From: Somniosus microcephalus
Taxonomy: Eukaryota
Reading direction: 5' to 3'
Length of the DNA: 64,000 bases
Assembly (NCBI GenBank): GCA_052327205.1
Contig: CM126206.1
Location: forward strand, 160,828,001 to 160,892,000
Part shown: positions 1 to 64,000 of the stretch, in pieces
Layout of the letters: every line of letters begins with the position of its first letter
How positions within the stretch are numbered: position 1 is the first letter of the stretch
Translations under genes and position numbers: made by a program
Notes under the pieces: model-generated
Databases searched by the model: none
What the model saw: the letters and a program-made list of their open reading frames with translations, nothing else
What the model was told of the DNA's origin: nothing

Positions 1-545
1 TGTCAAAGGGGCCTTGGCCAGTTGCTGCAGTGCATCTTGTAGATGGTACACACTGCAGCCACAGTATGCCAGTGGTGGAGGGAGTGAATGTTTAAGGTGA
101 TGGATGGGGTGTCAATCAAGCGGGCTGCTTTGTCCTGGATGGTGTTGAGATTCTTGAGTGTTGTTGGAGCTGCACTCATCCAGGCAAGTGGAGAGTATTC
201 CATCACACTCCTGACTTGCGTCTTGTAGACGGTGGAAAGGCTTTGGGGAGTCAGGAGGTGAAACACTTGCCACAGAACACTCAGCCTCTGACCTGCTCTT
301 GTAGCCACAGTATTTATGTGGCTGGTCCAGTTAAGTTTCTGGTCAATGGTGACCACCCCAGGATGTTGATGGTGGGGGATTCAGCAATGGTAATGCTGTT
401 GAATGTCAAGGGGTAGTGATTAGACTCTCGCTTGTTGGAGATAGTTATTACCTGGCACTTTTGTGGCATGAATGTCACCTGCCACTTATCAGCTCAAGCC
501 TGAATGTCATCCAGGTCTTGCTGCATTCGGGCATGAACTGCTGTG
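1..545 (-). mobile_element. LINE fragment (CR1/L2-group), C-terminal part of the reverse transcriptase ORF, degenerate
   Basis: ORF 3..356 has the LINE post-RT pattern 'VTIDQKLNWTSHI...YKTQVRSVMEYSPLAW...IQDKAARLI'. The same sequence recurs at about 15750, 35100 and 46530. Confidence 0.85.
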
Positions 546-1449
546 TTACTACAAATGAGTTGCTCTGAGTTGACAAGAAAAGTACAAATTGTCCCATCAT
601 ACATACCTTTAGCAGTTGGACAATCTGAATCAGCATCATCCAAAATGCACCAAAAATTAAATATCAGCGAGCTTACATTCAAGCTCAGCCTTAGTACCAG
701 TATATGGTTTCCACACTATCCTCAGATCAAGCTGCCCACTTTGCCCAATTGAGAGTCAGATTCAGGACAACATCATGTGGTTACTCTTGCCCAGTGAGAA
801 CAGATTGAGTTTGTTTCATTTGTGTAACTTTCAACAGTCATCATTGCACAGAATGTTGGTCGACACACTGCACCACCCAGCACATGTGTTGTGTATTTAT
901 TTCTGTTTGGACTTCAGTGAGATAAATGCCATCGATTCTCAAATATTTCATTTTAACACACACAAGTTGCAGCAAAAGTGTGAACATAAAAATTATCCTT
1001 CCATACTTGTGGTGTCAGCCACATGACTACAGCACTGTATGTTTCAGTAATGGTTATTCTTTCTCTTGTATAGAGATTCAATTACATTAAAGAACAATGG
1101 TCAGGACTGTCCTAACTCATCCTTTATCTGGCTCCTCTCACAGTTTGCGACAGGGGGGCGATGTTTAGGATTAAGGACAGGCTATTTAATGAACGCAACT
1201 CACTTTATCATCTGAGTCCTGGTTCATGGTCAAATCTCAGCATTTTCCATCTTTAGTGCACCCTTAACCCATGTCCCTCCAACCCTTGTACCATCACTAA
1301 TCAATTCCTTTTCAAATACTTTCTTTGAGTCAGTATTGACTGTGCTGAGTGACATCTATTGCATAAGTAAATGATCCTTCAGTTCATAATAACATTTAGT
1401 TCGACCCTAGGTTTGCAGAAAGTACCTCTCTGCAAGTACCTTATCATTT

Positions 1450-1856
1450 AAGAAAGAAAAAAGAAAGAATTTGCATTTATATTGCACCTTATAGCCAATG
1501 AAGTACTTTTGAGGTGTGGTCACTGCTGTAATGCAGGAAACGCGGCAATCAATTTGCACACAGCTAGGTCCCACAACAGCAATGCGATAATGACCAGATC
1601 ATCTGTTTTTAGGTATTGGTTGAGCGATAATTGTTGGCCATGATATTGGTATAACTCCCCTGCTCTTCTTTGAATAGTGCTGTGGGATTGCTTGCGTCCT
1701 CCTGAGAGGGCAGATGGAGCCTTGGTTTAACACCTCATCTGAAAGACAGCACCTCCGACAGTGCAACACTCCCTCAGTACTGAACTGAGGTGCCACCCTA
1801 GAATATGTGCTCATCTCTGGAGTGGAGCTTGAACGCATGACCTCCTGACACAGGAA
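1450..1856 (-). mobile_element. Deu-domain-type SINE (SacSINE1-like)
   Basis: Minus strand reads TGTGCAAATTGATTGCCGCGTTTCCTGCATTACAGCAGTGACCACACCTCAAAAGTACTTCATTGGC and ends ATAAATGCAAATTCTTTCTT. Related copies occur at 7585, 8150 and 35255. Confidence 0.7.
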
Positions 1857-2252
1857 AACTTGGATTATATATTCCCTTAATCTGCTGTATTGTAACAAGA
1901 ACAGATTTTGTTTGCAAAGCCTCGTTTAATAGCTCAGTGATCCATAAACTAAAGCTATGTTTGTTTCCTTTCTCTGAATGCTGTCCATTGCATATACGGC
2001 TTGAAATTCCACTGTGCAATATTTGTAATTTATCAGTTAACAATGCTAAATATGAAGGAGTTATTGCTTAAGCCACGTTTTAGATGTCTTTTCTTCAGTA
2101 TACAAATTCTGTATATGCATAAAAGTGCTCTATTTTCTATTTTACAAAGTAATTAAGCTGTTTAAACTAAATTGGTAAATGACTTTGTTAAAGTAGCAAC
2201 CATAAAAATGTCATGCATATGCATTAAATAGTGCATTACTAATGGCACACAA

Positions 2253-4019
2253 GAGCCACGATTTCACCTACCGAGGTGGGTCTGGTGCGGCCGGGGTCGG
2301 TGGCGGGGTGCGACCCCGCTGCTGGCTCCATCCCGCTCTGTGAAATGAATTTTACAGTGATTGGGCTTGTTAAGCCCTCCCCGCACATTTGTCAGCCAAT
2401 TGAAGGAAGTGGGTCTGATGACATCAATTGATGACGCATCATCAGCCGTTTTCCTTAAAGGGACCATGCGCAAATTGATTTGGACAGTTCGGCTGTCAGT
2501 GTTCTACAGCATTGAGGTGCTGCAAACAATGACAAGCACTGCACAGAGGTGCGCGCCTGCACCCATGACCTCCCATGACTCCCTCCATATGCTTATGGAG
2601 GGAGTCACAGCATGCAGGGAGGTCCTCTTACCTTCCCATGGGTGGAAGAGACCTCCCCAGGAGACCAACGCAGCCTGGTTGCACATTGCACAGGAGGACA
2701 CAAGCAGGGATGTCATAGGAGGACCAGGCTGCAGTGGCGCAAACCTTTCAATGATCTCAGTAGATCACGAAATGTTACTGCAAAGCCATACGCAACCTCA
2801 TCCTGCTGTGCCACTCATCACATCCCCATCACTCTGCCTTCCCTACCCTACTCCTGCACACCCTTACTCACACCAACTTACCTTGCAGCTCCACCCATCC
2901 CTCTCTATCTACATTATCACTTCCCCATCTCACTAGCCACCCCTCACACTCACCCTCATCCTAGTCCAATCATACCAAGTAACGACACACAATGGTAGGC
3001 GCTTGGGTGATTTAGCCAAAGTTCAAGTGAAGTTTCTGTTAATCTGCTGTCAAACATTGAAATCTTTATTTTCAAAACTTTGCTTTCTTGGGCAGATTTG
3101 TGTGCACTTTTGGAAGTGGCTTAGTGAGTTTCAGTGAATGGTGAGACATCAGGGTGCCACCCGCAATGGTGATGAGTGTGAAAGGAATGGCTTGGGCATT
3201 GTAGGGATGCTTTATGGTGTTGTTGTGGGGTGGTGCCAACCTGGCACATCATGTGGCAGCCAGGGTGTACAGCATCAAGTGAAGTAAATCTGGCCATGGT
3301 GAGGCCATCCCTAGCCTCCCGGGCAGCAATGTGGTCTGCTGCTGATGCCCTGTGTCCTGTGCAGCATCAGCTGAATCCAGAGAAGGTTGGTGTTGTTGGT
3401 GCTGCTGGTGTGCCCGGTGCTGCTGGTGTTGGGGCTGATTGTGGTGGGATTCTGAGGACCAAGGTGAGATTTTTTCAAGGGCACCAATGCTGATGTAATA
3501 GATGGCAGGTGAAGTTGAGATGACAGAAGCGATCTATCAATGGTGAGAGAGGTTGTTCCAATGAGGTGACACTGGTTAGAGAGTTTACTCCAAACACTTG
3601 AGGCCTGCTTAAAGCTCTTCCAAATGCAGTAATCAACAGCTTCTAACCTTGGAAAGTGAACATCTATGAAATAGGATCTTTTATACACCATTTATCAAGT
3701 AAAGAAATCATCCCATGCTGACACAGCACCCAACCTCCTTACCTGACATGATTCCCAAGCAGCAGGGAAGCCGTTGGCAAACTCTTAAAACCTAAAGGTG
3801 AGCTGAAAATACTATTTAAGTGCCTCGTAACAATCTCTTAATGATCTAAATTGCCTCCCCAGGCGCTTGGTGCCGGGTCTGTTCAGCGATGACAGACCCG
3901 ACATCTGGGAGACTAGGCGGCGGGTTGACAGCGGGTTCCCTACCCGCTGTCAAAAAACATTTTTTCCCACCCGACCCGTCACCAAACATGGCCGCTGACC
4001 CCCCGAAAAAATTCCCTCC
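2253..4019. mobile_element. Non-autonomous PIF/Harbinger element (copy D) with a Myb/SANT-like exon on + (about 2530-2770) and a transposase 5' stub on -
   Basis: Encodes 'LMEGVTACREVLLPSHGWKRPPQETNAAWLHIAQE' plus 'WRKPFNDL' in an adjacent frame. The interior is an inverted homolog of 52900-54130. The terminal inverted repeats (TIRs) are degenerate, so the ends are approximate. Confidence 0.7.
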
Positions 4020-4454
4020 AACTGGTTTTAACCCCAGTATAATAACCAAAACTTGGCAAAAAAATCTCCAGGTTTATGGTAAGTCATTGCACTAGTGCTT
4101 TATACAGTTTCATTCCTTCATCATTCAAACTTACTTATAAACTCCCACATTTTATCCAACTTTGCAACTTCCACTATGATAAGACTTTCAATGTCTGATC
4201 AACTAGTACATATGGATCCTTGACACCTTATTTAATTGCGTTACCTTTATTTTGAATGATATTTACCATTTTTAGTACAGCATGAGTTACCTTGTATGTT
4301 TCAGTACTATATTCCTTTTTGTGATTTACCTGCTCAGTTGGCACTCTGTGCATCTTCCTCCCTTTCTTCCTAACACCCTCCTTTCCTATACAACTTGTTT
4401 TATTTGTGAACTTAAACCATCAAATTTTAGTGCCTTCATAATATTTATAAGTGA

Positions 4455-5400
4455 GCAGGATGAACAGCAGAGGTCCAAGAGCTGGTCCTTGACATACATT
4501 GTCACTGGTCACAGCAGTCCAAGTAAACCTACCTTGCATTGATCAGTACTTTTTGCTAATTTGTACTCCAATTTATGCCATCCTCTGTTATCAAAAAAGC
4601 TTTAGTTTTAACCGCAACTCTCTTGTCAGTCTCGTCACCTTTCTCTGAAAAATCAAGATACATAACATCAACCACATTACCGCCATTCACCAATGCTGTT
4701 ACATGCTCAAAGAATTTCGATAGATTTGTTCGGCATGACTCGTCTTTTATAAACCCATGCTGGCCTGGAATTATTGCCTTTGTTTTTGTTAAATGATGTT
4801 GAATTACTTCCTTTATAAAAGACTCCAATGCTTTTCTTACTATAGATGTCAAGTTAATAGCCTATAATTCCTGGATCATATTTCTGACGTTTTCAAAAAT
4901 TGGAACAACATTATCTGTTTTCCCGTGTTCTGTACTTACTGCTGTATTTAATGAGCTGTAAAAAATTTCAGCCACAGCTCCCCCTATTCCTACCCTCATT
5001 TCCTTAAGTACTCTTGGACGCATTCCATCTGGTCCTGTTTCCTTATGAATATTCAAGTTCCGTATTATTTCATTAGTAATCTCTATTTTCTCCATGAGCT
5101 AGGATGCATCTTCTATGAATCCAACTACCAGAAAAAACATACTACCATTTCCTGTAATGAAAATTGTCTCATAAGTTTGTTCAAAATTTCTGTCATTTAA
5201 TTTTCCTTCCCATTATTTCTTTTCTGTTTCCCTTACAAACAAACTTTTAAAAGATCTCTCTTTTAATTCTTCTGAATATATCTTAAGATTTCTCTTCCAA
5301 GCTTTTGCTTTTCTTTCCACATTATTGTTATAGCAATGTTTAATTTTTTTCCCAGTTTAAATTATGTTTTCCCTTGAAACTATTTTAATCTTCCCTATTT
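4455..5400 (-). mobile_element. Old CR1 LINE fragment (RT N-terminal region)
   Basis: ORF pieces 'GPDGMRPRVLKE', 'NVVPIF' and 'GQHGFIKDESCRTNL...VDVMYLDFS' are CR1 RT motifs, broken by stops and frameshifts. Confidence 0.8.
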
Positions 5401-5520
5401 AACCATTTAAGTCTGGATATTGATACGTTAATACAGACTGTATTTCATATTTAATTTGCATCATCTTTTTCTTCTGATCACGAAGGTGAAGGATGTTCGT
5501 GCTGAGGATTAAAGCACTTT

Positions 5521-6561
5521 GGCCAAGAGTTTCCGCTCTGGGTACAATCGGCAATCTGGGCACAAACTACGCTAGTTTTCAGAAGTGTTTTTTAAAATCA
5601 AGTTTCCACTCAAACTCATTTGCATATTGCTAAATGTAAAATCTTTCATGAACATAAGAATATAAGACATAGGAGCTGGAGTAGGCCGTACGACCCCTCG
5701 AGCCTGCTCCGCTATTCAATAGGATCATGGCTGACCTTTGACCTCAACTCCACTTTCCTGCCCAATCCCCATATCCCTTGATTCCCTTAGAGTCCAAAAA
5801 TCTATTGATCTCAGCCTTGAATATACTCAATGACTGAATATCTACAGCCCTCCAGGGTAGAGAATTCCAAATATTCACAACCCTCTGAGTGAAGAAATTT
5901 CTCCTGAGGCCATGCCCCCTTGTTCTCCAACCAGGGGAAACAGCCTCTACCCTGTCAATCCCCCTCAGAATCTTATATGTTTCAATGAGATCACCTCTGA
6001 TGACCCAGTGCAATTGGGCAGCAATTTGGAATGTAATTTAAAAAAAAATTGCATTAAAATATATTCTGTGAAATATTTAGGAGTGGTAACCTGATGCAGC
6101 TTTATTAAATCACCTGAATATTGATTTATTACAAAAAGTAAGCATTTTTAATCAGAGTGTCTAATTCCCCACCTGTGAGTAACCTGATTTTAAATAATTG
6201 AAAATGACTTTAAAAAAACTATACAGAATCATTTGCTAGCTACATTGGTGTGCAGCAGTCAGTTTCTTACTAAATTAAAAAAATTATATTTAAAAGCTTT
6301 TAAAACGTGACTATTAGTGTCCTTGCGCCTAAAGAAAAGCTTAATTTTAAGAGCCTCTTCGAAGGCCCACAAACGGGAAAATCATCACGTCATTTGATCT
6401 GGGGGCATGGCCAGGTTTATGGGCAGGGCCGGCTTCCAGCGCAATGTTTTTTAAACTGGTGAAAAAGGTCGCGGAAATTCGATTTGTGTTGGACATAATT
6501 TGTGCTTGAAATTCCTCAAACTTTTGTGCTGGTTTGGCCAATTTTGGGCAAACTGCAGGCC
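5521..6561. mobile_element. Harbinger-type MITE, interrupted by a CR1 3' end
   Basis: Starts GGCCAAGAGTTTCCGC and ends GGGCAAACTGCAGGCC (imperfect TIR), with TTT on both sides. Confidence 0.5.
5648..6000 (-). mobile_element. CR1 LINE 3' end
   Basis: 'RGDLIETYKILRGIDRVE...RNFFTQRVVNIWNSLP...FKAEINRFL' followed by a 3' UTR and a (TTCTTATG)-like tail. Confidence 0.88.
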
Positions 6562-6574
6562 TTTGTATATTATT

Positions 6575-6950
6575 TAAATATTCAGTATCAAATACTCTGG
6601 GGTCAGGTATAGCACAGGTTGGATGCAGAATAAAGCACCCCCATTCTGTCCCAGCAATATGCCTTATCCCCAATCTTAGCAAAGCACCCTCTACTGCACC
6701 CATGTGGCATCACTATTTCACATATCAGCCAACCCTGTTGCCTCTCTGACTGAGATTTTCAAATGAGGAAGTTATCGTTTGCTGTGGGCACATCTACTCA
6801 GAACTGATTGACTCTGCCAAAGCTATCTTCCCACAGGACCCTGACAAAGAGCAGAGAGAAAAGGCTATTACTACATTAATCTGAGTTGATTTCAAAACCA
6901 GGACCCAGAGGTGAAAGATCAGAATTTTAATCCATTGCACCAGCCACCCT
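6575..6950 (-). mobile_element. Ancient LF-SINE-like tRNA-derived SINE
   Basis: Minus strand has CTTTCACCTCTGGGTCCTGGTTTTGAAATC, TCTCAGTCAGAGAGGC, AAGGCATATTG and TGTGCTATACCTG, in the order I recall for LF-SINE. Confidence 0.55.
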
Positions 6951-7209
6951 CTCCAAAATATCCTAAAAGCATTCCATTTCTCCACATTAGTACTTTTCCT
7001 CAATTTTTCCCTCCCTATTTCAACACTCATATCTGTAAAATGTGGCATATTCATTTTACTACCTCTTACTACAACATCAAGTCTAAATTTCTCCATCAAG
7101 TTTGTTGACTCGTAGATCAAGTATGGTCTCTTTCTCAGTCCTCATTGTAACATTCTCCGTGAAGAAGCAGTCTTGTAGTAATTTCATGTTCTCACCGCTG
7201 TGCTTTAGC

Positions 7210-7540
7210 AACTGAGGAATTCCCAGAAAGGAAATAGCCAGCAACCACTCACACAGCAATGCACCCCTACAGGCTCAGTCTGAGGTTTTCCCACAACAGT
7301 CATTCTTATGACCTCTGTAGAATGAAATAAGTAATCTATTTAATCTGTGGTGAACTGTAAGCCTTTTTGTGCTGTACTCAGGTTTACTGGGAACTGGGTT
7401 AAGGCCGATAAAACTAATTTCATGTAGGGTCTTCACACTTGGCAGAGAAAAAATACTTCCATGCCATCAGTATGCAGTGGATGCAAATGCAGGTCACAGA
7501 AGTAAAAGGACAGTGTGCTAACTCATTGTGCTACCCAGTC
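7210..7540 (-). mobile_element. Second LF-SINE-like SINE remnant
   Basis: tRNA-like head GACTGGGTAGCACAATGAGTTAGCACACTG, followed by CCTACATGAAATTAGTT...CCAGTTCCCAGT...CACAAAA. Confidence 0.45.
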
Positions 7541-7584
7541 TTTTCACCACCTTTTGTATGGTATCAGACAGAAATAATAAGAAG

Positions 7585-7975
7585 GAAGAACTTGCATTTA
7601 TATAGCACCTTTAACATCCTCAGAATATCCTAAAGAGCTTCACAGCCAATGAAGCACTTTTCAAGTGTGGTTACTGTTGTTACGTGGCAGTTAACTTGTA
7701 CACAGAAAGGACCCACAGACAGCATCGGAGATAAAATAACTAGTCAATCTGTGTTTTGTACTGTTTGGATAAATGTTGGTCAGGACATCTTCTTCTAATA
7801 TTGCCAAGGGATCTTTTTCTCCCACCGGAGCAGGAGTTTGTGGCCTCAGTTTAACACCTCATGTAAAAGATGGACCTTCAATAATGCAGCGCTCTCTCAG
7901 AGCTACATTAAGGTCCATAGTGGAACTTAAACCCATAACTTGTGATTCAGAGATGAGAGTGCTATCACTAAGCCA
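7585..7975 (-). mobile_element. Deu-domain-type SINE
   Basis: Homologous to 1450-1856 (TTGCATTTATATAGCACCTT...AGCCAATGAAG...). Confidence 0.65.
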
Positions 7976-8149
7976 ATCACCTTTGTTGATAGGTCACATC
8001 ACCATTCCCATACACTCAGTGGGGAGCTATGCTCAAAGGGAGCATGGGTTGGAGTTAGACTACAACACTGCAATCTCAGTTCTTAAACTTGTGGTTGCTT
8101 TGAATGTGGTTCTTTGCTGGGACTAAGGGATTGATGGTTTTACTCTCTA

Positions 8150-8590
8150 TTGTCAGGTTGACTCAATGGATACCACTATTGCATCAGAGTCAAAAGGTTG
8201 TGAGTTCAAACTCTACTCTACTTCAACACGTAATCTGGGCTTTTACTTCAGTGCAGTACTGTTGGAGGAATGCATTGTCAGAAGTGCAGTTTTTCAGATG
8301 AGATGTTAAACCAACATCCTGTCCGCCTGGTCTAATGGTTCAGGTGATGTAAAAGATTTGATGGTACTATTTCAAGAAAAGTTGGTATCTCTCATTTTTC
8401 CCTGGCCAGCATTACTTCCTTTACCAAGAAAAGATACTCATCATTCATGTCATTCATGTTTTGTGGAAATTGACGACTGCATTTGCCTACATAACAACAC
8501 AAACTGTTCAAAAAGTAATTCATTGCAGGTGAACTACTTTGTGATATCTTGCGGACATGATGATGTGCTATATAAATACAAGTTCTTCAT
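8150..8590 (+). mobile_element. Deu-domain-type SINE, opposite orientation
   Basis: tRNA-like head (GGTTGTGAGTTCAAACTC) and the tail GTGCTATATAAATACAAGTTCTT. Confidence 0.6.
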
Positions 8591-9334
8591 TTTTAAAGGA
8601 GCTATAGACCAAATGCTCCCAGTACTGTACATAGATAGAAATAATAATGTTTGCTTAGCAGTAATATCCAGATAAAAGGAACATTTTATTCAATAGTAAA
8701 ATCTAGATAAAAGGAATCGTTATTCTCATTAACTCCAGGAACATTTGATTTCATCTATGAGGATGTGCAGTATGTAGCATTTGAAAGCCATCAGGCAAAT
8801 AATCTTTCTTTGTATTTACTGTCTATGAGGCCACTACCTCCTGTGTGCACACTGTTTTAATGTACCCATTAACACATTCGCATAAGTTACTATCTGTGCT
8901 ATTTTAATACAAATGTTACAGGTTAACGTCTGTGTTAAAGTAGTGCAGACAGCAATTTATGCCAACCAGTCAATAATGTGCTAAAAATAGCTCACAGAGG
9001 AAATTAAACCCATATGCGAACAAATTGTGAAATATGAATCTTCAATCAAATTTCACCAAGATAAAGCCAACGAACCATATGACTTGTCTATGAACCCTCC
9101 CTCACAAAACTAATTAATCAAAACACAGATTTCTTTGGTGTGTTTCATGCTGTTATAGTGTACATTAAATAAATGAATCCACACAGTACTTAAGTCCCCA
9201 TGCAGTGTACAAAGGTTTTCCAGACACATATATCAATAAACATCAATTGTAACCATATGTTGGTGTAATTTGGATTAGTTTATTTCTTTCATATATATAC
9301 ATAATAAATACTCAAACAGGCTAGATGTTATCCC

Positions 9335-9750
9335 AATGGCTCAGCGAGTTTATCTAGTGAATAAACTGAGCCATAAAGATCAGGAAGATTCAAGGTTTGA
9401 TCCCAGTCTGTGCTGCTTTAGCTGATCTCAGCCAGGGTAGCAGAAGGCATGCTACAATTGGCCTTAGAGCAGTTGGGATAGGCAGCGGAAAATTGGCCAG
9501 GGACTCCACTCCTGATTGCTATTTACAGCCCCCCACTGGAAGTGTGCATATGTAAACGACAGGTGAGTATAGGACCAAGCTTGGCTGTGATTACCCTCAC
9601 GGTTGACAGCCTGTTGATACTTATTGTAAAGGCTCCTGCATCAATAATGGCTGCTTGGACAAAGGACTGAAATAGAGCCAGCAACTGGAAAACCATACCC
9701 CCATAATCAGCCTATGACTTTAGGAGAGGAGGGAGGAAGAGAAAAATAAA
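9335..9750 (+). mobile_element. Old tRNA-derived SINE (family unassigned)
   Basis: TGGCTCAG ... GGTTTGATCCCAGTCTGTGCTG. A diverged second copy lies at about 43335-43740. Confidence 0.55.
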
Positions 9751-10192
9751 TAAACTAATAAATAGAATGTATATGCTGGGCATTCCATGCTTGCAATTGA
9801 ATAAAATTTGAAAATATGAATTTTAAATCCTGTTCCACCCAGATAATGGTAGCAAGACAAATGCCTTGTTTGTGAATACACCTCACAAGAAACAATTCTT
9901 TATTAAGAGGTAAAGTTATAGGTAGATAGCTAGTAGCAGTCACCAAGTATTAATTCAGTGACTCAGTTCTGGTAATCATGCTGGGGGAATGCATGATGGC
10001 ATTATTATGTTTCAGTATTCAGATGCTGCACCACAGATAGGATGTCACATTATATTGTGCCATGGATGGAATGTGAGTTTGCAAGCTGAGTTTCCAATGA
10101 ATGTCACTCAAATCCTGAGACTGAATTATTGTGTTAAGCTGCTATGCATTTGTTACCGTGTATAACATAGGTTTTGCTTCTGTTCTTTGCAG

Positions 10193-10212
10193 ATATGTTG
10201 AACATGGTAGAG
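10193..10212 (+). other. Candidate 20-nt host exon (could read D-M-L-N-M-V-E)
   Basis: Polypyrimidine tract and acceptor GTTTTGCTTCTGTTCTTTGCAG, then ATATGTTGAACATGGTAGAG, then donor GTATGA, all in non-repetitive DNA. Confidence 0.35.
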
Positions 10213-11151
10213 GTATGACCAAAGTAAAATGATAAAAAAGGTAGTAATGTAGAAGTAGAAGTTATATAGTTTCAAATGCCACGAATAATATTGTTTTCAA
10301 ACTGAATGCATGAAAATTTACCTTATATTTTTTAAGGCTTACCAGATATCCATTTTAAATGCCATGCATAGACCCTAACAAAAGAATAAAATATGCAAAA
10401 AATGAAAACAAAACTAAATACTGTCACACTCTGAAAAATTCTGAAAGACTGCATTTTTTTTTGCAGTGATGCAACATTACTACCGCAGGCCTTGATAGAT
10501 CATGAGCTGTCTCCACACCAGATTTAAGTGACAAAGAGCATGTGTGGGGGGAGGGGAGGGGGGTCGAGGTGGCAGGTTCAACTAGTCTCTCTTCAACTCA
10601 TATATCATTGGAAAATCCCAAACTGCACTGCCATTCTTCTCCGCAGTTGTGTTATTCAGCTTGGATGCTCTCCATCAATCTGAAGCCAACTGATATATCT
10701 GACACTTCCTGATATCAGGAAAAAAACCATCTGTCTACAAAAAAAATCTGAACTTTTAGTGCTTGTTTATATTAGTCTGTAATCAAAACATATGAAAGAT
10801 GTCTGTCCTTATAATTCTAATTGAAAGGTAATGCAGCCTGTGATGTACACCAATAAACATTTTAAACTGAAGTTGGTGGAAGGTACACAGTGTTCAGTGT
10901 ACATTAGAATAGATCATTACAATATTCTTTGAAATACAGCTTTTATTTTAACTTTTGTAGGATTCTTTGATGTAAAAATGCAAAGTGTAAACTTCTTGGC
11001 CTGGGATTTTCCCCGTGGGCGCAACTCAGAAGTTCGACCCGAAAATGCACCCATTCCCACACCCATTCTGTCAATGTCATGTTACACGCAAATTTCCTGC
11101 ACATCTCATTGAAATATACCCAGGCATAAAATGGGCAAAAATCATGTAAAC

Positions 11152-11410
11152 AATCATAGAATCACACAGCACAGAGGAAGGCTATTCGCCCCATCATGCC
11201 TGTGCCGGCTCTTTGAAAGAGCTATCCAATTAGTCCCACTTCCCTGCTCTTTCTCCATAGCACTGCAACTTTTTATTTTTCAGGTATACATCCAATTCTC
11301 TTTTGAAAGTTACTATGAATCTGCTTCCACCACCCTTTCAGGCAGTGCATTCCAGATCACAACAGCTCACTGCGTAAAAAAAATTTCTCCTCATCGTCCC
11401 TCTGGTTTTG
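11152..11410 (-). mobile_element. CR1-type LINE 3' end
   Basis: The + strand starts ATCATAGAATCACACAGCACAGAGGAAGGC. The minus strand has a 'FFTQ..V..WNALP' remnant. Confidence 0.7.
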
Positions 11411-13281
11411 AAGAAAGGACTATCAGAAAATGGTCTCCCATCCAGAATGCTGAACCAGACAATTGAAAGTGATCAGCAACTTCTTTGTAGCAGCACTTGA
11501 AAAGACTTTTGGCTAGAGATGTGTTAGGTTGTCAAGTGGCTAAATATTGTTTTAATACAGAGCCTTACAGTACTGCTGGCCACTGAAGGGCTACACTTGC
11601 TTTGATATAAGGAAACAAAAACAGTCAATGGGAAAACACTGTACAGAAAACTGTTGAACACGTCTGTTATGGATAATGTTTAGGTCACCATCTGCTGCAG
11701 TCAATACAAAGCAGTTAATTAGAGACATCTTTCCATATGCACATTAGGCTGTAGCACTGTTAATACTTGAGTATAAGTGTTACAGTTATTGGCAGGTCTG
11801 ACCACACAACCAAAACCCTACATATGTGGTGATTTTGGCTGTACCTGGGTGTTGTTTGTTAGCTTGTGTTAATATTTGTGCAACCAGAGATCCTTACGAT
11901 CCCTATCTAAGTTCTTATATGCAAATCTTAACTCATAGTCCTAATCTCTGTGTCTGAAGACATACTCTACCATCGTGAACAGTGAGTTTGCTGTTACATT
12001 AAGTTTACCATTTTCAGTCCTGCTCTAATTTTCTTAATATTTCACATGTCCCAGTACAAAATGCAGATGTAAATGAACCTACAGGTGCTTTCGAAAGCAA
12101 TGGTGTTCTATAGAAAAGACCAAACTTGTACTTTCTCAAAAGCAGGCATAGGTGAAATGATTCCGGCCAGTAATTTCCCATATGTTAGTGGTTGTACTTT
12201 GTGGATTGTTAAAATTTCCAATTTTGTCTCAATAGTGATGTAAGAGTGACCCTTTGCCAAGATGTGAGCTAATGACCATAGAGTGCCTTTGCTAAAGTGT
12301 ATCCATTATATAACCTTTTGGTTTTGTATATAAGGCAGTTATTTAATGCAGTTCACAATCCAAGATGACTAAAATTGTAGGAGTGCAGCGATTATATATT
12401 ATAAATCTTGATTGGCTTAACGTTGAGTTTGCTTCTGATCTGCATTGTGATTATGCACCAGCTGGCACTGAAAGACTGAATGCATCAGAAACTAAGCTTG
12501 TTGCTGAGTATCTGCTAGTGTGTTGCTAGGAAGTGGTGGTGAGTAACTGGAAAGTGGTCCTCTATTGGGTCAATCATCTTTCTAATGATACAAAGGACAG
12601 ACATCCTTCAAAAACTGATCTTCAAATGTGCATTCTTAGAACAAACAAAGACAATGATTATCAGTCTACTATTTAAAGCTTTAAAAGAGCTTTATTCTTT
12701 TATTCACTAAAATTTTAGCTACTTAGGGGTTAATTTTCTGATGCACAGGAGTTAAAAGATTTTTAGTGGTAAATGAAATGCTAACTAGGACACAAGAACA
12801 CTTAGGCTTAGAAATTGTAAGTGTTAGCAATGGCCATTAAGACCCGTTTTGGGAAAAAAGATGGCGGCCGCCTCACTTCTGCCCGCTGCCAGCGGGTCCT
12901 GCGGCGGCCGCCATTTTCGGCCGGGTCGGCAGCGCTGCCAATGTTTGTGCTCACTGGGGAAATGTAAGTCAGTAAGTGTGCAATGCTTACCTGACACCCA
13001 ATCTGCCATTTTTGCATTCGTGGCTCCAATTACCGGCCTGTGTTAATCGCGACCAGCTGACCAAGCGTTCACAAGCAGGAAGGAGCCTCCAGCAACGTTA
13101 TTTAAAGGGATCATCAGCAACAACTTGCAGCTGACATGCTTTTTCAATTTGACTGGCTCTGTATAACTTTCTGCAACTCTTGCAGCTTTCTAAAGTTGTT
13201 TCAAGTTCCTAAGGTGACAGGGAGTGTTGGTGCAAGTGGAGAGCACCTTCATTTTCACTTAAAGGCTTCTGCTCACAACAC

Positions 13282-14386
13282 TTGCTCACAGTCTTGGGGA
13301 CTCTACTTGCAGTCCCCTTCATGCTCAATTATCTTTGGGAGAGGAAGCGGAGGCACCGAAGAAGACAAGAAGATGCGCACAGAGGGAGGAGGAGGAGGAC
13401 GGCCTGGAGGGCTCTCAACAGGAGGCCTTACCCACCTAGGGTCTTCCAAGAGCATTTCTCCTACCTCTACTTAAGCAACGAGCAGTATATTAGGAGGCTA
13501 TGCATCACCAAGGAAGTGGTCACAGAACTCTGCCACCTCCTGCAACCAGACCTGCAGCCTCAGAGCAGGACAACCACAGCTCTTCCAGGGGCCCTCAAGG
13601 TCACCAAGGCCCTCAACGTCTTCACCAGCGGATCCTTCCAGTCTGCAACAAGAGACATAGCTAACATCTTACAGCTCATCATCTATTGCTCCATCTGGGA
13701 GGTCAGAGAGGCTCTCTACACCAGGAGAAGGGATTACGTTGTCTTCTCTCTGAACAGAGAGAAGCAGAAGGAGCACGCATGTGGCTTTGCCAGGACAGTG
13801 GGCTTCCTTATGCAGCCGGGCGCCATCGGCTGCACACACGTGGATTTGCAGGTGCCGTATGCCAACCCTGAGATCTTCCGTAACTGCAAAGGTTACCAGT
13901 CACTTACTGTGCAGTTGTTGTTTGACCACGCCCAGCGCATATTGATGTTCAATGCCCGTTATCCTGGCAGCAGTCATGATTCCTTCATCCTGCGTCAGTT
14001 TTGCTAGCAATCTTCCAGCCATCATGTCAAACCCGAGAACGGCTGCTCGGAGACAAGGGCTATCCACACTGCACCAGCTGATGACTCCCCTCTGCAGCTC
14101 CAACACTCCTGCCCAACACTCATATAATGAGAGCCATGTTGCTGCCACCAGGAACATCATCGAGCAGACCATCGAACTGCTGAAGCAAGCGTTCTGCTGC
14201 TTTGACCACTCGGGAGGAGCCCTCCAGTACTCGCCAGAGAAGGTATCCCATTTTGTGGTTGTCTGCTGCATGCTTCATAACATGGCCAACATGAGGCCAC
14301 AGCCCTTGACAGCAGGGATTGTGGGACCACCTCAGGAGGAGGAGGAGGGAGAGGAGGAGGAGCAGGAGGAGGAGGAAGAGGAGTAA
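13282..14386 (+). pseudogene. Harbinger DDE transposase (HARBI1-like), disrupted
   Basis: Motifs 'GAIGCTHV' (the first catalytic D reads G), 'RNCKGYQSL', 'ARYPGSSHDSFIL', 'LGDKGY' and 'YNESH..TRNIIEQTIELLK..F'. There is a stop at 14005-14007 and a frameshift. Confidence 0.9.
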
Positions 14387-15509
14387 AAGGAAGAGGAGGA
14401 GGATGAGGAGGAAGGCAGCAAACCCCCCTACTGGTCGGGCTGTCCGTGAATGCCTCTGATTACAATGAATGAAACCCCAAATCCCTGTTGCAAACCACAT
14501 CCCCATCAACCACAGCCCCATCATACCATTCCTTTGTCACGGAACATAACAGCGTCCTCATGGGCACAAAGCTGAAAAGAGAGTCACCAGAAAACAAAAA
14601 TTCAATTAACAGTACAACATCAACTAATCACCCTTGTGAAATCCCTTAGTGCCTGTTGATCATGTGCTTTTTCCTACTCTAGTGCTCCTACGCAGTGCTC
14701 CCCCTGTGGCTGCAGCATGGCTGGTGGAAGGATGCTGAGTTTCCATGGGGGAGACTACAGATGGTCTTGCAGCATGACCTTGACCAGCTTTGGACCTAGA
14801 AGGCCCAGCTGTAGACTGCACCACCTCAGCATGGGCGGCAGCTGACAGGCAGAGGCAGAGGCAAAGGCAGTGGCCGAGTGGCAGTCGTGCGAGTAGGTAT
14901 ACTGTCACCTAGAGAGAGGGGAGCAGGTTCCTGCTCCACAGACCCACTGCCACTTCTCCATGGTGGCACCTCAGCATTCCTAGCAATCTGTTAGAGGGCA
15001 TATTGCTGGCCTGCTGCCACACCCTGAAAGCCCCTTTCGAGCCTCGCAATCCCAGCCATGATGGCAGCAGTCTGAGCTTCCACTGCAGCAGTGAGACATT
15101 GGGCCGCTTCCGCCTGTGCTGCAATGGAAGCCACAACATCGCCCATCACACACAGCATCATGGCTGAGTCCACAAGGCCTCTCCTGGAGTTATCCATCAT
15201 TTCCAGCCTGGAAATCATGGGATCCAAGCTCTGCGCAAAGCCCCATCCAATGTTGGAGCCAGAGTCTCTATGCTCCTCGACAGTGACAAGAGGCTCTCTG
15301 GTAGGCTTGCCATTGCACCAAGGATTTCCGTGTGCTTACCAATCACCCTTCTTCTGAAAGCCGCCCATTGAGGTCATCATCTGAGTCATGTGCAGCAGAA
15401 CTCATGCGTGAGCTCTGGGAGCTGGCCCCCGAGCTACCTTTTCCCCCTGGCTTTGCTGCAGCACACTCATGCCCAGTACCTCACTGTGTGCAGATCCCAC
15501 ATCTATACT

Positions 15510-17825
15510 TTTTTAAATATTTGTTCATGGGATGTGGGCGTCGCTGGCAAAGCCAGCATATTGCCCATGCGAAGGTGGTGGTGAGCTGCCTTCTTGAACT
15601 GCTGCAGTCATGTGGTGAAGGTACTCCCACAGTGCTGTTAGGGAGGAATTTCAAGGATTTTGACCCAGCGATGATATAATTCCAAGTCAGGATGGTGTGT
15701 GACTTGGAGGGGAACTTGGAGGTGATGGTGTTCTCATGCGCCTCTTGCCCCTGTCATTCTAGGTGGAAGAGGTCGCAGGTTTGGGAGGTGCTGCCGAAGA
15801 AGCCTTGGTGAGTTGCTGCAGTGCATCTTGTAGATTGTACACACTGCAGCCATGGTACGCTGGTGGTAGATGTCAAGGGCAGTCACTCTCACTTCACCTC
15901 TGGAATTCAGCTCCTTTGTCCATGTTTGGACCAAGGCTGTAATGAGGTCGGGAGCCGAGTGCTCTTGGCGGAACCCAAACTGAGCATCAGTGAGCAGTTT
16001 ATTGGTGAGTAAGTGCCGTTTGATAGCACTGTCGATGACACCTTCCATCACTTTGCTGATGATTGAGAGTAGACTGATGGGACGGTAATTGGGCTGCTGC
16101 AGAGCTTTGATCTGATCTGTTGATTGTGGGATCGCTTAGCCCTGTCTATAGCATGCATGTAGTCCTGTGTTGCAGCTTCCCCAGGTTGGCACCTCATTTT
16201 TAGGTATGCCCGGTGCTGCTCCTGGCATGCTCTTCTACACTCCTTATTGAACCAGGGTTGTTCCCCTGGCTTGATAGTAATAGTAGAGTCAGGGATATGC
16301 CAGGCCATGAGGTTACAGATTGTGGTGAAATACAATTCTGTTGCTGCTAATGGCCCACAGCACCTCATGGATGCCCAGTTTTGAGCTGCTAGATCTGTTC
16401 TGAATCCATCCCATTTAGCACAGTGGTAGTGCCACACAACACGATGGAGGGTGTCCTCAGTGTGAAGACGGGACTTTGTCTCCGCAATGACTGTGCGGTG
16501 GTCACTGCTACCATTACTGTCATGGACAGATGCATCTGCGACAGGGAGATTGGTGAGGACGAGGTCAAGTAGGTTTTTCCCCTCACCATCTGTCGCAGGC
16601 CCAGACTGGCAGCTATGGGCCTTCAGGACTCGGCCAGCAGTGGTGCTACCGAGCCACTCTTGGTGATGGACTTTGAATTCCCCCCAGTACATTCTGTGCC
16701 CTTGCTACTCTCAGCACTTCTTCCAAGTCGTGTTCAACATGGAGGAGTACTGATTCATCATCTGAGGGAGGGCGGTAGGTGGTAATCAGCAGGAGGTTTC
16801 CTTGTCCACACTTGACCTGAAGCCAAGAGATTTCCTGGGGTCCAGAGTCAAAGTTGAGAACTCCCAGGGCCACTCACAATTCACAATTCACAATTCAAAT
16901 CGCTTTATTGGCATGATAAGTTACATCTTATGTTGCCAAAGCATCAAAATACATTTATGGTTTAGCACATAAACGCAGTTCTATTCATACAGTGTATAAA
17001 CAGGTATATCCCTGAGTGTATAAATATACATTCGCATTGTTTATATATATTCTTTTCTTAGTTTACTGGTTGTCCCTCTGTTCATGACTCCTTCCTGACT
17101 GTAAAGCACTGTGCTGCCGGTGGGACAGGACAACTCAAGGATGGTGATGGAGGAGCTTGGGACATTGGCTGAAAGGTATGATTCTGTGAGTATGACTATG
17201 CCAGGCTGTTGCTTGACTAGTCTGTGGGACAGCTCTCCCAAATTTGGCGCAAGTCCCCAGCTGTTGGTGAGGAGGGTTTTGCAGGGTCGACTGGGCTGGG
17301 TGTGCCATTGCCGTGTCTATGTCGAGTATTCCATCCGGTTTCATTCTTATTATTGTTTCATAGCGTTTTATTACAACTGAGTGGCTTGCCATTTCAGAGC
17401 GCAGTTAAGAGAACCAGATTGCTGTGGGTCTGGAGTCACATATATGCCAGACCAGGTAAGGACAGCAGATTTCCTTCCCTAAAGGGCATTAGTGAACCAG
17501 ATGGGTCCGATAAATTCATGGTTACCAGCTTCTTAATTCCAGATTTATTTAATTAACTGAATTTAAATTCCCCAGCTGCCATGGTGGGATTTGAACTCAC
17601 GTCTCTGGAGCATTAGTCCAGGACCTCTGAATTACTAGCCCAATGACATTACCACTGTGCTACCGTTCTGGTCAATGGTGAGCCCCCCAGGATGTTGATG
17701 GTGGGGGATTCAGCGATGGTTATGTTGTTGAATGTCAAGGGGCGGTGGTTAGACTCTCGCTTGTTGGAGATAGTCATTGCCTAGCACTTGTGTGGCACGA
17801 ATGTTACCTGCCACTTATCAGCACT
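15510..17825 (-). mobile_element. Rearranged LINE (CR1/L2-group): tRNA-like 5' head, AP-endonuclease, RT remnant with internal deletion, 3' UTR
   Basis: Motifs 'IVILTESYL', 'TYRPPS', 'LLDLVLTN', 'SSDH' and 'QFGFRQEHS'. The deletion junction is near 15867. Confidence 0.85.
16874..17075 (-). mobile_element. Short non-LTR retroelement 3' end inserted in the LINE
   Basis: (TCACAAT)3 tail next to CGCTTTATTGGCATGA (AATAAA on the minus strand). It interrupts the endonuclease reading frame. Confidence 0.6.
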
Positions 17826-20800
17826 TATACTACCCTCCATATCCCGTGCAGTGCCAATTTCTGAGCTGGTGTCTGCGAGTGTCAGATGCAGTGACAGTGT
17901 GGCTTATTCTTCATCTCCGCTCTCTTCCGTGACTTCAGGTACAGGCTGTGCTGGTGGCACTAATTGGTTATCTGAAAGCAGCAAGGCACATGAGTTGGGT
18001 TGTGGTGAGGGGAGTGGAGGGAAAGCAAGATATCCATTCATATACCATCAGCAGCTTGTAAGTGAGAAGAGATTGTGGGATGAGGGGGAAGTGCGATGTG
18101 AGAAGAAGGATTAGGAATGAGCAGACCGTTATTGTCCCCGAGGGCTTCAACTTCACCCATTGCCACGGCCTCGGTGACTTCCCCTCCAATGATGTTGAGC
18201 ACGGAGTCCTCCAGTTGGCTCAAGGCCTGTAAAGCGGCTTGGCCGCCTCCCGCCTGCCACTGCTCACGGTGGTTGTGAGCAACCTTGGCCTGCAAGAGAA
18301 AGGGAAGTGTGTCAGTGAGTGTGGGTGATGTGCTTGGGTGATATGCCTGCCATAGTTGAATAGCTGGCAGTGTGTACAAGGTGTGAGATGTGGTTGTGAG
18401 TGTTGCAGCAATGCTAAGGTTGTAAGGGTGAAGTGAAGCTGTGATTGTGAAATGTGAGTGGTGATAGGTAGAGATTGTTGGTAGGTGAGTGATGGTGGCG
18501 TGGTGCATTGAACAGTGTGTGAGGCTTGTGGTGCAGATGGTGGGATATGGCATTTGCTGAAGCCTTCACTCACCTTGACTTGCCGTGTGAGGTCATTAAA
18601 GTTCTTACGGCACTGGATTCATGTCCGCGGTATGACAATGTTGGCCGTGATGTACGCAGCTATCTCTTGCCAGAGCCTGCAGGAAGTGTGCTTCGATGGC
18701 TTCCTGCCACCCTGTGGGAACAGGACACCCTGCCATCTCTCCACTGCCACAACAATGTCTCGAAAGCTGCATCTGAGAAACTTCTGGCTCATTCTCTGTA
18801 TTGCTGCTGAGTCATTTGTTCAAACTCCAATGACAATGAGGTGCTGCTGCATCAAAGTACCTCCCCTTTAATTAGTGTAGAGAGACTAGGCTAAACATTA
18901 CTGGCCATTAGACTGCACCCGATATTGGCCTACATGTCGAGCGCTAAGCCAACCAGCAGTGCGTTTATCACTGAGATCAGCGCTCCACGGGCTCGATTTT
19001 AATAGCCCTGAGGAGGCAGGTTTGGAGGCGGGTCTGCAGCAAAAATTGGAAAAAGTGGCTTCAGACACCCAACCCACCTCCATCCCGCCCCACCCGATTT
19101 TCGTGAGTGTCGGGTCAGCCGTTCCCAAACTGACCCGACTGGAACTGGTGGGACAGGTAGTTAAGGCAGTTAACAGTCTGTTAACTGTCTTGCTAATCCT
19201 ATTTTTATGGTGGTTTCCCATTTTCGTGCTTCTGGCTCCTGTTTACCGACTTGTCAGAAACAGGCAGCTTCAAGGAGATGAGTTGCTGGAGGACATGATT
19301 TGTATACATTGGTGCAGCACTTTAAAAGTGCTCCTGAAACATGGCTGATATTCAAATACAACAACTTTGCTGTTGTAGGCTTGGGATAAAATTTTGCAAA
19401 TCTACTGGCCTTGTGACTGTTCAAGCTGACACCCGTCTGCAGTGTGACCTGAATGGAATCATTTCAGGCCACTTCGACTGTGCGTTTGCAAGCTTGTTGC
19501 CTCAAATGAAATCTATAGCAAGGGGATGGGAAAAATTTATGTCCTCTCATCCTGGTCCTCATAATCGGAGGAGCACCATTGCGGGGCTCAGCGCAGATCT
19601 TCCTCGGAAGAGGAGGAGGAGGAGGACGAGGAAGAAGAGGAGGAGGAGGAGGGGCGCCTTGCCTGCCCTCCAGTTCACTGCTGCGGTCAATGCACACTGC
19701 CATGCCACATTTGCATAAGCTTACTTCTGGGATGGCCCCAGAAGCACAGCGTCTGCATGCAGCTCAGCAAAGTTAGGAGATTGCTGCGACCTCCACCGAG
19801 GACTCTCCACTGCTGTCGCTGTCTCCACAATCTGCTGATGCTTACTTGTGCGCTGTGATAGTGTAGGGGGTGGTGTGGTTGGCGCGTGCGCCCAGTCAGT
19901 TATGCCCCTGACTGTTGTGAGCAGTTCGAATCGTTCCTACGCCCCTGGGTTCCAGACACCGGGCTTAGGTACAGGCGGCGATACAGAAAAGACTCGAGTA
20001 GACAGGTGGTTTGGATATAAGAAAACCAAGATTTAATTGAAATAGAAGTTAAGCTATGAGAAGTTACCAGTATAGAATTACAGGCAAATACAAAATAACT
20101 ACTTATACAGGGAATGGGGAACACACGGCACATCGAGGGAAAACAACTATATTAACAATCCCCTTATCCTTATCCCACCCCCTATACCTAACTAGATTAA
20201 GCTATGAGGGGCCAGAATTCATGCTCACCAATCCAAAATCTGCTGAGCTCAAACAACGTTGGGGCTTGGGGTTCGCTCTTTGTGCTCGCTGAGGCCTGCC
20301 GTCATCACATGGTCTCAGGGCGCTCCATGGGCGTCGTCCAGGCAAAAGTACCCAAAGATTAAAGTCTTTGCTTGGGTACTTTGTCTTGCAGGGATGATGG
20401 TTCCTCTTCCTCGGGCAGCAGTTGGAGTTTGCATGAAGATAGTCGTAGGTCGGCTGAATTGAAGGCCTGATTATTCGAAGCGTTCTTCAATCGTCTCCCA
20501 GTTTGTCTCATCTCATCACACCTCACCTCACCTTGCCTCGTCTCGTCCCGCGTCGCCTGGCCTGGTTTGCCCGTGTTCGCCTGGTGCAATACCGGGCGTT
20601 CCTGATGGGGTGGGGAAAGACACGGGCAGTGGCCAGGCGGCAAGCGCGGGAGGGGGAAAAAGGAGCAGCAGCCACGAGGGCAAGAAGCAGGAGCAAGAGA
20701 GCGTCGGTTGTCAGTGGGCCTACAATTATATTCCTTCGGATGGCCCTTATCTGCGCGCCAAATCAGGTTAGTTCATTGTCCCAACCTTGGTGGGCTAGTT

Positions 20801-21050
20801 TAAATAATTGTAGCAATCTAAACTAACTGTTTTTAGATGGCCGTTGATCACACCTACTGGCCTGATGTCTGAGCTGTATTGTTATTAATGCATCTTAATC
20901 GGCCTGTCCAGCCTCGATGGCTTCTTAAGCTGTTTCCAATTATTTATGCAAACAACTTGATGGCTTCAAGTATAGGCCTAACTGGTTTTGGTCTGTCTAC
21001 GATTTGGCTTAATGCATATTCAGAGTTCTGTCTGCTTTCCAAAATACAAA

Positions 21051-22929
21051 GGCCCCGATTTTTGGCTTGTTTGGGAAATGGTCGGGTTTCCCCGAATGTG
21101 GGGTTTCTGACACACATAAAAAAGTGTCAGCCAGCTCCACGCAATGTTCCCTCAATTGGCCAATTAATTCCCAGCATGTGGGAAGCCTTACTAATTGTTC
21201 AATTCGAGTCAGAAATCCCCACAGTATGATGTCATAATTCGTGGTGCTTTCAAGGTCCAAAGCAAGCACTGCATCCTCTGAAGGCTTCCAAACGAACCAT
21301 ACAGGATGGCAGAGGAGCCTGCAGCAGCTGTGGCCAATGCCAGACCCCGAGCTGCCTTCAAATTCGATGAGGCTTCACTGCAGGCATTATTGGATGGGGT
21401 TAGGGCCCACAGGGAGGTCCTCTTCCCTAGGTCAGGGAGGAAGAGGCCTCCCACTGAGACCAATGCTGCATGGATGCAGGTGTCAGCAGGTGCCAACTCG
21501 CTGGGAGTCACCAGAAGAACCTTGGCATTACATCTCTAACTCCTTCCTTTACTCCCCCACAGTACCATCCAGAGCCCCCGTCCTCACTGTGGAGGAGGAA
21601 GAGGCTGTGCAGCCAAACTCCTCAGAGGAAGCTCCAACCTCTGTGGGCACAGCGTCAACAGAAGTAAGCGCACCCAGCACCAGCGCAGATACTCACACCT
21701 CGGGGAGACCTTCGGGACATAGAGTAGTGTTGTCACCTGGTGTTTCACAGCTCACAAGTGAGCCTCAGCAGATTCTGGAGACAGGGACAGCAGTGGAGAG
21801 TCCTCGTCGAAGGGCGCAGGACTCTGCCAGCTCAGCTCAGCTGCACTGCATGTCGACCCTCTGCCTCTGGGTCCATCCGCAAGAGAAGAGGTGATGGATC
21901 TCCATGCACAGATGCAGGAGTCTCTGGCAGGTTTTGTCTCCAGGGTCGCTGCGAGTGTGGAGCCAATGGAAGAGTCCATAGCGACCATGAGCAGAGCATT
22001 TGTGGAGTCATTGGCACATGAACGCATCACCATGGAAAGGTTGGCAACCTCCATGCAGGAGATAACTTGCCAGGGTACGGAAAACATGGTGAGTGCTCAT
22101 AAGAGAATGACATCTCTTGAGGAGCGTTGGCCATCTGTTGAACAGAGAAACCAGATCTTCATGGAAGTCCTTCTGAGTAGGACTGCCAGTGCAGAAACGG
22201 GTCCCCATGGCCCCCTAAAGCGCAGCAAGGTGCTCTCAAGCCACTTCCAAGCGCTGGCCCCTTCTGGCCTGTGCAGCTTCAGGTGAGTGAGCAGCAGCCT
22301 GGTGCTCCTGGTGCTCATCCTGCTGTTCCTGGTTCTGCTGCTGCCACCTCTGCTGCTGGAGATCCTGTAATGGCAAGAAGGGAAGGAAGAAAAGGCGTCC
22401 CATGCTTCTGGTAGATGCCTCCGCTGAGGGGGCGCTGAGTGAGGGTGGCGAGAGGGGCTTCCCAGGAGATTGCATTGGAGAAGTGTGTGAGGCTCCAACC
22501 TTCCACAGCTGTGCCTAAGCCTTGAAGAAGTAGCCCCAAACCTGCAACAAGGTCCTTCAACATACAAGTGCTGTCCCTTTAAATCGCAGCTTCTCCGATT
22601 GACCTGCAGTTGACAGCAAGCAAGCAGGCAAGCTTCACGCCAGGTCTCAGCAGCGGGGTTCCCCGCAGGCGTGTTTCACGTGGGGAAAGCCCCAAATTCA
22701 CAGCGGCTCCACAAAATCGACTTCAACAAGCCGATTATTGGTAATTAGTGTGCCGACGACCAGTCCTGCCAGCGGCGGCCGGGACTGAAGTGGGGCGCGG
22801 GGAAACGGCGGTCCGAAAGTTGGACGGGGCGGGGAATCAGGCTGGGGGGGGTCCCGACCCGCTTTTTCGCTGATTTTCGGCCCCCGGCCGCCTGAAAAGC
22901 CGCCCGACGGTGGCCAGAAAATTGACCCC
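21051..22929. mobile_element. Non-autonomous Harbinger (copy B) inserted in the solo LTR
   Basis: AAA|GGCCCCGATTTT ... AAAATTGACCCC|AAA. Myb/SANT start 'AAFKFDEASLQALLDGVRAHREVLFP..ETNAAWMQVS' on +, and a transposase stub on -. Confidence 0.85.
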
Positions 22930-23224
22930 AAAGTCTTTCTTCACAGAAACTGCATTTTAGGTTTCGATTTCCCCAAAAGCTGTTTGTGCCACAGAGTCCA
23001 AGCTTTTAAAATCTTGCAGGCTTTCTGCCACGAGGTGCGGACGCCATCTTTGGGTACCCTTTTTTAAAATGTCCATGCAGGGTCCCTGTTATTAATAACT
23101 AGCTGGCGTGCCCGGCGGTGCCGAGGGTTTTTTGAGGGCATGTTGTTATGAGAAAAGTAGAAATAATTTTTATCTATATATATCAACGAGTCTGTCCGTC
23201 TGTCCATCTGTCTGTCTGTCTGTG

Positions 23225-24770
23225 TGGGGGAAGGAGAGAGAGAGAGTGGGAAGGAGAGAGAGAGAGAGAGGGAAGGAGAGAGAGAGAGAGAGAGGGGGAA
23301 GGAGAGAGAGAAAGAGGGGGGAAGGAGAGAGAGAGGGGGGGAAGGAGAGAGAGAGTGGNNNNNNNNNNNNNNNNNNNNNNNNNNNNNNNNNNNNNNNNNN
23401 NNNNNNNNNNNNNNNNNNNNNNNNNNNNNNNNNNNNNNNNNNNNNNNNNNNNNNNNNNNNNNNNNNNNNNNNNNNNNNNNNNNNNNNNNNNNNNNNNNNN
23501 NNNNNNNNNNNNNNNNNNNNNNNNNNNNNNNNNNNNNNNNNNNNNNNNNNNNNNNNNNNNNNNNNNNNNNNNNNNNNNNNNNNNNNNNNNNNNNNNNNNN
23601 NNNNNNNNNNNNNNNNNNNNNNNNNNNNNNNNNNNNNNNNNNNNNNNNNNNNNNNNNNNNNNNNNNNNNNNNNNNNNNNNNNNNNNNNNNNNNNNNNNNN
23701 NNNNNNNNNNNNNNNNNNNNNNNNNNNNNNAGAGGGTGGNNNNNNNNNNNNNNNNNNNNNNNNNNNNNNNNNNNNNNNNNNNNNNNNNNNNNNNNNNNNN
23801 NNNNNNNNNNNNNNNNNNNNNNNNNNNNNNNNNNNNNNNNNNNNNNNNNNNNNNNNNNNNNNNNNNNNNNNNNNNNNNNNNNNNNNNNNNNNNNNNNNNN
23901 NNNNGAGAGAGAGAGGGGGAAGGAGAGTGAGAGAGAGAGGGGGGAAGGAGAGAGAGAGAGAGAGGGGGAAGGAGAGAGAGAGAGAGAGGGGGGAAGGAGA
24001 GTGAGAGAGAGAGGGGGGAAGGAGAGAGAGAGGGGGGAAGGAGAGAGAGAGAGAGAGAGAGGGAAGGAGAGAGAGAGAGAGAGATGGGGAAGGAGAGAGA
24101 GAGAGAGAGGGGGGAAGGAGAGAGAGAGAGGGGGGAAGGNNNNNNNNNNNNNNNNNNNNNNNNNNNNNNNNNNNNNNNNNNNNNNNNNNNNNNNNNNNNN
24201 NNNNNNNNNNNNNNNNNNNNNNNNNNNNNNNNNNNNNNNNNNNNNNNNNNNNNNNNNNNNNNNNNNNNNNNNNNNNNNNNNNNNNNNNNNNNNNNNNNNN
24301 NNNNNNNNNNNNNNNNNNNNNNNNNNNNNNNNNNNNNNNNNNNNNNNNNNNNNNGAGGGGGGGGGAAGGAGAGAGAGAGCCGCCGCTCCTCCGGTCGATG
24401 TGTTGCGGGCCGATCCCTGATGAGCGCCCGATCCGCTGAGCTGGAGCCCTTGCCGTTGCTCCCCTGCTCGCTGTCTCTCGGGCCGTATGGTTCTCTGTTT
24501 TCCCGCACAGCCAGCCAGAGGGAAGAAAAACAAAAGAGATGAAGAGAGACGCGACTGAGTGAACGATCTAATTTAAAGCATCCTCTCCCCCGCTAAAAGG
24601 TGAGAGCCGGAGGGAGATTTTGCGGGTGAAGAAGGGCGGACGCCATTTAATTTCCCACCTGGGGAAGGGCTTGGAAAATTGAGCCCGGCCGCGGTGGCCG
24701 TGCGAGGCCTAGCGCTTCAGGCCCGGCCGGGCTCTCGGGCCGCGACTTACCTCAGCTGAGCTCCCGCTTC

Positions 24771-24814
<44 letters not shown>

Positions 24815-24976
24815 GAAGGAGAGAGAGTGAGAGAGAGGGGGGGAAGGACTTAGAGGCATGCCGCGGTGACCATGCGCGGCCTAGCGCTTCAGGCCCGGCC
24901 GGGCTCTCGGGCCACGACTCATCTCAGCTGAGCTCCCGCTTCGGGAGAGAGAGAGAGAGAGAGAAAGGGGGGGAAG

Positions 24977-25007
<31 letters not shown>

Positions 25008-25030
25008 AAGGAGAGAGAGAGAGAGAGAAA
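23225..25030. repeat. (GGGGAAGGAGAGAGAG)n minisatellite with assembly gaps, plus a GC-rich unit of about 80 bp repeated at about 24700, 24875 and 25087/30128
   Basis: Directly visible, including three N-runs. The third GC-rich unit is split by Gypsy 1. Confidence 0.95.
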
Positions 25031-25392
25031 TTCCTGAATCAATACTAATGAATCAACAATTTCCTCACCTCCATTACCATTTTTTTAGCTTCAGGCCCAG
25101 CTGGTCTTTAATGGCCGCTGTTGTGTCCTTGTGTTGATAGAGACACTGAAGATAGGAGTTGGTTTCACATGTGTTTACTAAACAAAGTCTGGAGGGGAAC
25201 TAACTGATACAACACAATATACAGGCTTATATATCCCGAGTGGCCATTACCGGCATTACAGTACACATGGGGCTCTTAAAGGCACATACACTACAATTCC
25301 TCCCCTTTTAGCCAACCAGTACATAATATTTTAAGTAATCATTAATTACATGTTACAAGAAAAATAATCTACACCTTGCGGCAGTTAATTAA

Positions 25393-28300
25393 TTATAAGT
25401 CAGTCTCTCTGGAGGCTTCCGGACTCGGTCCGGATAACACCTCGGTGGTGTAGTAGTTTCTGGTGGTGTAGTAGGTTCTTTTTACAAGGCTGATTCGGCT
25501 TGAATGCCAGTGTCGGGTTCATCGGGTTCCAGTATCACCGGATCGGAGGTAGATATGGGTATCTCTACTTCATCATTAGGCGTATAGCGTTGTGGTGTAG
25601 GTTGTCCCTTTTCGGATGACTCTATGATTTGGTCAGCATGGCACCTTATTATGCTTTCTCCGATGTCTACGGTATACATCAGCGGTCCTAGTCGTGAGCA
25701 GATAGTTCCAGGCTGCCATTTCTCGGTACGGTAGTCCTGGGCCAAAACTTGTTGACCTATCTGGAAGGTTCCAGTTGGCCTTTCATTCATGCCTTGAAAT
25801 TGCCGGTTCTCCACGTCCCTTCTGATGCTTGGCTTGATCAAATCCAGCCGGCATCTTAGGTTTCTATTGAAGAACATCATGGCGGGAGTTTGGTTTGTAA
25901 CCATATGTGTTGCATTCCTGTATGCGAACAAGAAGTTATCCACCTTGTGCTGAAGTTTTATGTCTTCATTACCCATGGCCTTTATGGCCTTCTTGAAGGT
26001 CTGGACAAACCTTTCAGCCAATCCATTGGTGGCGGGATGGTATGGGGCGGACGTGTAGTGCTTAACCCCATTGTTTTTTAAGAACTTCCTGAATTCTTCG
26101 GACACAAATTGCGGTCCATTATCAGAACAGATCTGTTCAGGCAGCCCATTCCTGGCAAATATGGTCCTTAATACTGTGATGGTTTTTTCCGTGGTGGTGG
26201 AGGACATCTTTATTACCTCCGGCCACTTGGAGTGTGCATCAACCGCGATTAAGAACATTGAGTCCATAAATGGACCAGCAAAGTCGATGTGTACCCTTTG
26301 CCAGGGGGATGAGGGCCACTCCCATAGATGTAGAGGGGCTTGTGGTGGAGCGTTTTGGACCTCTTGGCATCCTAGGCAGCTCTTGGTCATTTCTTCGATG
26401 TCTCCATCGATACCTGGCCACCATACAAATGCCCTGGCTAGGTTCTTCATTTTCACTCCACTCAGATGCCCCTCATGAAGCTCCTTTAGAACTTTATCCT
26501 GGAGTTTGGGTGGAATCACCACTCTGGATCCACACACCAAGGTTCCTCGGCACACTGACAGCTGTTCTCTTCTTTGCGAGAATGCTGGCAACAGTGGTTC
26601 GCCATGTGCTGGCCATCCCTTCACTGTTAAATCGTAGACTCGTGAGAGAGTCGGGTCATTTCTAGTTTCCCTTTCAATGGCAGAATTTGTTACTGGTAGA
26701 CATTCGACTGTGGTAGAGTGGAAAATCTCCACTGGGTCTACGGTAGGTGCTTCTTCTACCGTTGGCAATGGTAGGCACGATAACCCGTCAGCATTCCAAT
26801 GCTGTTTTGATCCTTTGTATTCTATGTTGTATTGGTGTGCCCCTAGAAAAAGGGACCACCTCTGTAGCGTTTGCGCTGTCATAATGGGAACACTCTTTTT
26901 AGGGTTGAATATGGAGATGAGTGGTTGATGGTCAGTCAACAAGGTAAATTTTTGTCCGTGTAGGTAATGGTTGAATTTCTTCACTCCCCATACCAGACTG
27001 AGTGCTTCCCTGTCGATTTGGGCATAGTTACGCTCAGCTGAGTTCAATGAGCGTGACGCAAAAGCTATCGGCCGTTCCGAGCCATCAGGGAATTTATGCG
27101 ATAATACTGCTCCTACGCCGTAAGGGGATGCATCACACACCAGTCTGATTGGCAGTGATGGGTTGTAATGAGCCAAAACTTCTTTGGACGTGATTAAGTC
27201 TTTGCATTTATGGAAGGCACGTTTACAGTCTTCGCTCCATTTCCAAATTACTCCTGTTTGTAGCAGTTCATTAAGAGGGTGTAGAAGAGTTGATAAGTTC
27301 GGTAAAAATTTATGATAGTAATTTATTAATCCCAGGAACGACCTTAATTGTGAAACATTTTCAGGTGCTGGGGCTTTTATGACCGCTTCAATTTTTTCAG
27401 GTGACTTATGCAACCCTTCCTTATTAATTATGTGACCACAATATGATATTTGATTCTGGAAAAATTCGCACTTGGGGCGATTTCCTCGTAGGCCCCGTTC
27501 TCTCAGCCTAGTGAGCACCTGCTCCAAATTGGCAAGGTGCTCGTTGTCGTTTTCTCCTGTTACAAGGATGTCGTCTAGGTAGCATTGAGTCCCCGGAATC
27601 CCTTGGAGGACTTGCTCCATAGCTCTTTGCCAGGTAGCTGGAGCGGATGCTACTCCGAAAACCAGTTAATTAATAATAATAATAATAATTCAACTTTATT
27701 GTCATTGCACAAGTACATGAACAACGAAATGTGATCTTGCAAGCTCCCATGACTGGGAGAAGCAAAGCCGCTGCGTCGGTGCGCGCCGCCATTCCATTTC
27801 CACCATTCCTCCTGTCCGACAATCTTCAGCCCACCGCCCGGGCCTGCTCACCAGCCGCTCCTCCGGACCTTCTCACCAACCGCCCCTCCTTGGGGCTCCT
27901 TCCGTGACCTTCTGCACCTGGTCTTCCCTGATTGTACTGGTACAGGCCTTTGTCTGTATTTATCGTGAGATACTTTTTAGAGGCCTCTTCAGCCTCCATC
28001 TGTAGATATGCCTGTGCCAAGTCAATTTTGGTGAAACGTTTCCCTCCGGATAGTGAGGCGAAAATATCTTCTATCCTCGGAAGAGGATACTGTACCGTGT
28101 GAAGGACCGGGTTTACAGTCACCTTGAAGTCTCCACAGATGCGAATTTTTCTCTGTTCTTCAGATTTATCATTATTCAACGTTTTCTTCATGACCGGGAC
28201 GATGGGTGTTGCCCACTCGCTCCAATCTATTTTGGATAATACGCCTGCCTTTTCCAAATTCTCCAGCTCTGCCTCGACTGCTGGATGAATTGTGTATGGC

Positions 28301-29490
28301 ACCGGTCTTGCTTTAAAAAACTTGGGAATTGCCGCATCTTCCACTTTTATTGAGGCGGTGATGCCTTTCAAGGTTCCTAGTTTCTCTTGAAACACTTCCT
28401 TGGCGTTGGCCAAGATGTCTTTTAATCGTTCAGGTATGACGCCATCATCATTTTTTTCCTTACTGGTCACCGTCAGTTCCTGAATGGAGTGCCAGTCTAA
28501 ACGTATTTTCCTGATCCATTCACGTCCCAACAGTGGTGGACCACCATCTTGTAGAACGTATAAATACAACTTCTGTATTTCCTTGCCGTTGTATACAACA
28601 GGCACCCTTATTTTTCCTTTGGGGTTTACTTTCTGCCCCGTATATGTTTTCAAGATAATGGATGTGTCTTTTAAAGGTATATGCGGAAATAGCCGCTCGT
28701 AATCCCGTCGATTTATGACGGTCAGAGCTGATCCTGTATCTAGCTCCATTTTAACTGGGGATCCTGCTATTGTGAGGGTAACCCAAATGGTCTGGTAATC
28801 TTCTTTGGCAATTACATTATGTAATTTGAGAGAGCTTAGTCTCTTGTTTCCGGAGTCGCTATCGCTCTTCTGGTCTTCAGAGCTACTGTCCGTCATCATT
28901 TGTACCTTTCTGTGCTTTTCCTTATTGATTTTTTTTCTGTTAGTGGATTTTTTGTTTCCAGATCGGCATACACGTGTAATGTGTCCCATCTTTCCGCATT
29001 GCCTGCATGCTTTGTCCTTGAACCAGCAGTCCCTCTGGTCATGGGTGAATCTGCCGCAGCGATAACATCTCTTGAAACCCCGTGTCATTTCATGGGTGCC
29101 GAAGTCCTGTGGCTTTTGCTGTATCTCTGCAGCTCCTCTTGCACTGAAAGCCTTGTCCAGTGTCAAATCTTTCTCAGAAAGTAGCCTTTTTTGTGTTCCT
29201 TCACTTAGGAGACCACAGACGAATTTGTCTCATAGAGAATCTGCCAGTCCTGCCCCGAATTGGCAGTGTAGGGTATCAACAATCTCCTTAAAATTCTTGT
29301 CCATCGGTTCGGCTGGAGTGATTAAGTTTCGTAACAGCTTGTATGTCTTTGCGCCCATTAGATTTAGAAGTACTGAAGCTTTTTTTTCATCTTCTATTCC
29401 ATTTGCGGTGCAATATACCTCCACTCTTTCCACATATGTGGTCCAATCCTCTATCTTATCAAAAGCATCAATATTGCCAGACTTAGGCAT
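25393..29490 (-). pseudogene. gag-pol of Gypsy 1 (2 CCHC knuckles, protease LDTG, RT YLDD, RNase H, integrase)
   Basis: ORFs 29230..29490, 27826..29166 and 25482..27620. It has premature stops, two gag deletions relative to Gypsy 4, and an insertion in RT. Confidence 0.95.
27668..27928 (-). mobile_element. Short non-LTR retroelement (Rex/Babar-like 3' end) inserted in Gypsy 1 RT
   Basis: Interrupts 'YQYN^RLVFGVASAP'. Has a (TAA)n tail next to CAACTTTATTGTCATTGCAC. Confidence 0.75.
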
Positions 29491-32037
29491 CCTAGAAAAA
29501 AAATGGCGCTTCCCGCGCTTTTCATTTCTGCAGAAAAGATATGGCGCTTCCCGCGCTTCCCCGCCGCTGCTGCCGATGACAACGCTGTTTCCCGCGGTTT
29601 CCGTTCTTTTTATTCATTTATTTACAGTTGGAGACTCGTTCTCGCCGGACTCTCTCTCTAGGTCTGAACGCCGACCTGCTTGCAGCGCCGGCCATCTCCC
29701 GAGTGCTCCCTCCCCATCTGTTACTGCTTGCCTCCACTTTTGCTGCTTGGCGTAGCTACAGAGCCAGCCGCTGGAGCCCCAGCCCGACGCCCAGGAAGGA
29801 TTATTGCAGTACCTGCCACCAGCTTGGCTAGCTGGTGAAACCACAGCTTTTTCTTTTTCTTGATTTCTTTTCAACTTTGGACGCCAGAGGAATCGATGTC
29901 CTTGAGGTGCTGCCGAATTGCAGGTAAGTCCGTTTCCAATTCGTCGCCACTGTTGTGTCCTTGTGTTGAAAGAGACACTGAAGGCAGGAGTTGGTTTCAC
30001 AGGTGTTTACTAAACAAAGTCTGGAGGGGAACTAACTGATACAACACAATATACAGCCTTATATATCCCGAGTGGCCATTACCGGCATTACAGTACACAT
30101 GGGGCTCTTAAAGGCACATACACTACAGCCACCACTCACCTCAGCTCAGCTCCCGCTCGGCAGTTTGAAGGCTTAGGCCCTGCCCACAAATGCCATGAAA
30201 CGCCCCCCAATTGGTCAACCATCACATCACTCAACGCTAATGAGCGGTAGGATTGGTCAACCGCTAATGAGCGGATTATGTCTGTTTTTTAAACGTTTTT
30301 TGCATACTGTCCGAACAATTTTTGTCTGACCAAAAAGTAAATATGCCTATGAGACTCCCCTAATCATAAGCTTTCTTTTGATATAACATATGTGTAGTTA
30401 CGCTCTATAACTTTTGAGTGATGCCCCGGACAGACAGACAGACAGACAGACAGACACCACGATCCTTTTATATATATAGATAACCTTTGGGGAAATGTGG
30501 AAGTTTTGCGAATCTTACAATAGACCAGGTGGCAACACTAGTCTAACTCATGAGGGCCCCACCAAGCTGTGTGTTGCTGCGCTGGTGCTGGGTGCACTGA
30601 GTTCTGATGACGCTGCTCCCTCAGAGGCTTCAGGTTCCTCTGAGGAGTCGTCTGGCTCTTCGTCTTGGATCGTGGGGAGGGAGGCGCTCAATGGTCCTGT
30701 GGGAGAGTAAAGGCATGATTTAGACATCTGATATTGATGTAGCAGACACATCCTTTTCTGCAGATGATACAAAGCGATTCTCTATGAACATCGTATGCCA
30801 TTGCAGTTAATCACTAAATGTCAATGAGAGGAATGAAACTCTATTATGTCACCAGCTTCCTCTAGTGTGCCCATCTCTCCATCGCCCACTTCCAGATCCT
30901 CGCCACCTCCAACAATGCTGTGTCCAGCTTCCTCAGCACTTGTCAAGGTTACAAGGGTTGGCGTACCTCCTCCAGTCATTGCTCTCTCCCTCTTATTGTG
31001 GGCTATCTTTTCCTGCAAGGAGGGACACAAGCGGTGTTTCAGCCACAGTGATGGAGTGAGTGTGAAGAATCCCTACCATAAAAGCTTTGAGGGAGACAAA
31101 GATGGGGTAAGGTGCCAAGAGGAAGCTAGCTCCCTGTGCATTGTTAGTTGTTGTCACTACATGACAGTGAGAGCGAGTCTAAGGGGTGCATAGGCAGGAT
31201 GCTGAAGTGATTCAGTACAGAGACAGAGATGGATAGGTAAGGGTGCAAGGGAAGTAAGGGTAAGGTGGGAAGTGAAGGAGGAGACTTACAACACAGAGTG
31301 CTGGTGATGAGAAGAGAAGGGAAGCAAATTGAAGGTAAGTGTGATGTGATCTCACTTTTGATGCTCGCACAAGATCATTAAATTGTTTCCCGCACTGAAT
31401 CCATGAGCGTGAATAAATGGACCTTGCGCTGACCTCCTCAGCAATGCGCAGCCAGACAGCCTTGGTCTGCTGAGGAGGCTTCCTCTGGCTATCCGGAGGG
31501 AAGAGAATCTCCCTGCGCCCTCTTACAGCATCAACAAGAGTCTTATGTTCATTAGTAAATAGACATTCTTATTATGAACACAGCTATCTTTTGCTAGACA
31601 CTTTTATTGAGCACATGTGGACTAGGTACAGTATCTGTAGAGGCTTCCATCTTGACTGCTGCCTTGTGGGTAGCCTAGCCTCATGGGTTATGTAGTCTTA
31701 ATATATATACAGCTGGGTAGTGTAGTCTTAATACATACAGCTATATACAGCTCTACGGCTCCACCTAGTGTCCACAATAGAATGACATGTTATTGATCGT
31801 TACATCCCCCTTTCTTTGAGGTTTAACAAAATCAATATCAATCAACTTTCAAGAAAACAATAAAGATAATATCAGTAACACTTTTGCTAGTGCTCTATAA
31901 ACATAAACATTTTCAAAACAGTCAACACATTTTCAAACCTTTACATTGTACTCAAAGATTAAGTCTATCAGGCTCTTTTACTTCACGTGTGGATCTTCTC
32001 AACATGGGTAAGTCTGATGTGTCTTCATGAGATTGTT

Positions 32038-33809
32038 CTAGTGGTGAATGACAAGATGCAGTTGCGGCATTGTCATCAATCTGCTCTTGTATAGATCGAG
32101 GTCTCCTTGCGATCTTTGCTTGGAGAGGGTTTCAGTGTTTCCTTCACTCTTCATGCCATAACTCTCAATGTAATCAATGCACTCTCGAAAAACTGCTGGC
32201 AGCTGGATCCCATCATACAGCATAGTCCTCTCAGCAGCCTCGGCTAATGGAACACCAAAGATTGGCCTGAGGGAAGAAGGAGTATCCACCGGAACTGCTT
32301 CCTGCTCTGGTGCAGGCTTCTTCTTTTTCTTTTTCTCTTTCCACTGCTTAACAACATCTGCTGCGGTTATATCTTTGGACTTTTTCTCCTTGTGTTTTTC
32401 CTCTTTGTGCTTTTCTTCCTTTGGCTTCTCTTTGACCGTAAAGTCTTTTTCTTTCTTCTTGGAGAAACTAGGCTTTTTGAAGGCATGGATGCCCTTTGGC
32501 CTTTTCATCCTTGATGGGCTCTCTGCTTCATCACCTGAGTCATCTGGTCTGCTTATGGCACAGTTTATACGGTAGACTCTCTTGACCAGTTCTAAGTCTT
32601 CACAAGCTTTGTCACCTAGTATCGAATCAAGTCTTTCAGCCACAACAGAAAACATGAGATGATGCACTTTGTCTTTGACTGTCACTTTAAGTCTGCATAC
32701 ACCTAAGCTATCTATTTTCTGCCCATTATAGTCCTTCAGTAGTACTGACTTTTTCTGTATTTTGGGCTTTTCTTTCACATTGTTAATGTCACTCATACTG
32801 ATTAAGTTTGCTTTTGCCCCAGTGTCCAGTTTCAATGTAACAAATGCTCCATTTATCTGCAGTGGGATCATCCATTTGTCCTCTTTTACTGCATTAACTT
32901 TATGTTCAGCATTGTCTATTTCTGAGGGCTGCACATTTTCTGTATCTTTTTTGATATCGTCACATGACACCATTCCTACAAAAAATGTCTCACTTAAAGC
33001 AGTGTCCTCAATCACATTAACTCGTTGCCCTTTCGTCGTTTTTACTTTTGAAAAGCATTGTTTGGCAAAGTGATTCTTTCCATTACACTTTGTGCACATT
33101 TTTCCAAACGCTGGGCATTGTCTTAACTGGTGTTTGTAACCACAGCGTTTACAATTAAAAATTTCATCCTCCGATTGCTTTTCATTTCTGTTCTGCCCAC
33201 GTTTCTTCCCCTTGTAGGACACAGCACCGACAGCAGCATTATCACTCATTACATTTGCATCATTATTGATTTCACTGAAAGTCTTCGCGTGATTTCGAGC
33301 TAGCTCGCTGGCTTGGCATATTTTCACCGCATTTTCCAAATTTAGTTCGGTTTCTCTCAACAGACGTTCCCTGACTTTTTTATCATGAATACCAAACACA
33401 ATCTGGTCACGAATCATGGATGCTTTGAGCTCAGAGAAATTACATGTCTGTGCTTTCAGTTTCAGATCAGTTATAAAGCTATCAAAAGTCTCATTTTGTT
33501 GCTGTGTCCGAGAACGGTAGGTGTATCTTTCATACGTCTCATTCTTTTTGGGAGAGCAATGTGCATCAAATTTTTTTAGCACATCTTCTAATTTTCCTCT
33601 GTTCTCCTCTAGATTAAATACAAATGTATTAAATACCTCTATCGCCTGTGGGCCTACAACCGTAAGCAGCAACGCTATCTTCCTTGCGTCTGGCTTCGTA
33701 CCGAATCCGATGGCTGCAATGTAGAGTTCGAATTGTTGTTTAAAGTCTGCCAATTGTAGTCGGTTTTTTCTGTGAGATTCAAATGCTCTGGTGGCTTCAA
33801 ATTCTCCAT
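32038..33809 (-). CDS. Gag-protease-RALBP1 chimeric ORF (one 1-nt frameshift about 20 codons after the likely ATG at 33809)
   Basis: 571 stop-free codons (32038..33753) encode Gag with Cys/His knuckles, protease 'LDTGAKANLI', then the RALBP1 sequence. The upstream 'MENLKPPEHLNL..NWQT' is in another frame. Confidence 0.8.
32140..32538 (-). pseudogene. RALBP1: Captured fragment of RalA-binding protein 1 (RLIP76): basic N-terminal region and start of the RhoGAP domain
   Basis: SGDEAESPSRMKRPKGIHAFKKPSFSKKKEKDF..KEKPKEEKHK..AADVVKQWKEKKKKKKP..PIFGVPL..ERTMLYDGIQLPAVFRECIDYIESYGMKSEG closely matches vertebrate RALBP1 as I recall it (SGDEAESPSKMKRSKGIHVFKKPSFSKKKEKDF...YDGIRLPAVFRECIDYVEKYGMKCEG). 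Confidence 0.93.
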
Positions 33810-34829
33810 GTCGCTTTTCACAATTTTCAGCAGATCTTCACCATCCTGGTACCATCTTATGTTCATTAATAACTTGACATTCTTATTATGAACACAGCTA
33901 GCTTTTGCTAGACACTTTTACTGAGCACATGTGGACTAGGTACAGTATCTGTAGAGGCTTCCATCTTGACTGCTGCCTTGTGGGTAGCCTAGCCTCATGG
34001 GTTATGTAGTCTTAATAATATATATACAGCTGGGTAGTGTAGTCTTAATACATACAGCTATATACAGCTCTACGGCTCCACCTAGTGTCCACTATAGAAT
34101 GACATGTTATTGATCGTTACAAAGAGCATGGAGGAACTCATCATTAAAGCATGGAGCTGCCTTGCCTCTGGAAGAACTCATTTTGGTTGGAGCACTATCA
34201 CTGAGTATCAGAATGCAGAAGAGAAAGGCTGAGGCTGAATGGGAGCTTTAAAACCAGCTGCTATTATGACGTCATCAGAGGCGGCCAGCCGACCCGATCA
34301 CACTCATTGGACCAGCCAGCGTGCTCCAATGAAGTCAACAAGCTGATTTAATTAAAATCGGACATCAGCAGTTAATCCCGTCGGAAGCGGCTCTGGAACC
34401 TGCCCACCACGCAACCTGACTCCAAGCTGCTTCAGGAATAAAAAGCACGGCCCTATCATGTAAAGGAGCAGGCAGCACAAATTTTACATGATGCCTGCAC
34501 TACTTTGAACGGGCGCAGTCAAATGGGCTGGCCCTTGACACCGCCCGTTTTTGGGCCATATCCAATTCCTAGGCCTTAGTAGCATACTGCTCACAGCAAG
34601 TCCAGCTATCAAATCAAAGTACATTTCCAAAACAAGCGAGAAATGAGGCTTGATACCTAACAAGTTAAACATTGTAATTCTGACATCATACATTTAAAAA
34701 AATGGCATCTTTCACAAAACAATCCTTAAAGCTGTGTTTAATCCTTGATGAGCCCTGGACGAGTGTTCAGGTGCATTCTGAATTCTCTTTGGTTGGCAGC
34801 CCTAAAAGAAAAAATACTTTAAAAAAAAA

Positions 34830-35260
34830 TTCATTTATGGGATGTGGGCATCGTTGGCAAGGCCATCATTTATTGCCCATCCCTAATTGCCCTTGAGAAG
34901 ATGGTGGTGAACCGCCTTCTTGAACCACTGCAGTCTGTGTGGTGAAGGTACGCCCACAGTGCTGTTAGGGAGGGATTTCCAGGATTTTGACCCAGCAACG
35001 ATGAAGGAACGGCGATATAATTCCAAGTCAGGATGGTGTGTGACTTGGAGGGGAACTTGGAGGTGGTGGTGTTCCCATGTGCCTCCTGCCCTTGTCCTTG
35101 TAGGTGGAAGAGGTCGCGGATTTGGGAGGTTCTGCTGAAGAAGCCTTGGCGAGTAGCTATAGTGCATCTTGTAGAAGGTACACACTGCAGCCACGGTACG
35201 CCGGTGGTGGAGGGAGTGAATGTTTAAGGTGGTGGATGGGGTACCAATCAAGCGGGCTGC
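34830..35260 (-). mobile_element. 5'-truncated LINE 3' end (same family as 1-545)
   Basis: 'LNIHSLHHRRTVAAVCTFYKMH...FKKAVHHHLLKGN*' plus 3' UTR. Confidence 0.85.
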
Positions 35261-36939
35261 ATTTATATAGCATCTTTCATGACCTTAGGAAGTCCCAAAG
35301 CTCTTTACAGCCAATTAACTACTTTTGAAATGTACTCACTGTCGTAATGTAGCCGTTTCCTATTTGGACACAAAGGGGTCAATTTTAACTCAGCCGTCAT
35401 GCGGGCTTTGAGGCGTGTGGGGGATTAAAATCGCAAAAACTGGGGGTCAGGACCCCCCCCCGCCTGGTTCCCGACCCGAGCCATTGTAACCCAGGTGTGT
35501 CTGATGGTCCCGAATCAGTCCCGCCTCCAACAGGCGCGACTGGTCTTTAAGGCCCTTAATCAGCAATAATTGGCCTTTATAATCCCATTTTAACAGGCCC
35601 TTGCATTTTTAAGCCTTTTCCCACGTAAAAGATGCCTGGTGGGGATCATGCCTGTGAAACCTGGCGGGAGCACTATTGGCTTGCTGACTATCAGCTGCAG
35701 GTCAACCATTAAAGAGGAGATTCGATCAGTCATCATTTGCAGGTGGCAGGACTTTGTTGTCTCAGGCCTGGGGCAACTTTTACCAGGCTTATCCACACCT
35801 GTGGAAGGTTGAAGCCTCACACACTTCTCCAGTGTGACCTCCTGGGAAACCCCGCTCGCCACCTTCACTCAGCGCTTCCTCAACGGAGGCATATACCAGA
35901 AGCATGGGAGCCATTTATTTCCTTCCCTTCTGGGCATTAGATGAGCTTGAACACCAGCCGCGGCACCAGCAGAACCAGGAACAACAGCAGCAGCAACAGA
36001 AGCGCCAGGCTGCTGCTCACCCACCTGAAGCTGCACAGGCCAGAAGGGGCCAGTGCTTGGAAGTGGCTTGAGAGCACCTTGCTGTACATCAGGGGGCCAT
36101 CTGCACTGGCAGTCCTACTCAGAAGGACTTCCATGAAGGTCTGGTTTCTCTGTTCAATAGATGCCCATCGCTCCTCAAGAGATGTCATTCTATTATGAGC
36201 AGTCGCCATATTTTCCATATCCTGGCGACTTATCTCCTCTATGGAGGTTGCCATCCTTTCCATGGTGATGCGTTCATGCGCCAATTACTCCACAAAGGCT
36301 CTGCTCATGTTCACTATGGACTCCTCCATTCGCTCCACACTCACATCTACCCTGGAGACGAAACCTGCCAGAGACTCCTGCATCTGTTCCTGGAGTTCCA
36401 GCCCCGCTGATCTTATGGATGGACCCAGAGGCAGAGGGTCGACATGCAGCTGAGCTGAGCTGGCAGACTCCTTCGCCCTCCGACTAGCACTCTCCACTGC
36501 TGTCCCTGTCTCCACAATCTGCTGATGCTCACTTGTGAGCTGTGATACACCAGGTGACAACACTACTCTATGTCCCAAAGGTCCCACCGAGGTGTGAGTG
36601 TCTGCGCTGGTGCTGGGTGCACTGAATTCTGCTGACGCTGCATCCTCAGAGGTTGCAGATTCCTCTGAGGAGTCTGGAAGCTCAGGCTCTTCCTTCTGGA
36701 CAGTGGGGATGGGGGCTCTCGAAGGTCCTGTGGGGGAGTGAAGGAAAGTGTTAGAGATGTGAGGTCAAGGTTACATGCACATTGCATATTGCAGAAGATC
36801 ATAGGTCCATCTGTTATAGCTTCAGAATTATTATCAGCGACTCATGCAATGTCAATGAGAGAGATGGAAAACTATTCTGTCACCAGCTTGCTGTGATGCA
36901 CCTGTCTGTCCATCCCCCACTTGCGCCTCACCCTCCAGT

Positions 36940-37150
36940 CACAGAATCACAGAATCACAGAAACCCCACAGTGCAGATAGAGGCCATTTCGGCCCATCGA
37001 GCCTGCACCGACACATATCCCACCCGATCCCCGTAACCCCTACACCAACACATATCCCACCCTATCCCCGTAACCCCACGTATTTAATCCCCCTGACACT
37101 AAGGGTCAATTTATCATAGCCAATCAACCTAACCCGCACATCTTTGGACT
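36940..37150 (-). mobile_element. 5'-truncated HE1-type SINE
   Basis: Nearly identical to 48731-48939. Confidence 0.85.
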
Positions 37151-37730
37151 ATGTCTTATGATCTCCAGGACCGCCTCCTCCCAGGGGCTGAGGTGGGTTA
37201 CTGATGGTGGCCCTCCTCTTACATTGTGAGCTCTCTTTTCTTGCAATGAGGGAGACAAGTGGAGTTTGAGTGAGAATGAAGGAGAGTGTAGAGAATCCAT
37301 AGCATAGATGCTTAGAAGGAGACAAAGATGGAGTGAGGTGGCAAGACCAAGGGCCCTCCCTGTGTGTTGTCAGTTGTTTTCATAGCATCAGAGTGATAGG
37401 GAGTGTGAGGGCTGCATAGTCAAATAGTTAGGTGATTGTGACCATAGAGAGAGAGAGGGAATGGATAAAGGTGCATGGATGTCAGTGTCAAGTGGGATGT
37501 GGAGGAAGAGATTGCTAAAGCTGAGTGCTGGTGAGGAGAGGCAATGGAGATCAGATTGAGAGTGATGGGAACTTCTTACTCACTTTTCCAGTGTGCTAAA
37601 GGTCATGAAATCTCTTCCTGCACTGTATCCAGGTTCTGCGGGTAGCCGATAAGGAGTTAACCTCCTCTGCCACTTGCATCCATGCAGCCTTTGTCTGCTG
37701 GGGAGGCATCTTCCTCCCTGATGAAGCGAA

Positions 37731-40700
37731 TGTACGGATAACCGTAGCTGTCGTAAAGACCGCAGGGTTTGATTGACAGCTGGTTGACGGCTGATGTCAT
37801 ATCCGGGGGCGGGATCCGACGCCATCTTGGTCATGCTTCAGACACTGTACTGGGAGACACAGAGTCAGGACTGAATAAAATGGTTCTCCTCAACAACTGC
37901 TTGTGAGACTCATAATTACGTTACTAAGGTAACATTACATGGCACCAGGATTTATAGAACTCACGATAAGGACATAATGGAAGGAACAAAACCTTTGGCT
38001 AAATGTGGATGAAAATTGGCGTGTCTTCAAGCAACGCTTTCTTCTATACCTCACAGCGATTGACGCTTCGACTAGCTCTGGAACACAAAGTAGCTTTGTT
38101 GCTAACAGTGGCTGGCTCGCAGGCAATCGAGCTGTTTAATACATTTACGTTTGCAGCCGAAGATGATAAAAATGATCTGGACAAGGTGATAGAATGGTTC
38201 GATGAATACTGCACTCCAAAAAAGAGTGAAACGTACGAGAGATTCGTGTTTCGCTCCCGCATGCAAAAGCAAGGAGAATCCTTTGATGTTTTTTTGACGG
38301 ACTTGAAAATAACAGCACAAACATGCAACTTTAAGGACCTGAAGGAATTGATGATACGCAATCAAGTTGTTTTTGGAATACTCGACAAGAAGGTGAAGGA
38401 GAGAATGCTTAGAGATAATGACCTAAATTTGGATGCAGCAGTGAAAATTTGTCAGGCTAGTGAACTCTCAGCCATGCACACAAAAACTTTCGAAGGGAGC
38501 GCCCTGGGGCTGATAAACCTGCCAGTGGATGTGGTACACAAAAGAGACACAAGAGGGCCCACGGAGTTCAAGATAATGACGCCTTACGAATGCAGACAGT
38601 GCGGTAATAAACATGTGGCCAGACAGTGTCCTGCTTATGGGAAGAACTGCGCAAAATGTAAAGGCAGGAATCACTTTGCCAAGATGTGTTTTTTGGAAGA
38701 GAAAACTGAAGGTAAAAAGACAGTGCATGCTATTGTGACTGAAGAGACAGGGGCAGAGACTTTGTTGGTAGGAATGGTGCAAAATGAGTCAAAACAGGGC
38801 AAAAATGCTAAGGAAGTGCACTCTGTAGGACCAAAGACTGAAGTTTGGATAGTTCCCTTGTTGGTAAATGGCACCATTGTTCCCTTTAAGCAAGATACAG
38901 GTGCTAAGGCAAACCTCATAAGTTGGAGTGATGCACGGAATCTCAAAGTGCGACCTAAAATACTGAATAAGACAATGTCTTTGAAGGCATACAATGGACA
39001 AAGCATTGAAACAAAAGGAACGTGTAGGCTGAATGTTAAGGTAAAAAATCACATTCACCCTTTGACCTTTGTTATAGTGCCTGAAGGACATGAGTCACTG
39101 TTAGGGGATAAGGCCTGTGTGGATTTGGGCCTGGTAAAATGAATCTATACTATCAATGAACAGAACTGTGTGCAGAGTGCCCCCCAAGATAGTACAAATC
39201 TGACTCTTGAGACTATAGCACACAAATATGCAGATGTCTTTCAGGGTTTTGGAGCACTGCCCCTTACATACTCCATCAAACTGAGAGAGGATGCACAACC
39301 TGTGATTCACGCACCCAGGAGAGTTCCAGTGGCTCTCCGTGAAAAACTGAGGAAAGAGCTAGACTGCATGGAGGGACTAGCTGTCATAAAGAAGATTGAG
39401 GAACCGACTGACTGGGTAAATTCCATGGTCTGCGTCAATTCAAAGAAAACTGATAAATTGTGTGTCTGCATGGATCCCAAGGACCTTAACGCCAATATCA
39501 AAAGCGAGCACTACCAAATTCCAAAGAGAGAGGAAATAGTCAGTGAAATGACAGAGGCGAAAGTCTTCTCCAAAATGGACGCCTCGCATGGTTTCTGGCA
39601 GTTGAAACTTGATGAAGAAAGTGCTAAGCTGTGCACTTTCAACACCCCGTTTGGTCGATACTCCTACTAGCGTCTGCCCTTTGGTATTAGCTCTGCCCCA
39701 GAAATCTTTCACAGAGCAATGGAGCAAATCATCGAGGGCCTGGAGGGAGTGCGGGCGTATGTGGATGATCTGGTAGTATGGGGCTCCACTCAGGGGGAGC
39801 ACGACACCAGACTGGAGAAAACACTTCAGAGAATACAGCAGTATGGACTCAAACTAAATAAAGGCAAATGTCAGTTCAGTGTCAATGAAATCACATTCCT
39901 AGCAGACAAGATCTCTGCAGAGGGGATTCAGCCAGACAAGTCAAAGGTAAAGGCTATAAATGACATGGAGAAACCAAAGGACAAGAAAGGGGTTCAGCGG
40001 GCCCTTGGCATGGTTAACTACCTAGGAAAATTCATTCCAAATCTAGCAGTGAAAACTGTTCATCTGAGAAAACTGCTGCACCAAGAGACAGAGTTCCAAT
40101 GTGGACATAAACATGAGAGAGAATGGAAGGGGCTGCTACACATTCTAGCAAGTGAACCCCTACTGAAGTTCTTCTGCCCTAAAAAGAGGACAAAAGTGTC
40201 CACAGATGCCTCTAAGAATGGATTAAGGTCTGTCCTTCTACAGGAAGATGAAGGAGAATGGCGACCAGTGGCGTATGCGTCACGCTCCATGATGGCTACA
40301 GAGTGCCGGTACGCACAAATCGAGAAGGAGTGCCTTGGCTTGGCATTTGGGTGTGAAAAATTTCAAACCTACATCTATGGACTTCCCAAGGTTATCCTAG
40401 AAATGGACCATGAGCCACTGCTAGGGATCGCAAAGAAGAATCTGTGTGACATGTCACCACGGATACAATGCCTGATGATGAGACTTCAACGTTACGATTT
40501 TGAGCTAACATATGTGCCAGGGACACAAATGTTCATTGCAGACACACTATCCAAGGCTGCGCCGTACGCCACACAAAACAGTGAAACAGAAGAGGATGTG
40601 GCTTTTCATGTGGATATGATCTACGCAGCATTGCCCGCCACACAGGAACAACTATCAGTGATAGTCACAGAGACATCAAAGGATCCAGTCCTGAGTAAAG

Positions 40701-42359
40701 TAATGAGAAATCTTCAAGAGGGCTGGAAGAAAGGGTCATATAAACAATATTATTAAATTCAGTCTGAGCTCTCAGTGCTCAATGGATTACTGCTTAAGTG
40801 TAACAGGATAGTAGTGCCCACCTCTATGCGATGAGAAATGCTCAACAGTACACATGAAGGGCACCTGGGTGCAGAAAAGTCGAAAAGGAGAGCACGGGAG
40901 GCACTCTACTGGCCAAACATGAACTCTGATATTGACCAGTTGATCAGCGAGTGTGCTACATGTCAGGAGTATCACTACAAGCAAACAAAAGAGCCCCTCA
41001 TTACCACAGAGCACCCATCACAACCTTGGGAAAAGGTCGGAACTGATATATTTCACTATGAAGGAAAAGACTATTTGTTAGTTATTGATTATTATTCCAA
41101 TTATCCGGAGATTGCTCTCCTGTCCAGTACCACATCAAGAGCTGTGATAACTCACCTGAAGTCAATCTTTGCCAGGCAGGGCATCCCTCTAACCCTGGTC
41201 TCTGATAATGGCCCTCTCTATGCCAGTCATGAGTTTCAGTTATTTGCTTCAGCATATGAGTTTAATCATGTAACCTCCAGTCCGCTCTATCCTCAGGCTA
41301 ATGGAAAAGCGGAGAAGGGGGTACAGATTGTGAAAAGACTATTAAAGAAAGCAGCACAGAGCAACACTGACCCATATCTGGCCCTGATGTCATACAGGGC
41401 GGGCCTGCTAGCAAGTGGCAAGTCTCCAGCTGAGCTCTTACTGAGTCGGAAAATCCGTACACGACTTCCCAGTTATGTCACACCTAACCACAGAGATGAG
41501 GTGTGGGCAGACAAGGCTCGGAAGCTACAACAGAAACAAAAAACACTTCATGACCGCACAGCCACCACACTAGTACCTCTACAGTAGAAGGATATAGATC
41601 GCATTGAAGGGCCTGAGTCATGGCCTACAAGAGCCACCGTTCCACAACAGGTCACCCCCAGGTCATACAGTGTCATGACAGAGAACGGCAATGTGTTTCA
41701 CAGAAACAGGAGGCACCTACTGAAAACCAAAGAGACATTTCAGCCTCAGGAGGACAGAGTTGATGACGAGATGAGGGAAATGCCACAAAGAGACGAGATG
41801 AGGGAAATGCCACAAAGTGACGAAGGACACAATAGTGATAATGTGGCAAGGGACCTGTGTGGTACAGACATGAGCTTAAGGGATACAACTGGGGTGGTTC
41901 AGCATGCACCCGTTCAGCCACGCAGGTCACAGCGCACCAGAAAACCTGTAGTTAAACTTGACCTGTAGACAGGGATTGATAATACTGTAAACAGTTAATG
42001 GACTCATGGGTGTGGGTAAGGTTTATACCTACCTGCAATTAGTTCAACGGTGTAGTTACACTGACTGGTTTTTTATGATGTTAACAAGTGTTCTATGTGT
42101 TATGTTATGTTATGTTGTTATTGTGTTATGTCTTCATTGAAGGGGGAAGATGTACGGATAACCGTAGCTGTCGTAAAGACAGCAGGGTTTGATTGACAGC
42201 TGGTTGACGGCTGATGTCATATCCGGGGACGGGATCTGACGCCATCTTGGCCATGCTTCAGACACTGTACTGGGAGACACAGAGTCAGGACTGAATAAAA
42301 TGGTCCTCCTCAACAACTGCTTGTGAGACTCGTAATTACGTTACTAAGATAACATTACA
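37731..42359 (+). mobile_element. Gypsy LTR retrotransposon 3, full length, defective; relative of Gypsy 2
   Basis: 209-bp LTRs at 37731-37939 and 42151-42359 (about 7 differences). PBS TGGCACCAGGA, PPT GAAGGGGGAAGA, degenerate TSD GCGAA/CGGAA. Confidence 0.96.
37977..41968 (+). pseudogene. gag-pol of Gypsy 3 (protease QDTG, RT YVDD, RNase H, integrase)
   Basis: Collinear ORFs 38003..39142, 39170..39670, 39719..40756, 40838..41587 and 41675..41968, separated by in-frame stops. Confidence 0.95.
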
Positions 42360-43334
42360 CGGAAGAGCACCTCCTTGTGATCTCTTGCTCCCTCCACTAA
42401 AGCCTGCAGGGCAATGTCATCAAAACGGGGTGCAGACCTCAGTCTTTCTCTTGCCATTCTGCTTCCAGCTCAGTGTATCAACAAATGCCAAAAGGTTGGC
42501 AGCCTGTAGAAGAAGCAAGGCTTGTTGCAGACCTTAAATGCAGCAGCAATAATGACGTCATATTATGCGACTTTCTGACTGGAAATACTCATTTGCCAAG
42601 GGTTCCCACACGTTGGAAATCAATTGGGCAATTGAGTTAAAATTGCATCAATCTCACACACCCATTTAGATTCATGTGGGAAACACCAAATTCGGGGAAC
42701 TCAACAATTCCCCGCACCTGAGTTAAAATCGACCCCAAAGCACTCAAGGATTGTGTCTCTGATATAAAGATGTCTTGAGATCTTTGCCACTCAGCGGATT
42801 GAAAACTGGCCTAAAATTGGTCCCTCCGTCGAAGCAAAGGTTGCAGACATTGCTTTAGCTTTAAAAAAAAGTTAAATAAATAGAATTGCTACTGTTAGCA
42901 TGAGTAGAAGTAAAGTTAAAGTTACAATAAGAATTGATGGGAGAGCATTGGGAAGATAAGGGAATGTGATGAAAAGAGAGACAAAGGGACAAGCAGAATT
43001 AAAGATTCTTTAATTTTAACTTAAAATTGTGTTTTAAGTATTAAGTAGGTTAGAGCAAATATTACAAAAATAAAGCCATTTTTGATTTTGGGTACCCTCA
43101 TTACTATAATATTTGTATTATTTTCAGCACCACCATGTATAAAACCAGATAGCCCAGGGAGAGAGGAATTTCACTGGACCTGCCAGGTTTAATCCAAGTC
43201 AGTAAAAATAGCATTTCCATCAAAACGAATGTACTCGCATTAACAGTAACCAGAGAGCTCTCCAGAAAGTAGCTCCACTGATGTCCAGGCCCTGTATAAA
43301 TGATCAGCGTTAAAAATGCTTGTAAGTTTCTTCA

Positions 43335-43740
43335 AGGGCTCAGCTGTTAAATGTATAGACAGTGCTGAGCTAGGACACATGGTCTAGGAAAGTCCCAGGC
43401 TCAATCTCTGGTCTGTGCTGAATTAGTGGATCTTAGCTGGGGTGGTGGTAGTGGCGTTACATTTAACCTCAGCATTCCCGAGCTAGGGAGCAGAAAATGA
43501 TCTAGAAATTCTGCTCCTGATTGCTGTACAGTGGCTGCTGCTAGAAATTATGCATGTGGAATTCATTGAGGACATAGAGTTCCCCTCCCACCATGGTACC
43601 CATAGCCTGCTGATATTCGCTCTCTATGCTGATGGGTGAAAATGTGCCATTCATGTGAGTTATCAAAGGGCAGTCAACATCTGTGGAACCATGTCGCAGC
43701 ATAATTCAGGCTTTGAGGAGAGGCAGGGAGAAAATTGGAA
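43335..43740 (+). mobile_element. Old tRNA-derived SINE, same family as 9335-9750
   Basis: Shared blocks GTCTGTGCTG..TTAG..GATCT.AGC, CTCCTGATTGCT and GGAGAGG..GGGAG. Confidence 0.55.
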
Positions 43741-44799
43741 TTCTTCTTTTAAATCTTACAATAGTTTTATTTTTTTTATTGACCTAATCACTCCCTAACA
43801 TTGGCATTCATGCCAATTTCCAATCAGAAGTCCGGACAGCCAAGCTATTAAATCATGCATTCAGTGAAGTGCTACAGCAACTTATATCTGCATCTTTTTA
43901 ACTTGCATCTTATAAAGTTCCTGAAAATGTGAGTTCTAATATTGGAAAAGGCTCAGCACTTCCTCGGTTAGGTCAAAATAAAGCAGCTTCTTTCTATAGT
44001 TATTGTGTCCAAGCTATCTTTGTTAATTATTTGCTAATGTAATCTATTAGCAAACTTATATAATCATGTTTTCTTTTTTTGGAGTGGTAGCTGAGCCACA
44101 GGGGAATGGTGCTGAGGAGAGATACACAAACAAACAAAGCTGAAAGATTTCAATGTTCTGAAAGATTCAACCCTTTGCAATTCAAAGGAATCATTTTAGA
44201 AAATCTTTTATCATTCATCAAATTGGCAATTTTAAAGTATTGTGCAGCCACTTACATACTTAGAATAACTGAATGCAAAATTTGTTTCAATCACAGAGCC
44301 AGAAACCATGGCTGGAAGGTTAATTCTGACAGTTCCAGCTCAGAGGAAAAACAGACATGCATGAGAATGACCAATTCCTGGTGTAAAAAGTACATATATA
44401 TCTTTTTGAAAAGGAAGTGACCATTATGGTGTTTGCCAAGAACACTATTGTAGTTGAAGATTTCCGAACAGAGAATGCTTGCTTATGAGGGGAAGAACAT
44501 CTTTGATGAAAAAACCTAGATGAGCAGCATTTTAAAAATGTTACTAAATATTGCCGGGTATTCCTTTGGCTAGTTATTCGTCCATATTTTACATTTACAA
44601 AGCAGGTGCATAACATTACCAGTAGGATAAATAAAATGCTTGGTAGAATTTCTAACCGAAAAATAGCACATCACCATTTGGTGACAAATGAGTTAAGATT
44701 GTGCTGTGGGCTATTGGTGTGTCTTCACATTATTCATAGACCATTCCTCTCTCCATTATATTTTAATAAAGGCATTAATCCATTTAAAATAAACATATT

Positions 44800-45560
44800 G
44801 GCCCAGAATTTGCGGTCGAGATAATGGCCAACTGGCAGCGTTTACCGTCATTCTGCCTTTGACTGCAACTTTGCAATTTGGCACATGCGCAGGCACATGC
44901 AGAAATCCCAATGTTGCGGTCAGTCATTGACAACCCCGAAACAGGCTGCGCTGTGCACCCCTGCCACGACCCCCCCAGAACAGCCAAATCATTGAAACTG
45001 ATGAAAACTTCAGCCCTTCCACTGTAATTATGCTGTTAAATTCCCCACTAAAAGTTAGAACTGAAGGGATTGGGTGTAACTGGGGTTTTGACAGCGTTAT
45101 TACTGCAAAACAAATGTTAAGGGCCTGGAAAACTAATTTAAATTTTGTGCAGTGTGAAATTTGTCCATTTTAATAAAAATTAAAAATTTTAAGAAACTTT
45201 TCAAAAAATGTTTTTTTAACTTTTTTTTAATGTTTATCCATCTTTATTTCAGGTTTACCTTTTCCTCACGTGAGAGCTCCAATTTTTTTTTGCTTTCTTT
45301 AACATTTTTAAAAAGTCAAAATTTTAAGAGCTTACTCACTTTCTTGTTTGCTGACTGTGAATTCTGCGTTTTGATTGGCTGCTTAGACAGCCTGTTGACA
45401 GACAGCTCACATGAGGGGATCCCCACTGTATTCTGTTGCTTTGACTTGAAGGTCAGAAAACCCAAAGTTCTCGACACAGGGATCGCGAGATCCTTGTGCG
45501 AAGCGTACTTCGGGGCCAGTACCAAATGCCTGCTTTGCTGTCGATTGCAAATTCCGGGCC
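44800..45560. mobile_element. Harbinger-type MITE
   Basis: ATT|GGCCCAGAATTTGCGGTCGA ... TCGATTGCAAATTCCGGGCC|ATT (20-bp TIR, 3 mismatches). Confidence 0.85.
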
Positions 45561-45929
45561 ATTAATGGTTTCAGTAGTAATATATCACACAGAGTAATCT
45601 CAACCTGAAAAGGTTGCTGACTCCAAAGCAATAAGTGAACAAGTGAAAAAAAAATCCACTTTGAACATTTTTCTGGTAGATGAAAGGATTTAAATCATTG
45701 TTGAGAGCTGGATATTAGAAAAGTGCTCTGTAATTTGAAGACACGTTACCTGAAGCGTGCAGTTTCTCTTTGATATGAGGACACAGTTTCATTAGCAAGA
45801 TACATTTTTTTATTGGAACCGTCATAAGAAAAAAGTTTACTTTGCAATACTCAATATGCTTTGATGGCACACACATAAAAGATGTTCAATAGATGTGATG
45901 AATCTCCATCAAAATTTTTGTAACCATTC

Positions 45930-46240
45930 TCAGGATGTGGGAGTCGCTGGCAAGGCAGGCATTTATTGCCCATCTCTAGTTGTCCTTAAGGTAGTGGTGG
46001 TGGATCTTCTCCTTCAACCATAGTGGTCTGATGCAACTGAGCGGCTTGCTGGGCCCCTTTCAGAGAGTAGTTAAGAGTTAACCACATTGGAGTGGGACTG
46101 GAGTTACATATAGGCCAGACCACGTAAGGACAGGTTTCCTTCCCTAAAGGACATTAGTGATATAGTTGGGTTTTTTACAACAATCCAACAGCTTCATAGT
46201 CACTTTTACTGATACCAGTTTATTTATTTCCAGATTTTGC
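45930..46240 (-). mobile_element. Short derivative of the 15510 LINE family (5' UTR joined to 3' UTR)
   Basis: The LINE 3' tail (GGATGTGGGAGTCGCTGGCAAGG) is directly adjacent to the block also seen at 17370-17560. Confidence 0.6.
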
Positions 46241-47038
46241 ACATATGAATCCAGACATATATATTTTAACACAATGCATTTATAGGCTTACCATAAAGAA
46301 AATAAAGTGAATCCTTAAATTCCTACTTAATATTTCACTGCATTTGTTTATACATTAAATCTATTTTGTTACATATTTAACAACTGCAGCTCTGGTGTAT
46401 GACTTTTTATCACTGACAAATCTCAGGATTATTAATAATTGGTTTTATAATTAGATTTAAAACAAAATGAATAAGTTAAATAAAGAATTTTCCCATGAAT
46501 AAGTCAGAGTAAGGCACAAGTCAGAAGTGCGATGGAATATTCTCCACTTGCCTGGATGGGTGCAGCTGCAACAACTCTCTAGAAGCTCCACACAATCCAG
46601 GACAAAACAGCCTGCTTGATTGATTCCCCATCCACTAGTTTAAAAGTTCCAATCCCACCACCAGCAGCAGACTGTGCCTGCAGTGCGTATCATCTACAAG
46701 ATGCACTGCAGCAACTTGCCAAGGCTTCTTCAGTAGCATCTCCCAAATTCACGATCTCTACTGTTAAGTCCGTGAATGATTTAGACATGGACTAGCAGGA
46801 GTGAAAACAAACACATCTTTACTGGTGGAAGTCCATAACGAAACTAAACAGAGGCTCTCTAGCGCCTTTTATACAGGGGTGGTCACTGCAGTCTGAGACC
46901 AGTTATTCTCTTAAAGGTACACACACAACAATTCCTCCTCTTTTAGATAAACAGTACATAACATTCATTTAACAACTAAATGATAACGAATTACAATCAC
47001 AATTACTGTTACTAGATACAGTGGTTAAGTTTAAGCAA

Positions 47039-50000
47039 TTATAAGTTCAGTCTTTGAGGAGGCTTCCTGATTCTGTCTGGATAACGCCTCTTTGGGGTAA
47101 CAGGCTCTTCTGGCAATGTTGAGTCGGAATCAATGTTGTTGTTTGGTTCATCTGCTTCCAATATTACCGGTTCTGCGGTAGCTGCAATTGGAACGTCGAT
47201 TTCATTACCAGGTGTATCAGATCGTGGTGTGGAGTTGACGTTTTCCAGTGACTCTAGAATCTGGTCAGCATGGCGTCTTACAATGCTCTCCCCAACGTCC
47301 ACGGTATACATGAGAGGTCCTTGTTGTGTACAAATCGTTCCTGGCTGCCATTTCTCAGTGCGGTAGTCCCGGGCCAAAACTGGTTGACCTAACTTAAAAC
47401 TCCTGGTCGGCCTTTCATTCATATTCTGAAATTGCCTGTTCTCCACATCTCTTCGGACGTTTGGCTTAACCAAATCCAAGCGGCATCGTAGTCTTCGATT
47501 GAAGAACATCATGGCTGGAGTTTGGTTGGTAACCGCATGTGTCGCATTCCGGTAGGCAAACAAGAAGTTATCCACCTTGTGTTGTAGGGGTATATCTTCA
47601 TTACACATTGCCTTGATAGCCTTCTTGAATGTTTGGACAAACCTCTCGGCCAATCCATTAGTGGCTGGATGATATGGGGCAGATGTGTAATGCTTAACAC
47701 CATTGTTCTTTAAGAACCTCCGGAACTCTTCAGACACAAACTGTGGTCCATTGTCAGAGCAAATCTGTTCAGGCAGCCCATTCCTGGCGAATATGGTTCG
47801 TAAAACTGTGATAGTTTTTTCCGTCGTGGTTGAGGACATTTTTATTACCTCTGGCCACTTTGAATGTGCATCCACCGCAATTAAAAACATCGAGTCCATG
47901 AAGGGACCAGCAAAATCAATGTGCACCCTTTGCCATGGAGATGAGGGCCACTCCCATGGATGCAGAGGAGCTTGTGGTGGGGCGTTTTGGACCTTCTGGC
48001 ATCCTGCACAGCTCTTGGTCATCTCTTCGATTTCTCTATCGATTCCCGGCCACCACACAAACGCTCTGGCTAAGCTCTTCATTTTTACCCCACCCAGATG
48101 ACCCTCATGAAGCTCATTGAGCACTCTATCCGTCAACTTAGGTGGAATTACTACTCTGGATCCACACATCAAGGTTCCTCTGCACACTGACAGCTGTTCT
48201 CTTCTCGGCGAGAATGCTGGCAGCAGTGGTTCGCCATGTGCTGGCCATCCCTTCACCGTTAAATCATAGACCCGTGATAGTGTCGGGTCATTCCGTGTTT
48301 CCTTTTCTATGTTTGCATTCGTCACAGGGAGACATTCGACTATGGTCGAGTGGAATAACTCCATTGGATCCACCGCAAGGTCTTCTTCTTCCACCGTCGG
48401 CAATGGTAGACGTGACAATCCATCAGCATTTCCATGCTGTTTAGTTCCTTTGTACTTGATGTCATATTGGTGTGCCCCTAGGAAAAGGGACCATCTCTGC
48501 AGCCGTTGTGCTGTCATTATCGGTACGCCCTTCTGAGGGTTGAAAACGGAGACAAGAGGTTGATGATCGGTTAGTAGAGTAAATTTTTGACCATGCAGAT
48601 AGTGATTGAACTTCTTCACTCCCCACACTAGGCTGAGGGCCTCTCTGTCAATCTGGGCGTAGTTACGCTCGGCAGAAGTTAACGAGCGTGACGCAAAAGC
48701 TATCGGCCTCTCCAAACCATCAAGGAATTTCAGAATCACAGAATCACAGAAACCTCACAGTGCAGATAGAGGCCATTTCGGCCCATCGAGCCTGCACCGA
48801 CACATATCCCACCCGATCCCCGTAACCCCTACACCAACACATATCCCACCCTATCCCCGTAACCCCACGTATTTAATCCCCCTAACACTAAGGGTCAATT
48901 TATCATAGCCAATCAACCTAACCCGCACATCTTTGGACTGTGGGAGGAAACCGGAGCACCCGGAGGAAACCCACGCAAACACGGGGAGAATGTGCAAACT
49001 CCACACAGACAGTCACCCGAGGCCGGATTCGAACCCGGGTCCCTGGCGCTGTGAGGCAACAGTGCTAACCACTATGCCACCGTGCTGCCCATTTATGTGA
49101 CAGTACCACCCCAATGCCGTAGGGAGACGCATCACACGCCAGCCTGATTGGCAGTGCTGGGTTGTAGTGAGCCAATACTTCCTTTGAAGTGATTAAGTCC
49201 TTGCTCTTCTGAAAAGCACGTTTACAATCATCGCTCCATTTCCATGCTACCCCCGTTCATAGCAGGGCGTTCAGTGGGTGCAGAATTGTCGACAAATTCA
49301 GCAAAAACTTATGATAGTAATTCACCAACCCGAGGAATGACCTTAGTTGCAACACATTTTCAGGCGCTGGGGCCTTAACAACCGCTTCAATTTTGCCAGG
49401 GGACTTATGTAACCCCTCTTCATCAATCACGTGGCCACAATACAATATCTGTTTCCTAAAAAATTCGCACTTGGGGCGGTTGGCTCGCAGCCCATGTTCC
49501 CGTAGTCTAGTGAGCACCTGTTCTAGGTTGTTAAGGTGTTCACTGTCATCTTCACCTGTTACAAGGATGTCGTCCAAGTAACACTGAGTCCCCGGAATCC
49601 CTTGCAGGACTTGTTCCATCACTCTTTGCCATATCGCCGGAGCCGATGCTACTCCGAATACCAATCGATGATACTGGCAAAGACCTTTGTGAGTGTTTAT
49701 CGTGAGATACTTCCTAGAGGACTCTTCAACCTCCATCTGCAAATATGCTTGTGCTAGGTCAATTTTTGTAAAACGCTTCCCTCCAGACAGCGAGGCGAAG
49801 ATGTCTTCTATCCTTGGAAGAGGATATTGTACTGTGCGAAGGACAGGGTTCACCATCACCTTGAAATCCCCACAGATGCGAATCTTCCTTGGCTCTCCGG
49901 ACTTATTGCTTAACGTTTTCTTCATGACAGGAACGATGGGTGTCGCCCACTCGCTCCAGTCGACCTTAGACAACATGCCCACCTTCTCCAGATTCTCCAG

Positions 50001-51362
50001 CTCTGCCTCGACAGCTGGGCGAATTGCATATGGTACCGGTCTCGCTTTGAAAAACTTGGGAACTACATTCTCTTCTATTTTTATCGAGGCGCTTATGCCT
50101 TTAAGCGTGCCCAGTTCTTGTTGAAATACCTCTTTGGCGTTAGCTAAGATTGTTGACAATCGTCCAGGAGTGACGTCTTCATCTTTTTTACCGTCCACCA
50201 TCATTGCATGAATGGAATGCCAATCTAAGTTTATCTTCCTGATCCATTCCCGTCCCAATAACGGTGGTCCACCATTTGGCAGTATGTAGAGATACAATTT
50301 CCGTATTTTCTTGCCATTGTATTCGACAGGCACCCTTATTTTTCCTCTGGGGTATACCTTTTGCCCCGTATACATCCTCAAGATGATGGATGTCTCTCTC
50401 AAGGGTATGTGTGAAAATAGCCGCTCGTAGTCTCGTCGATTCATGGCGGTTAGCGCTGATCCTGTATCCAATTCCACTTTAACTTGGGACCCTGCTATCG
50501 TGAGAGTGACCCAAATGGTTCGGTGATCCTCTTTTGTGATTACATTGTGAAGTTTGAGACAGCTTAGTCTCCTGTTTCCGGATTCACTATCGCTCATCTG
50601 GTCTTTGGAACTACTGTCCGTCATCTTTTGTACTTTCTTGTACGGTTCCTTAGTAGCCTTTTTGTTGTCGCTGGTCTTCTTCCCAGACCTACAAACTCGT
50701 GCAATGTGTCCAATCTTCCCGCATTGTCTGCATATTTTGTCTTTGGACCAGCAGTCCTTCTGGTCATGGTTAGTTCTGCCGCAGCGATAACATTTTGCAA
50801 ATCCCCGTGTCATTTCGTGGGTGCCGTATTCCTGTGGTTTTTGTTGAATTTCTGCAGCTCCCCTGGCTGCTGCTTCATACGATACTGCCACGCTGAAAGC
50901 CTTATCTAGCGTCAGCTCTTTTTCTGCGAGTAACTTCTTCTGTGTTCCTTCACTCAGGAGTCCACAGACAAATTTGTCCCGTAGGGTATCTGCCAGTCCT
51001 GCTCCGAACTGGCAGTGCTTTGATAGCTTGCGTAGTTCCGTAAGATACTCAGCATTGCTCTCATCTTTGTGCTGAGTTCTCCTGTGGAATTTAAATCATT
51101 CTGCTATCAACAGCGGTGCAGGGTTTAAGTGCTCCTGTAGAACAGCAACAATTTCGTTAAAACTCTTCGCCTTCGGTTTGGCTGGAGTAATCAGATCCCG
51201 CAATAGGCCGTACGTTCTAGCGCCCATTAAGTTTAGCAATATTGATGCCTTTTTCCCCTCCGCTATTTCATTTGCCTCGAAATATACCTCGACTCTTTCC
51301 ACATACGTGGTCCAGTCCTCTAATGTGTTATCAAAAGCAGTGATACAGCCAGTCTTCGGCAT
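47039..51362 (-). pseudogene. gag-pol of Gypsy 4
   Basis: ORFs 51096..51362, 49257..50891 and 47039..48739, with premature stops and a SINE insertion in RNase H. Confidence 0.95.
48731..49090 (-). mobile_element. Full-length HE1-type V-SINE
   Basis: GGGCAGCACGGTGGCATAGTGG (A box), GGTTCGAATCC (B box), V-domain TGTGTGGAGTTTGCACATTCTCCCCGTG...GGGTTTCCTCCGGGTGCTCCGGTTTCCTCCCAC, a (TTCTGTGA)n tail and an ATTT TSD. Confidence 0.93.
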
Positions 51363-52409
51363 CTTGCAAATCTAAAATGGCGCCTCCCGTGCTTTGCCTT
51401 CTTCCCCGATTTAACAAAATGGCGCCTCCCGCGCTTTGTCTTCTTCCCCACTGTTGTTAGCGCTGCTTTCCACGGTTTCTTGCGCGTATTCTTTTTCTTT
51501 TATTATTTTTCCGTCGTGGAGCGGACCCTCTGGGACACTTCCCTCCCTCTTCTGAGGTCCGAACGCTGCCCGGCTTCGAAACACTGGCCGCGCCCTGTGT
51601 GCTCCACCCTCTCTCTTTGCTTCCCGACTCACTGCCCGGCCCCGTTGAAAGGCCACCCGATCGAGCTTCAGCCCGCCGCAGCCCAGGAAGGATCAGAGCA
51701 CTACCTGCCACCAGCCCGATTAGCTGGGAAACCACGGACCGAGGAACCCAGCCTGGCTCTGGAAAGTCGCTCCTGCAATTTTTTTTAATCAATGATTGAC
51801 GGTCGACACCCGTTTCTCGAGTTTCAATGGCCTCTTTTTTTTTTTTCTGGCTCCGACCTTCAACAACGTCGTCGGAGCTGCTGCTGAGTTGCAGGTAAGT
51901 TCGTTTCTTACTCGTCGCCAGTGTTAAGTCCGTGAATGATTTAGACACGGACTAGCAGGAGTGAAAACAAACACATCTTTACTGGTGGAAGTCCATAACG
52001 AAACTAAACAACAGAGGCTCTCTAGCGCCTTTTATACAGGGGTGGTCACTGCCGGTACTGCAGTCTGAGACCAGTTATTCTCTTAAAGGTACATACACAA
52101 CATCTACCACCTAGAAGACAAGGGCAGCAGATGCATGGGAACACCATCACCTTCAAGTTCCCCTCTAAGTAACACACCATTCCTACTTGCAGATATATCG
52201 TCATTCCTTCATTGTCGCTGGGTCAAAATCCTGCAATTCCCTACCTAACAGCACTGTGGGAGTATCTTCACCACACAGACTGCAGCGGTTCAAGAAGAAG
52301 GTCCACCACCTTCTCAAGGGCAACTAGGAATGGGCAATAAATGCCAGCAACTAGGGATGAGCAATAAATGCCAGCTACACCCACATCCCATGAACGAACC
52401 ACTGAGGTC

Positions 52410-54430
52410 CGTCTTCTTTGTAGCGGTTTGGTAGAACTGAGTGGCTTGCTAGGCCATTTCAAAGGGCAGTTAAGGATCAAGCACATTGCTGCGGGTCTGG
52501 AGCCACATATGGGCCAGACCAGGTAAGGACAGCAGATTTCCTTCCCTAAAGGACACTAGTGAACCAGATGGGTTTTTACAACAATCAAGTCATTTCATGG
52601 GGTTGAATTTTGCTGTCAAAATAGAAAAGATTGACAGTGAGTAGGGAACCCTCCACATGAGTCTCCCAGGTGTTGAGTCTGTCAGTGCTAAGCAGACCCG
52701 ACACCATGTGGCGGGTGAGGCAATTGACATCATTAAATGGATTGTTAACATTTTATTGCCTACATTTCAATTTTACGTGCTCCCCCATTGGTTATCCACT
52801 GCTCGGGGAACACGTCAGCTCAGCATGTCGTGAGTGGATTCAGCATTGAATTATCTCATAACCTGACAAAGTTGAATAAATGATCCCATGTAGGAGCTGT
52901 TTACTTTCAAAGCTCAGAAGCTGTTGCTTACTGCATTTGGAAGACATATTGAGCTTTCTGCAGCTTGCAAGTGTTTGAAGCCAACTCTCTATCTAGTGCC
53001 ACTTCATTGCAACAACCTCTCTCACCATTGACAGATCGCTTCTGTCATCTCAAACTCATCTGCCATCTATTCCATCAGCATCGTTGCCCTTGAAAATATC
53101 TCACCTTGGTCCTCAGAATCCCACCAAGATCAGCCCCAACCCCAGCATCACCAGGCACACCAGCAGCAACAACAAAACCACCAGCCTTCTCCACAATCAA
53201 CTGATGCTGCACAGGATACAGGGCATCAGCACTCGACAACATTGCTGCCCGGGATGCCAGGGATGGTCTCACCATGGCCAGAGTTATTTCACTTGACGCT
53301 GTACATCCTGGATGCCACATGATGCACCAGGTTGGCACCACCAACATCATAAAACATCCCTACAATGCCCAAGCCATTCCTTTCACAGTCGTCACCATTG
53401 CGGGCAGGGGGGGGGGAGGTGCGGGGGTTACCGTTATGTCTCACCATTCACTACATCTCACTAAGCCACTTCCAAAGGTGCACACAAATCGGTCCAAGAA
53501 CGCAAAGTGCTGAAAATAAAGATTTCAATGTTTGACAGCACATTAACAGAAACTTCACATGAACATTAGCTAAAGCACACAGGTGCCTACCCTTGTGTGT
53601 TGTTAGTTGGTATGACTACACTAGGATGAGGGTGAGTGTGAGGGGTGGCTAGTGAGATGGGGAAGTGATAATGTAGATAGAGAGGGATGGGTGGAGGTGC
53701 AAGGTAAGTTGGTGTGAGTAAGGATGTGCAGGAGTAGGGTAGGGAAGGCAGAGTGATGGGGATTTGATGAGTGGCACAGCTTGGCGGTAACATTTCGTGA
53801 TCTACTGAGATCATTGAAAGGTTTGCGCCACTACAACCTGGTCCTCCTGACGACATACCTGCTTGTGCCCTCCTGTGCAATGTGCAACCAGGCTGCGTTG
53901 ATCTCCTGGGGAGGTCTCTTCCACCTATGTGAAGGAAGAGAACGAACCTCCCTGCGTGCTGTGGGAGAGTCTGGGTGCAGCCATGCACTGCTTCTCAGTG
54001 TTTGCAGCATCTCAATGCAGCAACTCAGAACTATCAAAATCAATTTGGACATGGCTCATTTAAGGAAACTGGCTGATGACATGTCATAAAATGATGTCAG
54101 CAGACCAGCTTCCTATTAATTGGCTGGGAACCTCGTAGGGCAGGCTTAATAAGCCCTATTAACGTAAAATCATTCGGAGAGTGTGGGCTGCAGTAGGCAG
54201 CAGGCTGGGACCACGACACCAACCCTGGCCGCCACGGACGGCGAAATTGCAGCCATGGTTACCATTACTGATACCAATTTTTTTATTCCAGATTTACTTA
54301 ATTAACTGAATTTAAATTCCCCAGAAGTTGTAGGGATTTGAACTCACATCTCTGGATCATTAGTCCAGTGAATCATTAGTCCATGCGTCCGGATTACTAG
54401 TCCAGTAATATAACCACTATGCTACCGTTC
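52410..54430 (-). mobile_element. tRNA-headed repeat (same as 17370-17668) split by Harbinger E
   Basis: Sequence is continuous across 52600-54254, with the B-box-like GAGTTCAAATCCC on -. Confidence 0.7.
52600..54254. mobile_element. Non-autonomous Harbinger (copy E), inverted homolog of copy D
   Basis: ATG|GGGTTGAATTTTGC ... GCGAAATTGCAGCC|ATG. Myb remnant 'WKRPPQEINAAWLHIAQE' on -. Confidence 0.8.
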
Positions 54431-55095
54431 CCACAGTAAAATAAATTAGATCCCACAGGTGGGCAGACTGGAGAACTCATGAGTAGTCTGTTTATATCAA
54501 TTTAAGTAAAATTAAAATAATAAAAGTTGGAAATATTAATTTTAACTGAATTAATATCTGGATTGTGGAATAGTACCAGCGATGTTGCTGTAAAAGCTTT
54601 CTTCACAGTGCCATCTTGTTTCAGATATGAAATAATGAGCAACCCCTCCTTGGAGATAACAACATGACATGCATTGTGCTTCAATAATCTATAAACATTA
54701 AAATAAATCAAATCATAACTAAAGCAAGTAAATAAATAAACTAATTATGATTTTCGTTTTCTGTGAGAAACAGTTGATTCAGTCCTTAACTACAAAGCAT
54801 ATATTTTTAAGCCGGAACAGTTGGCAAGTAAGAAATATTTAGTGTAAGCCAGCCTGGTAAAAGAATATAATAATGTAATATTATCCTTATTCTTACAAGT
54901 CCTAATAATCCACTTCATATGCTATCAAACCATCATTGCTACAAATAGGTTTATATAATTAGAATATTTACATTCTACAATTACTCCATGTTGCCTCACT
55001 GAGCTGAGAATTATAACTAAATTGCACTTCATTACACATAATTAACCTTTTGTCTGATTAAAAAGAAATAACGTCTGTTGAACAGCCAAACCATA

Positions 55096-58000
55096 TCTAT
55101 ATATACAAAAGGATATGTCTCTCTGTCTGTCTCTCTGTCTGTCTCTCTGTCTGTCTCTCTTTCTGTCTCTCTGGCCGGCTATACAATCAAAAGTTATAGA
55201 GCGTACCTACACATATGTTATATCAAAAGAAAGCTCATCATTAGGGGACTCTTGTAGGCGTATTTACTTTTTGCTCCGACAAAAATTGTGCCGACGGTAT
55301 CCAAAAAATGTTCAAAATTCCTCTCATTATCCGCTCATTTGCATCGAGTGGGGGCGGGTTCATTGTGTGTGCGGGCGGGCCATCCTACAGTTGAATAACG
55401 TGATGATTGACCAATCGTACAGTTCAGTGACCTGACGGTTGACCAATGCGTGTGTGGGCGGGCCTTATCATTCTGAACCGAGGTGAGTCGCCGCCATCTT
55501 GATTCCAAACTTTTCATTTCTTTTTCCCACTTTCTGCGTGTTTCTTTTCAAATCTACATTTCCAGCAAAAAAAAAGTTGCTTTTAAAACACAAATTGTTT
55601 TTAAAAAAAGTTAATTAATTTGTAAATCTTTTCTCTAACCTCTATAATTCTCCTACCTTTCACCGTTTTTCCAGGCCCGGGGCCTAGGCTTCTCCAACTG
55701 CCAGCAGCGCAACTCTAGTCCCAGGCTCCTGGCCTAGACAGAGACAAACACTGGCAGAGGGCAGAGGGTGTGCTGCCTCAGATCCATTCCCGGGGTCAGT
55801 AGGTGGGGAGGCTTCATAAGCAACTGGGGTAGGTCGCAAGCCCCGAATAATAATCTGAAGATCCTGTGTTTGCAGCTGAGGAAATTTCTTCTGCTGACAG
55901 CCCCAGGTTAACGGCAGCCATCTTTGTCAAGGAGTGTGAAAAGTTTCAGTGCGACGCCATTTTGATTCAGTGTGTAACAGAGTGCATGCGCAGCCATCTT
56001 AGTACAGGAACATAGAGTGGGTGGGGCTTCTGTGCTCCAAATCTGGTCCTGGTGACCGAGACAGACAATCGACTGTGTGGGCGGGGCCTAATCTTTCCAG
56101 CTGAAAAGCAAGCGGTGGCCATTGTTTGTGATACAACACACTGAGAGGTGAGGACCCCTTTTTTAATAAAAAGATTGGTGAGGTTGTAAAGTGTATGTTA
56201 TAGAAAGATTTACCAAAAATGTTTTATAAGTACTTTAAGTTTCATGTTTCCCCACCCCTTGCTCCCCCCGCTCCCTTTCCCCCCTCCCTTTTATCCCCCT
56301 CTACCTTTATCCCCCTTCCCCCCTCCCTTCCCCCCTCCCTTTCCCCCTTCCCTTTCCCCCCTCCTTCCCCCACAACCTCTTCCTCCCCCAACACCCCCTT
56401 CCCCCCCACCCTTTCCACCCTTCCCCCCACACCCCCACCCCCTTCCCCCCCACACCCCCACCCCCTTCCACCCACCCTTCCCCCCACCCCCCTTCCCCCC
56501 TTCCCCCCCACTTCACCCCCACACCTCCTTCCCCCCCACACACCCCCACACCCCCTTCCCCCCTTCCCCCCAACACCCCCTTCCCCCCCCACACCCCCAC
56601 ACCCCCTTCCCCCCCACACACCCCCACACCCCCTTCCCCCCACACCCCCTCCCACCTCCCCTCCCCCACCACCCCTTCCCCCACCCACCCATTTCTCCCC
56701 CACCCACCCCTTTCTCCCACCCCACCCACCCACCCACCCACCCCCCCCACCCACCCCTCCTCCCCCCCCACCCCACCCCACCCTTCTCCCCCCCCACCCA
56801 CCCCACCCTTCTCCCCCCCACCCACTCACCCTTCTCCCCCCCACCCAACCCACCCTTCTCCCCCCCACCCACCCCACCCTTCTCCCCCCCACCCACCCCA
56901 CCCTTCACCCCCCCACCCACCCCACCCTTCTCCCCCCCACCCACCCCACCCTTCTCCCCCCCACCCACCCCACCCTTCTCCCCCCCACCAACCCCACCCT
57001 TCTAGCCCCCACCCACCCCAATCTTCTCCCCCCCACCCACCCCACTCTTCTCCCCCACCCACACATTTCTCCCCCACACCTTGCTCCCCCACCCCTTGCT
57101 CCCCCACCTCTTTCCCCTTTCTCTCCTCCCCTCTCTGTCTCTCTCTCTCCCTCCCTCTGTCTCTGTCTCCCTCTCTCTCACTCTCATTCCCTCTCTCCNN
57201 NNNNNNNNNNNNNNNNNNNNNNNNNNNNNNNNNNNNNNNNNNNNNNNNNNNNNNNNNNNNNNNNNNNNNNNNNNNNNNNNNNNNNNNNNNNNNNNNNNNN
57301 NNNNNNNNNNNNNNNNNNNNNNNNNNNNNNNNNNNNNNNNNNTCTCTTCCCCCCCTGTCACTCTCTCTCTTCCCCCCCATCGCTCTCTCTGTTCCCCCTG
57401 TCGCTCTCTCCCCACCGTCGCTCTCTCTCTTCCCCCCCAGTCGCTCTATCTCTTCCCCCCAGTCGCTCTCACTCTTCCCCCCCAGTCGCTCACTCTCTTC
57501 CCCCGAGTCGCTCTCTCTCTTCCCCCCCAGTCGCTCTCTCTCTTCCCCCCGTCGCTCTCTCTCTTCCCCCCAAGTCGCTCGTTCTCTCTCTTCCCCTCCA
57601 GTCGCTCTCTCTCTCTCTTCCCCCCAGTCGCTCTCTCTCTCTCTTCCCCCCAGTCGCTCTCTCTCTCTCTTCCCCCCAGTCGCTCTCTCTCTCTCTTCCC
57701 CCCATCTCTCTCTCTCTCTCTTCCCCCCAGTTGCTCTCTCTCTCTCTTTCCCCCCAGTCGCTCTCTCTCTCTCTTCCCCCCGTCACTCTCTCTCTTCCCC
57801 CTGTCGCTCTCTCTCCCCCCCGTCGCGCTCTCTCTTCCCCCCCAGTCGCTCTCTCTCTTCCCCCCCAGTCGCTCTCTCTCTTCCCCCCAGTCGCTCTCTC
57901 TCTTCCCCCCCAGTCGCTTTCTCTCTTCCCCCCCAGTCGCTCTCTCTCTTCCCCCCCAGTCGCTCTCTCTCTTCCCCCCAGTCGCTCGCTCTCTCTCTTC

Positions 58001-60360
58001 CCCTCCAGTCGCTCTCTCTCTCTCTTCCCCCCCAGTTGCTCTCTCTCTCTCTTCCCCCCATCTCTCTCTCTCTCTCTCTTCCCCCCAGTCGCTCTCTCTC
58101 TCTCTTCCCCCCAGTCGCTCTCTCTCTCTCTTCCCCCGTCACTCTCTCTCTTTCCCCGTCACTCTCTCTCCCCCCCCGTCGCGCTCTCTCTTCCCCCCCA
58201 GTCGCTCTCTCTCTTCCCCCCCGTCGCTCTCTCTCTTCCCCCCCAGTCGCTCTCTCTCTTCCCCCCCAGTCGCTCTCTCTCTTCCCCCCAGTCACTCTCT
58301 CTCTTCCCCCTGTCGCTCTCTCTCCCCCCCGTCGCGCTCTCTCTTCCCCCCCAGTCGCTCTCTCTCTTCCCCCCCAGTCGCTCTCTCTCTTCCCCCCAAG
58401 TCGCTCGTTCTCTCTCTTCCCCCCAGTCGCTCTCTCTCTCTCTTTCCCCCAGTCGCTCTCTCTCTCTCTTCCCCCCAGTCGCTCTCTCTCTCTCTTCCCC
58501 CCAGTCGCTCTCTCTCTCTCTTTCCCCCATCTCTCTCTCTCTCTCTTCCCCCCAGTCGCTCTCTCTCTCTCTTTCCCCCCAGTCGCTCTCTCTCTCTCTT
58601 CCCCCCGTCACTCTCTCTCTTCCCCCTGCCGCTCTCTCTCCCCCCCCGTCGCGCTCTCTCTTCCCCCCCAGTCGCTCTCTCTCTTCCCCCCCAGTCGCTC
58701 TCTCTCTTCCCCCCCAGTCGCTCTCTCTCTTCCCCCCCAGTCGCTCTCTCTCTTCCCCCCCAGTCGCTCTCTCTCTTCCCCCCAGTCGCTCGCTCTCTCT
58801 CTTCCCCTCCAGTCGCTCTCTCTCTCTCTTCCCCCCAGTCGCTCTCTCTCTCTCTTCCCCCCATCTCTCTCTCTCTCTCTCTTCCCCCCAGTCGCTCTCT
58901 CTCTCTCTTTCCCCCCAGTTGCTCTCTCTCTCTCTTCCCCGTCACTCTCTCTCTTCCCCCGTCACTCTCTCTCCCCCCCGTCGCGCTCTCTCTTCCCCCC
59001 CAGTCGCTCTCTCTCTTCCCCCCCAGTCGCTCTCTCTCTTCCCCCCCAGTCGCTCTCTCTCTTCCCCCCCAGTCGCTCTCTCTCTTCCCCCCCAGTCGCT
59101 CTCTCTCTTCCCCCCCAGTCGCTCTCTCTCTTCCCCCCAGTCGCTCTCTCTCTTCCCCCCCAGTCGCTCTCTCTCTTCCCCCCCAGTCGCTCTCTCTCTT
59201 CCCCCCCTAGTCGCTCTCTCTCTTCCCCCCCAGTCGCTCTCTCTCTTACCCCCCAGTCGCTCTCTCTCTTCCCCCCAGTCGCTCTCTCTCTTCCCCCCCA
59301 GTCGCTCTCTCTCTTCCCCCCCAGTCGCTCTCTCTTCCCCCCAGTCGCTCCCTCTCTTCCCCCCAGTCGCTCTCTCTCTTCCCCCCAGTCGCTCTCTCTC
59401 TTCCCCCCAGTCGCTCTCTCTTCCCCCCCAGTCGCTCTCTCTCTTCCCCCCAGTCGCTCTCTCTCTTCCCCCCCAGTCGCTCTCTCTCTTCCCCCCCAGT
59501 CGCTCTCTCTCTTCCCCCCAGTCGCTCTCTCTCTTCCCCCCCTAGTCGCTCTCTCTCTTCCCCCCCAGTCGCTCTCTCTCTTACCCCCCAGTCGCTCTCT
59601 CTCTTCCCCCCCAGTCGCTCTCTCTCTTCCCCCCAGTCGCTCGCTCTCTCTCTTCCCCCCAGTCGCTCGCTCTCTCTCTTCCCCTCCAGTCGCTCTCTCT
59701 CTCTCTTCCCCCCCCAGTCGCTCTCTCTCTCTCTTCCCCCATCTCTCTCTCTCTCTCTCTTCCCCCCAGTCGCTCTCTCTCTCTCTTTCCCCCCAGTCGC
59801 TCTCTCTCTCTCTTCCCCCGTCACTCTCTCTCTTCCCCCGTCGCTCTCTCTCCCCCCCGTCGCGCTCTCTCTTCCCCCCCAGTCGCTCTCTCTCTTCCCC
59901 CCAGTCGCTCTCTCTCTTCCCCCCCAGTCGCTCTCTCCCTTCCCCCCCAGTCGCTCTCTCTCTTCCCCCCCAGTCGCTCTCTCTCTTCCCCCCAGTCGCT
60001 CTCTCTCTTCCCCCCCAGTCGCTCTCTCTCTTCCCCCCAGTCGCTCTCCCTCTTCCCCCCCAGTCGCTCTCTCTCTTCCCCCCCAGTCGCTCTCTCTCTT
60101 CCCCCCCTAGTCGCTCTCTCTCTTCCCCCCCAGTCGCTCTCTCTCTTACCCCCCAGTCGCTCTCTCTCTTCCCCCCAGTCGCTCACTCTCTTCCCCCCCA
60201 GTCGCTCTCTCTCTTCCCCCCCAGTCGCTCTCTCTTCCCCCCAGTCGCTCCCTCTCTTCCCCCCAGTCACTCTCTCTCTTCCCCTCAGTCGCTCTCGCTC
60301 TCTCTTCCACCAACAACATGCCCTCAAATGACCCTCGGCACCGCCGGGCACTTTAGCTAG
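55096..60360 (+). mobile_element. Non-autonomous Helitron 2
   Basis: A|TCTATATATACAAAAGGAT ... CCCTCGGCACCGCCGGG-CACTTTAG-CTAG|T. The first 230 bp or so and the last 50 bp or so are homologous to Helitron 1. Confidence 0.9.
56245..60305. repeat. C-rich array followed by an approximately 3-kb (CCCCCAGTCGCTCTCTCTCTT)n minisatellite, inside Helitron 2
   Basis: Directly visible, with one N gap. Confidence 0.97.
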
Positions 60361-60419
60361 TTATTATATATGGGAAACCAGATATGCAGTACATGATACA
60401 AGGTAGTAACACATTAGAG

Positions 60420-60622
60420 GTTGGGACGAGGTCCTACATCATGAGAGTGAAGCTTAAGCAGTTTATGAATGTCATCAAAACCATGAGATGTGTTATTCTG
60501 TATAACATATACTTGGCTATTGGGTGACATGACTCATGAATCCTTTCAGGAACCCAGGCACAGCTACAGAGTGGACCTACAATGAGAGTCATACTGCAAC
60601 CAGGCAACTCACAAGCAGACAG
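60420..60622 (+). pseudogene. Degraded Harbinger transposase C-terminal fragment
   Basis: 'WLLGD' followed by 'LMNPFRNPGTATEWTYNESHTATR'. Confidence 0.6.
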
Positions 60623-60625
60623 TTG

Positions 60626-61470
60626 GGGCTGGATTTTGTGAATGCAGGCGAGTTGGAGGCGGGACTACTGCTTGTCGTGTCAATGACCCGCCTCCATCCT
60701 CGCCTGACCAACCAGAGGGACCTTCCCCTGAATAAGCATGTTAAGCCCGCCCTGCGGGCTCACAAGGACAATTAGGGAGGAAGTCACTTACAGAGCACGT
60801 CAACGTCAGACGTGTTATCTGTCAAGACTTCTGGAAAGAAGAAAAGTCAATGATGGACAGCTCTGTGAAGCTGTCAAACACTGACATTCTCTTTAGCTTG
60901 ATGAGCCCTTGTGTTCAGGACTCATCAAACATTTCAAATTTATAAATTTCACATGAATGTTGGTTCGGGGGTTCCAACAGCCAGTCTGTGAAATTGACAA
61001 GCAGGATGTTGGTTCTCCCGATCCACCATGGCTAAAGGCTGTAGGAAGAAAACAAGGAAAGTGAACACTTTTTAAAACTTATTACTCACCTTGCATACTT
61101 ACCACTCCACCCTTGCACCCATCACTCACCTCTACATTTTACTTCCAGGTGCCTCCGACCACCACAGACCTCCTCCACGTCTCCTCCAACCCGGCAGGAC
61201 TCTCCAAGGTCGGGAAACCTTCACCTGTGAAGGTAAAATGGCACTAATCCTTTTTTCTGCCTGTTAACTACCTGTTAACAGGCAGTTAAAAGGATTAAAT
61301 GCCTTTCCCACCTCCAGGAGATGGGACCCGAAGCTGCACATTTTCCCACCTCCTGGCAAAAGGGCATGGAGGTGGGATGGGGCGGGTTTGCCATCCACCC
61401 CCACTTTCTCCGAATTTACCAGCTGTCCCAGCTCCATGCCCACCTCCTCAGGGCTTGGAAAATCCAGCCC
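60626..61470. mobile_element. Harbinger-type MITE
   Basis: TTG|GGGCTGGATTTT ... AAAATCCAGCCC|TTG (perfect 12-bp TIR, TTG TSD). Confidence 0.88.
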
Positions 61471-61479
61471 TTGGTGTAG

Positions 61480-63478
61480 TGTAAGATTCGCAAAATTTCC
61501 ACATTTCCCCAAAGGTTATTATTAATGAAAGGGACCCTGCGTGGACATTTTAAAAAGGGTACCCAAAGATGGCGTCCGCACCTCGTGGCCGAAAGCCTGC
61601 AAGATTTTAAAAGCTTGGATTCTGTGGCACAAGCAGCTTTTGGGGAAATCGAAACCTAAAATGGAGTTTCTGTGAAGAAGGACTTTTGTATTTTGAAAAG
61701 CTGACAGCAGGACTTTGAATATGCATTAAGCCAGATCGGAGACAGATCAAAACCAGTTAGGCCTATACTTGAGGCCATCAAGTTGTTTGCATAAATAATC
61801 GGAAACAGCTTAAGGAAGCCATCGAGGCTGGACAGGCCGATTAAGATGCATTAATAACAATACAGCTCAGACATCAGGCAATTAGGTGCGATCAACGGCC
61901 ATCTAAAAACAGTTAATTTAGATTGCTACAATTATTTAAACTAGCCCACCAAGATTGGGACAATGAACTAACCTGATTTGGTGTGCAGATAAGGGCCATC
62001 CGAAGGAGTATAACTGAAAGCCCGGGTAGCAATCTCTCTCTTCTCTTGCTCCCCGCCCTAGTGGCTGCTGCTCTTTACCCATCCCACGCTTGCCGCCCGG
62101 CCACTGCCAGTGCCTTTCCCATCCCATCAGGAATGCCCGGCATTGCACCAGGCAGACACTGACAAACCAGGCCAGGTGAGGCGGGACGAGATGAGGCGAG
62201 GTGGTGAGATGAGATGAATTGGGAGACGATTGAAGAACGCTTCAAATAATTGGGCCTTCAATCCAGCCGACCTTCGACTATCTTCAAGCAAACTCCAACT
62301 GCCGCCCGAGGAAGAGGAACCATCATCCCTGCGAGGTAAAGTACCCAAGCAAAGACTTTAACCTTGGGGTACTTGTACCTGGACGACGCCCTTGCAGCGC
62401 CCCGAGACCATGTGACGACGGCAGGCCCCAGAGAGCACAAAGAGCGAAACCCAAGTCCCACCGCTGTTTGAATTCAGCAGATTTTGGATTGGTGAGCATG
62501 AATTCTGGCCCCTCATAGCTTAATCTAGTTAGGGATAGGGGGTGGGATAAGGATAAGGGGATTGTTAAGATAGTTGTTTTCCCTCGATGTGCCTTGTGTT
62601 CCCCATTCCCTGTATAAGTATAGTTATTTGTATTTGCCTGTAATTTTATACCAGTAACTTCTCATAAGATTGTGTTAATTTCTATTTCAATTAAATCTTG
62701 GTTTTCTTACATCCAAGCCACCTGTCTACTCGAGTCTTTTCTGTATCGCCGCCTGTGCCTAAGGGGCATGGGAGCAATTCAAACCAGTCACAAACAGTCA
62801 GGAGCATAATGACTGGGCGCATGCGCCAACCACACACCAACCCCTACAGAAATGGCGACCACGGCAGGACACCGGCAACAGTGTTGCGATACAGTAGACA
62901 ATGGTTCGGATGAGCAAACCATGATGGTGGAAAGGATTTCTGATTATGTGTTTAGCAAGGTGAATATCACTAAGAAGTGGATCACCACTCTGTTAAAAGC
63001 TGGGCGTCCGGTAGATGCAGCAGCTAAGTGGACAGAGGGAAAGGAACACAAGAAGTCCTTAGAGCTAGCGAGCGAACAGGGGTTTGAGAAGGCAGACCAC
63101 GGCCCCTGTAAAGAGAGGATAGAAAATCTGAGCTGGGCCCTCCGGAAGGCAAAAGGCATGGTATGCCTCATAAGCCCAAAGGCAGGTCAGACAGATTTTA
63201 TGGGGAACGAGGGGAAGACATTTCCAACGTCACCGGTAGTATCTAGGGAAGACCCAGTTGAGAGAGAGGAGATCTCATGACCACTACCCGTAGTGCCAAG
63301 TTTCAGTGAGGTTGGGCAACAAGGGGGGGTGGAGCCAGAGGTGGAAGCGGAGGTAGAGCAATCCCTGCCCAAGAGGTCGGAACCGGGACCGATGTGCCCA
63401 GCACAGCATTGGAGGTTCGTCCCACCCGCCAATGGCGACAATGAGGGACCCCTCCAAAACCATTTCGTATTACCCTTC
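61480..63478 (+). mobile_element. 5' LTR (61480-62848), PBS and start of the internal region of a long-LTR retroelement
   Basis: TGTAAGATTCG...CCCCTACA, then GAAA-TGGCGACCACGGCAGG (PBS-like). A degenerate gag-like ORF at 62852..63280 is cut at about 63479 by a Penelope-like element. Confidence 0.85.
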
Positions 63479-64000
63479 AACACCCGTAAGAAGTCACACA
63501 ACACCAGGTTATAGTCCAACAGTTTTATTTGAAATCACAAGCTTTCGGAGTGCTGCTCCTTCATCAGGTGAAGTGGAGAGATGCATAAAGACACAGCTTA
63601 TATATCAGAATAATGCCAGATGATTACAGGTAATCTTTCTAACTGCCATTTATCACACGTCGGCAGAGAGATAATCACAGCAAGCAAAGGTGTGAATGGT
63701 GTCCAAACAGGTTAGGCAGGAAAACATTACATCAAAGAACAATGAGGTGGGTTCACAAGGGGTCAAATATTGCAGATGCTGGGGTCTGTATGAAAAACAA
63801 AAAACAGACAAAAAAACATTTTTTTTGCTGGAAATCACAGCAGGTCCAGCCGCATCTGTGTGGAGAGAACAAGCCAACGACGACTCGAGTCTGGGTGACC
63901 CTATGTCAGGTGGGGTTACATGTAGCATGACATGTACCCAAGATCCCGGTTGAGGCCGTCCTCATGAGTGCGGAACTTGGCTATCAGTTTCTGCTTGACG
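63479..64000 (-). mobile_element. Penelope-like retroelement 3' end (continues beyond the window)
   Basis: 63999..63916 translates as VKQKLIAKFRTHEDGLNRDLGYMSCYM*, a GIY-YIG C-terminal 'GLN' motif. It is followed by pseudo-LTR sequence. Confidence 0.85.
63535..63571 (-). ncRNA. Minimal type I hammerhead ribozyme motif
   Basis: UCAC-CUGAUGA-A-GGAG(CAGCA)CUCC-GAAA-GCUU-GUGA: both core boxes, stem I UCAC/GUGA, stem II GGAG/CUCC, and a palindromic AAGCUU stem III. Confidence 0.8.

Follow-up and report, generated by a model that had tools for sequence, protein, structure and literature searches.

A RALBP1-bearing non-autonomous Gypsy family of thousands of copies in the genome of Somniosus microcephalus

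The window analyzed here, a stretch of 64,000 nucleotides of the Somniosus microcephalus genome, contains on its minus strand a 2.58-kb element that consists of LTRs, a primer site and gag-protease and carries an insert derived from the host gene RALBP1. Our results show that this element is a decayed member of a non-autonomous Gypsy family that comprises thousands of copies, which is an unusual scale for LTR-mediated retroposition. The family, with at least 2,400 copies, was probably founded by a template-switch capture of RALBP1 mRNA and mobilized by the enzymes of an autonomous parent, with the host sequence as a neutral passenger.

By sequence inspection, the element is bordered by the 5-bp target site duplication (TSD) AAGAG, on the plus strand at 31536..31540 (3' LTR side) and 34122..34126 (5' LTR side). 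All further features lie on the minus strand. LTR comparison delimited a 5' LTR of 267 nt with TG...GA ends (33855..34121) and a 3' LTR of 264 nt (31541..31804), which are 96.6% alike counting gaps (6 mismatches in 264 aligned positions); the GA instead of CA end is that of the window copy's sub-lineage. A PBS-like TGGTACCAGG and, by inspection, a polypurine tract (31805..31817) are present as well. The PBS-like motif TGGTACCAGGA at 33844..33854, presumably a match to tRNA-Leu, was also found in the parents described below. The preliminary description had recognized a complete LTR element with these components, and all of them were confirmed. The gag region (32866..33809, ATG at 33809), in which two CCHC-type knuckles were identified by eye, is followed by an aspartyl protease with an LDTG motif (32614..32865; PF13975 at E 6.8e-6, slightly below the cut-off). 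No match to the RT, RNase H and integrase families was obtained for the element in a protein-family search, as had been anticipated.

A stop-to-stop frame of 599 codons leads from gag through the aspartyl protease (PF13975/PF13650) into the RALBP1 insert. The proposed in-frame fusion with gag-protease is correct in this respect, but the gag ATG lies in a different frame. Since a frameshift near 33740 displaces this ATG, the 599-codon frame is not usable as a gene in the window copy, where it also stops sooner than in most copies of the family.

The 133 codons behind the protease were assigned to RALBP1 on several grounds, which bears out the identity proposed earlier. Their sole PDB match was 2mbg (E 5.6e-19), and among the 120 of 349 homologues listed, nearly all named proteins were RALBP1, the others being unnamed or hypothetical, with the top identities (86-88%) in sharks and rays; no annotated fusion protein was found among the same 120. 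The insert begins with a 399-nt piece of RALBP1 exon 3 (32141..32539, approximately residues 93-229 in primate numbering), in frame with gag-protease, which matches the host exon at 390 of 399 aligned bases and lacks one 15-nt EEKHK repeat found in the host. It takes in the polybasic region as well as the segment 180-192 (PMC8124665) and terminates 3 codons short of the position of the arginine finger, Arg232 (PMC8124665). As it ends before this residue, the captured fragment is predicted not to be catalytic as a GAP, in line with the earlier reading. The native pol tail (the C-terminal part that follows integrase) does persist in another frame further downstream (31952..32094), but only from 32094 onwards; the 46 nt next to the exon-3 piece (32140-32095) derive from the last exon of RALBP1 and not from pol, a second host piece that had been missed. 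This last-exon piece (32093..32147) is identical to the host in 55 of 55 positions, counting the bases that it shares at the junction, runs up to the host RALBP1 stop codon and is out of frame within the fusion. In the single host RALBP1 gene, 38.5 kb separate exon 3 from the last exon, and both captured pieces are exonic, sense, in mRNA order and joined without intron sequence.

To assess whether the chimera is mobile, as had been suggested, its junctions were searched in the 6.4-Gb genome. Two of them gave 2,429 and 2,452 exact matches, while controls gave 0, so that at least 2,429 copies were counted; by arithmetic, the family has ∼2,900 copies and occupies ∼7.5 Mb. Junctions 2 and 3 were present in 95 and 97 of 100 position-ordered copies, respectively. 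Perfect 5-bp TSDs flank 63 of 78 copies, 61 of them different, and 11 more TSDs have one mismatch. An assembly error, or a single capture event that followed insertion, has a negligible probability, as the junctions are common to thousands of loci with different TSDs and four public runs show depth in 30 of 30 bins. LTR ends are TG...CA in 43, TG...GA in 33 and TG...TA in 2 of 78 copies, and GA ends also occur in parents. The LTRs of the window copy differ by 2.3% compared to a family median of 1.5%, which does not support the idea that its long frame reflects youth. A nonsynonymous K>R change, the one fixed element-side substitution in the RALBP1 piece, and the 15-nt deletion are common to all 74 copies compared, which indicates a single founder. 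One chimeric copy is located ∼26 kb upstream of the RALBP1 source exon; it was rejected as the founder, as it carries the derived family change and sits in the main polytomy of a tree in which rows L094 and L117 are misaligned long branches.

At the same junction site, an autonomous parent continues differently (5,379 matches). Among 20 parents sampled, one retains a frame of 1,369 codons that encodes RT, RNase H and integrase without interruption, which supports the suggestion that the chimera was mobilized in trans. The order is protease-RT-RNase H-integrase, as in the Ty3/Gypsy superfamily, in a single gag-pol frame with no env, for which an LTR-to-LTR length of 4.65 kb leaves no room. We take the single gag-pol frame and the Gag motifs to resemble the Mag (K02A2.6-like) clade. 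The chimeric family shares LTRs and cis signals with the parent, and the chimera has lost ∼2.5 kb of parental pol between its junctions, so that RALBP1 replaces the internal ORF and does not interrupt it. The parent likely supplies the enzymes in trans. The other Gypsy elements of the window were rejected as helpers (at best only 49% protein and 65-77% DNA identity).

The parent and the chimera also appear to have recombined. Divergence between copies amounts to 7.6% in the LTRs, 3.9% in gag-protease and 1.8% in the insert, while the two LTRs within a copy differ by 1.7% and have the same start type in 73 of 78 copies. Shared gag-protease variants were found in parents far more often (77 of 153) than singletons (29 of 479), linkage falls off with distance, and four-gamete failures amount to 853 of 1,176. 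This pattern shows that LTRs and gag-protease repeatedly swapped alleles with the parent and that the RALBP1 core did not; these exchanges would have taken place during reverse transcription with parent RNA.

The three junctions have microhomologies of 3-5, 7 and 2 nt, which point to template switching on mRNA. We can only infer an RNA template, because the insert of the chimeric family holds no true splice junction, and the best evidence for it is the last-exon piece. Exact splice junctions were found only in a second RALBP1-bearing LTR family, which contains precisely spliced exons 2-3(-4) and so demonstrates that RALBP1 mRNA enters LTR elements in the host genome. We propose that RALBP1 mRNA was co-packaged with parent RNA and that minus-strand synthesis would have left the pol tail for the stop-codon region of RALBP1 (2-nt overlap), then skipped ∼1.2 kb of the mRNA to exon 3 (7-nt overlap) and finally rejoined the parent just past the protease (3-5-nt overlap). 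The one founder chimera of the copies compared gave rise to a burst of insertions with distinct TSDs; the family is transcribed, and its copies decay neutrally once inserted.

Template switching was one of two routes suggested earlier and agrees with the microhomologies and the two exon pieces in mRNA order; the other, gap repair, is far less probable. For such a capture at the DNA level, a break in a parent copy would have been repaired from the RALBP1 locus with template jumps, followed by retrotransposition. The insert without a splice junction and the chimeric copy ∼26 kb upstream of the source exon fit this scenario, but it requires a 38.5-kb jump that ends in the last coding exon, keeps the orientation and takes up no intron sequence. 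Moreover, the copy near the gene is unremarkable within the family, carrying the derived change plus extra damage, and one copy within 30 kb has by arithmetic a ∼3% chance at the copy number of the family. We therefore regard capture at the DNA level as highly improbable. A two-step origin, in which a longer mRNA piece from exon 3 to the last exon, captured first or acquired from another chimeric element, was later shortened at the 7-nt microhomology, appears unlikely to a lesser degree, since such a deletion would yield an identical junction. In addition, the chimeric and the second LTR families share four alleles that differ from the present host exon; these alleles reflect a change on the host side, because other sharks have the captured residue at the one nonsynonymous site. 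However, searches of the genome by upstream flank and Ral-binding domain revealed no surviving intermediate of greater length: the bases immediately preceding the last-exon piece were found once, in the host, and the Ral-binding domain once. The second family lacks both the last-exon piece and repeats present in the chimeric family.

The role of the captured piece was assessed from dN/dS ratios. In 100 copies, the RALBP1 piece showed values of 1.03 for singletons and 0.98 for variants in at least 3 copies (S4, N12), as opposed to 0.26 for the protease; as only 16 non-CpG variants are shared, selection on the insert could be detected with low power only. With CpG sites included, insert variants in at least 5 copies gave 0.25 (S4, N3, p 0.07). 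No constraint on the piece was found by dN/dS in 39, 81 or 100 copies, and the frame is broken or its start lost in 74 of 86 assessable copies, contrary to the proposal that the long frame is maintained. Accordingly, the RALBP1 piece is likely a neutral passenger.

It is rather unlikely that, the origin being the same, an open frame through RALBP1 aids the element with selection acting only on source copies. The fusion is in frame, 12 of 86 assessable copies keep the frame open all the way from the start of gag to the end of the exon-3 piece, and both the polybasic stretch and segment 180-192 lie within this piece. No amplified frame-broken sub-lineage was found, the four shared frameshifts tested being A-run slips without linked variants. 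Shared gag-protease variants absent from 17 parents showed a dN/dS of 0.55 (p 0.011), and the chimera's own Gag-protease may therefore matter in cis. On the other hand, an in-frame joining has a one-in-three chance, shared non-CpG variants of the piece give a dN/dS of 0.98, its one fixed element-side substitution is nonsynonymous, and import of parental alleles can account for the purifying signal in gag-protease. Conceivable routes of such an aid are better packaging of the element's own RNA, escape from RNA decay via a stop near the 3' LTR, and membrane or RNA binding by the polybasic region. The non-recombining host core of a recombining element constitutes a natural marker, which makes selection on source copies testable.

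RNA depth was continuous over all junction bins and covered the whole insert in two same-species runs (measured as binned depth), which shows that the family is co-transcribed with its RALBP1 insert and answers the earlier question about expression. In one run, the RNA was biased ∼10:1 in one direction. None of the listed contig pieces bridged a junction with at least 31 letters on both sides. We consider it quite improbable that the family acts back on the host by serving as a sizeable additional source of transcribed RALBP1 sequence. Were this the case, several hundred open-frame copies would make a predicted Gag-protease-RALBP1(93-229), whose GAP-dead polybasic fragment would compete with RALBP1 for its partners; alternatively, sense and antisense transcripts with 98% identity to exon 3 would give rise to small RNAs regulating the single host gene. 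In either case, a vertebrate retrotransposon that is not infectious would be running a gag-onc-like system. The faster host divergence that escape from silencing would produce within the captured stretch was not seen (∼4 of 370 positions inside and ∼5 of 240 outside, relative to the second family, with low power).

Defective gag-onc retroviruses carry host coding sequence in frame behind gag, have lost pol, depend on a helper and recombine with it. The chimeric family shares each of these features, and the parallel drawn earlier is valid for layout and helper dependence. It does not extend to selection on the captured gene (dN/dS ∼1 at low power) or to an env-bearing helper: in contrast to gag-onc retroviruses, the parent is a Gypsy element whose single frame holds no env, the captured host sequence is non-catalytic and shows no selection, and no phenotype is known. 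The recombination provides genomic evidence of a rare sort for the co-packaging of a defective element with its helper.

The preliminary description considered such captures rarely described in vertebrates, but Tan et al. (2016, PMC5131818) already report them for vertebrate LTR elements. In this LTR-mediated retroposition, part of the internal ORF gives way to a partial mRNA. Templates are switched more than twice, with microsimilarity where the switches occur; both LTRs are retained, and the product is co-transcribed and undergoes secondary retroposition as a non-autonomous element. The chimeric family is alike in all these respects. The published cases occupy one to few insertion sites, and 5 of 7 young retrocopies in zebrafish and 4 of 10 in chicken were of the template-switch kind, whereas the family described here has ∼2,900 copies, joins two pieces of one mRNA by a skip and provides population-level evidence for repeated exchange with a helper. 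Maize Bs1, as described in PMC5131818 and PMC7264820, has 1-5 copies, three donor genes and a proposed functional chimeric gene, in contrast to thousands of copies with a host piece that shows no sign of selection. For maize LTR retrotransposons, 425 elements from at least 189 captures are given for the whole genome in PMC2774510; these also hold host fragments within intact LTR elements, but here one capture led to ∼2,900 copies. Judging by these papers, the capture mechanism itself is already published, and thousands of copies instead of 1-5 are unusual. A literature search, mostly outside subscription journals, returned no paper on RALBP1 in a shark retrotransposon and none whose title or abstract start describes such a family. 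In a vertebrate, a host mRNA captured by template switching can give rise to a family that numbers thousands of copies, and the ∼2,900 near-identical exon-3 copies will confound RALBP1 annotation, expression and variant calls in these animals.

The chimeric element, at 34121-31541 on the minus strand of the window, is a complete LTR element of 2,581 nt. Its LTRs measure 267 and 264 nt and differ at 6 of 264 positions; it also has a primer-site-like motif, a polypurine tract and, at its flanks, a perfect AAGAG duplication. The LTR ends at 31541-31542 and 33855-33856 read GA instead of the canonical CA, and the element has inserted where a Myb/SANT-like frame begins (PF13873; 31212-31540); this frame probably belongs to a Harbinger-type DNA transposon. 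A stop-to-stop frame of 599 codons encodes gag and an aspartyl protease, followed by 133 foreign codons, and a protein domain search of this frame gave no family match for RT, RNase H or integrase. The preliminary description had the 133 codons following the protease with no stop or frameshift. Further upstream in this copy, the gag ATG at 33809 lies out of frame with the long frame because of a frameshift near 33740.

As proposed from the sequence, the foreign codons represent RALBP1: their sole PDB match was 2mbg, and of the 120 homologues listed (349 in total), nearly all those with a name were RALBP1 (the remainder being unnamed or hypothetical), with the top identities among those listed in sharks and rays. 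We infer from this that the genome, of 6.4 Gb, is most likely that of a cartilaginous fish. RALBP1 is a single-copy gene located on contig C7, and the insert aligns within exon 3 of this gene (we take exon numbers to be those of the human gene), with identity at 390 of 399 aligned bases and one 15-nt EEKHK repeat lacking. In primate numbering, this piece corresponds to residues ∼93-229; as had been noted, it stops ahead of the GAP arginine finger, ending three codons short of it (Arg232; PMC8124665). The native pol tail described downstream of the insert is present, but its presumed first 46 nt, absent from all 20 fetched copies of the autonomous parent, are from the last RALBP1 exon (55/55 identical, counting junction bases). 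This second piece lies 38.5 kb from the first in the host gene and terminates at the host stop codon.

Shared bases are present at all three junctions. The two exons overlap by GTGAAGG and the return to the pol tail by CT; at the left junction the overlap is CTC or CTCAG according to the parent allele (CTCAG in 10, CTCGG in 9 and CTCAA in 1 of 20 parents, the two closest parents reading CTCGG). Since both RALBP1 pieces are exonic, in sense orientation and in mRNA order, and carry no intron sequence, they point to an mRNA template; we infer this step, as no exact splice junction lies within the insert. Searches of the genome sequence found no longer capture intermediate.

Exact genome matches numbered 2,429 for the left junction and 2,452 for the exon-exon junction, and reversed-pattern controls for both gave none. 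As ∼84 of the first 100 exon-exon places were also in the left-junction list (counted by eye), the family comprises roughly 2,900 copies. Our sample consisted of the first 100 listed places on contig C1, where selection by similarity was limited to a 22-mer; the full internal region was found in 84 of these and both outer ends within the fetched stretch in 78. Perfect 5-bp TSDs flanked 63 of the 78, 61 of them different, and 11 more had one mismatch, confirming the suggested mobile chimeric family with common junctions and different TSDs. All 74 copies compared carry a K>R substitution and lack the 15-nt repeat, and the family therefore goes back to one founder. The median LTR divergence was 1.5%, which need not imply recency given one published shark rate of 7e-10 per site per generation (PMC10587355). 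The GA end was found in 33 of the 78 copies, many yet with perfect TSDs, and also in parent copies. One chimeric copy (L041:2713-6072, contig C7) lies ∼26 kb upstream of RALBP1 exon 3 in the same orientation; it is broken by a 745-nt insertion and is not basal.

The same site with the other continuation gave 5,379 matches (including a few mutated chimeras), and nearly all of the first 100 were one parental sequence. One of the 20 fetched parents retains a frame of 1,369 codons without interruption, which encodes, in Gypsy order, protease, RT, RNase H and integrase and ends in the pol tail that the chimera also has. The other Gypsy-like gag-protease regions of the window, at 38087-39193, 50157-51260 and 28498-29067, were rejected as helpers at protein identities of 49, 22 and 27%, respectively. 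In a tree, the chimeric gag-protease joins one parent sub-lineage within an unresolved polytomy. Divergence between chimeric copies was 7.6% in the LTRs, 3.9% in gag-protease and 1.8% in the insert, the last being near the within-copy LTR difference of 1.7%; variants in at least five copies numbered 118 in 1,271 nt of gag-protease versus 7 in 446 nt of insert. Across 81 copies (42 of them chosen by similarity) and 17 of the 20 parents, 77 of 153 shared gag-protease variants were also seen in parents, compared with 29 of 479 singletons, and linkage among variants fell with distance (mean r2 0.37 to 0.04). The two LTRs of one copy agreed in start type in 73/78 and in end type in 68/78 cases, which places the exchanges no later than reverse transcription. 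This is most simply read as repeated co-packaging of chimera RNA with parent RNA.

The preliminary description had also considered constraint on the long frame. Singletons in the 100 copies were neutral across all coding segments (dN/dS 1.0-1.2). Among variants in at least three copies, CpG excluded, dN/dS was 0.26 for the protease (p 0.004), 0.83 for gag and 0.98 for the RALBP1 piece (S4, N12); with CpG sites the latter was 0.76, and 0.25 for its seven commonest variants (p 0.07). The RALBP1 piece thus shows no constraint, at low statistical power, and from the gag start through this piece the frame was open in 12 copies, broken in 72 and without its start in 2, while 14 could not be scored. 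This speaks against the proposed constraint, and selection for a function of the fusion protein is unlikely. Alleles imported from the parent largely account for the purifying signal in the protease. Shared gag-protease variants absent from the 17 parents still had a dN/dS of 0.55, and the chimera's own Gag-protease may have a role in cis.

Two raw RNA runs (X23 and X24), which carry the species label of several DNA data sets containing the element, covered all 30 bins of window positions 31850-33050, with insert depths of ∼100-370 and 80-230 from 24 and 31% of the respective runs. About ten in eleven X23 first mates mapped to the plus strand, indicating sense RNA provided that the library type is the usual one; X24 was more mixed. 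Loose read ends listed at both outer junctions were parent-like. Most insert reads are likely derived from the element and not from the host gene, because no RNA row contained the 15-nt repeat of the host and no host allele was present among the 40 rows listed, out of a set with 51 more rows and 120 loose ends. In a run labeled as a second organism, insert depth was ∼0.3 of protease depth, in agreement with the genome ratio 2,429/(2,429 + 5,379).

The anatomy of the family, including its secondary spread, fits LTR-mediated retroposition (PMC5131818). Maize Bs1 has 1-5 copies (PMC5131818), transduction-like extra ORFs occur in one or a few copies according to a review (PMC7264820), and the maize genome as a whole has 425 such elements, which go back to at least 189 captures (PMC2774510). 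A literature search found no paper on a RALBP1-carrying Gypsy family. The family is real and well resolved and its mechanism is already known; what is notable is its scale and the signal of recombination with the helper.

RALBP1 was captured by two families, since a second LTR family (seven loci, L042-L045 and L195-L201) also carries it and resembles the chimeric Gypsy family only within RALBP1. It contains precisely spliced exons 2-3, with exon 4 as well in three of the seven loci, and behind them mosaics of pieces from other host mRNAs in long open frames. Domain searches identified PGK (PF00162, E 2e-30) and a VWA domain; further pieces, which we take to be Tudor-domain-like and DCN1-like, had no Pfam match. 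Host exon 3 (L038:6042-6455) differs from both capturing families at four sites, the same in each case, one of them nonsynonymous; the captured residue there is found in other sharks, and the captured copies therefore keep an older host allele. Elsewhere in the window, low-complexity, strongly skewed stretches at 23000-24600 and 56200-60400 give rise to long spurious open frames.
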